Below, piece after piece: positions 1 to 64,000 of a stretch of DNA of 64,000 nt. The stretch's first letter is position 1. Each line of letters starts with the position of its first letter. Made by a program: the position numbers and the translations under genes. Origin of the DNA: Pristiophorus japonicus (Eukaryota); contig NC_091983.1 of the NCBI RefSeq assembly GCF_044704955.1, forward strand, positions 93,434,001-93,498,000, written 5' to 3'. The notes beneath the pieces were generated by a model that was not told the origin of the DNA, ran no database searches, and saw nothing but the letters and a program-made list of their open reading frames with translations.

Positions 1-2200
1 CCTCCCTGGGTGCATTGCTTAACTGTGAACATGTGTTATATTTGTGCATGCAGGACTCTAAGTCCACATCGATACCACGCCACCACACGTGGGATCTAAC
101 TATCACTTTCATCATTACAATGCTTGGGTGGGTACTGTGGAGATCACTAATGAAAGTGTTCCTGCCCTTTTTGGGTACTACTAACCGATTACCCAACGCA
201 GTCTGCCTGTATAGACATTTCATCTTTACGCCGCTGGTATGGCTTTATCCCTTCCTGCATTTCTAATGGGACGCTGGACCAGTTCCCGTGAAGCACACAG
301 TTTTTTACAAAGAACGGTAAGGGGTCCTGGCTAGTCCAGGTTCTAATCTGTCGTTGGTAACAGGTGATTGCTCACTCTCGAATGTTTCCATTACCATGAC
401 TAAATCTGCGAGTTGTGCCATTTCGACCCCCGTGGTAGGCAATGGCAGCCTACTGAGAGCATTGGCACAGTTTTCTGTGCTTGGCCTGTGGCGGATCGTG
501 TTGTTGTATGTGGTCAACGTGAGCGCCCATCTCTGGGTGCGGGCCGATGCATTCGTATTTATCCCCTTACTTTCAGAAAAGAGAGATATCAGTGACTTAT
601 GGTTCGTTTCTAATTCAAATTTAAACCCAAAAATGTATTGGTGCATTTTCTTTACCCCATAAACACACGCTAATGCTTCTTTTTCAATCATGCTGTAGGC
701 CCTCTCAGCCTGAGACAGACTTCTGATGCAGAAGCAACTGGTTGCAATTTCCCAGATTCATTCGCTTGTTGTAATACACACCCGACACCGTATGACAACG
801 CATCACATGCTAGTACCAAACGCTTACATGGATCATACAGCACAAGCAATTTGTTTGAACATAACAGTTTTCTAGCTTTTACAAATGCATTTTCTTGGCT
901 TTTACCCCATACCCATTCTTCTCCTTTATGCAGTAAAGAATGCAGTGGTCCTAACAGTGTGCTGAGACCCGGTAAGAAGTTACCAAAGTAGTTCAGGAGT
1001 CCTAGAAACGAACGCAGCTCCGTCACGTTCTGTGACTTCGGTGCGTTCTCAATTTTCTCCGTCTTCGAATCGGTGGGCCTGATGCCGTCTGCCGCAATTC
1101 TTCTCCCTAGGAACTTCACTTCAGGCGTCAGGAAAACGCACTTCGAGCGTTTTAGCCTGAGCCCCACGCAGTTAAGCTGACTAAGAATCTCCTCCAGGTT
1201 CTGCAGATGCTCGACTGTGTCCCGACCTGAAACCAAGATGTCGTCCTGGAAGACCATGGTGCGCGGGACCGACTTCAGTGAGCTTTTCATGTTTCTCTGG
1301 AAAATCGCCACGGCTGATCGAGTCCCAAATGGGCATCTGTTGTAAATGAAGAGACCTTTGTGCGTGTTGATGCAGGTGAGGCCCTTCGATGATTCCTCCA
1401 GCTCCTGCGTCATGTAGGCCGAGGTCAAGTCCAGCTTCGTGAACGTCTTTCTTCCCACCAGCATTGCAAAAAGGTCGTCTGTCTTTGGTAGTGGGTATTG
1501 ATCTTGCAGGGAGAAACGATTGATAGTAACTTTGTAATCACCACAGGTTCTGATGGTGACGTCTCCCTTGAGGACTGGAACAATCGGACTGGCCCACTCG
1601 TTGAATTCAATCGTCGAAATGATGCCCTCTCGTTGCAACCGGTCCAGCTCGATCTCCACCCTCTATCTCATCATGTATGTTACCGCTCTTGCCTTGTGAT
1701 GGATGGGTCGTGCTCCCGGAATTAGGTGGATCTGCACTTTTGCTCCTTGGAACTTCCCGATGCCTGGTTCGAACAGCGAGGGGAACTTGTTTAAGACCTG
1801 GGCACACGATGTGTCGTGGACGGACGAGAGTGCTCGGACATCGTCCCAGTTCCAGGATATCTTCCCCAGCCAACTCCTGCCGAGCAGCGTGGGGCCATCG
1901 CCCGGTACCACCCAGAGTGGTAGCTTGTGCACCGCTCCATCGTAAGAGACCTTTACGGTAGCACTGCTGATTACGGGAATCAGTTCCTTTGTGTACGTTC
2001 TCTGTTTAGTGCGAATGGGAGTCAGGACTGACCTTGAGGCCTTGCTGCATCACAATTTGTCGAAAGTTTTTTTGCTCATAATGGACTGGCTCGCGCCCGT
2101 GTCCAGCTCCATTGACACCGGGAGTCCATTTAATTCAACTTTCAGCATTATCAGGGGACACTTTGTGGTAAATGTGTGCACCCCATATACCTCTGCCTCC
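1..2200 (-). pseudogene. pol: Gypsy pol (protease-RT-RNase H-start of integrase), frameshifted
   Basis: ORF fragments 1663-1932, 688-1659 (RT: WASPIVPV, DYK, LDLTSAY, CPFG, FQDD) and 305-691 (RNase H: EKEALA, TNHK, NALSRLP). Confidence 0.93.
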
Positions 2201-2851
2201 TCGGCCTGAGGCTCTGGTTCGCCGTGATCTGCCGTGGATCTGTCCTCCTCTAATGGTGGTTTGCAGGATTAGCAGGGTTTGCAGCTCGCTTGCACATATG
2301 TTGGAGGTGGCCCATTGTTCCACAGCCCTTGCAAACATATCTTTCGAAGCGGCTATGGCTTTACTCAAGGTTGGGGTCTCTACAGTCAAAAGTTTGTGAA
2401 GTATCACTTCATGTCCAATGCCAAGTACAAAGAAATCCCTGAGCATGTGCTCCAAATGTCCTTCAAATTCGCAATGTCCTGCAAGACATCTTAGCTCGGC
2501 GACATAGTTCGCCACTTCCTGGCCTTCAGACCTTTTGAGCGTGTAGAACCGGTACCTCGCCATCAGAACGCTTTCCTTCAGGTTAAGATGCTCCCGGATC
2601 AGTGTGCACAAATCATACAATTTCTCTGTGGGTTTCACTGGAGCAAGCAGATTTTTCATGAGGCCATACGTTGGTGCCCTGCAAACAGTGAGGAGAATCG
2701 CCCTTCGTTTGACAGCGATCGCTTCTCCTTTCAGCTCGTTGGCCACAAAGTATTGGTCGAGTTGCTCCACGAAGGATTCCCAATCATCTCCCTCTGAAAA
2801 TGTCTCCAGGATGCCCATTGTTCTCTGCATCGTTGCGGTGGGGTTCTTCAT
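2135..2851 (-). pseudogene. gag: Gypsy gag, with internal deletion before the zinc knuckle
   Basis: MQRTMGILETFSEGDDWESFVEQLDQYFVANEL...RYRFY...YVAELR..LA.HCEF...LRDFFVLG. Jumps after TLSKAIA to the knuckle remnant CKGCGTMGHLQHMC. Confidence 0.9.
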
Positions 2852-2869
2852 CTGTATCTCGTCGCCAGT

Positions 2870-3081
2870 TGTTACGTATGAATAAAGAGTCTGACCAGAT
2901 ACTGTGAGCTCAAAGTAAAGTGTGACCTTAGTCTTTCATTACAGATCTCCAGAGTGCCTCTCTCGCCTGTGAGGCCTCCTTAAGTACAGGTGCTCCCAAG
3001 GGATTGTGGGATCCCTTGGGCCTCCAGGAGATGAGCCCTCTGGTGGTTAAACAAGTTATTTACAGGTTTACATATCTAACA
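2870..3081 (-). repeat. 5' LTR (212 bp, TG...CA)
   Basis: Begins TGTTA and ends TAACA; abuts the PBS. Confidence 0.85.
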
Positions 3082-3234
3082 ACTGGGAACCAAAGAATAG
3101 GGGACAAATTCCACCATTGTTATTTAACTTTACGTTTCTTTGCTAAATAAAGTGATTATCTCCAGTACTGAACACAGTGGTTTTATAATTAGTATAGCAA
3201 TGTGAAACTATCTAAGTAAACCACTGTCCGCTTT

Positions 3235-3432
3235 CAACATCACAACATCACTCAAAACAGATTACTTAGTCATTATCTCATTGCTGTTTGTGGGACCTTG
3301 TTATGTGCAAATTGGCGGCCGCATTTCCTACATTATAATAGTGACTACACTTGAAAAGTACGTTATTGGCTGTAAAGCGCGTTGGAACATTCCAAGGTCA
3401 TGAAAGGCGCTATATAAATGCAAGTTCTTTTA
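3235..3432 (+). mobile_element. Deu-domain SINE (SacSINE1-like) 3' fragment
   Basis: CATTGCTGTTTGTGGG...GTGACTACACTT...TGAAAGGCGCTATATAAATGCAAGTTC; matches the copy at 18040-18610. Confidence 0.75.
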
Positions 3433-4171
3433 AAATGTCAGACTTTTAAAAATTGATTTCTATCTAATTATTTTCAGTGCTACTTTTATGAGTACTGATG
3501 TACCCTGATACATTGGTCAATCAGTTTCCAGGTTGTAGTATTTAGCAATCGGCTTTGGACACTTAATCCTATTTATTGTAAATTTACTATACATGCTTAC
3601 TTGCTGCTATGTGACATAACAGATCCACGGAGAACAGTCAAGTTCTGGCCTAAGCACATTAAATGTCAGCTCTAGGCCTGGTCTCCATCAAAGATAATTA
3701 TGCTGTAACAAAAGTGTCATGAGATGTAGAGAAATTCAAAGTAAGAGTATGGATTGAATCTGACTGTTTTGCCAAGCAGCAAATTACAATGCTAACATTT
3801 CAGGTACCTTTATGGGAAACAAAAACTTCAACTGGATCATGTTAAAAGCCTCATTGACTTCTTTAATAGAAATGAATTGCACTGCCAAACATACAGAAAC
3901 ATTAAATCCCACTGATTCGCACCACTGTTTGGGATAATCTTTACATATAATCACAATGATTAAGTAAATTCTAAAATATATGCTGATTCTTCTTGGAGTG
4001 CTTATTTACTTTCTAGCCAAGCTAGCCATTTACTCAATAAAAGATATAATTGTAATAATTATTTCCATTATTTATTGTGCATCTTGTTGAGTAATATACA
4101 ATAGTGTTGATTTTACAATAGTAGGAAAAATGGGGTTGAGTTGCCTCATCTGCACCTCCAGCACAAGCAGC

Positions 4172-4960
4172 CTGGCCAAATTTTACAATGGAAAACATCC
4201 CACCCCCTTCGCCTTGCTGTTTTGAATCGGAGTGACTATTTGTACTAGTTTTTTGTGTGTCCTTCTGCGCATGCGCGCATTGGACTCCACCCTCTTTTTG
4301 AGCATGGGCCCTCGATTCAATCGCACATGCACAGCGTGACATACGAGGAAGTCGGAAGTGGGAGCCAAGCCACGTGGAGCCTGTAATTTTGAATAGGCTA
4401 GAGGTACAGAAAAAGCTGACCTGGAAAACTTGGCGTAAAGCACACTTGTCATACTTGGCTGGGATTAGAAAACCTTATGAAGGAACAGTTCTGAAAGGGT
4501 TACAGCACACCATTAAACATGAAGTTGTGGAGTAATTAATGAAACTGACACAGCAACACTGCTCTCTGATAGTGAAGAGTTGAATGTTCTTCTGCAGGAG
4601 GTGTGCCAAATGAGGATGGGCCTATTAAGAGCTGAAGACCATCTTTCAGTTAAATCACAGGTATAAGCTACATTGAAAAATGTCACTATGGTAGATGTGC
4701 ATGTCTGTCTTGTGATGCCCATCAAGCATGAGAAAACACTTCAGATAGACACTCCCACATCCTGTGTGAGATACTGTTTCAAGCACTGTACACAACCATT
4801 GTTCTTTTACAGACAATTTCATTGTGTCACAGCTGGATGGCACAAAACTCTTGCAAATTAATGTGTCAGATTTGTGACAGCAAACACATGCTCAGAGTCC
4901 ATCCTAAGGCCCTCTTCTGCTGTTAGGGAGTTTCTCATAAGATCAGCAACCATGAATACA
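4172..4960 (+). mobile_element. Possible highly decayed Harbinger remnant (TIR-like start, Myb-like codons)
   Basis: GGCCAAATTTT start; TGCGCATGCGC motif like the subterminal regions of other Harbingers here; translation LLSDSEELNVLLQEVCQMRMGLL resembles Myb/SANT helix 1. Confidence 0.35.
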
Positions 4961-5194
4961 TAACTTAGCTTTGGTGCCCTAAATTCTATTGCCGTGACCC
5001 CTCCGCCCCTGCAGTTCTTCTTCTAAAAATGCAGTCACTGCAGACAGCGGATGGATTCATGGCTGCCTCCTGAACCATTGGCATGTGCAATTATATTTCT
5101 GTGGCCACATACCATCTACAGGGAAAGTGATGAAGGTATAACCGCAGCACATCTGTCATATGCTTGATATAGCCAGGTACTGCAGACTGTGCTG

Positions 5195-5790
5195 TATGAT
5201 TCTATGATTCTTTGTGCGCTAACGATACCGAGCTCTACCTCATCGCTGCATCTGAGCTGTCAGCCTGTTTTTTGCAATGTCCAGTCCTGCATGAGCCACA
5301 ATTTCTTACAGTCAAACATTGGGAAGACCAAAGCCATTTCCTTTGGCATCCCCACAAACTCCATGTCCTCTCCACTGATTCTATCGCCCTCCTTGGCCAC
5401 TATCTCGGGTTAAAGCTGACTATTTGCAAGGTCAGCATCCTATCTGACTCCGAGCTGGACTTCCAACCCCATATCCTCTTCATCTCAAAGAGCACGTACT
5501 TCGACCTGAGTAACATTTCCCGTCTCTGTCCCTGCTTCAGCCCATCTGCTGCAAATTTTTTGTCACTTCCAGACTCAACTATTTTAATGCTCTCTTGGCC
5601 GTCCTCCTGTGCACACCATTCTCCATAAACATCAGCTCATCCAAAACTTTGCTGCCTGTTTCTTAACCCTTACCAAGTCCCACTTACCCATCACCTCGCT
5701 TACCCACATCAGCTCTCCATCCCCTAATGCCTCCAATTCAAAATTCTTATCCTTGTGGACAGATCCCTTTGAAGCCTTGCACCTTCCATA
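5195..5790 (+). mobile_element. L2-clade LINE RT 3' fragment, degenerate
   Basis: ANDTELY (YADD remnant), NIGKTKAI, DSELDFQPHI..STYFDLSNISRL, LIQNFAACFLT. Confidence 0.75.
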
Positions 5791-6405
5791 TCTGCAAAGA
5801 AGTTCACCCTCCCTTGCTGCATATCCTGTAGTAGAATATCTAACAACTTATCTTAAAAGAAGGGAGATTTATCCATTACCTATAGGTCACAATTTTCAAA
5901 GCAATCTGTAGCTGCCTACCTCCTCACAACAATGACACCCCTTCAAGTCTATTGAAGGAATCGATCTACTCCCCTTTTATGGCAAGTTGTTACCTTTTAA
6001 GAGCAGCTGCTTCACGTAATTATTCAGTTGTCCAGTCAATCATGCAACACAGCTGCCTAGCTGCACATGGTTTCCGTGGGCAGGAAGTATAGGAAAATTA
6101 AGACGAAGGACTTGCCTTGCAAATTCAGACTTTAATGTAACCAATTTTCTCCCAGTTCTGGATCACTGCTTTTCGGCACTATTGATGAGCACAAGCTCTA
6201 AGTTGTCACAAATGGAACTCTATAAAGTATTGTTTGCACAGTTATAATTCTATTATCCACTACTTTTGCACCTGCAGAAAAAAGGAAACAGACAAATTTG
6301 TGCTTCCGGCATAAAGCTTCATCTAACACGATTTCCCCTTTACAAACCTTATGTACCTGGCTTAGGCCAGAAATTTATGTATGTGTTTAGGAAAGCAAGA
6401 ATTAT

Positions 6406-7193
6406 GGGGCCAAAATTCTGCGTCCAGATAAGGCCCATTACCGCCATTTTGCAGCAACCATGCGGCAGAAACGAGGAGCAGTCGATGGGCTGCCACGACC
6501 CAAATTCACCTCGGGAATATTTCGGCCTGTCCCCACTTCCGCCCCGCTGCTGCCGACCGCCGCAAGTGCGTCACCAAAGCGCGCACCGCCAATCTCCTGC
6601 ACCTCCAACACACTCCGTCCCAAATTTACCTCCAAAAATCTTTGCTCCGACGCGCGGTATCCCCGACAGCTTTTTCTCTGTGTGTGCGGCACGGCAGCAC
6701 AGCTGCCCTTCAAGGGGAGGGCGCACTGCTGCGGCCAGCATGTTTTTATTTTTGCTGGTCGATTTCCCAATCGGCTGGCCAATTATTGTCCTGGGTTCGG
6801 CCGAGCTGCCAACAGGCAGCCTGGCACCTCCTCTTGGGTGCCAGGCCACTGTACCAGCCGAAACCCTCCCTGGTGGCCCAGTGACCCGAGGTAAATGATC
6901 GCCGATTATCTCCCCTTTAAATGAGGGGGGAGACGTGGTGACGCACTCACGCAGTGACGTTACCATCGCTGAGTGACAGCGGCGGAGACTCGATCCTGTC
7001 CCAATTTCTGCTCCTCACCAGGGCTTACCGGCGCACTTCCGCCCGCCCCATTATGACCGACTACCGGTCTTGTCGAAAAAAAATGACAAAGACCTGAATA
7101 TCGATCAGGAGGCGACCTCTTCCCATGTGGCGGTAAAACCAGCTAAGAAATCGTAGGTACGCCAGGTTTCTGGCATGCCTGAATTTCTGCCCC
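6406..7193. mobile_element. Harbinger-type MITE (788 bp) with TAT TSD
   Basis: Termini GGGGCCAAAATTC / GAATTTCTGCCCC; TAT on both flanks; GC-rich non-coding interior related to 7850-8600. Confidence 0.8.
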
Positions 7194-7533
7194 TATGACT
7201 CTTGAGAATGCAAAAAAGCCTCTTCTCCCAAACTGGATATGTCCATAGCAACTTTAGTAGAGAGGGTGAGTGAATGATACAGAGGAAACATGTGAAACCT
7301 GGTTGAACCAGCATTGAATCATAAAGGTTTAATATTCCATCAAATGCTCCCGTCTAATTTTCAATGCTGTATTTTATCTAAAAGAAAAATGTGGCAGTGC
7401 TATGTGCTTCATCAAGCATGTTATTTGTCAGTAATTCAAAAGTTACTGAGTTACAATTTTTCCTCCGTGCACAGAACAGATATGGAGTGAGAAAGCAGAA
7501 ATGATAGACATCCCAAGTTGTTCAGTTCATGTT

Positions 7534-7706
7534 AAAGGAGTTAGATGAGGTCCTTACTGCTAGGGGGATCAAGGGGTATGGCGAGAAAGCAGGAATGGGG
7601 TACTGAAGTTGAATGTTCAGCCATGAACTCATTGAATGGCGGTGCAGGCTAGAAGGGCCGAATGGCCTACTCCTGCACCTATTTTCTATGTTTCTATGTT
7701 TCTATG
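7534..7706 (+). mobile_element. CR1 LINE 3' end
   Basis: GGCCTACTCCTGCACCTATTTT followed by a (CTATGTTT)n tail. Confidence 0.9.
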
Positions 7707-7849
7707 AAATGTTCAATCGATATGTTGAGCAGCCTTGTTACACTTAGCTCTGCTGTAAGCTTGATATGGAAACAAATAAAATATTGTAAAAAATTCAGCT
7801 CATCCTGGAAGCAGCTTATTTTTAACAACAGCAAATGCTGGAAATACTC

Positions 7850-8600
7850 GGGCGAAATTGCCCTTTTTTATAACCCCATTAGTGCCTCCGGGTGGCGCTA
7901 ATGTGGAGCAATGAGGTTATCGCCTGGGGGAAGGGGTCGATGGTGCCTTCGGGGAAATTGTCCTGGAGGTTTGGGGGCCGTTGTGTCATTAGTGTCACGC
8001 CCCAGGATTTGTGCCCCAGGCTGGCGAGCGTGCAGACCCCTTTGTGCCCCACAGGTGGCAAGGATGGCACTGGCCAATGTCTCTGCCAGCTGGCGGACAT
8101 CCGCCGCCAGGCCGTCCCTTAAAGGGGAGGCTATTTTCACCGTGGGCCACCATATTTTTCTGTCAGCCAACTCTTCTGTTGGCCCGACAATGGCGGCCCT
8201 AGCCTCGACCGGGCTGCCATCCGGCATGAGTATTGGCCTGGTCGAGGGTGTCTCTGGTGGCTCAGTGACGGCCACCAAAGGGACTGCAGAGCTCCCAGCG
8301 GTCCTTCCCTTTAATTAAAGGAGAGGGGCGTTCTGCCGTGTCAGCGTTATGTGGAGCATCTGCGTTGCGCTGACATTGCCAGCGGGACTCTGGGTTCCGG
8401 AATGCGGTGGTGGACTCAGTGCTGCTCTACCACCAGGAGCACCCCTCGACAGACGCGGAACACCTCCGATAGCGCTCTGCCTCCGTTGAGGGGCGGAAGG
8501 GCCAGATTCCGTGCCTGGGCAGAACTTCCGGCTGGGCGATACATGTCCCGGTCCTGGCAGGTTACCACTTCCAAGCAGGGCAAGGGATAATTTCGTCCCC
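7850..8600. mobile_element. Harbinger-type MITE inserted in a Penelope-derived repeat
   Basis: Termini GGGCGAAATT / AATTTCGTCCCC. Interior shares CCCTTAAAGGGGAGG and TCCCTTTAA motifs with 6406-7193. Flanks are inverted Penelope-end sequence (7825-7849, 8601-8700). Confidence 0.7.
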
Positions 8601-9094
8601 TCTGTTCCTCTCTCCACGGATGCTGCCTGACCTGCTGAGTATTTCCAGTATTTTCTGTTTTTATTTCAGATTTCCAGTACCTACAGTACTTTGCTTTTAT
8701 TTTTTTTAACAACATTTGATGATTCAGAATGATAACTGGCATTTTAATAAATGTTGAGATACATTTTTACATTAAAATTATATCATAGTGAAATTCATGT
8801 TCTAGTTTGTTTCCAGTTGGGTAGGTACCAGATGGTGTTGTAGTGCACCTTAGAAGGCAGTCAGTGGACTAGAAAAAATTTACCCAGGAATTAATTCAAA
8901 TGGATGAATTACGAAAAGTGCTGCCCATAACTATTGCTTTGCTGAGAATTAAAAATGTTGGTTTTTACTCCCCTTCCTGTCAAAGTATACTGTAAAAATA
9001 AAATAAAAACTGAACAGTTAAGATTCTTTTAGAAGTAGGTTGGAGCATTAATATGTTTCCCATCCCACCTATTCAACCCAACATACTGTTTGTC

Positions 9095-10605
9095 ATAGGG
9101 ACAGGAGTAGGCCAATCAACCCCTCGATCCTCTCCCACTATTCAATCAGATTATGGCTGATCTCTACCTTAATTTATGTACCTACCTTTGTTCCATATCT
9201 TTTGATACCCTTACCTATCAAAAATCTATCAATCTTGATCTATCAATTGATCCAGCATCCACAGCCATTTGAGGGAGAGAGTTCCAGATACCCACAGTCC
9301 TTTGTGATTTCACTCCTAAATGGCATTGTTCTAATTTTAAGATTGTGCCCCCTTGTTTGGGATTCCCCTACCAGAGGAAATCGTTTCTCAGTACCTACTC
9401 TATCAAAGTGGATAAATGTGAGGTTATCCACTTTGGGGGCAAAAACGCAAAGACAGAATATTATCTCAATGGTGGCAGATTAGGAAAAGGGGAGGTGCAA
9501 CGAGACCTGGGTGTCATGGTTCATCATCATTGAAAGTTGGCATGCCGATACAGCAGGCGGTGAAGAAGGCAAATGGTATGTTGGCCTTCATAGCTCGGGG
9601 ATTTGAGTATAGGAGCAGGGAGGTCTTACTGCATTTGTACAGGGCCTTGGTGAGGCCTCACCTGGAATATTGTGTTCAGTTTTGGTCTCCTAATCTGAGG
9701 AAGAACATTCTTACTATTGAGGGAGTGCAGCAAAGGTTCACCAGCCTGATTCCTGGGATGGCAGGACTGACATATGAGGAGAGACTGGATCAACTGGGCC
9801 TTTATACACTGGAGTTTAGAAGGATGAGAGGGGATCTCTTAGAAACATATAAGATTCTGACGGGACAGGACAGGTTAGATGCGGGTAGAATGTTCCCGAT
9901 GTTGGGGAAATCCAGAACCAGGGGACACCGTCTTAGGATAAGGGGTGGGCCATTTAGAACTGAGATGAGGAGAAACTTCTTCACTCAGAGAGTTGTTAAC
10001 CTGTGGAATTCCCTGCCGCAAAGATGTTGATGCCAGTTCATTGGATATATTCAAGAGGGAGTTAGATATGGCCCTTACGGCTAAGGGGATCAAGGGGTAT
10101 GGAGAGAAAGCAGGAAAGGGGTACTGAGGTGAATGATCAGCCATGATCTTATTGAATGGCGGTGCAGGCTCGAGGGACCGAACGGCCTACTCCTGCACCT
10201 ATTTTCTATGTTTCTAAAGCCCTTTATTATTTTAAAGCCATCTATTAGATAACCCCTCGGCTGTCTAAACTTAGGGAAATACAAGCCAAGTTTATGCAAC
10301 CTTTCCTCATAAGTTAACCCTTTAAGCCCCGATATCATTCTGGTTACTCTGTGCTGTACCCCTTCCAGGTCAATAAATCTTCCTGAGGCGTGGTGGTAAA
10401 ACTAAATGCAGTGTTTCAGATGGGGTCTCGCGAAGGCTCTGTACAACTGAAGCTTCACTTCATTCCCTTTGTATTTCAACAGCCTTGAGATAAAGGCCAA
10501 CGTTCTTTTCACCTTTTTGATTATTTTTGGTACCTGTGCACTCGCTTTTAGTGATTTGTGCACCTGGACGTCCAAATCCCTATTCTCCTTCACAATAATG
10601 TTATC
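9095..10605 (-). mobile_element. Older CR1 3' fragment split by a younger antisense CR1
   Basis: Minus ORFs 9243-9431, 10090-10338 and 10402-10608 give colinear CR1 C-terminal peptides (TRGHNLK, YEERL, RPHLKHC). Confidence 0.85.
9408..10215 (+). mobile_element. CR1 LINE, 5'-truncated
   Basis: ORF 9530-10030 (KANGMLAFIARG, RPHLEYCVQFWSP, RRMRGDL, RRNFFTQRVVNLWN); CTATGTTT tail. Confidence 0.93.
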
Positions 10606-11689
10606 CAAGTGTTAAGAAAGTGAATGATCCACTAGGAATCATGCAGAATTGACCAACATAAACTTTTGCTGGTCTATTGCTAGACAGAAATGTATTGGAG
10701 CACTGGCAACTAAGGGTAAAATAGTGGTCTGTGTCATTCAAAATAAAATGCTGAAACACTTAGGATGCGAGATAATACTGGCAGCGTTAGTTTTTTCTTT
10801 CAATACTGCACTTTATTTTATGGGAAAGCATTGTGAAGTGCAGTATCTGGAAATTGCAAATGTGATTGTGTAATTCTAAAATGTGAAGATTTTTAATAAT
10901 TACTATTCCTTTCCCCTTCCCGCTATTTAAGTTACTGACATACTTCAACTTATTCCTATTAATTATGCCTCAGTTCATTGCATAGTGCAGTAATATAGTT
11001 CACATCCAAAAAAATACCTGAGGGTGCCGACAGCATGCTTTATTCTATGCATTTTTAATATTTGCAATATATTAAATGAAATAGTTAGGGTAACCTGACC
11101 TGTCACATTTTACTTCAATCATGTCAATATGTTTTAATTGAATATTTGTTGGCTGCAAATAAAACCAAAATGGAAATTTCAGTGAATGGAAAAATGTTCC
11201 AGGCTGTATGCAAGATATGGAGTATGTTAAACATTTAAACAAAAGCAAAACATTGCAGATGCTGGAATCTGAAACAAGTAGAAAATGCAAGAAACACTCA
11301 GCTGGTCAGGCAGCATCTTGGGGGGGGTGGGGGAGGGGGGGCGAGGTGCGGTGCTGGCAGTATGCGGGAAAACTGGAGGTCCAGATTTCCCCACATGCTG
11401 TGGAGTTTTAACGCCACAGCATGCGTCTGATGTCACGAACCGGTTCACTGCCCATATGTCAGCCTGATTAATCTGCTTGGCTTCTAGTCGAGTGGGGAAC
11501 GCTGGAGAAAAGGCGACAGGACCAGATAGGTCGAATCCCTGACCTGGGGAGCGAGTTCCAATCCCAGGGTGGGACTTGTATGGGGGGCTGTGGTCTGGTG
11601 GTGGGGGTACTCGGTGCTTCGGGGGGGGGGAGGGGTGCGGGAGGAAACACTCTTGCTCCTCCCTGCCCACATGGAGTGCTCCCTCCATG

Positions 11690-13950
11690 GCCATACAGCC
11701 CCTTGAGCCTGCTCCGACATTCAATAAGATCATAGCTGATCTGATCTTGGCCTCAACTCCACTTTCCTGCCTGTACCCCATAACCCTTGACTCCCTGTAG
11801 TTCAAGAATCTGTCTATCTCAGCCTTGACCATATTAAATGTTTCAGGCTCCACAGCTCTCCGAGGTAGAGAATTCCAAAGATTTACGACCCTCTGAGAGA
11901 AGAAATTCCTCCTCATCTCCGTCTTAAATGGGCAATCCCTCATTCTGAAACTATGCCCCCTAGTTCTAGATTCCCCCATGAGGGTAAACATCCTCTCTGC
12001 ATCTACCCTGTCAAGCCTCAGAATCTTATACATTTCAATAAGACCACCTTTCATTCTTCTAAACTTCAATGAGTATAGGCCCAACCTGCTCAACCTTTCT
12101 TCATAAGACAACCCCTTCATCACAGGAATCAACTTTGTGAACCTTCTCTGAACTGAAAACAGGGAATTATAGACCTGTTAGCCTGACATCGGTAGTGCGG
12201 AAAATGTTGGATCAATTATTAAAAATGAAATAGCAGCTCATTTGGAAAGCAGTGACAGGATCGGTCAAAGTCAGTATGGATTTATGAAAGGGAAATCATG
12301 CTTGACAAATCTTCTAGAATTTTTTGAGGATGTAACTAGTAGAGTGGACAAGGGAGAACCAGTGGATGTGGTGTAGTTGGACTTTCAAAAGGCTTTTGAC
12401 AAGGTCCCACACAAGAGATTAGTGTGCAAAATTAAAGCACATGGTATTGGGGGTAATGTATTAACATAGATAGAGAACTGGTTGGCAGACAGGAAGCAGA
12501 GAGTCGGGATAAACGGGTCCTTTTCAGAATGGCAGGCAGTGACTAGTGGGGTGCCGCAGGGTTCAGTGCTGGGACCCCAGCTATTTACAATATACATCAA
12601 TTATTTAGATGAAGGAATTGAGTGTAATATCGCCAAGTTTGCAGATGACACTAAGCTGGGTGGTGTTGTGAGCTATGAGGAGGATGCTAAAAGGCTGCAG
12701 AGTGACTTGGACAGGTTAGGTGAGTGGGCAAATGCATGGCAGATGCAATATAATGTGGACAAATGTGAGGTTATCCACTTTGGGGGAAAAAACATGAAGG
12801 CAGAATATTATCTGAATGGCGACAGATTAGGAAAAGGGGAGGTGCAACGAGACCTGGGTGTCATGGTACATCAATAATTGAAAGTTGGCATGCAGGTACA
12901 GCAGGCAATGAAGAAGGCAAATGGTATGTTGGCCTTCATAGCGAGGGGATTTGAGTATAGGAGCAGGGAGGTCTTACTGCAGTTGTACAGGGCCTTGGTG
13001 AGGCCTCAGCTGGAATATTGTGTTCAGTTTTGGTCTCCTAATCTGAGGAAGGACGTTCTTGCTATTGAGGGAGTGCAGCGAAGGTTCACCAGACTGATTC
13101 CCGGATGGCTGGACTGACATATGAGGAGAGACTGGATCGACTGGACCTGTATTCACTGGAGTTTAGAAGAACAAGAGGGGATCTCATAGAAACATATAAC
13201 ATTCTGACAGGATTGGACAGATTAGAGGCAGGAAGAATGTTCCCGATACTGGGGAAGTCCAGAACCAGGGGTCACAGTTTTAGGATAAGTGGTAAGCCAT
13301 TTAGGACTGAGATGAGGAGAAACTTCTTCACTCAGAAAGTTGTTAACCTGTGGAATTGTCTACCGCATAAAGTTGTTGAGACTAGTTTGTTAGATATATT
13401 CAAGAGGGAGTTAGATATGGCCCTTACGACTAAAGGGATCAAGGGGTGTGGAGAGAAAGCAGGAAAGGGGTACTGAGGTGAATGATCAGCCATGATCTTA
13501 TTAAATGGTGGTGCCGGCTCGAAGGGCCGAATGGCCTACTCCTGCACCTATTTTCTATGTTTCTATGCCTACAGTGCAAGTATATCCTTCCTTAAATAAG
13601 GAGACCAAAACTGTACGCAGTACTCAAGGTGTGGTCTCACCAACGCCCTGTACAGTTATAGCAGGACTTCCTTACTTTTATACTCCATCCCCCTTGCAAT
13701 AAAGGCCAACATTCCATTTGCCTTCCTAATTACTTGCTGTACCTGCATACTAACTTTTTGTGTTTCATGTACGAGGACCCCCAGATCCCTCTGTACCACA
13801 GCATTTTGTAATCTCTCCCCATTTGAATAATAATTTGCTTTTTTATTTTTCCTATCAGTGGATAACCTCAGAATCTTATATGTTTCAATAAGATCACCTC
13901 TCATTCTTCTAAACTCCAATGACTATAGGCCCAACCTACTCAACCTTTCC
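11690..13950 (-). mobile_element. CR1 LINE 3' fragment (11690-12155 plus 13567-13950)
   Basis: ORF 11227-12132 N-terminal half (SYEERLSRLGLYS...RRNFFSQRVVNLWN) continues at 13567 (KANGMLAFIARG). 13866-13950 repeats 12016-12100. Confidence 0.88.
12156..13566 (+). mobile_element. CR1 LINE, 5'-truncated (RT region)
   Basis: NYRPVSL, DFQKAFDKV, GVPQGSVLGP, FADD; CTATGTTT tail. Confidence 0.95.
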
Positions 13951-14555
13951 TCCCGGAAGCTGGTTGGCTGCCCACCACTGGTCCCACCTGAGTAAAAGCT
14001 GGAAATCGGCGGGTTGGAGCTCGCTTCCCGACATGCTTCCAATTTTCCCCCATTTAACACCTCCCCCCCACCACCTGCACCCACTTCCACCCATTCACCT
14101 ATGTTAAAGTTACCCCCCACCCACAGGTCGATGAACTTTCATCAGAACTAGAAGAAATTATAGATTTAACAGTTTATAAGCAAGTAGAGAGCCAGGGAAA
14201 AAGCGAGTGGGAGAGAAAATAACAAAAGGGAAGGTCTGTGATAGGATGGAGGACAGGAGTGATTATATGAGAAAAGGGATGATGCTGCAAGACAAAAGAG
14301 GGACAGTAATGGGACAATAAAGAAACAAAAGATGGGTCGAGAGGAGTTGTAAATGGCAACACCAGAACCACTACCAGCATCTGCTGTTAGAGAAAATGGG
14401 AGCGATGATTATGATCTGAAGTTGCGGAACTCAGTTTTTGAGACCAGCAGGTTGTAAAGTGCCTAATCGAAAACTGAGCTGCTGTTCCTCGAGCTTGTAT
14501 TGAGCTTCATTAGAACAGTTTCGGAGTGCGAGAAAAGAGGTCAGAGTGGGAGTGC

Positions 14556-16201
14556 GTCACTGGAGCGAGTCTAGCTTTACTTGAAGCTAGCCTGCTCCTC
14601 TTCAAGGCAGTCTGCTACTTTTAAAGATGAGCTGTCTTCTGCAGATAAAATAATTTAAAATTCCTTCAGCTCTCGGCAGTCTGCACCTCTTAAAGGTGAG
14701 TTGCCTTCTGCTGATCAAAAATGCTAAAAGTGCTTCAGCACTAACACAACTGGCTCAACAGGCCAGGAAAAGGGTACCCAGGTCCGGCAGTCACCTACCA
14801 GCAATCTCTACCAAACACGAGGCATACTTCACATTCCTAGCTTTACCTCACCCTCTTGTAGAAGACTATGCTGGCCATTCTTTGCAGGAACAAACCTGAG
14901 CCTTGACCAGTGAAAGGGTTGAAAGAATACAAGATGCTGGTATCCTCATATGTTATCCTCCTTCTCACATCTCACTTACCCCTCATCCCACAATTTCTTC
15001 TGATTTACAAAGCTACGCATGGCGTAAGCATGCACCTCTTACCTTCCCCCCCCCCCCCGCTCCCCTTTCCACAACCTTACCCTTCCTCATTTCAGACACC
15101 CCAAGAAATTCAGCCTGCCCAGCCAGTAGTTGACCAAAAAGAGGGAGAGGAGAGTGACAAAGAAGAAGAAACACCATCACTCGATTTGACACTCCCAGCC
15201 ATCAGCTCCTCGAGGTCATCTTGCAAGGCCATCTGCTATTGAAAGTCAGCAGCCTTCCCCCAGCCATGCTACAGCCACTGGGGTAGCACTGCTTAACATC
15301 GCTAGGACAGGCAAAGGCACTCAGTAAGCACACTGATGATTAGTTGATGTTTTGATGTACTATTGGATGCATATATGGATTGGAAAGTTTGCTTTGTAGT
15401 GGCTTTTATTTCCGCATTGTGGCCAAGAGGACGCTGTGATTGTCAGTAACAAAGGGAAGGTAAGGTGTGGGACAAATGTTGAAAGGGGAATTGGGGTTGT
15501 GGTCACTGATACCGCAGGCAGATCATTCGATCCCGGATATCCCGACCAGAAAGGGGCTGTCTTGAGTTGCCTCCTTCATTTTGCTTTCTGCTCTTTTGCT
15601 ATTTCCTCTTTTGTTTTTTCCTGTTCTGCTTCCTCCTCCTCCTCCCTCTGCGAGCATCTTGTCCCCTTTGCTGCTTCTGCTCCATCTCCATGTCAGGCTG
15701 CAGTCCTAGGGGGACTGCAACTAGAACCAACAGGACTGGAAACAAGTGATGTTCCCAGAGGCTTTTTTTTAAGAGCAAAAGCCTTGCAAACATCCAGTAG
15801 CACTCCCTGCACACTTTACCAAGCCACTACTCCAATAAACTGTAAAGAAACCAGTGCAAAAGCAAAAATCTAAACTTGCCTGAAAGTTGTGTGTGTTCCT
15901 TTAAGAAGCGCTGGCAGTGGCTCGGTTGTATGCTGTGTACACGTTCTTCCATGCGTGGTATGGAGAGGGTGGTATCAAGAGCGGTGACGTCCGAAAGCAC
16001 AGATCGTGCGTCACTTCAGCCATTACAAACTGATTGACATCACCATCTGGATCATTTAAATATGGGAAGTGTGCCCAGGCAATGGCAGCACTGCCGACTT
16101 ATCCAAAATGGCGGCTGCCGTGTTTCGTGCCGATAGTGGGCGGAAGCGAGGTAGCTGCCATTTTTCTTCTGCCAGCACTAAAGGCACCGATTTCCCGGCC
16201 T
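14556..16201. mobile_element. Internally deleted PIF/Harbinger element
   Basis: 14920-15205 is closely similar to 34065-34347 (Myb-gene acidic exon). Minus-strand acidic tail of the transposase near 15530-15720. Right end GATTTCCCGGCC. Confidence 0.65.
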
Positions 16202-16214
16202 GTCTTTTTAAAAA

Positions 16215-17680
16215 TTAATTCCTGGGATCTGGGGATCGCTGGCAAGGTGAGCATTTATTGCCCATCCCTAATTGCCCTTGAGAAGGTGGTGCTGAGCCAC
16301 TGCCTTGAACTGCTGCAGTCCTTGTGGTGAACGTACTCCCACAGTGCTGTTGGGGCGGGGGGGCGGGGGAGCGGGGTGGCAGTTCCAGGATTTTGACCCA
16401 GCAGCAATGAAGGAACGGCGATATACTTCGAAGTCAGAATGGTGTGTGACTTGGAGGGGAACTTGGAAGTGTTGGTGTTCCCATGCACCTGCTGCTCTTG
16501 TCCTTCCAGGTGATAGAGCTCGCAGGTTTATGAGTTGCTGCCAAAGAAACCTTGGTGAATTGCTGCAATGTGTCTTGTAGATGGTACACACTGCAGCCAC
16601 AGTACATTGGTGATGGAGGGAGTGAATGTTTAAGGTGGTGGTTGGGATGCCAATCAAGCGGGCTGCTTTGTTCTGGATTTTGTCGAGCTTCTTGAGTGTT
16701 GTTGGAGCTCCTCTCATCCAGGCAAGTGGAGAGTATTCTATCACACTCCTGACTTGTGCCTTGTAGATGGTGGAAAGGCTTTGGGGAGTAAGGACGTGAG
16801 ACACCTGTTGCAGAATACCCAGCTTCTGACCTCCTCTTGTTGCCACAGTGTTTATGTGGATAGTCCAGTTAAGTTTCTGGTCAATGCTGACCCCCAGGAT
16901 ATTGATGGGGGGCGGGGAATTTGGTGATGGTAATGCCATTGAATGACAAGAGGCGGTGGTTAGAAGCTCACTTGTTGGAGCTAGTCGTTGCCTGCCACTT
17001 GTGTGGCGCGAATGTTACTTGCCACTTATCAGCCCAAACATGAATGTCGTCCAGGTCTTTTTGCATGCAGGCATGGGCTGCTCCATTATCTGAGGAATTG
17101 TGAATGCAACTGAACACTGTGCCGTCATCAGTGAACATCCCCACTTCTGACCTTATGATGGAGGGAAGGTCATTGATGAAGCAGCTGACGATGGTTGGGC
17201 CGAGGACACTACCCTGAGGAACTCCTGCAGTGATGTCCTGAGGCTGAGATGATTGACCTCCAACCACCACAACCATCTTTCTTTGTGCTAGGTATGACTC
17301 CAGCCAGTGGAGAGTTTTCCCCCTGATTCCCAGTGACTTCAGTTTTACTAGGGCTGCTTGGTGCCACACTCAGTCAAATGCTGCTTTGATGTCAAGGGCA
17401 GTCACTCTCACCTCACCTCTGGAATTCAGCTCTTTTGTCCAAGGCTATAATGAGGTCTGGGGCCGAGTGGTCCTTGTGGAACCCAAACTGGGCATCGCTC
17501 AGCAGGTTATTGGTGACTAAGTGCTGCTTGATAGCACTGTTGACGACACCTTCCATCACTTTGCTGATGATTGAGAGTAGACTGATGGGGCGATAATTGG
17601 CCAGATTGGATTTGTCCTGCATTTTGTGGACAGGACATACTTGGGCAGTTTTCCACATTGTCAGATAGATGCCAGTGATC
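16215..17680 (-). mobile_element. CR1/L2-group LINE 3' portion (second family)
   Basis: ORFs 17413-17709 (NYRPISLL, AQFGF), 16968-17369 (GVPQGSVLGP, FTDD) and 16268-16939; 3' tail CACCACCTTCTCAAGGGCAATTAGGGATGGGCAATAAATG. Confidence 0.9.
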
Positions 17681-18039
17681 ATTTTCACTGACAGATTAGC
17701 TTTTATCATCTACTTCATTGCTTTTTCAGAATTCAAGGCGAAATTATTTATTTCTGCTCATATTAATTAAAGAATAATTTTGAAATCATACTCAAAATCA
17801 TGTTCTGTTTTAGCTGATTGCTGAATGTCTACAGTTGTAACAAAAATCTTGTGTATACATTACATCTTTGTGATAGTTTCTATATTCTCTAAATATAGTG
17901 CAGAATTTATACACAAATGTGACTTATAGTGCGGGTCATATAATCATTGTCAAAATAAACACCTTTATTATATTTCAATGCTGGGCAACAAAAATGTGAG
18001 GCCAATTCATGTGAGTTTGAAAGGAAAAGTATCATTAAG

Positions 18040-18610
18040 TGTTAGCCTTAGCTACGTGGTGGCACATCCATCTCCGAGCCAGAAGTTTGTGGGTTTCAGT
18101 ACCACACTAGAGACTTAAGCACATAATCTCGGCTGGCGGCAATGTTCCCCTTTAGCTGCACGGTGCTCCAGGGATCCCTCGCAGCCAGTGAGCCAAACAA
18201 CCGCGCATGTGTGGAATTTTGAATGGGTCAAGCAGCATGTGAACAGGGCCACGTGGCCCAAAAAATTACAGGGAACATTGCTAGCAGTCCAGTGAGTGAG
18301 GGCGCTCTGCACTGTCAGAGGTGCTGTCTTTTGGATGAGACATTAAACCAAAGCCCCATCTGTCTTCTCAAGTGGAAGTAAAATATCCCACAGCAGTATT
18401 TGTCCTGGGCATTGTTTATCCTTTAACCAGCATGACTAAAACAGATTATCTGGTCATTTATCTCATTGCTGTTTGTGGTATCTTTTTACATACAAATTTG
18501 CTGCAGTTTTTCCCTACGTTACGACACTACATTTCAAATGGCCGTGAAGCACTTTGGGGTTATGTCCTGAGGTTATGAAAGGTTATATAAATGCAAGTTC
18601 TTTCTTTCTT
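18040..18610 (+). mobile_element. Deu-domain SINE (SacSINE1-like), near full length, containing a MITE
   Basis: tRNA-like head, Deu core (GAGGTGCTGTCTTTTGGATGAGACATTAAACC), tail TATATAAATGCAAGTTCTTTCTTT. Confidence 0.8.
18140..18280. mobile_element. 141-bp MITE with CAATGTTCCC TIRs
   Basis: Perfect 10-bp inverted termini CAATGTTCCC / GGGAACATTG; degenerate flanking duplication CTGGCGG / CTAGCAG; interrupts the SINE. Confidence 0.75.
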
Positions 18611-18904
18611 CATTTGGTATCTTAAACAAAACTTGAAATTCCCAAACAGTGCTACTCCATCAGTTTTAATGAACTAGAAAATTTCAGTTTCCTCACCAAG
18701 TAATTCACATCAAGTGAACCTAATTAAAACCAAACTCGGAATCCAAAGAAAAATTAGCATAATTAAACATTTTCTCTGCAGATTTTAATCAAACCAATTC
18801 CTTCCCTACACATTCCTTTGAAAGCATTCATTATAGAATTGTTCATGCATCCTATTCGCAGATCTGTAAAGACTGATATGTCACCTAAATACTAAATAAA
18901 GATA

Positions 18905-19162
18905 AGAGGATTTATGTTTATTTAGCACCTTTCATATTCTTGGGATGTTCCAAAGCACTTCACAACTATTGAATTATTTTTTAAAGTAGTCATTATTGTT
19001 TTGAGGGCAAATGCAGCAGCCAATTTGGACGTTGCAAAGCCTCACAAATGGCAAATAAAAATAACCATTGATGCTGTTGATTGAGAGATGCATCTTGGCT
19101 AGGACAGCAGGACAGCTCGCTGCTCTTTGAATAGTGCCGTGGGATCATTTACACCCACCTGT
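18905..19162 (-). mobile_element. Deu-domain SINE fragment, degenerate
   Basis: Reverse complement of the SINE tail and core (TAGCACCTTTCA, CAGCCAATTTG, ATAGTGCCGTGGGATC). Confidence 0.6.
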
Positions 19163-21094
19163 GGCTTATGGAGAGGATGATGTACAGTAGATCAGAGACA
19201 AAGGAGGAGAGAGTAAGATCTGGGATGTAGGGCTGGAAAGGCAGTCTTAATAGGGCCTGAAGCTCAGTTCAGTCAAAAAGACACCAAAGTTGTGCACTGT
19301 ACTGTAATCTTTACCAAGACCGTTGAATTTTACTCCACTATTTTAATTTTCCTTTCTTTTATATATCACACCATACATTATTCACTTGGCTAGGTGATGA
19401 TTTGCAGCCAGAATCTGTCAGTGCTTTTCTCTCATCAGTTACTAGAAGTGTGCAAAAGCAGCCTCTGATTATTGTCTGCTAATATTCTATCTTTCCCTCA
19501 GGGGACACGACTGGTGTGTACTAGTTGCCTCAACCTGATGTGGCTGAAATCATGAACTTGCTGCATAGAAAATCTCCTACTGTTTATACTTGATGTTTTT
19601 GTGAAATGTTACCATCTTAGCTTCATAAATGCACATTGAGGATGTTCAGAGTTAAAAAAAGAGAGCAAATGCTCCCAAGCCATAGCTAATGTTTAGTTAT
19701 TAGTTGCACATTTTCATCTTTGACTGATATTATTAGATTCACCCTTTCTGCCACTGCATCTAATGCGTGTCTGATGAGAAATTGTCCTTTAGGTTCTAAT
19801 AATTAAAAGTGCCTTCATCATACTTGTCCTAGGCAATAGCTGACAAAAATGTCTACAAGCGATGGATCTTTAATTACAATTTTTGATTATTTAGTTCCAC
19901 CAGCAAACATAATGCTTAAAGCAGGAGATTATGGGGTTTTAATGTATCTGTCTGTCGCATTGTCTATCTGGGGAATTGCAAAAGCCTTGGGAAAAAGAGA
20001 CATACTCTGAATTCGGCAGTTAAAGAGGTTTGATTTTAATGATCATATGTTCACATATCTTTACCTTATCTGCTGTAATTCTTTAAACCATTTGTGTTGA
20101 ATTTTTAGCTTCTGGAATTCTGACATTTAGGACCAGAAAGAAAAATTGTTAATAACTTCAACTCCATTTGTTCATATATAAAGAGACAAAAATCAATGTA
20201 CAATAAGAGAAGTGTGAATATCTCCTACTTTGTAGATGTTCCCAATTTCATTGTTTATTTCATTCCTGTGGACTACTATTTACTGAGGCAGTATTGACTT
20301 ATTGTGGCTCAGACACCTCACTGCTGCATCAAAGCGTAGTCATGGGTGCTAATCTAGATGACCTATGGAGCACTCTCTGATGCATTCCAAACTAATGAGC
20401 CACTATCTGGTGTGAATGGAGACCAGAAACATGCATGGAGCTTAAAATCAATAATAAAGTTAGCCATATCATCTACCGGGTAAGAGAATTTTGATATTTA
20501 AAGTGAAGACATCTGTGGGTTTGAAGCACTGCAAATATACTATTTCATGGTTGAAGTGGACAAGATGAAAGACATTCCAGGGAGGCCAGTAGGCACCTGA
20601 GCTGGACTGTGCACGTCCGCCATTATATTACCAACCATCCCTGCAGGTTCTGACACATCTGGCAATGACCAACAGTACCTGACTCCACAGGCTCCAGGTG
20701 GCTCCACAGGCTTTAGGTCACCATGGAGCCATTTTGTGCCATCTATAACTACACTTGCTGCCAATAAGGGGACATAATTCTTACAGCCTTTGGAAAGATT
20801 GAAAAGACATCTTAATTAATTGGCAGCCTTTGCCAAGGCTGAATGGGAAGAAGGTTAAAAAGTGACAGTAATGAGGTAATAGAAGCCCAAGATGCAAGTA
20901 TGAGTCTTCAAGCAAGTGATGGAAGAACCTAGTACTTGACCCACTGTTTGATGGCTGCTGAAGTTGAGTTGGTTGCAAAGAGGATGACCCTATTTGCCAT
21001 TCCGTGGCACTGTCCTCATGTCAGTATTGCAGCATGCCTGGAAAGAGTTGGAAGCATGTTTGAGGCTGCAGTAAGCAAATGGCACAGCCTTTCA

Positions 21095-21535
21095 TGTAGA
21101 AATACATAGAGGTTACAATATAGAAATAGGCCTTTTTGCACAATCAGTCCATGTCAGTGGTTACCATCCACACAAAGCAATAGTTCTAATCAGATTTACC
21201 CATCCTGTTCCTATACCCCTCCAACTCTTTTCCATCATCCACCTATCCAATGTAATCTCTAATGTTGTCACAGTTCCTGCTTCGGTCACTAACCCTGGAA
21301 GTGAATTCCACAGCCTCACAACTCTTTATGTAAAGTTTATCCTGCCCTCTGTTCTAAATCTCTTACATTTAATCTTGTAGCTATGGCCCCTCAATCTTGA
21401 TCTGTCACCGACTGGAAAGTGTTTGCTTTTATCTACCCTGTGCCACCCTCTCTTAATTTTAAACACATCTATCATATTGACTTGTAATCTGTGTTGTTCT
21501 AAGGAAAAAAGCTCACATTTTTCAAGTCTTTCTTT
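21095..21535 (-). mobile_element. CR1 3' fragment, degenerate
   Basis: Tail AGAAATACATAGA; GAATTCCACAGCCTCACAACTC (RVV.LWNS) on the minus strand. Confidence 0.7.
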
Positions 21536-22689
21536 GCATAGGCAAAGGGCTTATCATCTGTTTCAGGTATGGGCCCTGGAAGCCTATTTATTTTCCCATA
21601 TCAACATGGCGAATGGTGCACTTCTAGCTTGTAATGATTGTGCGCTTCCTGCCAACTATATTGGCAGCTTAGGCACCTGTTTAGCACCCAAGAAACAGGT
21701 GCAGCACCATCGAATTTCTAGACCAGTGACTTCCCTCTCTTTTATATTAGTTTGAAGCCTAATTAAGTGTGTAAAGTAGTAGTCATATAATAACAACCTT
21801 GGGGTGAAAAAGGTAGTTATGCCATGAGAATCCTGCTCCAGTTACATTACTCATTTGTACTTCTATAATGAGTCACAGCTGAAAATATGTATTTTTGTCT
21901 TATGATCTATTTAGGTTAAGTAGGTTTAACAAAAATACAACCTTCCCATTCTGTTCGAACCTTCCAGTAATTGAGTTCAATTTTGTTAGTGTACACTTAT
22001 GCTAAACAGGTTGGACACCATGACTTTTTTGCCATCAACAGATGCCTCCTGCAATACTTTTTCACAATAGCACCTGCACATACATTATATGTACTCAGCC
22101 TTGCAGTACAATATATGGTTTTTCAAGTGTTACAGTATAGTGCTCTCAAACTTGAAGCCGCTTACAGTTCTGTATAAAATGAGAGGTCAAAGATTCTGTA
22201 TATTTTCCATGGTCCAAAAGTCAGAGTATATCTCAAATTCATGTTCTGCTAGTCGATCCCCAGTGGCATTGCGAGGAACCTTCAGGTAAAGAGGGTTGGA
22301 CACTGTGAGATAATTGAATCAGGGCATGCAAATGCAATTCAGACATCATTTTAAGCATACATTCTGGGGCCAATAATTCACACTATTTTGGCATACTCAC
22401 GCTGTAATTTTGGAGTCAAGGGTAACTTTAGTATGAGATACACTGGGTCCTAACCTTGCGATCCAATTTCTAGATGAACTTGTCGGGACGAAGCCTCCAC
22501 CCACCCTAAAGACCGCAAGCAATGTAATGTGGCTGGAGCCAGAAACTTCCATGAATTCGGCCCTCAAAAGGACCAGGGTCACCTGGATGCAGATATGCCT
22601 GGAACGGACCCGGCATACCAGGCACCTCCAGGGCAAAAATGGGGTCCACCTGGAGGTCCAGCCCAAAATCGTGGCCTGGAATCCTGCCA

Positions 22690-24250
22690 AAGAAATTCCT
22701 CCTAAATTCTTTATTTGATCTGTTAATGGCTCTTATATTTATGCCACTAGCACCCCTGCCCCCCAAAGTTCAAGACTCACCTACAAGTGGAAACAATTTC
22801 TTCATGTCCACCCTATCTAAGCCCTTCATAATTGTAAAAACCTCTATCATGTCTCCTCTAAGTCTTCTCTTTTCGTGAGAAAAGAGCCCCAGCTTGCTCA
22901 ATTTGTCCTGCTAATTGCATCCTCTCAATTGCGGTAACACCCTTGTACCACTTTCTCCGGTGCTTCAATATTCTTTTGTAGTATGGCACACAGAACAAAG
23001 TTTTTAATAAATATAACATTACCTCTCTTCTTTTGTATTCTGTTCCTTGAGAAATGAAATAGAAGTTTGCACACTTTATGGCCTTATCAACTTGCGTTAC
23101 TACATTTAGTAATTTATATATCCACATTCCCAGATCTCTTTGTTCCTCTACCTCATTTAAGACAGAGATAGACAGTTTCCTAACCGATAAGAGAATAAGG
23201 GGTTATGGGGAGCTGGCAGGGAAGTGGACCTGAGTCCATGATCAGATCAGTCATGATCATATTAAATGGCGGAGCAGGCTCGAGGGGCCGTATGGCCTAC
23301 TCCTGCTCCTATTTCTTATGTTCTTATTTAGTTTCTTACCTTCCAAGGAATAAGTGGACTCCTTATTCCTTCGACCAAAATGAACCACTTCACACTTCAC
23401 TGCATTGAATTTCATTTGCCATTTATCCACCCATTCGGCAAGCCTGCTTTATCTTCCTGTATTTTGGAGCACTCCTCCATCTTATTAGCTGCACCCCCAA
23501 CTTTTTTATAATCGGCAAACTTTAACACTATACTTTTTATATATCATTTATGTATATGGTTAGCAACAGCACAGATATATGTGGAACCCCACTTCCACTT
23601 TCTGCCGGTCTGAGAAGTTTCCTTAACTCCTAACCTCTGTTTTCTGTTTTGTAGCCATCTTTCAATCCATTCTGCTACCTGGATCCTGACTCCACACGCC
23701 ATGACTGTTATCATGAGTCCTTTATATGGCACCTTATCGAAAGCCTTCTGAATGTCCATGCATACCACATCTGCTGCACTTCACTTGTCTCTACTCTTTC
23801 TGTCCATCCAGTGGGATCTGTTGTAACATCTAATTAAATCATTCCAGGATTTTTGCCTCCACTATTCTAACTGGCAGTGTATTCCACATGTTGATCACTG
23901 TTTGTATGAAGAATAATTTCCTAATTTCTGTCCTAAAAGTATCCGTCTCTAGTTTGAACCTCTGTCCCCCTGGTTCTACTCTTTCAGTTTAATTTAAAGT
24001 ACAACTCCGGGTTAACTTTTTCGATACCCTTAACAATTTTATATACCTGCATCTTCATTCGAGGCTAAAAAGCCTAATTCTCCACTCTCCTCGTAACTCA
24101 GGTTCTCGATAGTAGGGATCAGCTTCATGGCTTTTCTCTTCACAGCCTTTAGCACTTGAACATCTCTCTTGTTCCTTAGTGATCAGAAGTGAATGCAGTA
24201 TTCAAGGTGGGGTCTGCCCAGCATCCTGCACAGTTTGACCGTTGCCTCCT
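22690..24250 (-). mobile_element. Cluster of degenerate CR1 fragments
   Basis: Minus ORFs 22858-23127 and 23544-23768 (DIQKAFDKVP, WLQNRKQR); further CR1 3' sequence at 23830-24250. Confidence 0.75.
23161..23325 (+). mobile_element. CR1 3' end (CTTATGTT-tail subfamily), inserted antisense in an older CR1
   Basis: GGCCTACTCCTGCTCCTATTTCTTATGTTCTTA; ATTTA on both flanks. Confidence 0.85.
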
Positions 24251-25033
24251 CTGACATTGGGCCAGACTGTTCGAAATCCCATCCCACTGTCTTCTTGAAG
24301 CAGCAGCCCAACCGGACTTTCCAGCCCGCTAATTGCCTTTACAGATTGCACATGCATATATATTTACATGTCTCCAGCTTTGTTTTCTATTCTGCTTCAT
24401 GATGCTTCGAATGCCTGCCATGGAAACATACCATGTTCCCATAGCAATTGTAACTAAAATCTGATGAAGCTAAATCAAACAGTTCGTGCAAATATTATTA
24501 ATAACTAATAGAGGTGCTCCAGATTCTGCTTGTAGCCAGAGGCACCGTGGCCCTTAACTCTACAGTTCTGGTGTCATGCGGAGCTGCTTCTTTTGATTTT
24601 AAGCAGGTTTCATGATGTGTTGCTACGTTTCAGATTGAAGGATATCAGCGCATAAATTTTTTTTAAATTGGTTCTTCAACTTGTCTTTCAAGATCAACTG
24701 TTGGGCATAAATAAATGCTTTTAACATTGTGCAACAACAATTGATAATCGTCAAAAATTGAAACAAGCTTCACATTGGAATCACAGTTTGCTTCTTTCCT
24801 TGAAGGTAAAGTCAAAGCCTATGTTCTTAACAGAGCAAAACGGTAAATTGTGATAAATCAGTGTATTTCAGTGCTCTGACCTTGGGCACCGCTTTTAAAT
24901 GGCCTTTGAAAGAATTTAAAACAATATTTTGACCTTGGAAAAGAAAGTTCAGTTGACAGAAATTGCAGCATGAATGAAATGGTTCAATGCTGTGAGGAGT
25001 TTCGTTGACTGACCATTAACTAATAAAGACTAA

Positions 25034-25629
25034 GGCCTCAATTTTAACCCCCATCGACAAGCAGGAAAGGACCGCACGAGGGGTGAAAATCCTAATAGTC
25101 GAGATCCTGCCACATTACTGGTCGGCATAATATTTACAGTGGTGATTCAGGTCCTGAATTCGGCTCCAACTAAAAGCAGGCAAGAGTCTAATTAAGATTC
25201 AAAAGTCACGGCCTGATGATGTCATCAGTACCATGATGTAATTTAAGCATCCACACAGGGGGAGTCCTACGCTGTCTGTTGCCTGGCAGCAGAAGCCTGG
25301 CAGAAAGAGCCGATTGACCGAAAGAGGCCCAGGTAAGTTTTAAAACTTTTCCTTTCTTTAAACTCCTTCTGAGCCAGGAGGTGCAGGAATTCACTCTAGC
25401 AGCCCCTCTAGGACCCCCCAGCCTCAGCAACCTCAGGGAATCATCAGCACTCCGCGATGTCAAGGAAATTCCCAGCACTGTGGCCTCCTGCAGTCAAATT
25501 CCCACTCCCACTTGCCGGTCAGGTAGTGAATCTGACTGGGTGTAGGGCAAAAGTCTGGGAAGTTTTATTTAAAGAAGGCCCTGCCACTACCCGGCTCCTC
25601 CGTCACCCCACCCTGTTAAAATTGAGGCC
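25034..25629. mobile_element. Harbinger-type MITE (596 bp)
   Basis: Perfect 15-bp TIR GGCCTCAATTTTAAC / GTTAAAATTGAGGCC; flanks TAA / AAA. Confidence 0.82.
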
Positions 25630-25746
25630 AAACTTTTCTAATTCTTTTACATACTGGCACAGAGCCCAATTGATAAGGTGCCAATAAATCAGGAAGAATA
25701 CTTACAAATACTAGTGTGCTGCACAGATTGAAAGTTAAATTGTATA

Positions 25747-25980
25747 TGATAGGTCCTTACGAGACAGTATAAATGAACACGAGGCCCATGCTTGAGAGAA
25801 GGTCAGTCTGTGACCTGTCCTTTATTCCTTAGCACTCAAGTGATGAAGGTGGGTGGAGCTTCCCCTTTTATACCTGAAGGTTCAGGTTAGGAGTGTCTCC
25901 CACCTAGTGGCCATTGTTCTCACAGTGTACAACTTAGGTCAGATTATACATGGGTTACAATGCTGGTTGAATACATAACA
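25747..25980 (-). repeat. 3' LTR
   Basis: Direct repeat of 29619-29852; about 8 mismatches counted by eye. Confidence 0.95.
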
Positions 25981-26008
25981 TCACCTCCCCCCCAAAGTCT
26001 TATTGGGA

Positions 26009-29000
26009 TCACAGGTTAAGTCTCTCTGGTGGTTTACGCTCTCTTGTAGAGCACCTGAGTTGGGGCTCCGGTTGTTGGGCGATGGCCTGAGTGTCTGCTG
26101 TTTGCGGTGCCTCAGGCCGATCCAGACTGCCCACAGTGATTGGGCTCTCCTCCCTTTGGTTCCGGTGTTCGGTCACCTGTGGTGGAGTGAACTCGACATC
26201 GTGTTCTTCCTCTGCTTCTTCTATGGGGTTGCTGAACCTCTTTTTTGTTTGATCCACGTGTTTGCGGCAGATTTGTCCATTGGTAAGTTTAACTACCAGA
26301 ATCCTATTTCCCTCTTTGGCAGTCACAGTGCCTGCGAGCCATTTGGGCCCTGCAGTGTAGTTGAGAACAAAAACAGGATCATTTACATCAATACATCGCG
26401 CCCTCGCATTCCTGTCATGGTAGTCATATTGTGGCTGGCGCCTGCTCTCGATAATTTCTTTCATGGTGGGGTGTATAAGGGATAGCTGGGTTTTGCGCGT
26501 CCTTTTCATTAGCAGCTCTGCGGGTGGAACCCCTGTGAGCGAGTGTGGTTGGGATCTATAGGCCAACAGGAGGCGTGATAAGCGTCTTCATAGGGAACCC
26601 CCTTGGATTCTGAGCATCCCCTGTTTGATTATCTGCACTGCTCGTTCTGCCCAGCCGTTTGAGGCCGGCTTGAACGGTGCCGTTCTGACATGGTTAATTC
26701 CATTGCCTGCCATGAAGTTCTGGAATTCAGTGCTTGTGAAGCACGGGCCATTGTCGCTGACCAAGACGTCCGGTAGACCGTGGGCGGCGAACATTGCCCA
26801 TAGACTTTCTACCGTGGCAGAGGATGTGCTTGAATTTAAAATGTCACACTCGATCCATTTGGAGTAGGCGTCTACTACAACCAAAAACATTTTTCCCATG
26901 AAAGGACCTGCGTAGTCCACATGGATGCGTGACTAAGGCTTGGCGGGCCATGGCCAGGGGCTAAGGGGGGGGCTTCCCTGGGCACATTGCCCAGCTGGGC
27001 ACACGTGTTGCACCTGCGAACACAAAGTTCCAGATCTGCGTCTATCCCTGGCCACCAAACGTGTGACCTGGCAATTGCCTTCATCATGACAATGTCTGGG
27101 TGCTCATTGTGGAGTTCTCTGATGGACACCTCTCTGCCCATCTGGGGCATGACTACGCGGTTTCCCCACAGTAGGCAATCGGCCTGAATCGAGAGTTCAT
27201 CCCTGCGCCTGTGAAATGGTTTAAATTCCTCAGGGCATGCCCTGTACGTGGCTGCCCAGTCCCCATTCAGGATACATTTCTTGACTCGAGACAATAGCGG
27301 GTCTCTATTTGTCCAGACTTTGATCTGACAGGCTGTCACGGGTGAGCCTTCGCTTCCGAAAGCTTCAACAGCCATGACCATCTCAGCAGCATGCTCGGTA
27401 GCCCCCTCAGTGGTGGCTAGTGGGAGCCTGCTGAGTGTATTGGCGCAGTTTTCGGTGCCCGGTCTGTGCCGAATTGTATAGTCATAGGCGGCTAACGTGA
27501 GTGCCCACCTCTGTATGTGGGCCGATGCGTTTGCATTTATGGCCTTTTTGTCGGCCAAAAGGGACGTTAGGGGTTTGTGATCTCCAGCTCAAATTTCCTG
27601 CCAAACAGGTACTGGTGCATTTTCTTTACAGCATATACACATGCGACGCCTCCTTTTCTACCATCCCGTAACCCCTTTCTGCCTGGGACAGACTCCTGGA
27701 GGCATAAGCTACCGGCTGTAACTGACCCTTGACATTGACATGCTGCAACACACACCCGACACCATAGGATGACACATCGCACATTAACACAAGTTTCTTA
27801 CATGGGTCATATAGCGTTAACAGATTGTTGGAACATAACAAATTGCGTGCTCTATTAAAAGCCCTTTCCTGGCTGTCCCCCCAGACCCATTCGCGACCTT
27901 TGCGTAGGAGCACGTGTAGCGGCTCTAGCAGCGTGCTCAATTTGGGAAGAAAGTTACCAAAATAGTTCAGGAGCCCCAGGAACGAACGCAGCTCCGTCGT
28001 GTTACGGGGTCTGGGTGCTCTCTGGATCGCTTCCGTCTTGGACGCAGTAAGGCTGATCCCGTCTGCTGCTACCCTCATCCCCAGGAATTCTACCTCTGGA
28101 GCTAGGAAAATGCATTTCGTCTTTTTCAGTCGCAGCCCTACCCGGTCCAGTCTGCGTAGCACCTCCTCCAGGTTGTGGAGGTGTTCTTCAGTATCGTAAC
28201 CCGTGATGAGGATGTCGCCCTGAAAAACCACCGTCCCTGGAATCGACTTGAGGAGGCTTTCCATATTTCGTTGGAAGATCGCGGCGGCCGAGCGAATCTC
28301 GAACGGACATCTGTTGTACTCAAACAACCCCTTGTGTGTCGTGATGGTGGTCAGCTTCTTCAACTCACTCGCCAGCTCCTGGGTCATTTAAGCTGAGGTC
28401 AAGTCCAATTTTTAAAAGAGTTTGCCACCGGATAGCGTCGCAAAGAGGTCCTTCGCTCTTGGTAGCGGGTACTGGTCTTGGAGTGACACCCGATTGATGG
28501 TGGCCTTGTAATCACCACATATCCTGACCGACCCATCCGCCTTGAGCACCGACACGATTGGGCTCGCCCAGTCATTGAATTCGACTGGCGAGATGATGCC
28601 TTCCCTCAGCAGGCGGTCCAATTCGCCTTCTATCTTTTCCCGCATCACGTACGGCACCGCTCTGGCCTTGTGGTGTACTGGCCTGGCGTCCGGGTTTATG
28701 TGAATCACTACCTTGACCCCCATGAAAGTGCCGATGCCGGGTTGAAATAATGAGTCAAATTTGTCCAGGATCTGTGAGCATGATACTCGCTCCACAGAGG
28801 AAATTGCATTGACATCGCCCCTTTTCCAGTTCATGACAGCAGCCAACTCCTCCCCAGTATTGCGGGACCGTCCCCGGGGACAACCCAGAGTGGCAACCTG
28901 TTCTCCGAATCTTTGTGGGTCACGACTACAGTGGCGCTGCCTAGCACTGGAATGATCTGCTTTGTGTAAGTCTGTAGCTGTGCGTCAATCGGCGCTAATT

Positions 29001-29200
29001 TTGGCCTCCTGGCCTTGGACGCCCACAACTTTTCGAACTGTTTGATACCCATCAGGGACTGGCTGGCCCCCGTGTCTAGCTCCATTGATACTGAGATGCC
29101 ATTGAGGAGCACTTTCATCATTATCGGTGGCGTCCTGGTGTATGAACTGTATACGTGCTCCACATGAACTCGCTGAACTTCAGCTTCCAGCGATTTCCCC
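26009..29200 (-). pseudogene. pol: Gypsy pol (protease, RT, RNase H, integrase), frameshifted
   Basis: MELDTGAS; RT with FQGD in place of the DD motif; RNase H; integrase HHCC (H..HP...C..C), DYAGP, SDNG, AERAV. Confidence 0.95.
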
Positions 29201-29618
29201 CAGCATTCATTTCTGCAGGTATTTTGCTCATCTCTGCAAACTCCGGCTGAGTGTGTGCCTCCACGCCTCCAACATGAGCTGTTGTTGGAAACAAAAGGTC
29301 CCTTGCCAGTCGATCGTCCCTGACTGCCCCTGTGACTGTCCTTGAATGCACCATTAACAGGTGTTGATGGCCCCATAAGTGGCCGCATTGTCTCTTGCAA
29401 TAGCGTGAATCGTCGTTCAACTTGCCATTGTCGATGTTGAACTCCTCCTCTGGGTTCGACTACATGTTGGGGCATGCCCGATTGCCCTTGTCTGGAGAAC
29501 TGTGTGCTGCTTTAACAATGTTGAATCTCTGTCCCAACCATTCCTTAACACAGTATCTCTCATCTGTTCTACTAGTGGCCATGCTCGCGTGGTTTAAATC
29601 CCAGTTTCTCGTCGCCAT

Positions 29619-29852
29619 TGATAGGTCCTTACTATACAGTATAAATGCACACGAGGCCCATGCTTGAGAGAAGGTCAGTCTGTGACCTGTCCTTTATTCC
29701 TTAGCACTCAAGTGATGAAGGTGGGTGGAGCTTCCCCTTTTGTACCTGAAGGTCCAGGTTAGGAGTGTCTCCCACCTAGTGGTTATTGTTCTCACAGTGT
29801 ACAACTTAGGTCAGATTATACATGGGTTACAATGCTGGTTGAATACATGACA
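29619..29852 (-). repeat. 5' LTR
   Basis: Adjacent to the PBS; TG...CA; AATAAA on the minus strand. Confidence 0.95.
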
Positions 29853-30582
29853 GTATAATTTTTCTTTGTCAGTTTCTAATTTCATAATTCTGAATATAGT
29901 AATTCTAATTAAGCAGTGGAGAGTCTTGGAGAAGTTGAAAGAAAAATGTTACAACTGAATTTGTCACAAAATTACCACAATGATTAAACATATAAGCTGG
30001 AACATACGACAAAGAAGTAAAGACAATAAATGATTTTGTTTGATCTTGACAGGGAATTACGCCAACACTGGAAACTGTCAGAAGAAATGACTGTTTAGCA
30101 AAGAAGTGAAAAAATATGCAGCTCAGTGCTAAGCATCAATAATAAAATTTTTCTCCCACTTTATCATTACCTCTCCCCGCCCGCCCCACCCCCCCCCCCC
30201 CCCCCCCGCTGTCACTAAGTACAACTGTGGTAACATTCCCTAACTAGCAGAACAAGGAAACAATGCAAGCAGCACTCCCACAGCTACTGTAGGCACTGTG
30301 TTTAATGGACCACTTGATCATTGTCAGAAAGTGTGTGATGACCCATCTCCTTTACTGTACTAGTATTGGGCTGAAAAATAAACGGCTTGAATGATGAAAG
30401 GAGAGTTGACCGCCGGATCTCAATTCTCAAATCTGTTAACTGAAATGAGCATGTCAGATCAAACCTTTGGTTGCATCTGGTTGCAATCACTATAATAACA
30501 TACAAATCACTTGCAAGGAAATATAAAACATGACATGCTGTTCTTTGTAATCTTTTACTGTTTAGCTTATAACTGACACCAT

Positions 30583-32480
30583 AGGGCCGAATTGTGCCCC
30601 ATAACATGCACACCTGGGGCTTAATTCAGCAGAAGCTTTAGCGCAAATCAATTGTTCTCAATATCCACTCTTAATGCAAATCATGTGCATTTCCAACAGG
30701 CTTTACAGGACACTATTTTCCTGCCTTCAGGTCAGATCTGCACTCAGTCATAGTAACACCTACTTGTAACAGGTGTCTCGGACTGCTTGGCAACTGTAGA
30801 CGATGTATCTCTTGATTTGAAGAGGAAGTCCAGGTTTGAAACAATTCTTTATAATTGTTTCTGTGTGGTTTTTGTGGAATATTTCTTTCTGGCTCACTGA
30901 ATAGCTGAAAAGATTTAGTACCACTGGTTCTGGCACTACCATACTTTGATTAGGTCCTACAAATTGTGGCAATGAGTTTCCCAGTGAGAATCCACTATAT
31001 TCATATTTTTTGGCAGGAAGATGAATTGAAGGGATGCCAGGCTGGGAAGATTGTGCCAGAGGAGGACTATGTATTCCAGCCTTCACCCTTCAAAACATAT
31101 ATTCAAGCAAAGGTGGACTTATGTGAACTAGTCGGAGAAACTAGTTTGCCTCTGGCCTACCCATTCCGGCATAGGGATCATTCCCTGCAGGCCGACGCTA
31201 ACTCATTTCTAGGCCACGGTGATTTCAGCTGCTGTTTTATCCTGGCCCATTGATAGTGCTGGCAGGATGCTGTTCCAGGTCTACAGTGATGGAAAGTGAT
31301 AAATGTTATCACGTTGTCTCCAAGATACATCTTCCATTACAGCTTGTATTACAAGATACTAACTGTATATGTTGTTTCTGTGGTTGGGTAACTGCTGTGT
31401 AGGAATGAGTGAGAAGACACATAACAGCCTATATTGTAAGGTGGCTTCACCGCCTCTTCCTTGATGTTCTGATAGGCTAGGATGTCTGGACAGGCCTTCA
31501 TTTTTCCCCATGCTTCATTACTCCTGCATATTGCTGGCTTTGATGTGTCACTTAACAAGGAGTGAGGATGAGGTTGCATAATTAAGGTGAGGAAGAGGAG
31601 TGCTCATGTATCAAGGAATCAATCACAACTATGTTTGTAAGGGTCACACCTTTATCACTTTTCCTGTGGAAGGAGGCATTAGTTGGACAGGACACACATC
31701 TCACGAGACAGCAACGTTCCCTCGAGAGCAAAGAGGCACACGTGCTACCCATGTGATGACAGGGCTCTCCTTATCAACCCCATCATCTTCATGAAAAGAA
31801 AATTATACTCAATTGATGTTAAGGTGGTTTCTGATCACAAATCCTCTTCATGCATGTCAGTGGCTGTTGTCCACAGAGCAGCCATGGTGGTCTCATTGTG
31901 CAGCATTCCACAGTACCTCAATTTTTTGAAAACAAAGAAACACTGAGTGCATGGCTCAGGCTCAAGGCTATCCTTCACATTATGTCTGCTAGCCCCACTG
32001 AAAAACCACCTAACAGCAAAAGACCAGATGCGTCAGCAGCTGTTTGCTGAGTGATAGGTTTAAGTTACACCTTCAAGGAAAGTCCATCATGCAGCTGGGG
32101 TATAATGAAAGAGTATATGCATAAAGGCAATGGTAGTGCATAATTCTTGAAATAGCACCACCCGATGAGGGCAGGAATTCCCAACCGAATTGTGCCATAG
32201 TTGATGGGTTCCACAAGAAATGTGAGCAAAATTGAGGAATACAGTTACTATTACCTTCTTCCTGGTACCAGAAAACTGCTTTCTTATTTGCAGCCAAAAG
32301 CAAGAGAGCTGGGTGGCTGCATTAATTCAGTCAGCCACCTCCTTCCAAATAGGGTCATCCTCCTTTGTCGCTCCTGCTGCAGCAGAACCTCCAGCTCTTC
32401 AGCATCAAAGGGAGCAGCATTGACTACATGTGTCCGTTGTGCCATTGTGAACAATTATGCAACTCACCACCACAAACATT
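30583..32480 (+). mobile_element. Very old Harbinger remnant (transposase traces)
   Basis: TIR-like GGGCCGAATTGTGCCCC. Translations FITFP, KRKLYSIDVKVVSDH and CAIVNNYA correspond to FI.FP, NRKGFHS.NVQ.VCD and CC.LHN.A of the better-preserved transposases in this window. Confidence 0.5.
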
Positions 32481-33686
32481 TCCTTTTATGGTACATTGGA
32501 ACCCTTTACGAGCTGCTTGCTTGCTGGATTTTGCGTTTTCTAACTATGTGTGCTACAAGCTAAGCCATCTTTTTCTGTGTCTGTAGTCTATTTAAATAGA
32601 GGCTAGGCTTATATCACAAAGTTCAGTGTAGCCTACCTTCTGAGCTATGGGCAAAGGTGTTTTTGTAAATTGGGCCAATACAACACAATTTTTGCCAGGA
32701 AATCTATATCAGGACAATTCTGTACAAATATTTGAAGTTCTTCCCACTAATAACTTAGTATAACTATAATATAGCAGCACAATATTATGACTGGCACAAG
32801 AACAGGTAGGGGTTTTTATTGAAACCTGACTCCCTTTTATGTGGTAATTTGTGTGAATATTGCTGCAATTTCCATCTTTTGTTTGGCTGCCAAAATAGAA
32901 AAGCAGTTTTTTAATGGCTGAATTAATGATTCTACAACAGCACTATGGTATACCCTGCCAGAATATTCATTCAAGCAAATCTTTACTGTAGAATATGTAT
33001 GGATTAGAATCATCTTTCTCTATATCCACTAAATTGCAGCAGACTTACACATAATAGGAATAAATATATAATTTCTGAGTATTTAAGTAATAAAACTGCG
33101 ACTTGCCCAACTGAATGCCAAGATGATAGTATTCTGAGACATAAATTGTATGTGAACTCAACATGTCAGAGGTAAAGTTGACAGCTCAACAAAAAGAATA
33201 AAAATGAGTTGTTAGTGCTCCTTTCTATCAATCTGTATTATATTGAAAATCTTATACTGTTCCTGATACGTATCTTATACGTATATGTGTAACGTGGACT
33301 TCCTCTTGTCATATTTTTGTCACACCTTTTGGGGGTGAAATTTGATAAGGCCTGAAAATGGGCACCGTGGGCGAGATTTGCTCAAATCCGTTTTGAAAGT
33401 GCAGGAAGGATGTTAATTTGGTGCTGCCTGCTGATTTGAATGAGTTCAGCGCACAGCCCAGCGACGAACATACTGCTTCAGTGTGTGTCCAGTGGGAGGC
33501 CAGTGTTGCGTCGCTGTAGCGACGCTGCATTCTCTTAAAGCAAGGGTGTCATTTTTTAAAGCAGTCTCGAGCCCTTAAAGGTGAATTGCCTACTGAAAAA
33601 AAAGCATTATAACTTATTTCAAAATAGGCAGTCTTCAGCTCTTAAAAGATGTAAAAGTTGGTAAAAGTGCTTCAGCATTAACACAA

Positions 33687-34350
33687 ATGGCTCAACAAGA
33701 AAAGGGCACCCAGGGTCTCGCACGCAATACCCCAGCTTTGTGCAGGGAGTCAACACTGGAAGAGAGGTCCTCTACCCACAGGGGGCCCTCCAGAAAGAAG
33801 GATGTGGGACCAGATTGCTGATGCCATCACTGCCACCCCCAGTACTTGGCTCCAGTGCCCAAAGAAGTTTCATGATCTCAGCCAAGTGGTCAAGGTTAGT
33901 GAATGCTTCTTCCAAAGCTGTTTACTACCAACTGCACTACGAGCCACACACACTGCTCAATGCACACCTTACCAATAATCTCTACCAAACAGGAGGCACA
34001 CCTCACATTCCTAGCTTCACCTCTCCCACTTAGAGGGGCATGGCTGAGCCCTTGGCCAGTGACGTGGCTGAAAGGATAAAAGATGCCGGTATCCTCATAC
34101 ATTATCCTCCTTCTCACATCCCACTTCCCCCTCATCACACAATCTCTTCTGATGTACAACTGCTAATGGTGTAAGCATGCACCTCTTGCTTTCTTGTCCT
34201 CCCCTTACCACAACCTTCCCTTTGTGTCTTCCTCATTTCAGACACCCAAGAAATCCAGCCTGCCTAGCCAGTAGTTGACCAAGAAGAGGGAGAGGAGAGT
34301 GACAAAGAAGAAGAAACACCGTCACTCAATTTGACACTCCCAGCCATCTT
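33687..34350 (+). pseudogene. Harbinger Myb/SANT-like gene remnant
   Basis: MAQQ..R APR...VQGVNTGREVLYPQG, then an acidic exon (DQEEGEESDKEEETP). Confidence 0.6.
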
Positions 34351-34820
34351 ATCGGCCAGTGCTACAACATAAAATTTTGTGACCATTAGTGTCAACTTCT
34401 TTGCATTATAATTTTCGTTCAAATTTGTTGCAGTTTATGCCAATATAAATGGGTCACTCTGATTGTGCAGACTGGCCGCTGGGTCCCCACAATTCAATCA
34501 ACATTTTTTTACTGAAAATCATTTTCATCTGCCTTTTTTTCTCCTTCCACCAGCCCTGTTGCAGCCATTGGGGAGACACTATGTAGGAGCAGGAGATTAG
34601 GAAAAGGGACTGTAAAGAGGGGAGGTAAGGGTTTACTCAAGGGTGATTAATCAATATTGTTGTGTATATACGTGGTTGATATTTTTTGATACATTTATTA
34701 CTGGAATGTTGCAGATTTGGTGCTGTCTCTCATTTCAGTGTTGGGGTGTGGTGTGGAATGAGAAATTGAGAGAATGATGGTAACATGCTCAGCAATAGCA
34801 GCCGGGAAGAGGCTTCAAAG

Positions 34821-35971
34821 TCACTGGAAACGAAGTCTGATGAGGTGGTCATGGACCGATCTTCCAGATTGAGTGGCTGCCTCCTCTGTCGCTGCTGTTC
34901 GTCCTCCTCTTCCTCCTGTTCTTCCTCTTCTTCCTCCTCGTCCTCTTCCTCCTTTTCCTCCTCCTGAGGTGGTGGAGCTATGCCTCGTGGCAATGGCTGC
35001 ACCCTCGTGATGGCCAAATTGCGCAGCATGCAGAAGACGACAACGAAAAGTGATACCCGCACCTCCCAAGTGGTCAAGGCAACGGAACCATTGCTTGAGC
35101 ACTCCGATGGTCTGCTCAATGATGTTCCTGGTGGCAGCATGGCTCTCTTTATATGAGTGCTGGGCACAAGTGTTGGGGCTGTGGAGGGAGGTCATGAGCC
35201 AGGTGGAGAGCAGATAGCCCTTGTCTCCCAGCAGCCAACCGCAAGCTTCATGTGGTAGCTGGAAGAGAGTTGGCACACCCTTCTAGTGGAGGATGAAGGC
35301 ATCGTGGCTGCAGCCAGGATAGCAGGCGTTGACGTTGAGGATTTGCCATGTGTGGTCGCACACCAAGTGCACATTAAGTGAGTGGTAGCCTTTGCGGTTA
35401 CAGAATACCTCAGGATTGTTATGAGGTTCCCGCAAAGCCACGTGGATGCAGTCAATGGCGTCCTGCCCCATTGGGAAGCTCGCTATCCTGGCAAAGCCAC
35501 ATGCATACTCTTGGTGCTTCTCTCTGGTCATGGGGAATGAAACATAGTCCTCTCCTCCTTCTGTACAGAGCATCTGTGACCTGGCGGATGGAGCTATGGA
35601 CGGCAAACTGGGAGATGCTGGTGATGTCTCCTGTTGAAGGATCCGCTGGTGTAGAAATTGAGCGTGATGGTGACCTTGACTGCCACTGAGAGAGCCGTTG
35701 TCACCTTGGTTTGAGGCTCGAGGTGTGTCTGCAGGAGGTGGCAGAGCTCTGTGACCACGTCCTTGCTGAAGCGGAGCCTTCGAACACACTGTTCCTCAGT
35801 AAAATTCATGTTGGAGAACTGCTGCTTGAATACTCTGGGTGGGTAAGGCCTCCTGTTGAGAGCCTTGTTGGCCCTCCTACCTCTGGCCACATTTTGCACT
35901 CTTTCTCTGTGCCTCAGTTGCCTCTGATGTTGACAACGGAGGGCGAGGTCCAGTGCCAGTACAGCCCACAT
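34821..35971 (-). pseudogene. Harbinger DDE transposase (HARBI1-like), frameshifted
   Basis: RRPYP, CVRRLRF, ALSV.VKV, AIDCIH, NRKGYHSLNV, YPGCSHDAFI, LGDKGY, IIEQTIGVLK, CMLRNL, acidic tail. Confidence 0.92.
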
Positions 35972-36810
35972 GAAAGGATCCAAATGTTGCAGTTTCAAAT
36001 CTCCACTCAATGAAACTCAGAAATCTTTATGAGCCAGAACACTCGTTAAACTCCAAAACATTCAAATCGGTCAAAAGGCCTGTTTGCCTATGTGAAAGTA
36101 ACAAGGCAGCATTGTTGGCCGACTAAAACTAAACTGGATGTTGACATCTTTAAATAGCAGGGGGTGAGAGGGAATTTTGCATACGAGATTCTACTGGGGC
36201 GCTGCACACAGCAATGACATCATGATCTCTGGGCGCAGGAGATTGGCGTGCAATGTCTTACCACCACCGCAAAACTCACCCCAAATTTAGCGGGAGTTGC
36301 TGATTTCGCCCATTTGTGCCCCATTAGTGCCCCCTCCCTCGGAGGCACTGATGGGCGGCGCAAAGGAGCCCAATTTCTCCCCCAGTGATTTGTTAAAAAC
36401 AGAGGCTGTGTTCGAGAGTGGAAAAAAACAAGTAATTATTACACACCTATTGTAGCTTTTGTTTTGTGTTCTGTAAACTTAAGAGTGCATTAAGCTCAAA
36501 GAGAGAGAGGGAGAATTTTATTCATTGTAATTGAATTTTCTTTTAATTTGAATGTTGAAGAAAACAACTTCTAATTATTGTTGTCTGAGAACACTTCTGT
36601 TGTTCACTTGAGTTGTAAAGAATTCAGTCTTCTGGTTATAATCTTTTTATTCTTTAACTTCAGCATAAAAAGCAATTTGCAAGCAGAGTATAGTCACAGA
36701 TGGAGCATGCAAACCTAGGCATGGGTCTTTTCGTGCTGCTTGAACAAAGGAAAAAGCTTATATTTATTCAATGTTTTCTTATCAAACTGAAACTGGTATT
36801 GCGTAATATG

Positions 36811-37037
36811 GTACTGTCAATAAGGTTTACACTGTGTACATCCATGCTGGCACCACTAGCGGGCACAACTGGTGGAAATCAGGGGTTTCCTGCCCTGGTG
36901 GCAGGGCCCTGTATAAAAGGCTGCACACCATGCTTGTGGGGCACTCTGGAGTTTGGAATAAAGGACCACGGTCACTACAGTTTGTGTACAACACATTGCC
37001 TCGTGGAATCATTCATAAGTACATTATAGACATAACA
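36811..37037 (+). repeat. 5' LTR (5'-truncated by about 80 bp relative to the 3' LTR)
   Basis: TATAAAA and AATAAA present; ends TAACA; aligns with 40030-40255. Confidence 0.88.
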
Positions 37038-37056
37038 ACTGAACTTTCACGCAATC

Positions 37057-39430
37057 ATGGCTACATTTGGCACACTAAAAGACTTTGCAGAGGGTGACGA
37101 TTGGGATGCCTTCAGGGAAAGGCTCGAGCAATATTTCATGGCAAACGACCTGGCGGGGAGACGGAGAAGCGCAAGGCTATACTGCTGACCAGTTGTGGGC
37201 CCGAAGTCTACCGCCATGTCAGGGACTTGCTGGTACCCATGAAGGCCAAGGATAAGACATATGATGAGCTGACTGAACTATTCGCGACCAACTTAAACCA
37301 AAAGAGAGCATCCTCACGGCCAAGCACAGATTCTACACTCATCGCAGACCTGAGGGCCAGGAAATTGCAAAATATGCTGCCGACCTCAGGAGACTTGCGG
37401 CACCGTGTGATTTTGGCACGCACCTTAACGAAGCATTGCGAGACATCTTCGTTATTGGAATTGGCCACGGGGGCCTCCTTCACAAGCTATTATCTGCTGA
37501 CACCACAATTAACCTGCAGAAAGCCATCGGCATCAGTCAGGCGTTCATGACCTCGATCTGCAGCACCAAGCAAATTATTCATCTATGGACTCAAACTCGG
37601 CAAGTACTATACACAGAATGGTGCCTTTCACAGACAAGACTGTAAAACGTGGCTCTGCCCAGGGCAGAGAGCACAGACCTCAGGGTTCCAGAACTCAGAG
37701 TCCACCGAGGGGTGCTAATCGAGGAGCACCATGCTGGCGTTGCAGAGGAAACCATAGGGCTCACCAGTGTCGGTTTGCTGAGTACGTGTGCAAAGCCTGT
37801 AACACGAAGGGCCACCTCCAGCACATGTGTAAAAGAAATACGACTCACTGTCTCGCAAAGGAGTCGGTAGATGACTTTGAATCCAGCGGGGAGTATGATG
37901 ATTTGGCCAGAGAGACAGCTCAGCCCCAAGAAGAAGTGTATGGAGTGTATACCTGCACCACCGATTGTCCTCCAGTGAAGATGGAAGTCGTGATAAATGG
38001 CGTTCCAGTCTTCATGGAAGTGGACACGGGAATGAGCAAGTCAGTGATGAACCAGGATGCCTTTGAGAGGCTATGGAACGAAAAATGACCCGAGCTGGTT
38101 CCAGTACAAGAAAAGTTGCGCACCAACACCAATGAGCCGATCCCAGTACTTGGTAGTGCGGATGTAAGTGTAATCCATAATGGCATGGTGCACAAGTTAC
38201 CACTGTGGATTGTTGCAGGTGATGGTCCAATGCTACTCTGAAGAAGGTGGATGGAGAAGATCCAATGGAAATGGGAAGACCTCTTCACTCCAGTAATCGA
38301 TGTCCCCCGTGCTCAGAGGCAGAGCAAAACCTCACCTTCGCTTGGGCCAGGCACCAGAGAATAAACCAGCGCAGCACCTGAGGCACAGATCATCCATCAC
38401 GACTGCGTGGCAATGATCCGACCGGAATGATCTAAAAATACCTTCCCGGCTCCAGTGGCAGGACTCCTGGGGAGGAAGATCGAATTCACAGGTACCCTTC
38501 CAGCGTTTGTGGCAGAATCACGGGATAGAAGGATCAAGGCACTCGACCTCGAGGACCAAGGCAAGATGGCGTCCCTGCTGCAGCGAGGGGCAGCGTGGCT
38601 GAAAAAAAAGATGGCCACAGCAATATCACAAGGTGCAACACTGAGGGACCAACACGTGCTGTCCAACAAAGGATTTGATTTGGGTAAAGCCAGCAGGGTT
38701 CTCTTAAAGAAGACCTGCAACCAACTGCACTTAAAGAGACATTGTATGCATGGCAATCAATGTAATGAACCGATTAAGATTGTGAACAAAATGTTGTTGT
38801 GAGATGTCGGCACTGTAAAGAACAAAATGCTGTTGCGAGATGGCAGTACCAGTCCTAATGTAAAGAACAAAATGCAAAATGTTGTCGCGAGATGTTGGGA
38901 ATAGAGTGTCCCCAAGAATAGCAAGCGAGCGAATTCGGGAAGGTAAAGGTGCTGATCCTGATACCCTGCCCCAGGTGTCCCCACAAGTTATGAGCCAGCG
39001 ACCTCAGGTTGGTGAAGGCATTGATCCTGATACCCTGCCCTAGGTCTATCCCATGCTGCAGGCACCCGATGGCAACATTCGCCACGGACCTGGAAACAAA
39101 AACGGCGCCAATACGCGCAGTCAGTCACCATCGCCCACCACCTGGGTGGAGACGGCGCAGCCCCCAGACACAGTCGCTACCTCGGCCATGTCCGGGAGCG
39201 AAAGGTCAGAACCAACGAGTTCCCCAAACGGGACCTGGAACAGCCAGGTTCCCAACACTGTGAGAGAGCAGACAGAAGACTCTGCAGCCCTCAAAGGAGG
39301 ACAGGGAGGCCACACACAGCTGTGGCTCTGCCCACCACTAGGCATCGGCAAAGGCCCCGAGTCCTGGCTCGGTGAGCGAACCAAGCCCACCCCGCTAGCA
39401 GGGGGCGCAGCGCCGCTATCAGACGACTAG
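37057..39430 (+). pseudogene. gag: Gag-protease polyprotein with long unrecognised C-terminal extension
   Basis: MATFGTLKDFAEGDDWDAFRERLEQYF; CWRC..H...C, C..C...GH....C; MEVDTG; KLPLWIV.GDGP. The frame continues past the protease with only point stops and one 7-bp duplication. Confidence 0.8.
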
Positions 39431-39950
39431 GGCCCCGTCCAATTGCTCTGAAACTAGTGTCCTCGCATACCTGTACTGCTACCTCAGTACTGACCATGAC
39501 TAAACCATGAATGTAATCTACCCAATCCTAGCGCACGACTGTAAAACATAACGAATGTAAATCACTGAACCCAGGTGTCACGATACAAACTGTAAAAAAA
39601 AATGTTCTTACTTTCTTTGTACTTGCACTGTGTCTGATCCTGTATGTTAATGTAACGGACCAGCTGCATGATCTCGCTGTGGGGTGGGGGGGGGGAAATG
39701 GATGTATGTAGCCATGGACACACACCTGGATCACACCCAGAACCCACTGGAACCTCCACCGCATCATCAAACCATGCAAACTGATAACCACTACCCAACG
39801 TTGTAGCAAAAGGATTTGGGGATTAACAGGGAGAGAGCCAAGCCAAAGCACAGCCAAGGTGCAAGGGCCATTGGCGCTTAAGTCTGGGGAGAGGTAAGCC
39901 AGAGCACATAGTACAAAGGTAATTGGCACCAAGGATTTGGGGGAGAGTGA

Positions 39951-40255
39951 TGTTGTATATGCAGACTATGGATGTACTCTATGTGTAGTCACTGTCTGAT
40001 TGCATTAGATGGAGACTTGTTTACCTGATGTACTATCAATAAGGTTTACACTGTGTACATCCATGCTGGCACAACTAGAGGGTGCAACTGATGGAGACCG
40101 GGGGTTTCCTGTCCTGGTGGCAGGGCCCTGTATAAAAGGCTGCACACCATGCTTGTGGGCACTCTGGAGTTAGGAATAAAGGACCAAGGTCATTACAGTT
40201 TGTGTACAACACATTGCCTCGTAGAGTCATTCATAAGTACATTATAGACATAACA
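39951..40255 (+). repeat. 3' LTR (305 bp, TG...CA)
   Basis: Starts TGTTG after the PPT and ends TAACA. Confidence 0.9.
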
Positions 40256-41259
40256 ATAAACATGTCCAAAGTTGGTTGGTTGCGAACACCGACTGTTGCT
40301 AAGTAAAATCTATCTCTCTCTATCTCCAATGATATCAAACACATTTTTTCCCGATATTGAATGAAATAAACATGAACACCTTTCGGAAGCTGAATTAACC
40401 AAGTTCCATATGCCAACAATTATCTCACCTGATCATCACCTATGTTGACATTCTAAATACTAACAGCCATCAGATATATATAGCGAAAAAAAACTAAATG
40501 AATTAAAATTGTGAAAACACTACTTACCACCTATGTCTGGTTAATAGCTAGTAATTAGAATGTTAAATTTTCTTATATCTGTCTGTGTGTGAGAGAGAAA
40601 GAGACGAAGACAGAGACAGACATATGTTCAGGCACCAATCAAACATCAAATTCAGAGATCTCTTGGAAAGTCATAAACAAGTGCTGCTGGACATGGGATC
40701 ACCTCCCTGCTGTCTCCAACCCTCCTCAGACTCTCAGGCCTATGCCCCGCTCCTTTCCGGTGACAGACACCAGGGATCCAGCAGTAAACCAAATGTCACA
40801 TTCAGCCCTAGTTGTGCCAAGTCTCAAAATCAATTTCCTCAATTCTCCCAAACCACAGGTTCCTTCTCCACAATAATAGCAGATCAAAGGGCCGCCCCAT
40901 GCTTCCAAACTCCAATACCCCCACTGCAGTACTGTCAAACTCACCCCACCCTAGTTCTGCAAGACTCCAAGATAATTTCCTAGTGTTACCAAATCCTAGC
41001 ATTGCCAAAGCCCAGGATTTCCCTTAATTATAGCTAACTGCCATTTCCCCTTCCAGTACTTCTGAATATCAAGACCATCTTCTTGGATGGCTGTTTTATG
41101 TAGGTGCATGAATGAATCAGTGATATGCCAATATAACTGTAGGGAATTTGCATTGATTGCAAAATTTACATACACTCACTGGTAAATTGGTGGGTACTTG
41201 TACCATTCAAAAATCCTGCCAGAAGATTTGATGGAATTCTAAATGTATTAGCTTATGTC

Positions 41260-41585
41260 AGTGTCAGCTTGGCTCAGTGGAAGCACTCTGATTCTGAGTC
41301 AGAATGTTGTGGCCAACTCCAGAAACTTGAGATTTTAGATTGAGGCCCTGTCTGCCTGTTCCGGGGAATGTAAAGGAGCACTATTTAAAGTATTGAATTG
41401 TTCTGATTGACATTTAGCCTTCAACCACTATCACCAAAACAGATTAACTGATAATTTATCTCTGCCATTCGTGGGACTGTGTGCATAATAACAATAACTA
41501 TACTAAAATACTAATTTATTGGCTCTGATGCACTTTGAGTCATTCTGAGGAGGTGAAAGGTGCTATATAAATATGAATTCTTTAT
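41260..41585 (+). mobile_element. Deu-domain SINE, degenerate and internally deleted
   Basis: tRNA-like head TGGCTCAGTGG; tail TGAAAGGTGCTATATAAAT. Confidence 0.6.
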
Positions 41586-41709
41586 GTGGGCTGAGATTCA
41601 GATTTTCAGCCCATTTTCCTGTCAATTGTGCTCACTTTGCCTCTGATTATCAACAAAATCGACCCTGATATATGAAGCAGTGCAGTAGTTATAGTCATCA
41701 CCATAGACA

Positions 41710-41855
41710 GTCCCAGTTATAGTACTGGACTAGCAACATGCAGATCAAATCCCAGCATAGTAAGGTGTGAATTGAATTCAATAAATCTGATCATCTGTGA
41801 GCTAGGACAAGCTAAATGACCATGAAAGCTGCCAGATTATCGTAAAAACCCAACT
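41710..41855 (+). mobile_element. HE1-like SINE fragment
   Basis: CTGGACTAG...CAAATCCCA...GAATTCAATAAATCTG...GACCATGAAA...GTAAAAACCCA. Confidence 0.55.
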
Positions 41856-42000
41856 CATCTTCTGATCTTCCTCACGGGAATGGCACAGCTCTGTCAGTGT
41901 CTCCCTGCTGAACCTTAGCCTTCTTAGGCATATTGTCATTGTAACTGTGCCATGATGTGGAAGATTAACGGCAGGGCTTAAGGGTGCACCATGTATCATC
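41856..42000 (-). pseudogene. Harbinger transposase N-terminal fragment
   Basis: CLRRLRFSRETLTELCH matches CVRRLRFSKDVVTELCH of the copy at 35971. Confidence 0.65.
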
Positions 42001-42208
42001 TGACACCATCAGCCTGCTCTTGCTGATCCTCTTATGCCAAGTCCAGTGACAATGGAAGGTAGATATTTGACTTTGCCGCTTCGGTAGTAAACTAGCCGAA
42101 CACAAAATGGAACGAAATTCAGATGGGTTCTAAATCCAAGGTTTTGAAATTGAGAATCTCCGCCTAGGTTTCTCAGTGCAGCATCTCAGTTCCATCTATG
42201 GGAGATGA

Positions 42209-42700
42209 CATAGAAACATAGAAAACATAGAAAATAGGTGCAGGAGCAGGCCATTCAGCCCTTCTAGCCTGCACTGCCATTCAATGAGTTCATGGCTGAA
42301 CATGAAACTTCAGTACCCCCTTCCTGCTTTCACGCCATACCCCTTGATCCCCCGAGTAGTAAGGACTTCATCTAACTCCCTTTTGAATATATTTAGTGAA
42401 TTGGCCTCAACTACTTTCTGTGGTAGAGAATTCCACAGATTCACCACTCTCTGGGTGAAGAAGTTTCTCCTTATCTCGGTCCTAAATGGCTTACCCCTTA
42501 TCCTTAGACTGTGACCCCTGGTTCTGGACTTCCCCAACATTGGGAACATTCTTCCTGCATCCAACCTGTCCAAACCCGTCAGAATTTTAAACGTTTCTAT
42601 GAGGTCCCCTCTCACTCTTCTGAACTCCAGTGAATACAAGCCCAGTTGATCCAGTCTTTCTTGATAGGTCAGTCCCACCATCCCGGGAATCAGTCTGGTT
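42209..42700 (-). mobile_element. CR1 3' fragment
   Basis: ORF 42310-42681; AAACATAG tail. Confidence 0.93.
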
Positions 42701-43258
42701 CAGAATCAGAATATTAAGAGAGGCATTCTTAAATGCCTCATCTGCCAGATTAATTGGTGTAGCATACACATTGATCATAGCGCTCAAAAAGTAAAACATT
42801 CTTCTGACAGCAGTTCTGCTTGTGTCAGAAGTCAAGGAATTTTCCAACATTGGTCGCTCGGATCACTTATTGGCACTGCATAAACCTTTACACCAGCAGC
42901 ACAATTTCTAGATTTATGGACTTAATTTTCCCCAAGCCCGTTTTCTGGCATATTGCCAGTTACACCCGTTTTTCTAGGCCAGAAATGCGGCAGAAATATT
43001 TTGCCAAAGTTTCCCCGATGTATAATTCGAATTTGGCGTCACACAGCGTGTCCAGTTGCCTCGGGGGTGGAGCCTGCTTCTGCACCAAAAAACAAAGCTG
43101 CGGAAAGAATAAGTTACGTTTTTGACGTTGTTCCAATGGACGTGCATGTTCAGTATAGCTCGGATTTGGAAACCGGCCATTTTTAAAGAGCCAGTTGTGT
43201 GTGAGAGAAGGAGTGCTGTGTGAGAGCATTGGAAAAATCGCAGCTGGAGCAATACAAG

Positions 43259-44850
43259 ATGCAATGCGGTGCAAGGACCAAGAATTTCTTACAGGAAGAA
43301 GTGGAGGCACTGGTTACTGTGATTGAGAACAGATGGCAGGAGCTGGACACCAGCAGAGGTGACATAAAAGTTCCACTCAAAGAAATGAAGAAACGCTGGA
43401 ACCAAGTTGCAGAAGATTACTGCACGAGATCTGGAAGGCAGTGTAAAAAGAAGTGGTCAAGTAGTTAGTGTAAGTAATATTTTCATTTATTCAATGGAAT
43501 TGCAAGTGTAAATGTGTCCCACCCAGCAGAAATACACCCTCTCTAAAAAGTTGCATTTTCATCTTTGCAGAGGAAGGTGGCACATAATAAAAGGGAAAGA
43601 ACTCGAACAGGAGGAGGCCCAGAAAATCTGCACCCACTGATACCCTTGGAAGAGAGGGTCACTGCTTTGATGGGTCCTGCCTGTAAAAAAGCAATCAGTA
43701 CTGCAAAAGCAGGGCCCACACTCGAGGGAGAGGGTAAGTCCTGCAAATTCATCATGGTCCTTCAAATCAGCCTAATGCCTGGCTGGCGATGTGTGAGCCT
43801 ACTCACGCCATCCATCCTGCCCCCTCCTCTGCTGCTAATCAGTTGACTGTTATGTTATCTTTTGCAGAACTTGAGGCCAACCCTGACAATGCAGAAGAAG
43901 ATTCAGATGAGGATCAGCCTGAAGAGGAGAACATCTTCCAATCCAACCCTCCAGACCAAGAACATGGGGGTGAGGGGGAGGGGGAGGGGATAGAGCTGGA
44001 TGAAGCTCCCACTGTTGTACAGACGTTGGAGGAGGTGCCGCTCATGGAGGTGACAGCCCCTTCCATGACTAGAGGTTTGAGTGTTGGTGGGACATTCCAT
44101 GGTTTTACACCTTCCAAGGTTGCGGGTCCCAGTGGTGGGGTGCACCGAGGCACACACAAGGCTCCACTTTCCGAGGTTGCCGGTCCCAGTGGTGGAGTGT
44201 AGCGAGGCACACCTAGGGCCCCACCGTCCCAGGCTGTGGGTTCCAGTGTTGGGGTGCAAGCCACATCTGTGGGGAAGAGGGGAGGAAGAGCTCGACCGTG
44301 CTCTCCTGAGGTGCAAAATACAACAGATGTGGTTCAGATGATGCAATTGAGTGCAGAGAGCATTGACCTTACCCGATCACTCCTGGATGCCATCAGTGGG
44401 GTGAGTGATGAGGTAACGGGACTGTCGGCAGAAGTGACAACAATGACACGAGAAATGGGAATGATATCCGGGACCATCTGTGAGGGAATAGTGGCTGTGA
44501 GGGAGGGAATGTCAGATGTAGTGCAAACCACGTCACTGACCATGAGGGAGGGAATGTTGCAGGTCGTTGAGACACTGTCAGGGCGCATGAGGGACGGCAT
44601 GTTGGAGTTAGCTGCTGCAATAAGAGAACATGCCCAGACCCCGCGCCCATTGACAGAATCAACTGTCACTCACACGCCAATCCCCACATAGCCTCTGAAG
44701 AGTGCCAAGCCGGGCCCTCCAACTTGCCGCCTGACACTGACGCCTACCCCCCACCCCCACTCAAGAGGTGCACAGTACCCGAGATGTTAAAAAGAATAAG
44801 CTTGGTACCAAGTCCAGAAACAAGCGCAGTGGGCAGATGGGTGCAGCCTT
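43259..44850 (+). pseudogene. Harbinger Myb/SANT-like DNA-binding gene, 3 exons (43259-43469, 43571-43733, 43868-~44850)
   Basis: RTKNFLQEEVEALV..IENRW...WNQVA....RSG.QCKKKW. GTAAGT donors at 43470 and 43734; TTGCAG acceptors ending 43570 and 43867; phase consistent across intron 2. Small deletions and stops. Confidence 0.88.
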
Positions 44851-45063
44851 TCTTTGCTGCTGCTGCTGCTACTATTATTGTTACTGTTCTCTTATTAAAG
44901 TAAAGTGTGAAACAAGAATAATTTTATTAAAGTTAAGTACATTTTAAACTTTTGAATACAATATATTTTTCATTAAAACTGAATCATGTTCCGTAATGCA
45001 TTGTGTTAATGGAACAGCTCCAAACAGTAAACATGTCCATGTGGAATAGTTGTCGCTGAGCCC

Positions 45064-46298
45064 TCAGACATCAGTAAAGCGATCACGGATGAGCTGCTGG
45101 CGCAAGGCTCGAGCAATCGTTAAAAGGGGCACGATGGCCCGCCCTCCTCCGCCGTCGTGCTCTGGCCTCAGGCACTTGCATGGTTTCCTCATCCTCGTTG
45201 TCCTTGTCCTCCTCCTCCTCCTGCTTGTCACCTGCATTTTCCACATCATTATCATCAGCCACTCTCATCGCAGGTGGGTCTTCCATTACCAGGTGTTGCT
45301 GCCTCATGATGGCTAAGTTATGCAGCATGCAGCAGACAACAGTGAACTGACCGACAATCTCAGGGGAGTATTGCAAGTAGCCTCCGGAATGGTCCAGGCA
45401 TCGGAAATGCTGTTTCAAGATGCCAACGGTCCTCTCAATGATGCTGCGCGTCGCAATGTGCGACATGTTGTATTCCCAGTCAGCTTCAGTCCGGGTTATG
45501 CGTAGGGGCGTCATGAGCCAGGTGGCGAGGCCGTACCCGTTGTCTCCCAGTAGCCAGCTCTGCTCTTCTGGCCGCTGCTGCTGAAACATGGCAGATATAA
45601 TGCTGTCGCGTAGAATGAAAGCATCATGGTGCTCCCAGGGTATCTTGCATTAACTGACATGATATGATGCATGCTGTCACACACAAGCTGCCCATTAATG
45701 AGTGGAAGCCTTTTCTGTTCCTTTACATCTCGGAATCCTCCCAAGGTGCTCGCAAGGCGATGTCGGTACAATCAATGCAGCCCTGTGTCTTTGGGAAGCA
45801 GCAATCCTGGAGAAGCCCTCAGCCCTGTCATAGATTGCTTGGGTGGTCATGGGGAATTTTATGAAGTCATTCCTACGCGCGTGCAGTGCAGCCATCATCT
45901 GCCGAATGGAGACATGTGTTGCATGTTGAGAAATGGCGCACACATCCCCAGTTACAGCTTGAAATGATCCGGAGGCATTGAATGAATGTGCAGCTGTACC
46001 CTTCACTTCAACTGACAAAGCAGTCCTCCTGATGTTTCTAGGTTGTAGGTCTGCTTTAACCAACTCACAGATCTCGGTTACAACTTCTTTGCGGAAATGC
46101 CGCCTCTGATACAGTCTGCATCACTCAGGTGCAGGTACGAACGCCTGTCTCGATATAGCCGAGGTGGGTAAGGCCTCCTGCCCAGCACCCTACGGGCTCA
46201 GATGTTCCTGATGCGATGAAGTCGAATCAATTGTCTCCTACGTAGCATCATGATGCAGAACGCTCGCACAAGATATGGCATTGTCAGCATTGCCCCCT
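45064..46298 (-). pseudogene. Harbinger DDE transposase (HARBI1-like), frameshifted
   Basis: TALSVEVK, ASGSFQ, GCIDCT, RYPGS, LGDNGY, IIERTVGILKQHFRCL, CCMLHNLA, acidic tail. Confidence 0.93.
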
Positions 46299-46399
46299 TA
46301 CTTAAAGTTAACTTTTGAAAGAAGCTCAAAACGGCAGGAAAGCAGGCAGGACAGGTTCACAGTTCTCTATCTAGGTCTGTATGGCTGGACCGTACCCAA

Positions 46400-47180
46400 A
46401 GGTCTTGTGACTTATCCTCTCTTTCCCCCCCCCCGAACTAGTTGGGAGTCTTGTGACTTCTCTCTCTCCCCTCCCCCCCCCTTTACTAATTGGAGTCTAA
46501 TGACTTCTCTCTCTCTCTCCCCTCCCCCCTCCCCCTTACTAGTTGGAGTCTTGTGACCCCTCTCTCTCTCCTCCCTCCCTTTACTAATTGGAGTCTTGTG
46601 ACTTCTCTCTCTCTCTCTCTCTCTCCTCCCCCCATTTACTAATTGGAGTCTTGTGACTTCTCTCTCTCTCCCCCCTCCCCCTTACTAGTTGGAGTCTTGT
46701 GACTTCTCTCTCTCTCCCTCCCCCTCCCCCTTTACTAATTGGAGTCTTGTGACTTCTCTCTCTCTCGCCTCCCTCCCCTTTACTAATTGGAGTCTTGTGA
46801 CTTCTCTCTCTCTCTCTCTCCTCCCCCTTTTACTAATTGGAGTCTTGTGACTTCTCTCTCTCTCCTCCCCCCCCCCTTTACTAATTGGAGTCTTGTGACT
46901 TCTCTCTCTCTCTCTCCTCCCTCCCCTTTACTAATTGGAGTCTTGTGACTTCTCTCTCTCTCTCTCTCTCCTACTCCCCCTTTACTAATTGGAGTCTAAT
47001 GACCTCTTTCTCTCTCTCCTACTCCCCCTTTACTAATTGGAGTCTAATGACTTCTCTCTCTCTCTCTCTCCTCCCTCCCCTTTACTAATTGGAGTCTTGT
47101 GACTTCTCTCTCTCTCTCTCTCTCCTCCCCGCCCCCCCTTTACTAATTGGAGTCTTGTGACTTCTCTCTCTCTCCCTCCG
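46400..47180. repeat. Minisatellite, about 15 units of ~50 bp
   Basis: Core TTTACTAATTGGAGTCTTGTGACTTC separated by variable (CT)n/Cn tracts. Confidence 0.95.
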
Positions 47181-48180
47181 CCCACATTGCAGTCTTTAGT
47201 GCAGAAGGCACCTTGCTCCCTGGGCTCCAAGCCTTCCAATCAGCACCTCGCTCTCTCTCTCCTCTTCCTCCTCCTCCCCCCCTCACGGCTTGTTTTGTAG
47301 CCGAACCCCGAGCTCCTGTGTGTGGCCGCTGGGCCGATTCTGCCGGCCAAAGCTACGATCCTCCAGTCCTGCTTCAAGACGTTCGGTGGTGGCGTGTGAG
47401 TGAGTAAAAAAATGAGAAAACTTCTGAAATCCAGAAAATTTACACTTCTACGTTGACAGGTAAAAAAAAGTTGAACTTTATTATTGATTTTGACAGTGTT
47501 CTTGACTCCCTCCAAAACCTTCGATTTAAAAACAATGGCGTCTTTCAGCTCAGATTTGTGAATGTGCGCTCGTTTTCTTAACTCAACAGAAGGTTTTTCG
47601 GGAGTGGCCAGATACGCCGACCTAAGAGAAAAAAATGTTGGCTAAACTGCGATCAATTGAAATAAACGGCGCAGACATGAGGGAACGCCCCCATGAAGTA
47701 AAAAAAACTGGCCTAGAAAAATCATAACTAAGTCAGTTATACTGGCGCAGATCACAGGGGGAAACTTTGAAAAAAATAAAGACGGCAAAAAAAATGGCAT
47801 GCGGCAAAAACACAGCACAAATGAATGGGGAAAATTGAGCCCTATATCCCTGTATGAAGAAGGAGAAACATTGCAAAGCAGGACCACAGTGATCGAATAG
47901 GATGCCACAATTTAACCTATAGGATAAGCGGTAATTCTTCAAAATGAACAAAAATGAGTGAGATAAATCTGGAATATGACTTTAAATTACATTTCTAAAG
48001 TAGGACAGAGACACAGGTTCAAACTACTGAAAGGTAAATTTAGACAGATAGCACGGGGTTCTTCTTCATACTTGGAATAGATTTCCAGATAGAGAATCCT
48101 GGAATCACTTGATGCTGCACTGAGGGTAGGAAAATAGGGTATTTTTAACTGGGTAAATTAAGATGGAATGAATAGCCTTT

Positions 48181-48448
48181 AGAATCATAGAATGGCTACA
48201 GCACAGAAGGAGGTCCGTCGAGTCTGTGCCGGCTCGCTGCAAGAGCATTTCAGCTAGTCCCATTCCCCCGCCCTTTCCCCGTAGCCCTGCAAATGTTTTT
48301 CTTTCAAATACTTATCCAATTCCCTTTCGAAAGCCACAATTGAATCTGCCTCCACCATCCTTTCAGGCAGTGAATTATAAATCCTAACCACTCGCTGCGC
48401 AAAAATGTTTTTCCTCATGTCGCCTTTGGTTCTTCTGCTAATCACCTT
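48181..48448 (-). mobile_element. CR1 (ATTCTATG-tail subfamily) 3' end; continues at 56871-57182 and 63529-64000
   Basis: ORF 48254-48445; tail AGAATCATAGAAT; colinear upstream pieces beyond the nested insertions. Confidence 0.85.
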
Positions 48449-50697
48449 GGGCTAGATTTTCCACCACATCGTGCATCTATCGCCCAAAACGGTCTTTCAT
48501 CACCCATTTTGACAAACAAGTGGAAATTCAGGCTGGAGCATCGCCGAAAAATTATCCCCCTGACTTTCGGCTCACATCGCCGAGGTGATCACTGAGGTGA
48601 TCGCCTGCACATCGCCCATCCCAACTTTCGGCACATTGCTGTCACATCGCCGGGCTGATAGCTCGCTGAGAACATCGCTGGAGAACAGTTGTTTTTTCCT
48701 GGCCTTCCTCACAGAACTCAGCACTATGGACGCCATTTTGAACATCAGAGAAAGGGAGAAGGCTGCTAAAACAAGGGTCTTTTAACATCCTTTTACTGAT
48801 AGATCCACTCACACTTATACTTATATTTATATTTAAATATACAACAGTTGCATTAATGTTTTAACTTAATTTTACTTACGTTATTAAAAGACAATGTACA
48901 ACAATTGTAAGATTCAACAAAACTTTATTATTACCAATTTCAATTTTAAGCCCCCCCCCACCCACCCAGCCCCCCCCCCCCAACAGCAAAAGCAAACAAC
49001 ATGAACAACAATAACAGCCCCCTCCCTACCTGCGGCCATGTTTCCCACCAGATCCTGGACCCACCCGTGTCCTAGCCCCACCCGTCCGTTTTGGTTCCTT
49101 GGTACTGAGACGACATGGGCATTCAGTGGGCAATGCCAAGACTTCCTGCAGTGGTGGGGGTGATGGTGGCACGATCAGCTGTTGGGTGGGTGTTGGAGGG
49201 GAAGATGAAGCACGGGCAGGGGCATTGTCTTCCAAGTCAGAAGGAAGTGCTTCCTCCTGACTCATTTGTGTGCTGGGGATTGTGCTTCGATCGATCATGG
49301 CACCTTGGAGTGCAGCGCCAAGCTCAGCCAGCAACGCATACCAGAAAGCATTGGTGGCGGAAGTCTCTGCATGCATCTCCTCCAGCGTCTGCTGCATTGT
49401 CTCCGCTTGGGCAGCAGACACCCGGCAAAATTCCCACGCGAACTGCTGGAGATGCTCGCGATTTATCGCGACAATCTCCTTGCACAGGGAGATCAAGCCC
49501 TCTATCTGATCGTCCACCGCAGGCGAATGCTGAGCTTGCTCACCCGACCTCTGTGGGGTCGGCGTGCGCACTACAAGGCGCCTTGGCATTGCCGGCTGCA
49601 CGCCACTTGGTCCTGGTGCCTCTTCAGTCGCAATAGCAACTTTTGCGGTGGCCGCAGGTTTATCCCCCTCTTTGGCTTCCTCCATTTCTTCCTCCTCCTC
49701 CGGCTTGGTGGTATCCTTCGCCTCCTCCTGTGCGGCCTCCACTTGCGCCTCTGGTTGACCTTCAAAGCACAATTGAGCCTATTGAGCTTATTAGAACAGA
49801 AGGGTACACATTACCGACAAGACTTTACATATTAATGTATCATGTGAATTTACCTGCCCCAGATAACCTGCAGCGGCTGCATCAGTCGCAGATGGACACA
49901 GGGGTCTATGGGGAGCGCACAGAGAAGGGGACAGTTGGCCAGATGACGTTCCCCTGTTCTTATTGCTTATGTTCTTATGTTGTCAACCTGAGAGCAGCAC
50001 AAGGGCTGCATTCATGACATGACATTACATCATCTGTACATTGCATTTTAATTAAATGATGTTACAATTACTTTAAAACTGTTTCACACATTACTCACGT
50101 GATGCATGGGAGGGTCCCGCAACACCATGGGTGGTGGCCGAGCGACTGGTTGTCCCCACCAGCGCTGCTGCACGTTCCTCCAGCTCACTTAAAGTCTGCA
50201 TGTCAGCAGGGCCCCCTCTGGTGCACCTCCGCTGCACCCTGTTAGATATCTTCTTCTGCAAATGTGAAAATAGCATGGCATAAGCTAATTGACTAGGTAG
50301 TTTCATGGAAAGACAACAGCTTCAAACGTTACATGCAAATGAGATCCACAATTGATGCATGGTTATAACAAAGATCAGCGTGTTTTGGATCTACATATGT
50401 ATATATGTGTATGGATGTATGTATCTAAGAATTTACAAAATTTAATTCAATCCAGGAGATTTACTATCAGAGTTTTAATTACAATCTTCATCAATACAAT
50501 ATCACATCTGTATTTACTCTAGCTGATGCCACAAAGCTGTTCCAGTGCTTCTGGCACTGGTCGAGACCCCTCGCCTCCTGGGACGCCGAGGAGATGACAT
50601 ACAAACATAGAAACATAGAAAATAGGTGCAGGAGTAGGCCATTCGGCCCTTCTAGCCTGCACCGCCATTCAATGAGTTCATGGCTGAACATGCACCT

Positions 50698-53560
50698 TCA
50701 GTACCCCATTCCTGCTTTCTCGCCATAACCCTTGATCCCCCGAGTAGTAAGGACTTCATCGAACTCCTTTTTGAATATATTTAGTGAATTGGCCTCAACA
50801 ACTTTCTGTGGTAGAGAATTCCACAGGTTCACCACTCTCTGGGTGAAGAAATTTCTCCTCATCTCGGTCCTAAATGGCTTACCCCTTATCCTTCGACTGT
50901 GACCCCTGGTTCTGGACTTCCCCAACATTGGGAACATTCTTCCTGCATCTAACCTGTCTGAATCCATCAGAATTTTAAACGTTTCTATGAGGTCCCCTCT
51001 CATTCTTCTAAACTCCAGTGAATACAAGCCCAGTTGATCCAGTCTTTCTTGACAGGTCAGTCCCGCCATCCCGGGAATCAGTCTGGTGAACCTTCACTGC
51101 ACTCCCTCAATAGCAAGAATGTCCTTCCTCAAGTTAGGAGACCAAAACTGTACACAATACTCCAGGTGTGGCCTCACCAAGGCCCTGTACAACTGTAGCA
51201 ACACCTCCCTGCCCCTGTACTCAAATCCCCTCGCTATGAAGGCCAACATGCCATTTGCTTTCTTAACTGCCTGCTGTACCTGCATGCCAACCTTCAATGA
51301 CTGATGTACCATGACACCCAGGTCTCGTTGCACCTCCCCTTTTCCTAATCTGTCACCATTCAGATAATAGTCTGTCTCTCTGTTTTTACCACCAAAGTGG
51401 ATAACCTCACATTTATCCACATTATACTTCATCTGCCATGCATTTGCCCACTCACCTAACCTATCCAAGTCACTCTGCAGCCTCATAGCATCCTCCTTGG
51501 AGCTCACACTACCACCTAACTTAGTGTCATCCGCAAATTTGGAGATACTACATTTAATCCCCTCGTCTAAATCATTAATGTACAGTGCAAACAGCTGGGG
51601 CCCCAGCACAGAACCTTGCGGTACCCCACTAGTCACTGCCTGCCATTCTGAAAAGTCCCCATTTACTCCTACTCTTTGCTTCCTGTCTGACAACCAGTTC
51701 TCAATCCATGTCAGTACACTACCTCCAATCCCATGTGCTTTAACTTTGCACATTAATCTCTTGTGTGGAACCTTGTCGAAAGCCTTCTGAAAGTCCAAAT
51801 ATACCACATCAACTGGTTCTCCCTTGTCCACTCTACTGGAAACAGCCTCAAAAAATTCCAGAACATTTGTCAAGCATGATTTCCCTTTCACAAATCCATG
51901 CTGACTTGGACCTATCATGTCACCTCTTTCCAAATGCGCTGCTATGACATCCTTAATAATTGATTCCATCATTTTACCCACTACTGAGGTCAGGCTGACC
52001 AGTCTATAATTCCCTGTTTTCTCTCTCCCTTCTTTTTTAAAAAGTGGGGTTACATTGGCTACCCTCCACTCGATAGGAACTGATCCAGAGTCAATGGAAT
52101 GTTGGAAAATGACTGTCAATGCATCCGCTATTTCCAAGGCCACCTCCTTAAGTACTCTGGGATGCAGTCCATCAGGCCCTGGGGATTTATCGGCCTTCAA
52201 TCCCATCAATTTCCCCAACACAATTTCCCGACTAATAAGGATTTGCCTCAGTTCCTCCTCCTTACTGGACCCTCTGACCCCTTTTATATCCGGAAGGTTG
52301 TTTGTGTCCTCCTTCATGAATACCGAACCAAAGTACTTGTTCAATTGGTCCGCCATTTCTTTGTTCCCCGTTATGACTTCCCCTGATTCTGACTGCAGGG
52401 GACCTACGTTTGTCTTTACTAACCTTTTTCTCTTTACATATCTATAGAAACTTTTGCAATCCGTCTTAATGTTCCCTGCAAGCTTCTTCTCGTACTCCAT
52501 TTTCCCTGCTCTAATCAAACCCTTTGTCCTCCTCTGCTGAGTTCTAAATTTCTCCCAGTCCGCAGGTTCCCTGCTATTTCTGGCCAATTTGTATGCCACT
52601 TCCTTGCTTTAATACTATCCCTGATTTCCCTTGATAGCCACGGTTGAGCCACCTTCCCTTTTTTATTTTTACGCCAGACAGGAATGTACAATTGTTGTAG
52701 TTCATCCATGCGGTCTCTAAATGTCTACCATTACCCATCCACAGTCAACCCCTTAAGTATCATTCGCCAATCTATCCTAGCCAATTCACGCCTCATACCA
52801 TGTCTACCAAAGTTACCCATCTTTAAGTTCTGGACCATGGTCTCTGAATTAACTGTTTCATTCTCCATCCTAATGCAGAATTCCACCATATTATGGTCAC
52901 TCTTCCCCAAGGGGCCTCGCACCACGAGATTGCAAATTAATCCTCTCTCATTACACAACACCCAGTCTAAGATGGCCTCCCTCCTAGTTGGTTCCTCGAC
53001 ATATTGGTCTAGAAAACCATCCCTTATGCACTCCAGGAAATCCTCCTCCACCGTATTGCTTCCAGTTTGGTTAGCCCAATCTATGTGCATATTAAAGTCA
53101 CCCATTATAACTGCTGCACCTTTATTGCACGCACCCGTAATTTCCTGTTTGATGCCCTCCCCAACATCACTACTACTGTTTGGAGGTCTGTGCACAACTC
53201 CCACTAACGTTTTTTGCCCTTTGGTGTTCTGCAGCTCTACCCATATAGATTCCACATCATCCAAGCTAATGTCCTTCCTAACTATTGCATTAATCTCCTC
53301 CTTAACCAGCAATGCTACCCCACCTCCTTTTCCTTTTATTCTATCCTTCCTGAATGTTGAATACCCCTGGATGTTGAGTTCCCAACCCTGATCATCATGG
53401 AGCCACGTCTCTGTAATCCCAATCACATCATATTTGTTAACATCTATTTGCACAGTTAATTCATCCACCTTATTATGGATACTCCTTGCATTAAGACACA
53501 AAGCCTTCAGGCTTGTTTTTTTAACACCCTTTGTCCTTTTAGAATTTTGCTGTACAGTGG
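50698..53560 (-). pseudogene. CR1 ORF2: AP endonuclease plus reverse transcriptase
   Basis: LNARS, GITETW, GGGVAL, MGDFN, ILDWV, SDH (APE); KSPGPDG, QHGF, DFQKAFD, GVPQGS, FADD (RT). A few stops and frameshifts. Confidence 0.95.
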
Positions 53561-53686
53561 CCCTTTTTGTTCTTTGCCTTGTGTTTCTCTGCCCTCCACT
53601 TTTCCTCATCTCCTTTCTGTCTTTTGCTTTTGTCTCCTTTTTGTTTCCCTCTGTCTCCCTGCATTGGTTCCCATCCCCCTGCCATA

Positions 53687-54647
53687 TTACTTTAACTCCT
53701 CCCCAACAGCACTAGCAAACACTCCCCCTAGGACATTGGTTCCGGTCCTGCCCAGGTGCAGACTGTCCGGTTTGTACTGGTCCCACCTCCCCCAGAACCG
53801 GTTCCAGTGCCCCAGGAATTTGAATCCCTCCCTGCTGCACCACTGCTCAAGCCACGTATTCATCTGCGCTATCCTGCGATTCCTACTCTGACTAGCACGT
53901 GGCACTGGTAGCAATCCCGAGATTACTATTTTTGAGGTCCTACTTTTTAATTTAGCTCCAGCTCCTTAAATTCGTTTTGTAGGACCTCATCCCTTTTTTT
54001 ACCTATGTCGTTGGTACCAATGTGCACCACGACAACTGGCTGTTCTCCCTCCCTTTTTAGAATGTCCTGCACCCGCTCCAAGACATCCTTGACCCTTGCA
54101 CCAGTTAGGCAACATACCATCCTGGAGTCTCGGTTGCGGCCACAGAAACGCCTATCTATTCCCCTCACAATTGAATCCCCTATCACTATCGCTCTCCCAC
54201 TCTTTTTCCTGCCCTCCTGTGCAACAGAGCCAGCCACGGTGCCATGAACTTGGCTGCTGCTGCCCTTCCCTGATGAGTCATCCCCCTCAACAGTACTCAA
54301 AGCAGTGTATCTGTTTTGCAGGGGGATGACCGCAGGGGGATGACCACAGGGGACCCCTGCACTACCTTCCTTGCACTACTCTTCCTGCTGGTCTTCCATT
54401 CCCTAGCTGGCTGTGGACCCTTCTCCTGCGGTAAGGCCAACTCGCTACACGTGCTACTCATGTCATCCTCAGCATCATGGATGCTCCAGAGTGAATCCAC
54501 CCTCAGGTCCAATTCCACAACGCGGTCCGTCAGGAGCTGGAGGCGGATACACTTCCCGCAGATGTAGTCGTCAGGGACACCGGAAGTGTCCCTGAGTTCC
54601 CACATGGTACAGGAGGAGCATATCGCGTGACCGAGCTCTCCTGCCAT
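53687..54647 (-). pseudogene. CR1 ORF1: zinc finger/leucine zipper plus SGNH esterase
   Basis: CSSC...CGKC, leucine-rich helix, IGDS, HIGTND, DSLH; two frameshifts. Confidence 0.9.
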
Positions 54648-54831
54648 GACTTAACCCTTAGATACACTTAAATTGGTGACAGTACTGTTACAGGTTACTT
54701 ACTGATATAAAAAAGAAAAAGAAAAACTACTTACCAATCACCAGCCAATCACTTACCCCTTTGGCTGTGACGTCACCTTTTGATTCCTTTCTACTTTTTT
54801 TCTGCTTTTTCTCCCGGCTGGAGCTGCACAA

Positions 54832-55163
54832 GCTGGGCCTTTTATAGGCCTCACCACGCTGCTCCCGCCTCTCGCCGACTGCCGCTGCCTGTGGAACACC
54901 CGCTGGGCCTTTATAGGCCTCACCACACTGCTCCTGCCTGTCACCGACTGCCGCTGCCTGTGGAACACCCGCTGGGCCTTTGAAAGACCTCACCACGCTG
55001 CTCCCGCCTGTCGCCGACTGCCGCTGCCTGTGGAACACCCGCTGGGCCTTTATAGGCCTCACCACACTGCTCCTGCCTGTCACCGACTGCCGCTGCCTGT
55101 GGAACACCCGCTGGGCCTTTTATCGGCCTCACCACGCTGCTCCCGCCTCTCGCCGACTGCCGC
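54832..55163 (-). repeat. CR1 5' UTR tandem monomers (about 4.8 x 69-70 bp)
   Basis: Unit starts at 54832, 54902, 54971, 55041 and 55110; CCTATAAA(A)GG in three of the five units on the sense strand. Confidence 0.92.
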
Positions 55164-55184
55164 TATGTTTCTATGTTTCTATGT

Positions 55185-55480
55185 TTCTTCTGCAAATGTG
55201 AAAATAGCATGGCATAAGCTAATTGACTAGGTAGTTTCATGGAAAGACAACAGCTTCAAACATTACATGCAAATGAGATCCACAATTGATTCTCGGTTAT
55301 AACAAAGATCAGCGTGTTTTGGATCTACATATGTATATATGCGTATGTATGTATGTATCTAAGAATTTACAAAATTTAATTCAATCCAGGAGATTTACTA
55401 TTAGAGTTTTAATTACAATCTTCATCAATACAATATCAAATCTGTATTTGCTCTAGCTGATGCCACAAAGCTGTTCCAGC
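55185..55480. repeat. About 295-bp direct duplication of 50251-50546
   Basis: Myb intron 1 plus the end of exon 1 is repeated on the other side of the CR1; roughly 3% divergent by eye. Confidence 0.93.
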
Positions 55481-55670
55481 GCAATCTCGGACCACAGCTT
55501 CCTGTACACCCGGGGTGGAGGTTTGCCCTTAGCACCCCGGGTAAGTTCTGCCCACCTGGAAAGAACCTCCTCAATGAGGGCCTCGTTGGCCTCGTCTGAA
55601 AACGGCTTTGCCCTTTTCTGACCCCAATCCATGTTCTTGGATGATGATGATGATGACATCTCTACAATTT

Positions 55671-56640
55671 ACATAGAAACATAGAAAATATGTGCTGAAG
55701 TAGGCCATTCAGCCCTTCTAGCCTGCACCGCCATTCAATGAGTTCATGGCTGAACATGCAACTTCAGTACCTCATTCCTGCTTTCTCACCATACCCCTTG
55801 ATCCCCCGAGTAGTAAGGACTTCATCTAACTCCTTTTTGAATATATTTAGTGAATTGGCCTCAACAACTTTCTGTGGTGGAGAATTCCACAGGTTCACCA
55901 CTCTCTGGGTGAAGAAGTTTCTCCTCATCTCGGTCCTTAATGGCTTACCCCTTATCCTTAGACTGTGAGCCCTGGTTCTGGACTTCCCCAACATTGGGAA
56001 CATTCTTCCTGCATCTAACCTGTCTAAACCCATCAGAATTTTAAACGTTTCCATGAGGTCCCCTCTCATTCTTCTGAACTCCAGTGAATACAAGCCCAGT
56101 TGATCCAGTCTTTCTTAATAGGTCAGTCCCGCCATCCCGGGAATCAGCCTGGTGAACCTTCGCTGCACTCCCTCAATAGCAAGAATGTCCTTCCTCAGGT
56201 TAGGAGACCAAAACTGTACACAATACTCCAGGTGTGGCCTTACCAAGGCCCTGTACAACTGTAGCAACACCTCACTGCCCCTGTACTCAAATCCCCTCGC
56301 TATGAAGGCCATCATGCCATTTGCTTTCTTAACCACCTGCTGTACCTGCATGCCAACCTTCAATGACTGATGTACCATGACACCCAGGTCTCGTTGCACC
56401 TCCCCTTTTCCTAATCTGTCACCATTCAGATAATAGTCTGTCTCTCTGTTTTTACCACCAAAGTGGATAACCTCACATTTATCCACATTATACTTCATCT
56501 GCCCTGCATTTGCCCACTCACCTAACCTATCCAAGTCGCTCTGCAGCCTCATAGCATCCTCCTCGCAGATCACACTGCCACCCAACTTAGTGTCATCCAC
56601 AAATTTGGAGATACTACATTTAATCCCCTCATCTAAATCC
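55671..56640 (-). mobile_element. CR1 LINE, 5'-truncated
   Basis: ORFs 55764-56093 and 56115-56642; AAACATAG tail. Confidence 0.94.
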
Positions 56641-56870
56641 AAATCTCCAACTCTCCAAAGGCAAAAAATACTTTATTCAAATCTCCAACGGCTAAAATCT
56701 CCACAAATCTCCTCCCTCCAACTCGAACAACTCTCTCCTTTGTCTCTCCTCTCTCCCCCACCACAATCGACCTTACTGCGCATGTGTGGATGACCCCTGA
56801 GCTCCTGAAACGCGCAAAATGCTGTCAAATGGGAAAAAAAATCGCATGAACAGAAGCCCGCTGCTAGGGA

Positions 56871-57182
56871 AGCTTTTAACTGTTTTCTCAACATGCCCTG
56901 ACACCTTCAACGATTTGTGCACATATACCCCCAGGTCTCTCTGTTCATGCACCCCCTTTAGAATTGTAACATTTAGTTTATATTGCCTCTCCTCGTTTTT
57001 TCTACCAACATGTATCACTTTTCACTTTTCTTTGTTAGATTTAATCTGCCACTTGTACGCCCATCCACCAGCCTGTCAGTGTCTTCTTGAAGTCTATCAC
57101 TATCCTCCTCACTGTTCACTGTACTTCCAAGTTTTGTGTCATGTGCATATTTTGAAATTGTGCCCTGTATACCCAAGTCTAA
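56871..57182 (-). mobile_element. CR1 fragment (host of Harbinger copy B)
   Basis: ORF 56773-57018: QYKLN..ILKGV.EQRDLGVYVHKSLKV. Confidence 0.85.
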
Positions 57183-57918
57183 GGGCTCAATTTTCCCCAG
57201 TTATTTGCGGCGCTTTTTTTTGGCCTAAGTTTAAAAAAATACAAGCTTCCCCAATCAATGTGCGCCAGCATAACTCAGTCAGTTACGATATTTTTCGGTT
57301 AGTTTTTTTTACGTCATAGGGGGCGTAACCTGATGTCTGCGCCTGTTTTTCTCAATTATGTAAGTTTGGTCAATTTAAATTTCTCCGAGGTCGGCGTATG
57401 TGACCACTCCCAAAAACCTTCTGGTGACTTAAGAAAAACCAGTGCATATCAAAAAATCAGCGCCAAAAGACGCCATTGTTTTTATGCAAAGTTTTAGAGG
57501 GAGCGAAGAACACTTAAACATGCATAATAAAGCTTAGTTTTTTCTTACGTTAAAACGCAGGAAATGGAAGTTTAATGGAATTCTTTAGTTTTCATTTTTT
57601 TTAAATTGACACGACACCTCCGAACCTTTGCAAACAGGGCTCGAGGATCGGAGCATCGGCCGTCAGAATCTGATACTCGCTCGGACACGGGCTCGGCTTC
57701 AAAAGAGGCCGGGGGTGGGTGGGGGGCTGTGGAAGGCATCATCAGCCTACACTACGCATCAAGTGAAGCCCGGGGGTTTGAGGGGGGTTGGGGGCTTCCC
57801 GATCACTGTGCCTGCTCAGACTTTGGTGTGGTCCATACAGACCTTGTGGGAACAGAGAACAAAGAACCTTGTCCTGCCTGCCTGCTGTTTTGAGCTTTTT
57901 GCAAAGATAAAATTTAAT

Positions 57919-59111
57919 CACGGGGCAATACTGATAATGCCATACCTTGTGCAAGCCTTCTGCATGATGGTGCTGAGGAGGGGACAATTGATTCGACTTT
58001 ATCACATCAGGAACATCAGAGCACATAGGGTGATGGGAAGGAGGCCTTACCCACATCGGGTATATCAAGACAGGCATCCATACCTGCACCTGAGTGATGC
58101 AGACTATGTCAGAAGGATGCGTTTCTATAAGAAGTAACTGAGATCTGTGAGTTAGTAAAAGCAGACCTGCAGCCTAAAAGCATCAGGAGGACTGCTTTAT
58201 CAGTTGAAGTGAAGGTTACAGTTGCACTTCCATTTTATGCATCTGGATCATTCCAGGCTACAACTGGGGATGTGTGCATCATTTCTCAACATGCAACACA
58301 TATCTGCATTTGGCAGGTGACTGCTGCACTATATGTCCAGAGAAATGACTACGTATAGGTCCCCATGACCACCCAGGCAATGCGTGACAGGGCTGTGGAC
58401 TTCACCAGGATTGCTGGCTTCCCAAAGGGCTGCATTGATTGTACCCACATCGCCTTGCAAGCACCTTTGGAGGATTCCGAGATGTACAGGAACAGAAAAG
58501 GCTTCCACTGCATTAATGTGCAGCACGTGTGTGACGACATGCATTGCATCATGCCAGTTGATGCAAGATACCCTGGCAGTATTCATGATGCGTTCATCCA
58601 ACGGGAGATCATTATATCTGCCATGTTTCAGCGGCAGAACTGGCTACTGGGAGACAAAGAGTACGGCCTCGCCACCTGGCCCATGATGCCCCTACACGTA
58701 ACCCAGATGAAAGCTGACCGGGAATACAGCATGTTGCACATTGCGACGTGCAGCATAATAGAGAGGACCATTGGCATCTTGAAATAGCGTTTGCGATGCC
58801 TGGACCATTCCGGAGGCTACTTGCAATACTCCCCTGAGATTGTCGGTCAGTTCACTGTTGTCTACTGCATGCTGCACAACTTAGCCATCATGAGGCAGCA
58901 GCAGCTGGTAGTAGAAGACCCACCTGAGGTGAGAGTGGCTGATGATGAGCAGGAAGATGCAGATGACGAGGAGAAGGAGGAGGAGGACGTGGAAGCCATG
59001 CAACTACCTGAACCTGGAGCATGACGGCAGAGGAGGGCGGGCCGTCATGCCCCTTTAACAATTGCTTGTGCCTTGCGTCAGCAACTCATCCATGAACGCT
59101 TTGCTGCCTGA
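57919..59111 (+). pseudogene. Harbinger DDE transposase (HARBI1-like), frameshifted with stops
   Basis: RRPYPHRVY, GCIDCTHI, NRKGFH, RYPGSIHDAFI, LGDKEY, IIERTIGILK, CMLHNLA. Confidence 0.94.
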
Positions 59112-59121
59112 AGGCTCAACG

Positions 59122-59577
59122 GCAACTATTTCACATGGAGCATGTATACTGTTTGGACCTGTTCCGTAATGTTGTGTTGTGTTAATGGAACAAATGATCG
59201 AAATGATTCTTGTTTGTTTGAAAAAGTTGTGTTAATAATGGAACAAATAATGTAAATGATTCAGTTATAATTTAAAACATAATTTATTCAAAAGTTTAAC
59301 AAACATTTGTTTGTACTTTAATAAAAATATTCTTTTAGCAAACTTTAAAGCAACTATTTCACATGGAGCATGTATACGGTTTGGACCTGTTCCATAATGT
59401 TGTGTTGTGTTAATGGAACAAATGATCGAAATGATTCTTGTTTGTTTGAAAAAGTTGTGTTAATAATGGAACAAATAATGTAAATGATTCTGTTTTAATT
59501 TAAAATATAATTTATTCAAAAGTTTAACAAACATTTGTTTGTACTTTAATAAAAATATTCTTTTAGCAAACTTTAAA
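59122..59577. repeat. Tandem duplication, 2 x 228 bp
   Basis: GCAACTATTTCACATGGAGC starts at 59122 and 59350; units near-identical; AT-rich with AATAAA on both strands. Confidence 0.93.
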
Positions 59578-59739
59578 GCTTTCACTGAAGATCACATACA
59601 AACTTTAAAATCCCTTACAAACTTTTAAACTTGTAAATTTACATAACTTACAAAAAATTTTTAATTTGAGAACAGTTACAACAATAATAATAACGACAAC
59701 AGCAAAGAAAGGCTGCACCCATCTCTCCTCCAACTTATT

Positions 59740-62700
59740 CTATGACCGCCCGCTGCGCTTGGTCTTAGTGACTGCACCACCCCTGCCCGCAGGTAGTGGC
59801 GCAGTGTTTCTCGGGTTGGTACCAAGCTTATTCTTTCGACCATCTCGGGTAATGCGCACTTGTTGATGTGAGCGGGCAGCTGGTAATGTGGAGGGCCCGG
59901 CTTGGGCCTCTCCAGAGGCTGGTCTTGGGATTGGTGTGGGAGTGGCATTTGATTCTGTCAATGGGTACGGTGTCTGGGCGTGTTCCCTTATTGCAGCAGC
60001 TAACTTCGACATTCCCTCCCTCATATGGCAGTGTGTCAACTACCTGCAACATTCCCTCCCTCATGTTAGCCGACGTTGTATCAGCTACCTGCGACATTCC
60101 CTCCCTCATGTGCACCGACATTGTTTCAGCTGACTGAGACACTCCCTCCCTCATGTTCCCGGACAGTGTTCCCATTTCTCATGAGACTGTTGTTATTTCT
60201 CCCAACAGTCCCGATACCTCATCACCCACCCCACTGATGGTGTCCAGGAATGATCAGGTAAGGTCAATGCTCTCCGCATTCATTGCCATCATCTGAACCA
60301 CATCTGTTAGATCCTGCACCTCAGGAGAGCGCGGTCAAGCTCTCCTTCTCCTCCTCACCCTGGGTGTGGCTCACAGTATCCCACTGGCACCCGCAGTCTC
60401 GGACGGTGGGGCCCTGGGTGTGCCTCGCTGCACCCCACTGGAATCCCCAGCCTCGGACAGTGGGAAACCATGGAATGTACCACCAACACTCAAGTCATAC
60501 TCAGGGAACGGGCTGGCACCTCAATGGGCGTCACCTGCACCTCCTCCAAATTGAATACAACAGTGGGGGCTTCATCCATCCCCTCCCCCTCACTCCCATG
60601 CTCTTGGTCTGGAAGGTGGGATTGGGAGATGTTCTCTTCAGGCTCGTCCTCATCTGAATCGTCTGCATCGTCAGGGTTGGCCTCAAGTTCTGCAAAATAT
60701 AACAGAACAGACAAATGGTTGGCAGCAAAGGAGGGGGCAGGGTGGGTGGTATGAGTAGGCTCACACAGCACAGGCAGCAGGCTGATTTGAAGGATCACGA
60801 TGAATGATAGCACATTGCATCAACCACATGACACTCCATGACCCGAAGCATGGCTAGCCCGCGCAGTACTTATCATTTAGCAAAACTAGACTGTGGAATT
60901 TGCAGGACTTACCCTCTCCCTTGAGTGTTGGCCCAGCTTGTTTTTCTCCAGGCAGGACCCATCAAAGCAGCGACACGCTCTCTTCCAAGGGTGTCAGTGG
61001 GTGAAGATTTGCCGGGCCTCTTCCTGTTTGAGTTCTTTGCCTTTTGTTGTGTGCCACTTTCCTCTGCAAATATCAAAATATAACTTTTTTAAGAGAGTGT
61101 ATTTCTGCTGGGTGGGACTTATACAGCTGGTCACATTTACAATTGCAATTCCGTTGAATAAATGAAAATATTACTTACACTAACTACTTGACCAATGTCG
61201 TGCCACTTATTTTTGCACTGGCCTCCAGACCTCGGGATGATCACCATTGCACAGTAATCTTCTGAAAATTGGTTCCAGCGTTTCTTCATTTCTTTTGGTG
61301 AATCTTTTATGTGACCTCTGCTGGTGTCCAGGTGAATTTATAATGGGGAACAAAGAAATGGTAGACCAATTAAACAAATACTTTGGTTCTGTCTTCACTA
61401 AGGAAGACACAAATAACCTTCCGGAAATACCAGGGGACTGAGAGTCTAGCGAGAAGGAGGAACTGAAGGAAATCCTTATTAGTCAGGCAATTGTGTTTGG
61501 GAAATTGATGGGATTGAAGGCCGATAAATCCCCAGGGCCTGATAATCTGCATCCCAGAGTACATAAGGAAGTGGCCCTAGAAATAGTGGATGCATTGGTG
61601 GTAATTTTGCAACGTTCTATAGACTCTGGATCAGTTCCTGTGGACTGGAGCTAATGTAACCCTACTTTTTAAAAAGGAGGGAGACAGAAAACAGGGAATT
61701 ATAGACCGGTGAGCCTGATATCGGTAGTGGGGAAAATGTTGGAATCGATTATTAAAGACGTAATATCAGAGCATTTAGAAAGCAGTGACAGGATTGGTCC
61801 AAGTCAGCATGGATTTATAAAGGGGAAAGGGACATCATGCTTGACAAATCTTCTCGAATTTTTTGAGGATGTAACTAGTAGAGTGGACAAGAGAGAACCA
61901 GTGGATGTGGTGTATTTAGACTTTCAAAAGGCTTTTGACAAGGTCCCACACAAGAGATTATTGTGCAAAATTAAAGCACATGGTATTGGGGGTAATGTAT
62001 TGACGTGGATAGAGATCTGGTTGGCAGACAGGAAGCAAAGAGTAGGAATAAATGGATCCTTTTCCAAATGGCAGGCAGTGATTAGTGAGGTATCGCAAGG
62101 TTCAGTGCTGGGACACCAGCTATTTGCAATATACATTAATGAGTTAGACGAAGGAATTGAGTGTAATATCTCCAAGTTTGCAGATGATATTAAGTTAGGT
62201 GGCAGTGTGAACTATGAGAAGGATGCTAAGAGGCTGCAGGGTGACTTGGACAGGTTCGGTGAGTGGGCAAATGCATGGCAGATGCAGTATAATGTGGATA
62301 AATGTGAGGTTATCCACTTTGATGGCAAAAACAGGAAGGCAGAATATTATCTGAATGGTGACAGATTAGGAAAAGGGGAGGTGCAATGAGACCTGGGTGT
62401 CATGATACATCAGTCATTGAAAGTTGGCATGCAGGTACAGCAGGCAGTGAAGAAGGCAAATGGCATGTTGGCCTTCATAGCGAGAGGATTTGAGTATAGG
62501 AGCAGGGAGGTCTTATTGCAGTTGTACAGGGCCTTGGTGAGGCCACGCCTTGAATATTGTGTACAGTTTCGGTCTCCTAATCTAAGGAAGGACATTCTTG
62601 CTATTGAGGGAGTGCAATGAAGGTTCACCAGACTGATTCCCGGGATGGCAGGACTGACATATGAAGAAAGACTGGATCGGCTCAGCTTATATTCACTGGA

Positions 62701-63177
62701 ATTTAGAAGAATGAGAGGGGATCTCATAGAAACATATAAAATTCTGACGGGATTGGACAGGTTAGATGCGGGAAGAATGTTCCCGATGTTGGTGAAGTCC
62801 AGAACCGCGGTCACAGTCTTAGGATAAGAGGTAAGCCATTTAGGACCGAGATGAGGAGAAACTTCTTCACTCAGAGAATTGTGAAACTGTGGAATTCTCT
62901 ACCACAGAAAGTTGTTGAGGTCAGTTCGTTAGATATATTCAAAAGGGAGTTAGATTTGCCCTTACAGCTAAGGGGATCAAGGAGTATGGATAGAAAGCAG
63001 GAATGGGGTGCTGAAGTTGTATGATCAGCCTTGAATGGGGGTGCAGGCTCGAAGTGCTGAATGGCCTACTCCTGCACCCATTTTCTATGTTTCTACGTGC
63101 CATCTGCCCTCAATCACAGTAACTAGAGCCTCCACTTCATCCTGTAAGAAATTCTTGGTCCTTGCGCCGTGTTGCAT
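59740..63177 (-). pseudogene. Harbinger Myb/SANT-like gene, 3 exons (63177-61179 split by CR1; 61063-60913; 60689-59740)
   Basis: MQHGARTKNFLQDEVEALV...QCKNKWHDIGQVVS; same intron positions as copy A; C-terminal MREGM repeats. Confidence 0.88.
61332..63095 (+). mobile_element. CR1 LINE, 5'-truncated, inserted in Myb exon 1
   Basis: ORF 61709-62389 (RT motifs) and downstream fragments; CTATGTTT tail. Confidence 0.95.
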
Positions 63178-63528
63178 CTTGTATTGCAGCTCCAATTTTT
63201 CCAATGATAATTAAAGTTTTCACACACAACTGGCTCTTTAAGAATGGCCGATTACAGACCGGGAGCTGTACTGGGTGAGCGCGCCCATAGGAATCACGTC
63301 AAAAACGTCACTTTGTTTTCCGTGTATGCGCAGAACGGGCGGCATTCTTTTTTCGGCGCAGACATTAGGCTTCAGGCCCCCGAGGCTACAGGACAGGTTG
63401 CATGGCGCCAATTTCCAAAAATAGAATGGGGAAACTTGCCACATTTATTTTTGGAGTAGTTGGGGCCTAGAAAAACGGGCGCAACTCTGGCAATATGCCA
63501 AAAAACGGCTTTGAGGAAAATTGAGCCC

Positions 63529-64000
63529 TTAATTATTAATAAATCAAGAAAAGCACTGCTCCTAGTACTGACCTTTGGAGGACACCACTGTTTACTTTCC
63601 TCCAGTCCGAAAAACAACCGTTCATCACTACTCTCTGTTTCCTATCATTTAGCCAATTTTGTATCCATGCTGCCATCATCCCTTTCATTCCATGGGCTTC
63701 AACTTTGCTGGCAAGCCTATTATGTGGCACTTTATCAAACACCTTTTGGAAGTCCATGTCCTCATCACCCCTCTCTGTTACCTCATCAAAAATCTCAATT
63801 AAGTTAGTTAAACACAATTTGCCTTTAACAAATTTGTGCTGGCTTTCCTTAATTAATCCATACTTGCCCAAGTGACTCTTAATTTTGTCCCTCATTATCA
63901 TTTCTAAAAGCTATCCCACTACTGAGGTTAAACTGACTGGCCTGTAGCTGCAGGGTTTATTCTTACACACTTTTGTGAACAAGAGTGTAACATTTGCAGT
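63529..64000 (-). mobile_element. CR1 RT fragment (continuation of 56871-57182)
   Basis: ORF 63536-63901: ESQHKFVKGK.CLTNL, DFQKVFDKVPH, RKQRV. Confidence 0.88.

What the first reader, a model, noticed from the sequence alone, without database searches (positions are those of the whole stretch)
37057..39950. Gypsy derivative whose Gag-protease frame continues into ~380 codons of unknown sequence instead of RT/RNase H/integrase
Seen: between two LTRs, gag, zinc knuckle and protease are present but no pol enzyme motifs. From 37585 the same frame runs through the protease to about 38880 with only single-codon stops, several explicable as CGA>TGA or CAA>TAA (38086, 38362, 38428, 38800). A 7-bp duplication (CAAAATG, near 38870) shifts it into the frame of ORF 39053-39430. 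Inference: the ancestor encoded one polyprotein, Gag-PR-X, where X is basic and then Pro/Ser/Thr-rich. This would be a non-autonomous family supplying its own capsid and protease plus a novel passenger domain, and borrowing RT/IN in trans from relatives such as the two other Gypsy elements here. Gag-only non-autonomous LTR elements are known in plants; I do not recognise X.
Basis: partly seen in the sequence, partly recalled or inferred. Interest (0 to 1): 0.72.

Follow-up and report, generated by a model that had tools for sequence, protein, structure and literature searches.

The report
Retrotransposon keeps dead pol translatable
This is a broken copy of a high-copy jumping gene, likely from a shark, that encodes its own capsid and protease; the 'unknown' tail after them is the eroded remnant of its lost copying enzymes, which the family kept free of stop codons, likely to keep its RNA translated to near the end rather than to make a new protein.

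Summary
The anatomy is real and multi-copy: a ~3.45-kb LTR family with 5-bp target duplications. Across 30 copies one phase has no majority stop from gag (37057) to 39428. X is not a novel passenger. It aligns, in that phase and colinearly, to Gypsy pol of the same genome. Two sister families also keep the relic open. Between families Gag-PR is conserved (dN/dS 0.29-0.35) but X is near neutral (0.80-0.96), although neutral change would have stopped it (P about 0.001 per lineage), and it has shed hydrophobic residues. Best reading: a semi-autonomous Gag-protease Mag-like element, like wheat Sabrina_SA/WHAM, whose dead pol is kept as translatable filler, probably to avoid long-3'UTR decay (inferred, untested). 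The scan noted a similar 'filler must stay translatable' case before, on another genome (e1-8576812), and another pol-less family in this genome (e1-9852668). New variant of a known kind; modest interest.

The parts
36811..37037 (+). 5' LTR, lacking its first ~78 bp
   Evidence: missing part not found elsewhere in the window
37038..37056 (+). leader; the family's primer-binding site (TGGCGACGAG two bases after the LTR in other copies) is deleted in this copy
   Evidence: 14-column gap at 37041; PBS in other copies; tRNA-Ser as primer is recalled, not tested
37057..37731 (+). gag N-terminal and capsid region, broken by three deletions in this copy
   Evidence: Retrotrans_gag E 0.0068 on a sister copy, below the curated cut-off
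37732..37830 (+). two zinc knuckles, CX2CX3HX4C and CX2CX4HX4C
   Evidence: sequence; present in 15 and 18 of 21 family copies; zf-CCHC_2 E 0.0012
37981..38292 (+). aspartic protease, DTG at 38023; two stops in this copy
   Evidence: catalytic Asp in 19 of 21 copies
38293..39427 (+). X: internally deleted, eroded pol relic in frame with Gag-PR (post-protease linker, a deletion junction near 38400, then RT thumb/connection and RNase H remnants)
38443..38476 (+). remnant of the RT 'FLG' box
   Evidence: blastn 79% over 34 nt, E 0.019, to window 28108-28075; same register in the profile alignment
38868..38874 (+). 7-bp insertion private to this copy
   Evidence: window-only columns
38906..39043 (+). 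69-bp (23-codon) tandem duplication inside X
   Evidence: 74% identity between units; one unit absent in 3 of 41 copies
39056..39265 (+). best-preserved pol remnant: end of RNase H and the linker to integrase
   Evidence: BLASTP E 5e-9; DNA profile match 39076-39175, E 2e-9
39428..39430 (+). family stop codon
   Evidence: 26 of 30 copies
39431..39932 (+). 3' non-coding region, no match to the autonomous family's profile
   Evidence: stops in all phases
39933..39950 (+). polypurine tract
   Evidence: sequence; shared by copies
39951..40255 (+). 3' LTR, complete, 305 bp

Best explanation
This is a dead copy of a high-copy Gag-protease LTR retrotransposon whose tail X is a deleted, eroded pol remnant kept free of stops across three sister families; it likely borrowed reverse transcriptase and integrase from an intact relative, and X was likely kept only as translatable filler that places the stop codon near the RNA's end, probably to escape nonsense-mediated decay. 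Shown: multi-copy spread by retrotransposition (target duplications, solo LTRs); one open family frame; pol ancestry of X; loss of the RT and integrase cores and of the RNase H acidic residues; purifying selection on Gag-PR; near-neutral amino-acid change in X with frame retention; loss of hydrophobic residues. Inferred: that masters made Gag-PR-X and were packaged with Pol from the 4.56-kb autonomous family (about 0.7); that selection acts on the open frame more than on the sequence (about 0.75); that the reason is decay of RNAs with a long 3' UTR (about 0.45; a stop right after the protease would leave ~1.9 kb instead of ~0.77 kb up to the AATAAA in the 3' LTR); that hydrophobic loss makes the useless tail harmless once the protease cuts it off (untested).
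For: Family: 40 of 40 scored hits out of 5,927 first-look candidates, 86-91% apart from self. Of 34 loci picked by LTR alone, 25 had family internal sequence and 9 were solo LTRs; none showed RT or integrase between family LTRs, only the RNase H relic. 5-bp TSD with <=1 mismatch in 14 of 21 two-LTR loci and 8 of 9 solos. Pol ancestry: profile-profile X vs natural pol, sister family B prob 98, E 2.6e-13, 370 columns, 28%; this family prob 80, E 1.4e-5; family C prob 28, E 6e-4. All 18 controls (reversed, other phases, shuffled) gave prob <=1.6. A DNA profile of the autonomous family matches in colinear order, with gaps at the RT core and integrase. Selection: net dN/dS Gag-PR 0.29 (0.23-0.38) or 0.35 (0.27-0.45), X 0.80 (0.63-1.02) or 0.96 (0.77-1.18) for kappa 2 or 4; the within-family baseline in X is 0.59-0.84. 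Neutral simulation leaves X stop-free in 0.05-0.15% of runs at distance 0.2 and in 2.5-3.5% at 0.1. Stop-free runs of 868, 867 and 924 codons in A, B, C. Indels shared by >=3 copies keep frame in 5 of 7 cases in X and 0 of 5 in the 3' UTR; private ones in 19 of 71. Hydrophobic fraction is 0.23-0.25 vs 0.347 in pol and 0.338+-0.022 in simulation, with T at four-fold sites unchanged. A fourth sister family has an unrelated tail, so X is replaceable. Helper: the 4.56-kb family shares the LTR end AGACATAACA and the following ACTGGCGACGAG.
Against: No direct test of decay or of trans-complementation was run. Family D copies stop 570-860 nt before the 3' LTR (8 copies), so some length is tolerated and no threshold is shown. 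Weak amino-acid constraint is not excluded: best-aligned X columns give 0.70 (0.52-0.93) at kappa 2, A-B alone 0.60-0.81, and within family A the 3' third of X has a third-position excess (0.126 vs 0.091 and 0.097). Hydrophobic loss itself shows that the protein product is seen by selection. The three families are not independent. X aligns with many gaps, which inflates dN. The transversion-only test has very wide intervals. In family B several frame-shifting indels are shared by two copies. Global searches do not see pol in X: Pfam 0 hits, PDB 0, and 1 hit (a family member) among 1.84 billion representatives. The true parent element was not found: the Gag-PR families sit on their own branch.
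Confidence: 0.65

Rival explanations
1. X is pol-derived but has been co-opted as a working, largely disordered tail of the Gag-PR polyprotein (a spacer that helps protease dimerisation or particle assembly, or a basic RNA-binding segment), selected for length and composition rather than exact sequence.
For: Significant hydrophobic-to-polar bias in matched columns (40:23, 74:34, 53:17 for A, B, C) without T loss at silent sites; dN/dS 0.60-0.72 in the best-aligned A-B columns; the unrelated tail of family D has a similar composition.
Against: Near-neutral overall dN/dS; 8-13 indel blocks per family pair, up to 34 codons; tail replaced outright in family D. Purging hydrophobic residues is also expected for harmless filler.
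Confidence: 0.22
2. X is retained for RNA-level signals (packaging, dimerisation, RNA length), and the open frame is a by-product of recent descent from a functional pol.
For: The deleted derivatives all stay at 3.1-3.6 kb; no RNA-signal test was run.
Against: X is only about 28% identical to pol and the families differ by a summed 0.47-0.59 changes per site in X; neutral change would give about 6 stops per lineage; shared indels keep frame in X but not in the UTR.
Confidence: 0.1
3. One reading: X is a novel passenger domain unrelated to pol, under purifying selection.
For: No Pfam, PDB or Atlas match and no hit outside the family in global searches.
Against: Colinear, in-phase protein and DNA alignment to pol with negative controls; dN/dS near neutral.
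Confidence: 0.02

Closest known systems
Wheat RLG_Sabrina_SA and RLG_WHAM, 'semi-autonomous' Gypsy elements (PMC9744471; passages read)
   Same: High-copy Gypsy families encoding Gag plus protease, no RT or integrase, proposed to supply Gag and use a partner's enzymes.
   Different: Plant Gypsy lineage, 8-kb elements; the passages read describe no in-frame pol remnant after the protease.
Wheat RLG_Quinta / RLG_Cereba pair (PMC11302176; abstract and passages)
   Same: Gag followed in frame by a domain of unknown function; partner identified by shared PBS and LTR termini.
   Different: Quinta's extra domain is suggested to be acquired, and the passages read list no protease; here the extra part is traceable pol and a protease is kept.
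TR-GAG of plants (PMC4350172; passages)
   Same: Under 4 kb, LTRs, PBS, PPT, one ORF with Gag and zinc finger.
   Different: Defined by lacking aspartic protease and pol similarity; this family has both a conserved protease and a pol relic.
Non-autonomous Fatima of wheat (PMC3129301; passages)
   Same: Gag + protease variant beside a pol-bearing variant with only weak gag similarity, much like the capsid-less pol family seen here.
   Different: The two Fatima forms share 91% LTR identity; here LTR similarity to either pol-bearing family is limited to short stretches and termini.
Non-autonomous RLC_Angela of wheat (PMC9744471; passages)
   Same: Amplified family carrying a degenerated pol.
   Different: Angela's coding region is full of stops and frameshifts; here the family frame stayed open through the relic.
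Mag lineage of Ty3/Gypsy (PMC2577118, PMC11117352, PMC3286476; passages and a table)
   Same: Single fused gag-pol frame, short LTRs, two CCHC arrays, mostly 5-bp TSD.
   Different: RT and integrase are missing; no RT tree against named Mag references was made.

Membership tests
Semi-autonomous Gag-Pro LTR retrotransposon (Sabrina_SA/WHAM type) | LTRs, PBS, PPT and TSD across many copies | tested here: met
   this copy itself lacks PBS and TSD
Semi-autonomous Gag-Pro LTR retrotransposon (Sabrina_SA/WHAM type) | Gag and protease under purifying selection | tested here: met
   net dN/dS 0.29-0.35; catalytic Asp in 19/21, 14/14, 11/11 copies
Semi-autonomous Gag-Pro LTR retrotransposon (Sabrina_SA/WHAM type) | No functional RT or integrase in the family | tested here: met
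   none in 25 LTR-picked loci with internal sequence; RT DD outside the aligned relic, RNase H acidic residues 0 of 4 in A and B
Semi-autonomous Gag-Pro LTR retrotransposon (Sabrina_SA/WHAM type) | Autonomous partner sharing PBS and LTR termini | tested here: inconclusive
   the 4.56-kb family shares LTR end and PBS and overlaps in age; only two pol-bearing families were examined
TR-GAG | Single ORF with Gag, under 4 kb | tested here: met
TR-GAG | No protease or pol similarity | tested here: not met
   not filed as TR-GAG
Mag lineage (Ty3/Gypsy) | Two CCHC arrays in nucleocapsid | tested here: met
   feature from PMC2577118
Mag lineage (Ty3/Gypsy) | Single gag-pol frame, 200-300 bp LTRs, 5-bp TSD | tested here: met
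   features from PMC11117352 and the table in PMC3286476
Mag lineage (Ty3/Gypsy) | PBS for tRNA-Ser or tRNA-Leu | not tested
   PBS sequence seen; its match to tRNA-Ser is recalled only
Mag lineage (Ty3/Gypsy) | RT phylogeny places it with named Mag elements | not tested
   no named Mag reference was fetched; the protease tree holds only local families and two unnamed outgroups
LTR element with captured host or novel cargo | Inserted region unrelated to pol | tested here: not met

The most novel reading that the evidence does not exclude
A long-lived vertebrate retrotransposon lineage turned its dead pol into a translated, hydrophobicity-purged filler, and such Gag-protease donors work as one half of a split system whose other half is the capsid-less PR-RT-RNase H-integrase family in the same genome: a two-component retrotransposon in which neither half is autonomous.
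Probability: 0.25. Interest if true: 0.65.

Novelty: new variant of a known kind. Interest (0 to 1): 0.4.

Why it matters
It removes a false 'new domain' and shows how one arises: a pol remnant can erode past recognition by Pfam and global searches while staying an open frame of ~380 codons. If the filler reading holds, these families are a natural test of whether RNA surveillance, rather than protein function, can keep a long reading frame open over long evolutionary times, and they extend Gag-protease semi-autonomy, described in the papers read for plants, to a cartilaginous fish.

Tried and rejected
Raw pairwise dN/dS among 30 copies: X 0.54, but the 3' UTR control gave 0.65 and other phases 0.62-0.97, and four to six rows were non-homologous over gag, so it was set aside for net between-family distances. 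Transversion-only test: same direction, intervals too wide. AlphaFold on a natural PR+X stretch with a 4-row alignment: mean pLDDT 32, even the protease unfolded, uninformative, so no fold search was run. ESM Atlas: no usable hit. Pfam, PDB and three homologue searches plus the 1.84-billion search found no pol in X, only fragments of these families inside proteins labelled Pristiophorus japonicus. Tandem Repeats Finder found nothing in the window element. A weak match of the start of X to the pol C-terminal tail (E 0.03-0.2; 9e-4 at best) was rejected in favour of the colinear post-protease linker. Recurrent stops are spread over both subfamilies, so they are not inherited master stops. Eight literature searches listed no paper on this family or on a pol relic kept as an open frame; Repbase, Dfam and subscription journals were not searchable, and no supplements were read, so prior annotation is not excluded. 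PMC10886601 held none of the terms gag, shark or protease.

Full report
Observation. The element spans 36811-40255 on the + strand. The 3' LTR is complete (39951-40255, 305 bp, TG..CA, preceded by a polypurine tract); the 5' LTR lacks its first ~78 bp and is 93% identical over 228 columns; the missing part is not elsewhere in the window. Gag starts at 37057, two zinc knuckles lie at 37732-37830, the protease at about 37981-38292. The copy is dead: six in-phase stops (38086, 38239, 38362, 38428, 38800, 39041), three deletions in gag, a private 7-bp insertion at 38868-38874 and a 14-column gap over the primer-binding site.

A family, not a one-off. Searching the own genome (5.9 Gb) with 38350-39500 gave 5,927 first-look candidates, of which 40 were scored, all matching (86-91% apart from self); this is not a copy number. 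To avoid selecting on X, I took the 40 best LTR matches, which reduce to 34 other loci: 21 with two LTRs, 4 with one LTR plus internal sequence, 9 solo LTRs. None had RT or integrase between family LTRs; pol hits nearby belonged to separate elements. Five-bp target duplications with at most one mismatch were found in 14 of 21 two-LTR loci and 8 of 9 solos; LTR pairs of 16 full-size copies average 92% (84-97%). A tree of 41 of 45 copies is star-like, terminal branches 0.052: an old burst followed by decay. None of 30 copies is stop-free. The only named relatives are UniRef proteins labelled Pristiophorus japonicus, so a shark host is likely.

One open family frame. In 30 aligned copies one phase has a single column with 30% or more stops between 37057 and 39427 (38086, 10 of 30) and ends at 39428 (26 of 30); the other phases have 31 and 42. 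Recurrent stops fall in both subfamilies. Two sister families met in fetched loci (B, 14 of 20 fetched copies used; C, 11 of 20; the rest were truncated, interrupted or outside the size window) are 3.3-3.6 kb, lack pol enzymes and have stop-free phases of 867 and 924 codons. A fourth (D, 16 of 20) has Gag-PR with a tail that shows no pol match. In a protease tree (5 rows per family, 33 of 72 rows) A-D form one clade, 100/99, apart from both pol-bearing families.

X is a pol relic. The window's ORF 39044-39427 aligns to the RNase H end of the Gypsy pol in the same window (26 of 70, E 5e-9); this match recurs in 21 of 21 family A elements tested. Profile-profile alignment of the open phase against nine natural pol ORFs gives prob 98, E 2.6e-13, 370 columns at 28% for B (reference 319-742: RT FLG box, thumb, connection, RNase H, start of the integrase zinc domain), prob 80, E 1.4e-5 for A (334-619) and prob 28, E 6e-4 for C. 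All 18 controls scored prob 1.6 or less. A, B and C tails align with each other along their length, so the clearer ancestry of B carries over. A DNA profile from seven copies of the 4.56-kb autonomous family matches in colinear order and skips the RT core and the integrase. The RT aspartates lie outside the relic and none of four RNase H acidic residues survives in A or B (one of four in C; first row of each family only). The Pro/Ser/Thr-rich look comes from erosion plus in-frame tandem duplications (69 bp in A; 54 bp in B). Against this, Pfam, PDB, Atlas and the 1.84-billion-protein search do not see pol in X: the signal needs close local pol as reference.

What selection acts on. Net between-family distances (within-family diversity subtracted) give dN/dS 0.29 (0.23-0.38) to 0.35 (0.27-0.45) for Gag-PR and 0.80 (0.63-1.02) to 0.96 (0.77-1.18) for X; the within-family baseline in X is 0.59-0.84; best-aligned X columns give 0.70 (0.52-0.93) to 0.84. 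The summed tree length in X is 0.47-0.59 per site, about 0.16-0.2 per family; simulated neutral change of 0.2 gives about 6 stops and leaves X open in 0.05-0.15% of 2,000 runs (2.5-3.5% at 0.1). Indels shared by three or more A copies keep frame in 5 of 7 cases in X (the two exceptions are 1- and 2-bp events in three copies each) and 0 of 5 in the 3' UTR; private ones in 19 of 71. In B some frame-shifting indels are shared by two copies, which counts against. Hydrophobic residues fell from 0.347 in the homologous pol to 0.23-0.25, against 0.338+-0.022 in simulation, with silent-site T unchanged; matched columns show 40:23, 74:34 and 53:17 losses to gains. The reference pol is a relative, not the parent, and A-C share ancestry.

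Mechanism. Shown: spread by retrotransposition, conserved Gag-PR, no working enzymes, an open but near-neutral relic. Inferred: masters made one Gag-PR-X protein and were copied by Pol from an intact relative. The 4.56-kb family (window 1-3300 is a member) has capsid and protease in 14 of 14 loci, shares the LTR end AGACATAACA and the following ACTGGCGACGAG with A and B, and has LTR pairs of overlapping age. The element at 25747-29852 and 8 of 8 relatives lack any capsid match and differ at the LTR end; those eight were picked for long frames, so their young age is biased. Why keep the frame? A stop after the protease would leave ~1.9 kb untranslated instead of ~0.77 kb. Long 3' UTRs promote UPF1-dependent decay and Rous sarcoma virus needs a stability element after gag to escape it (review PMC5031192, passages). 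I rank this first (about 0.45), a composition-selected working tail second; neither was tested. The 'filler that must stay translatable' reading matches an earlier scan note on another genome (e1-8576812), which I did not check on its DNA and which is not independent support; my reading before that look-up gave protein-level selection on X even odds, and one search is what decided it here.

Comparison with known systems. It works like the semi-autonomous Gag-Pro Gypsy elements of wheat, Sabrina_SA and WHAM (PMC9744471), Quinta (PMC11302176) and non-autonomous Fatima (PMC3129301); it fails the TR-GAG definition because it has a protease and pol similarity (PMC4350172). Two CCHC arrays, a single frame, short LTRs and 5-bp TSD fit the Mag lineage (PMC2577118, PMC11117352, PMC3286476), but no RT tree with named references was made. 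All papers were seen as term-search passages only; no supplements were read. Eight searches listed no description of this family or of an in-frame pol relic; repeat databases were not available.

Verdict. Observation partly confirmed; interpretation partly supported. No new domain. A new variant of a known kind, with one unusual and testable feature: a dead pol kept as an open frame. Interest 0.40.

Noticed in passing
window 25747-29852 (-); L131-L138: A 4.1-kb family with protease, RT, RNase H and integrase but no capsid match (0 of 8 loci plus the window copy), LTR pair 96.6% in the window: the mirror image of the Gag-PR families and itself dependent on a Gag donor.
   Followed up: partly
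window 1-3300 (-); L140-L153: A 4.56-kb full gag-pol family sharing LTR end and PBS with the finding's family; best helper candidate.
   Followed up: partly
L111-L130: Family D: Gag-PR sister family, ~3.1 kb, LTR pairs 94% on average, with an unrelated tail containing an AG microsatellite; origin of the tail not traced.
   Followed up: partly
L047, L053: Further-deleted family A copies (2,385 and 1,192 bp) with target duplications; whether such forms amplified was not checked.
   Followed up: no
G000:C13:14983991-14986413: A family B copy with many tandem units of the 54-bp RT-derived repeat.
   Followed up: no
window 34824-35795 (-) and 43205-43465 (+): Broken DDE_Tnp_4 nuclease and Myb/SANT-like ORFs, as in Harbinger-type DNA transposons (family name recalled), on either side of the element.
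   Followed up: no
P0007, P0011, P0012: Database proteins named P2X purinoceptor 1, phosphodiesterase 7A-like and VSIG10-like 2 contain pieces of these families; annotation artefact or exonisation, not checked.
   Followed up: no
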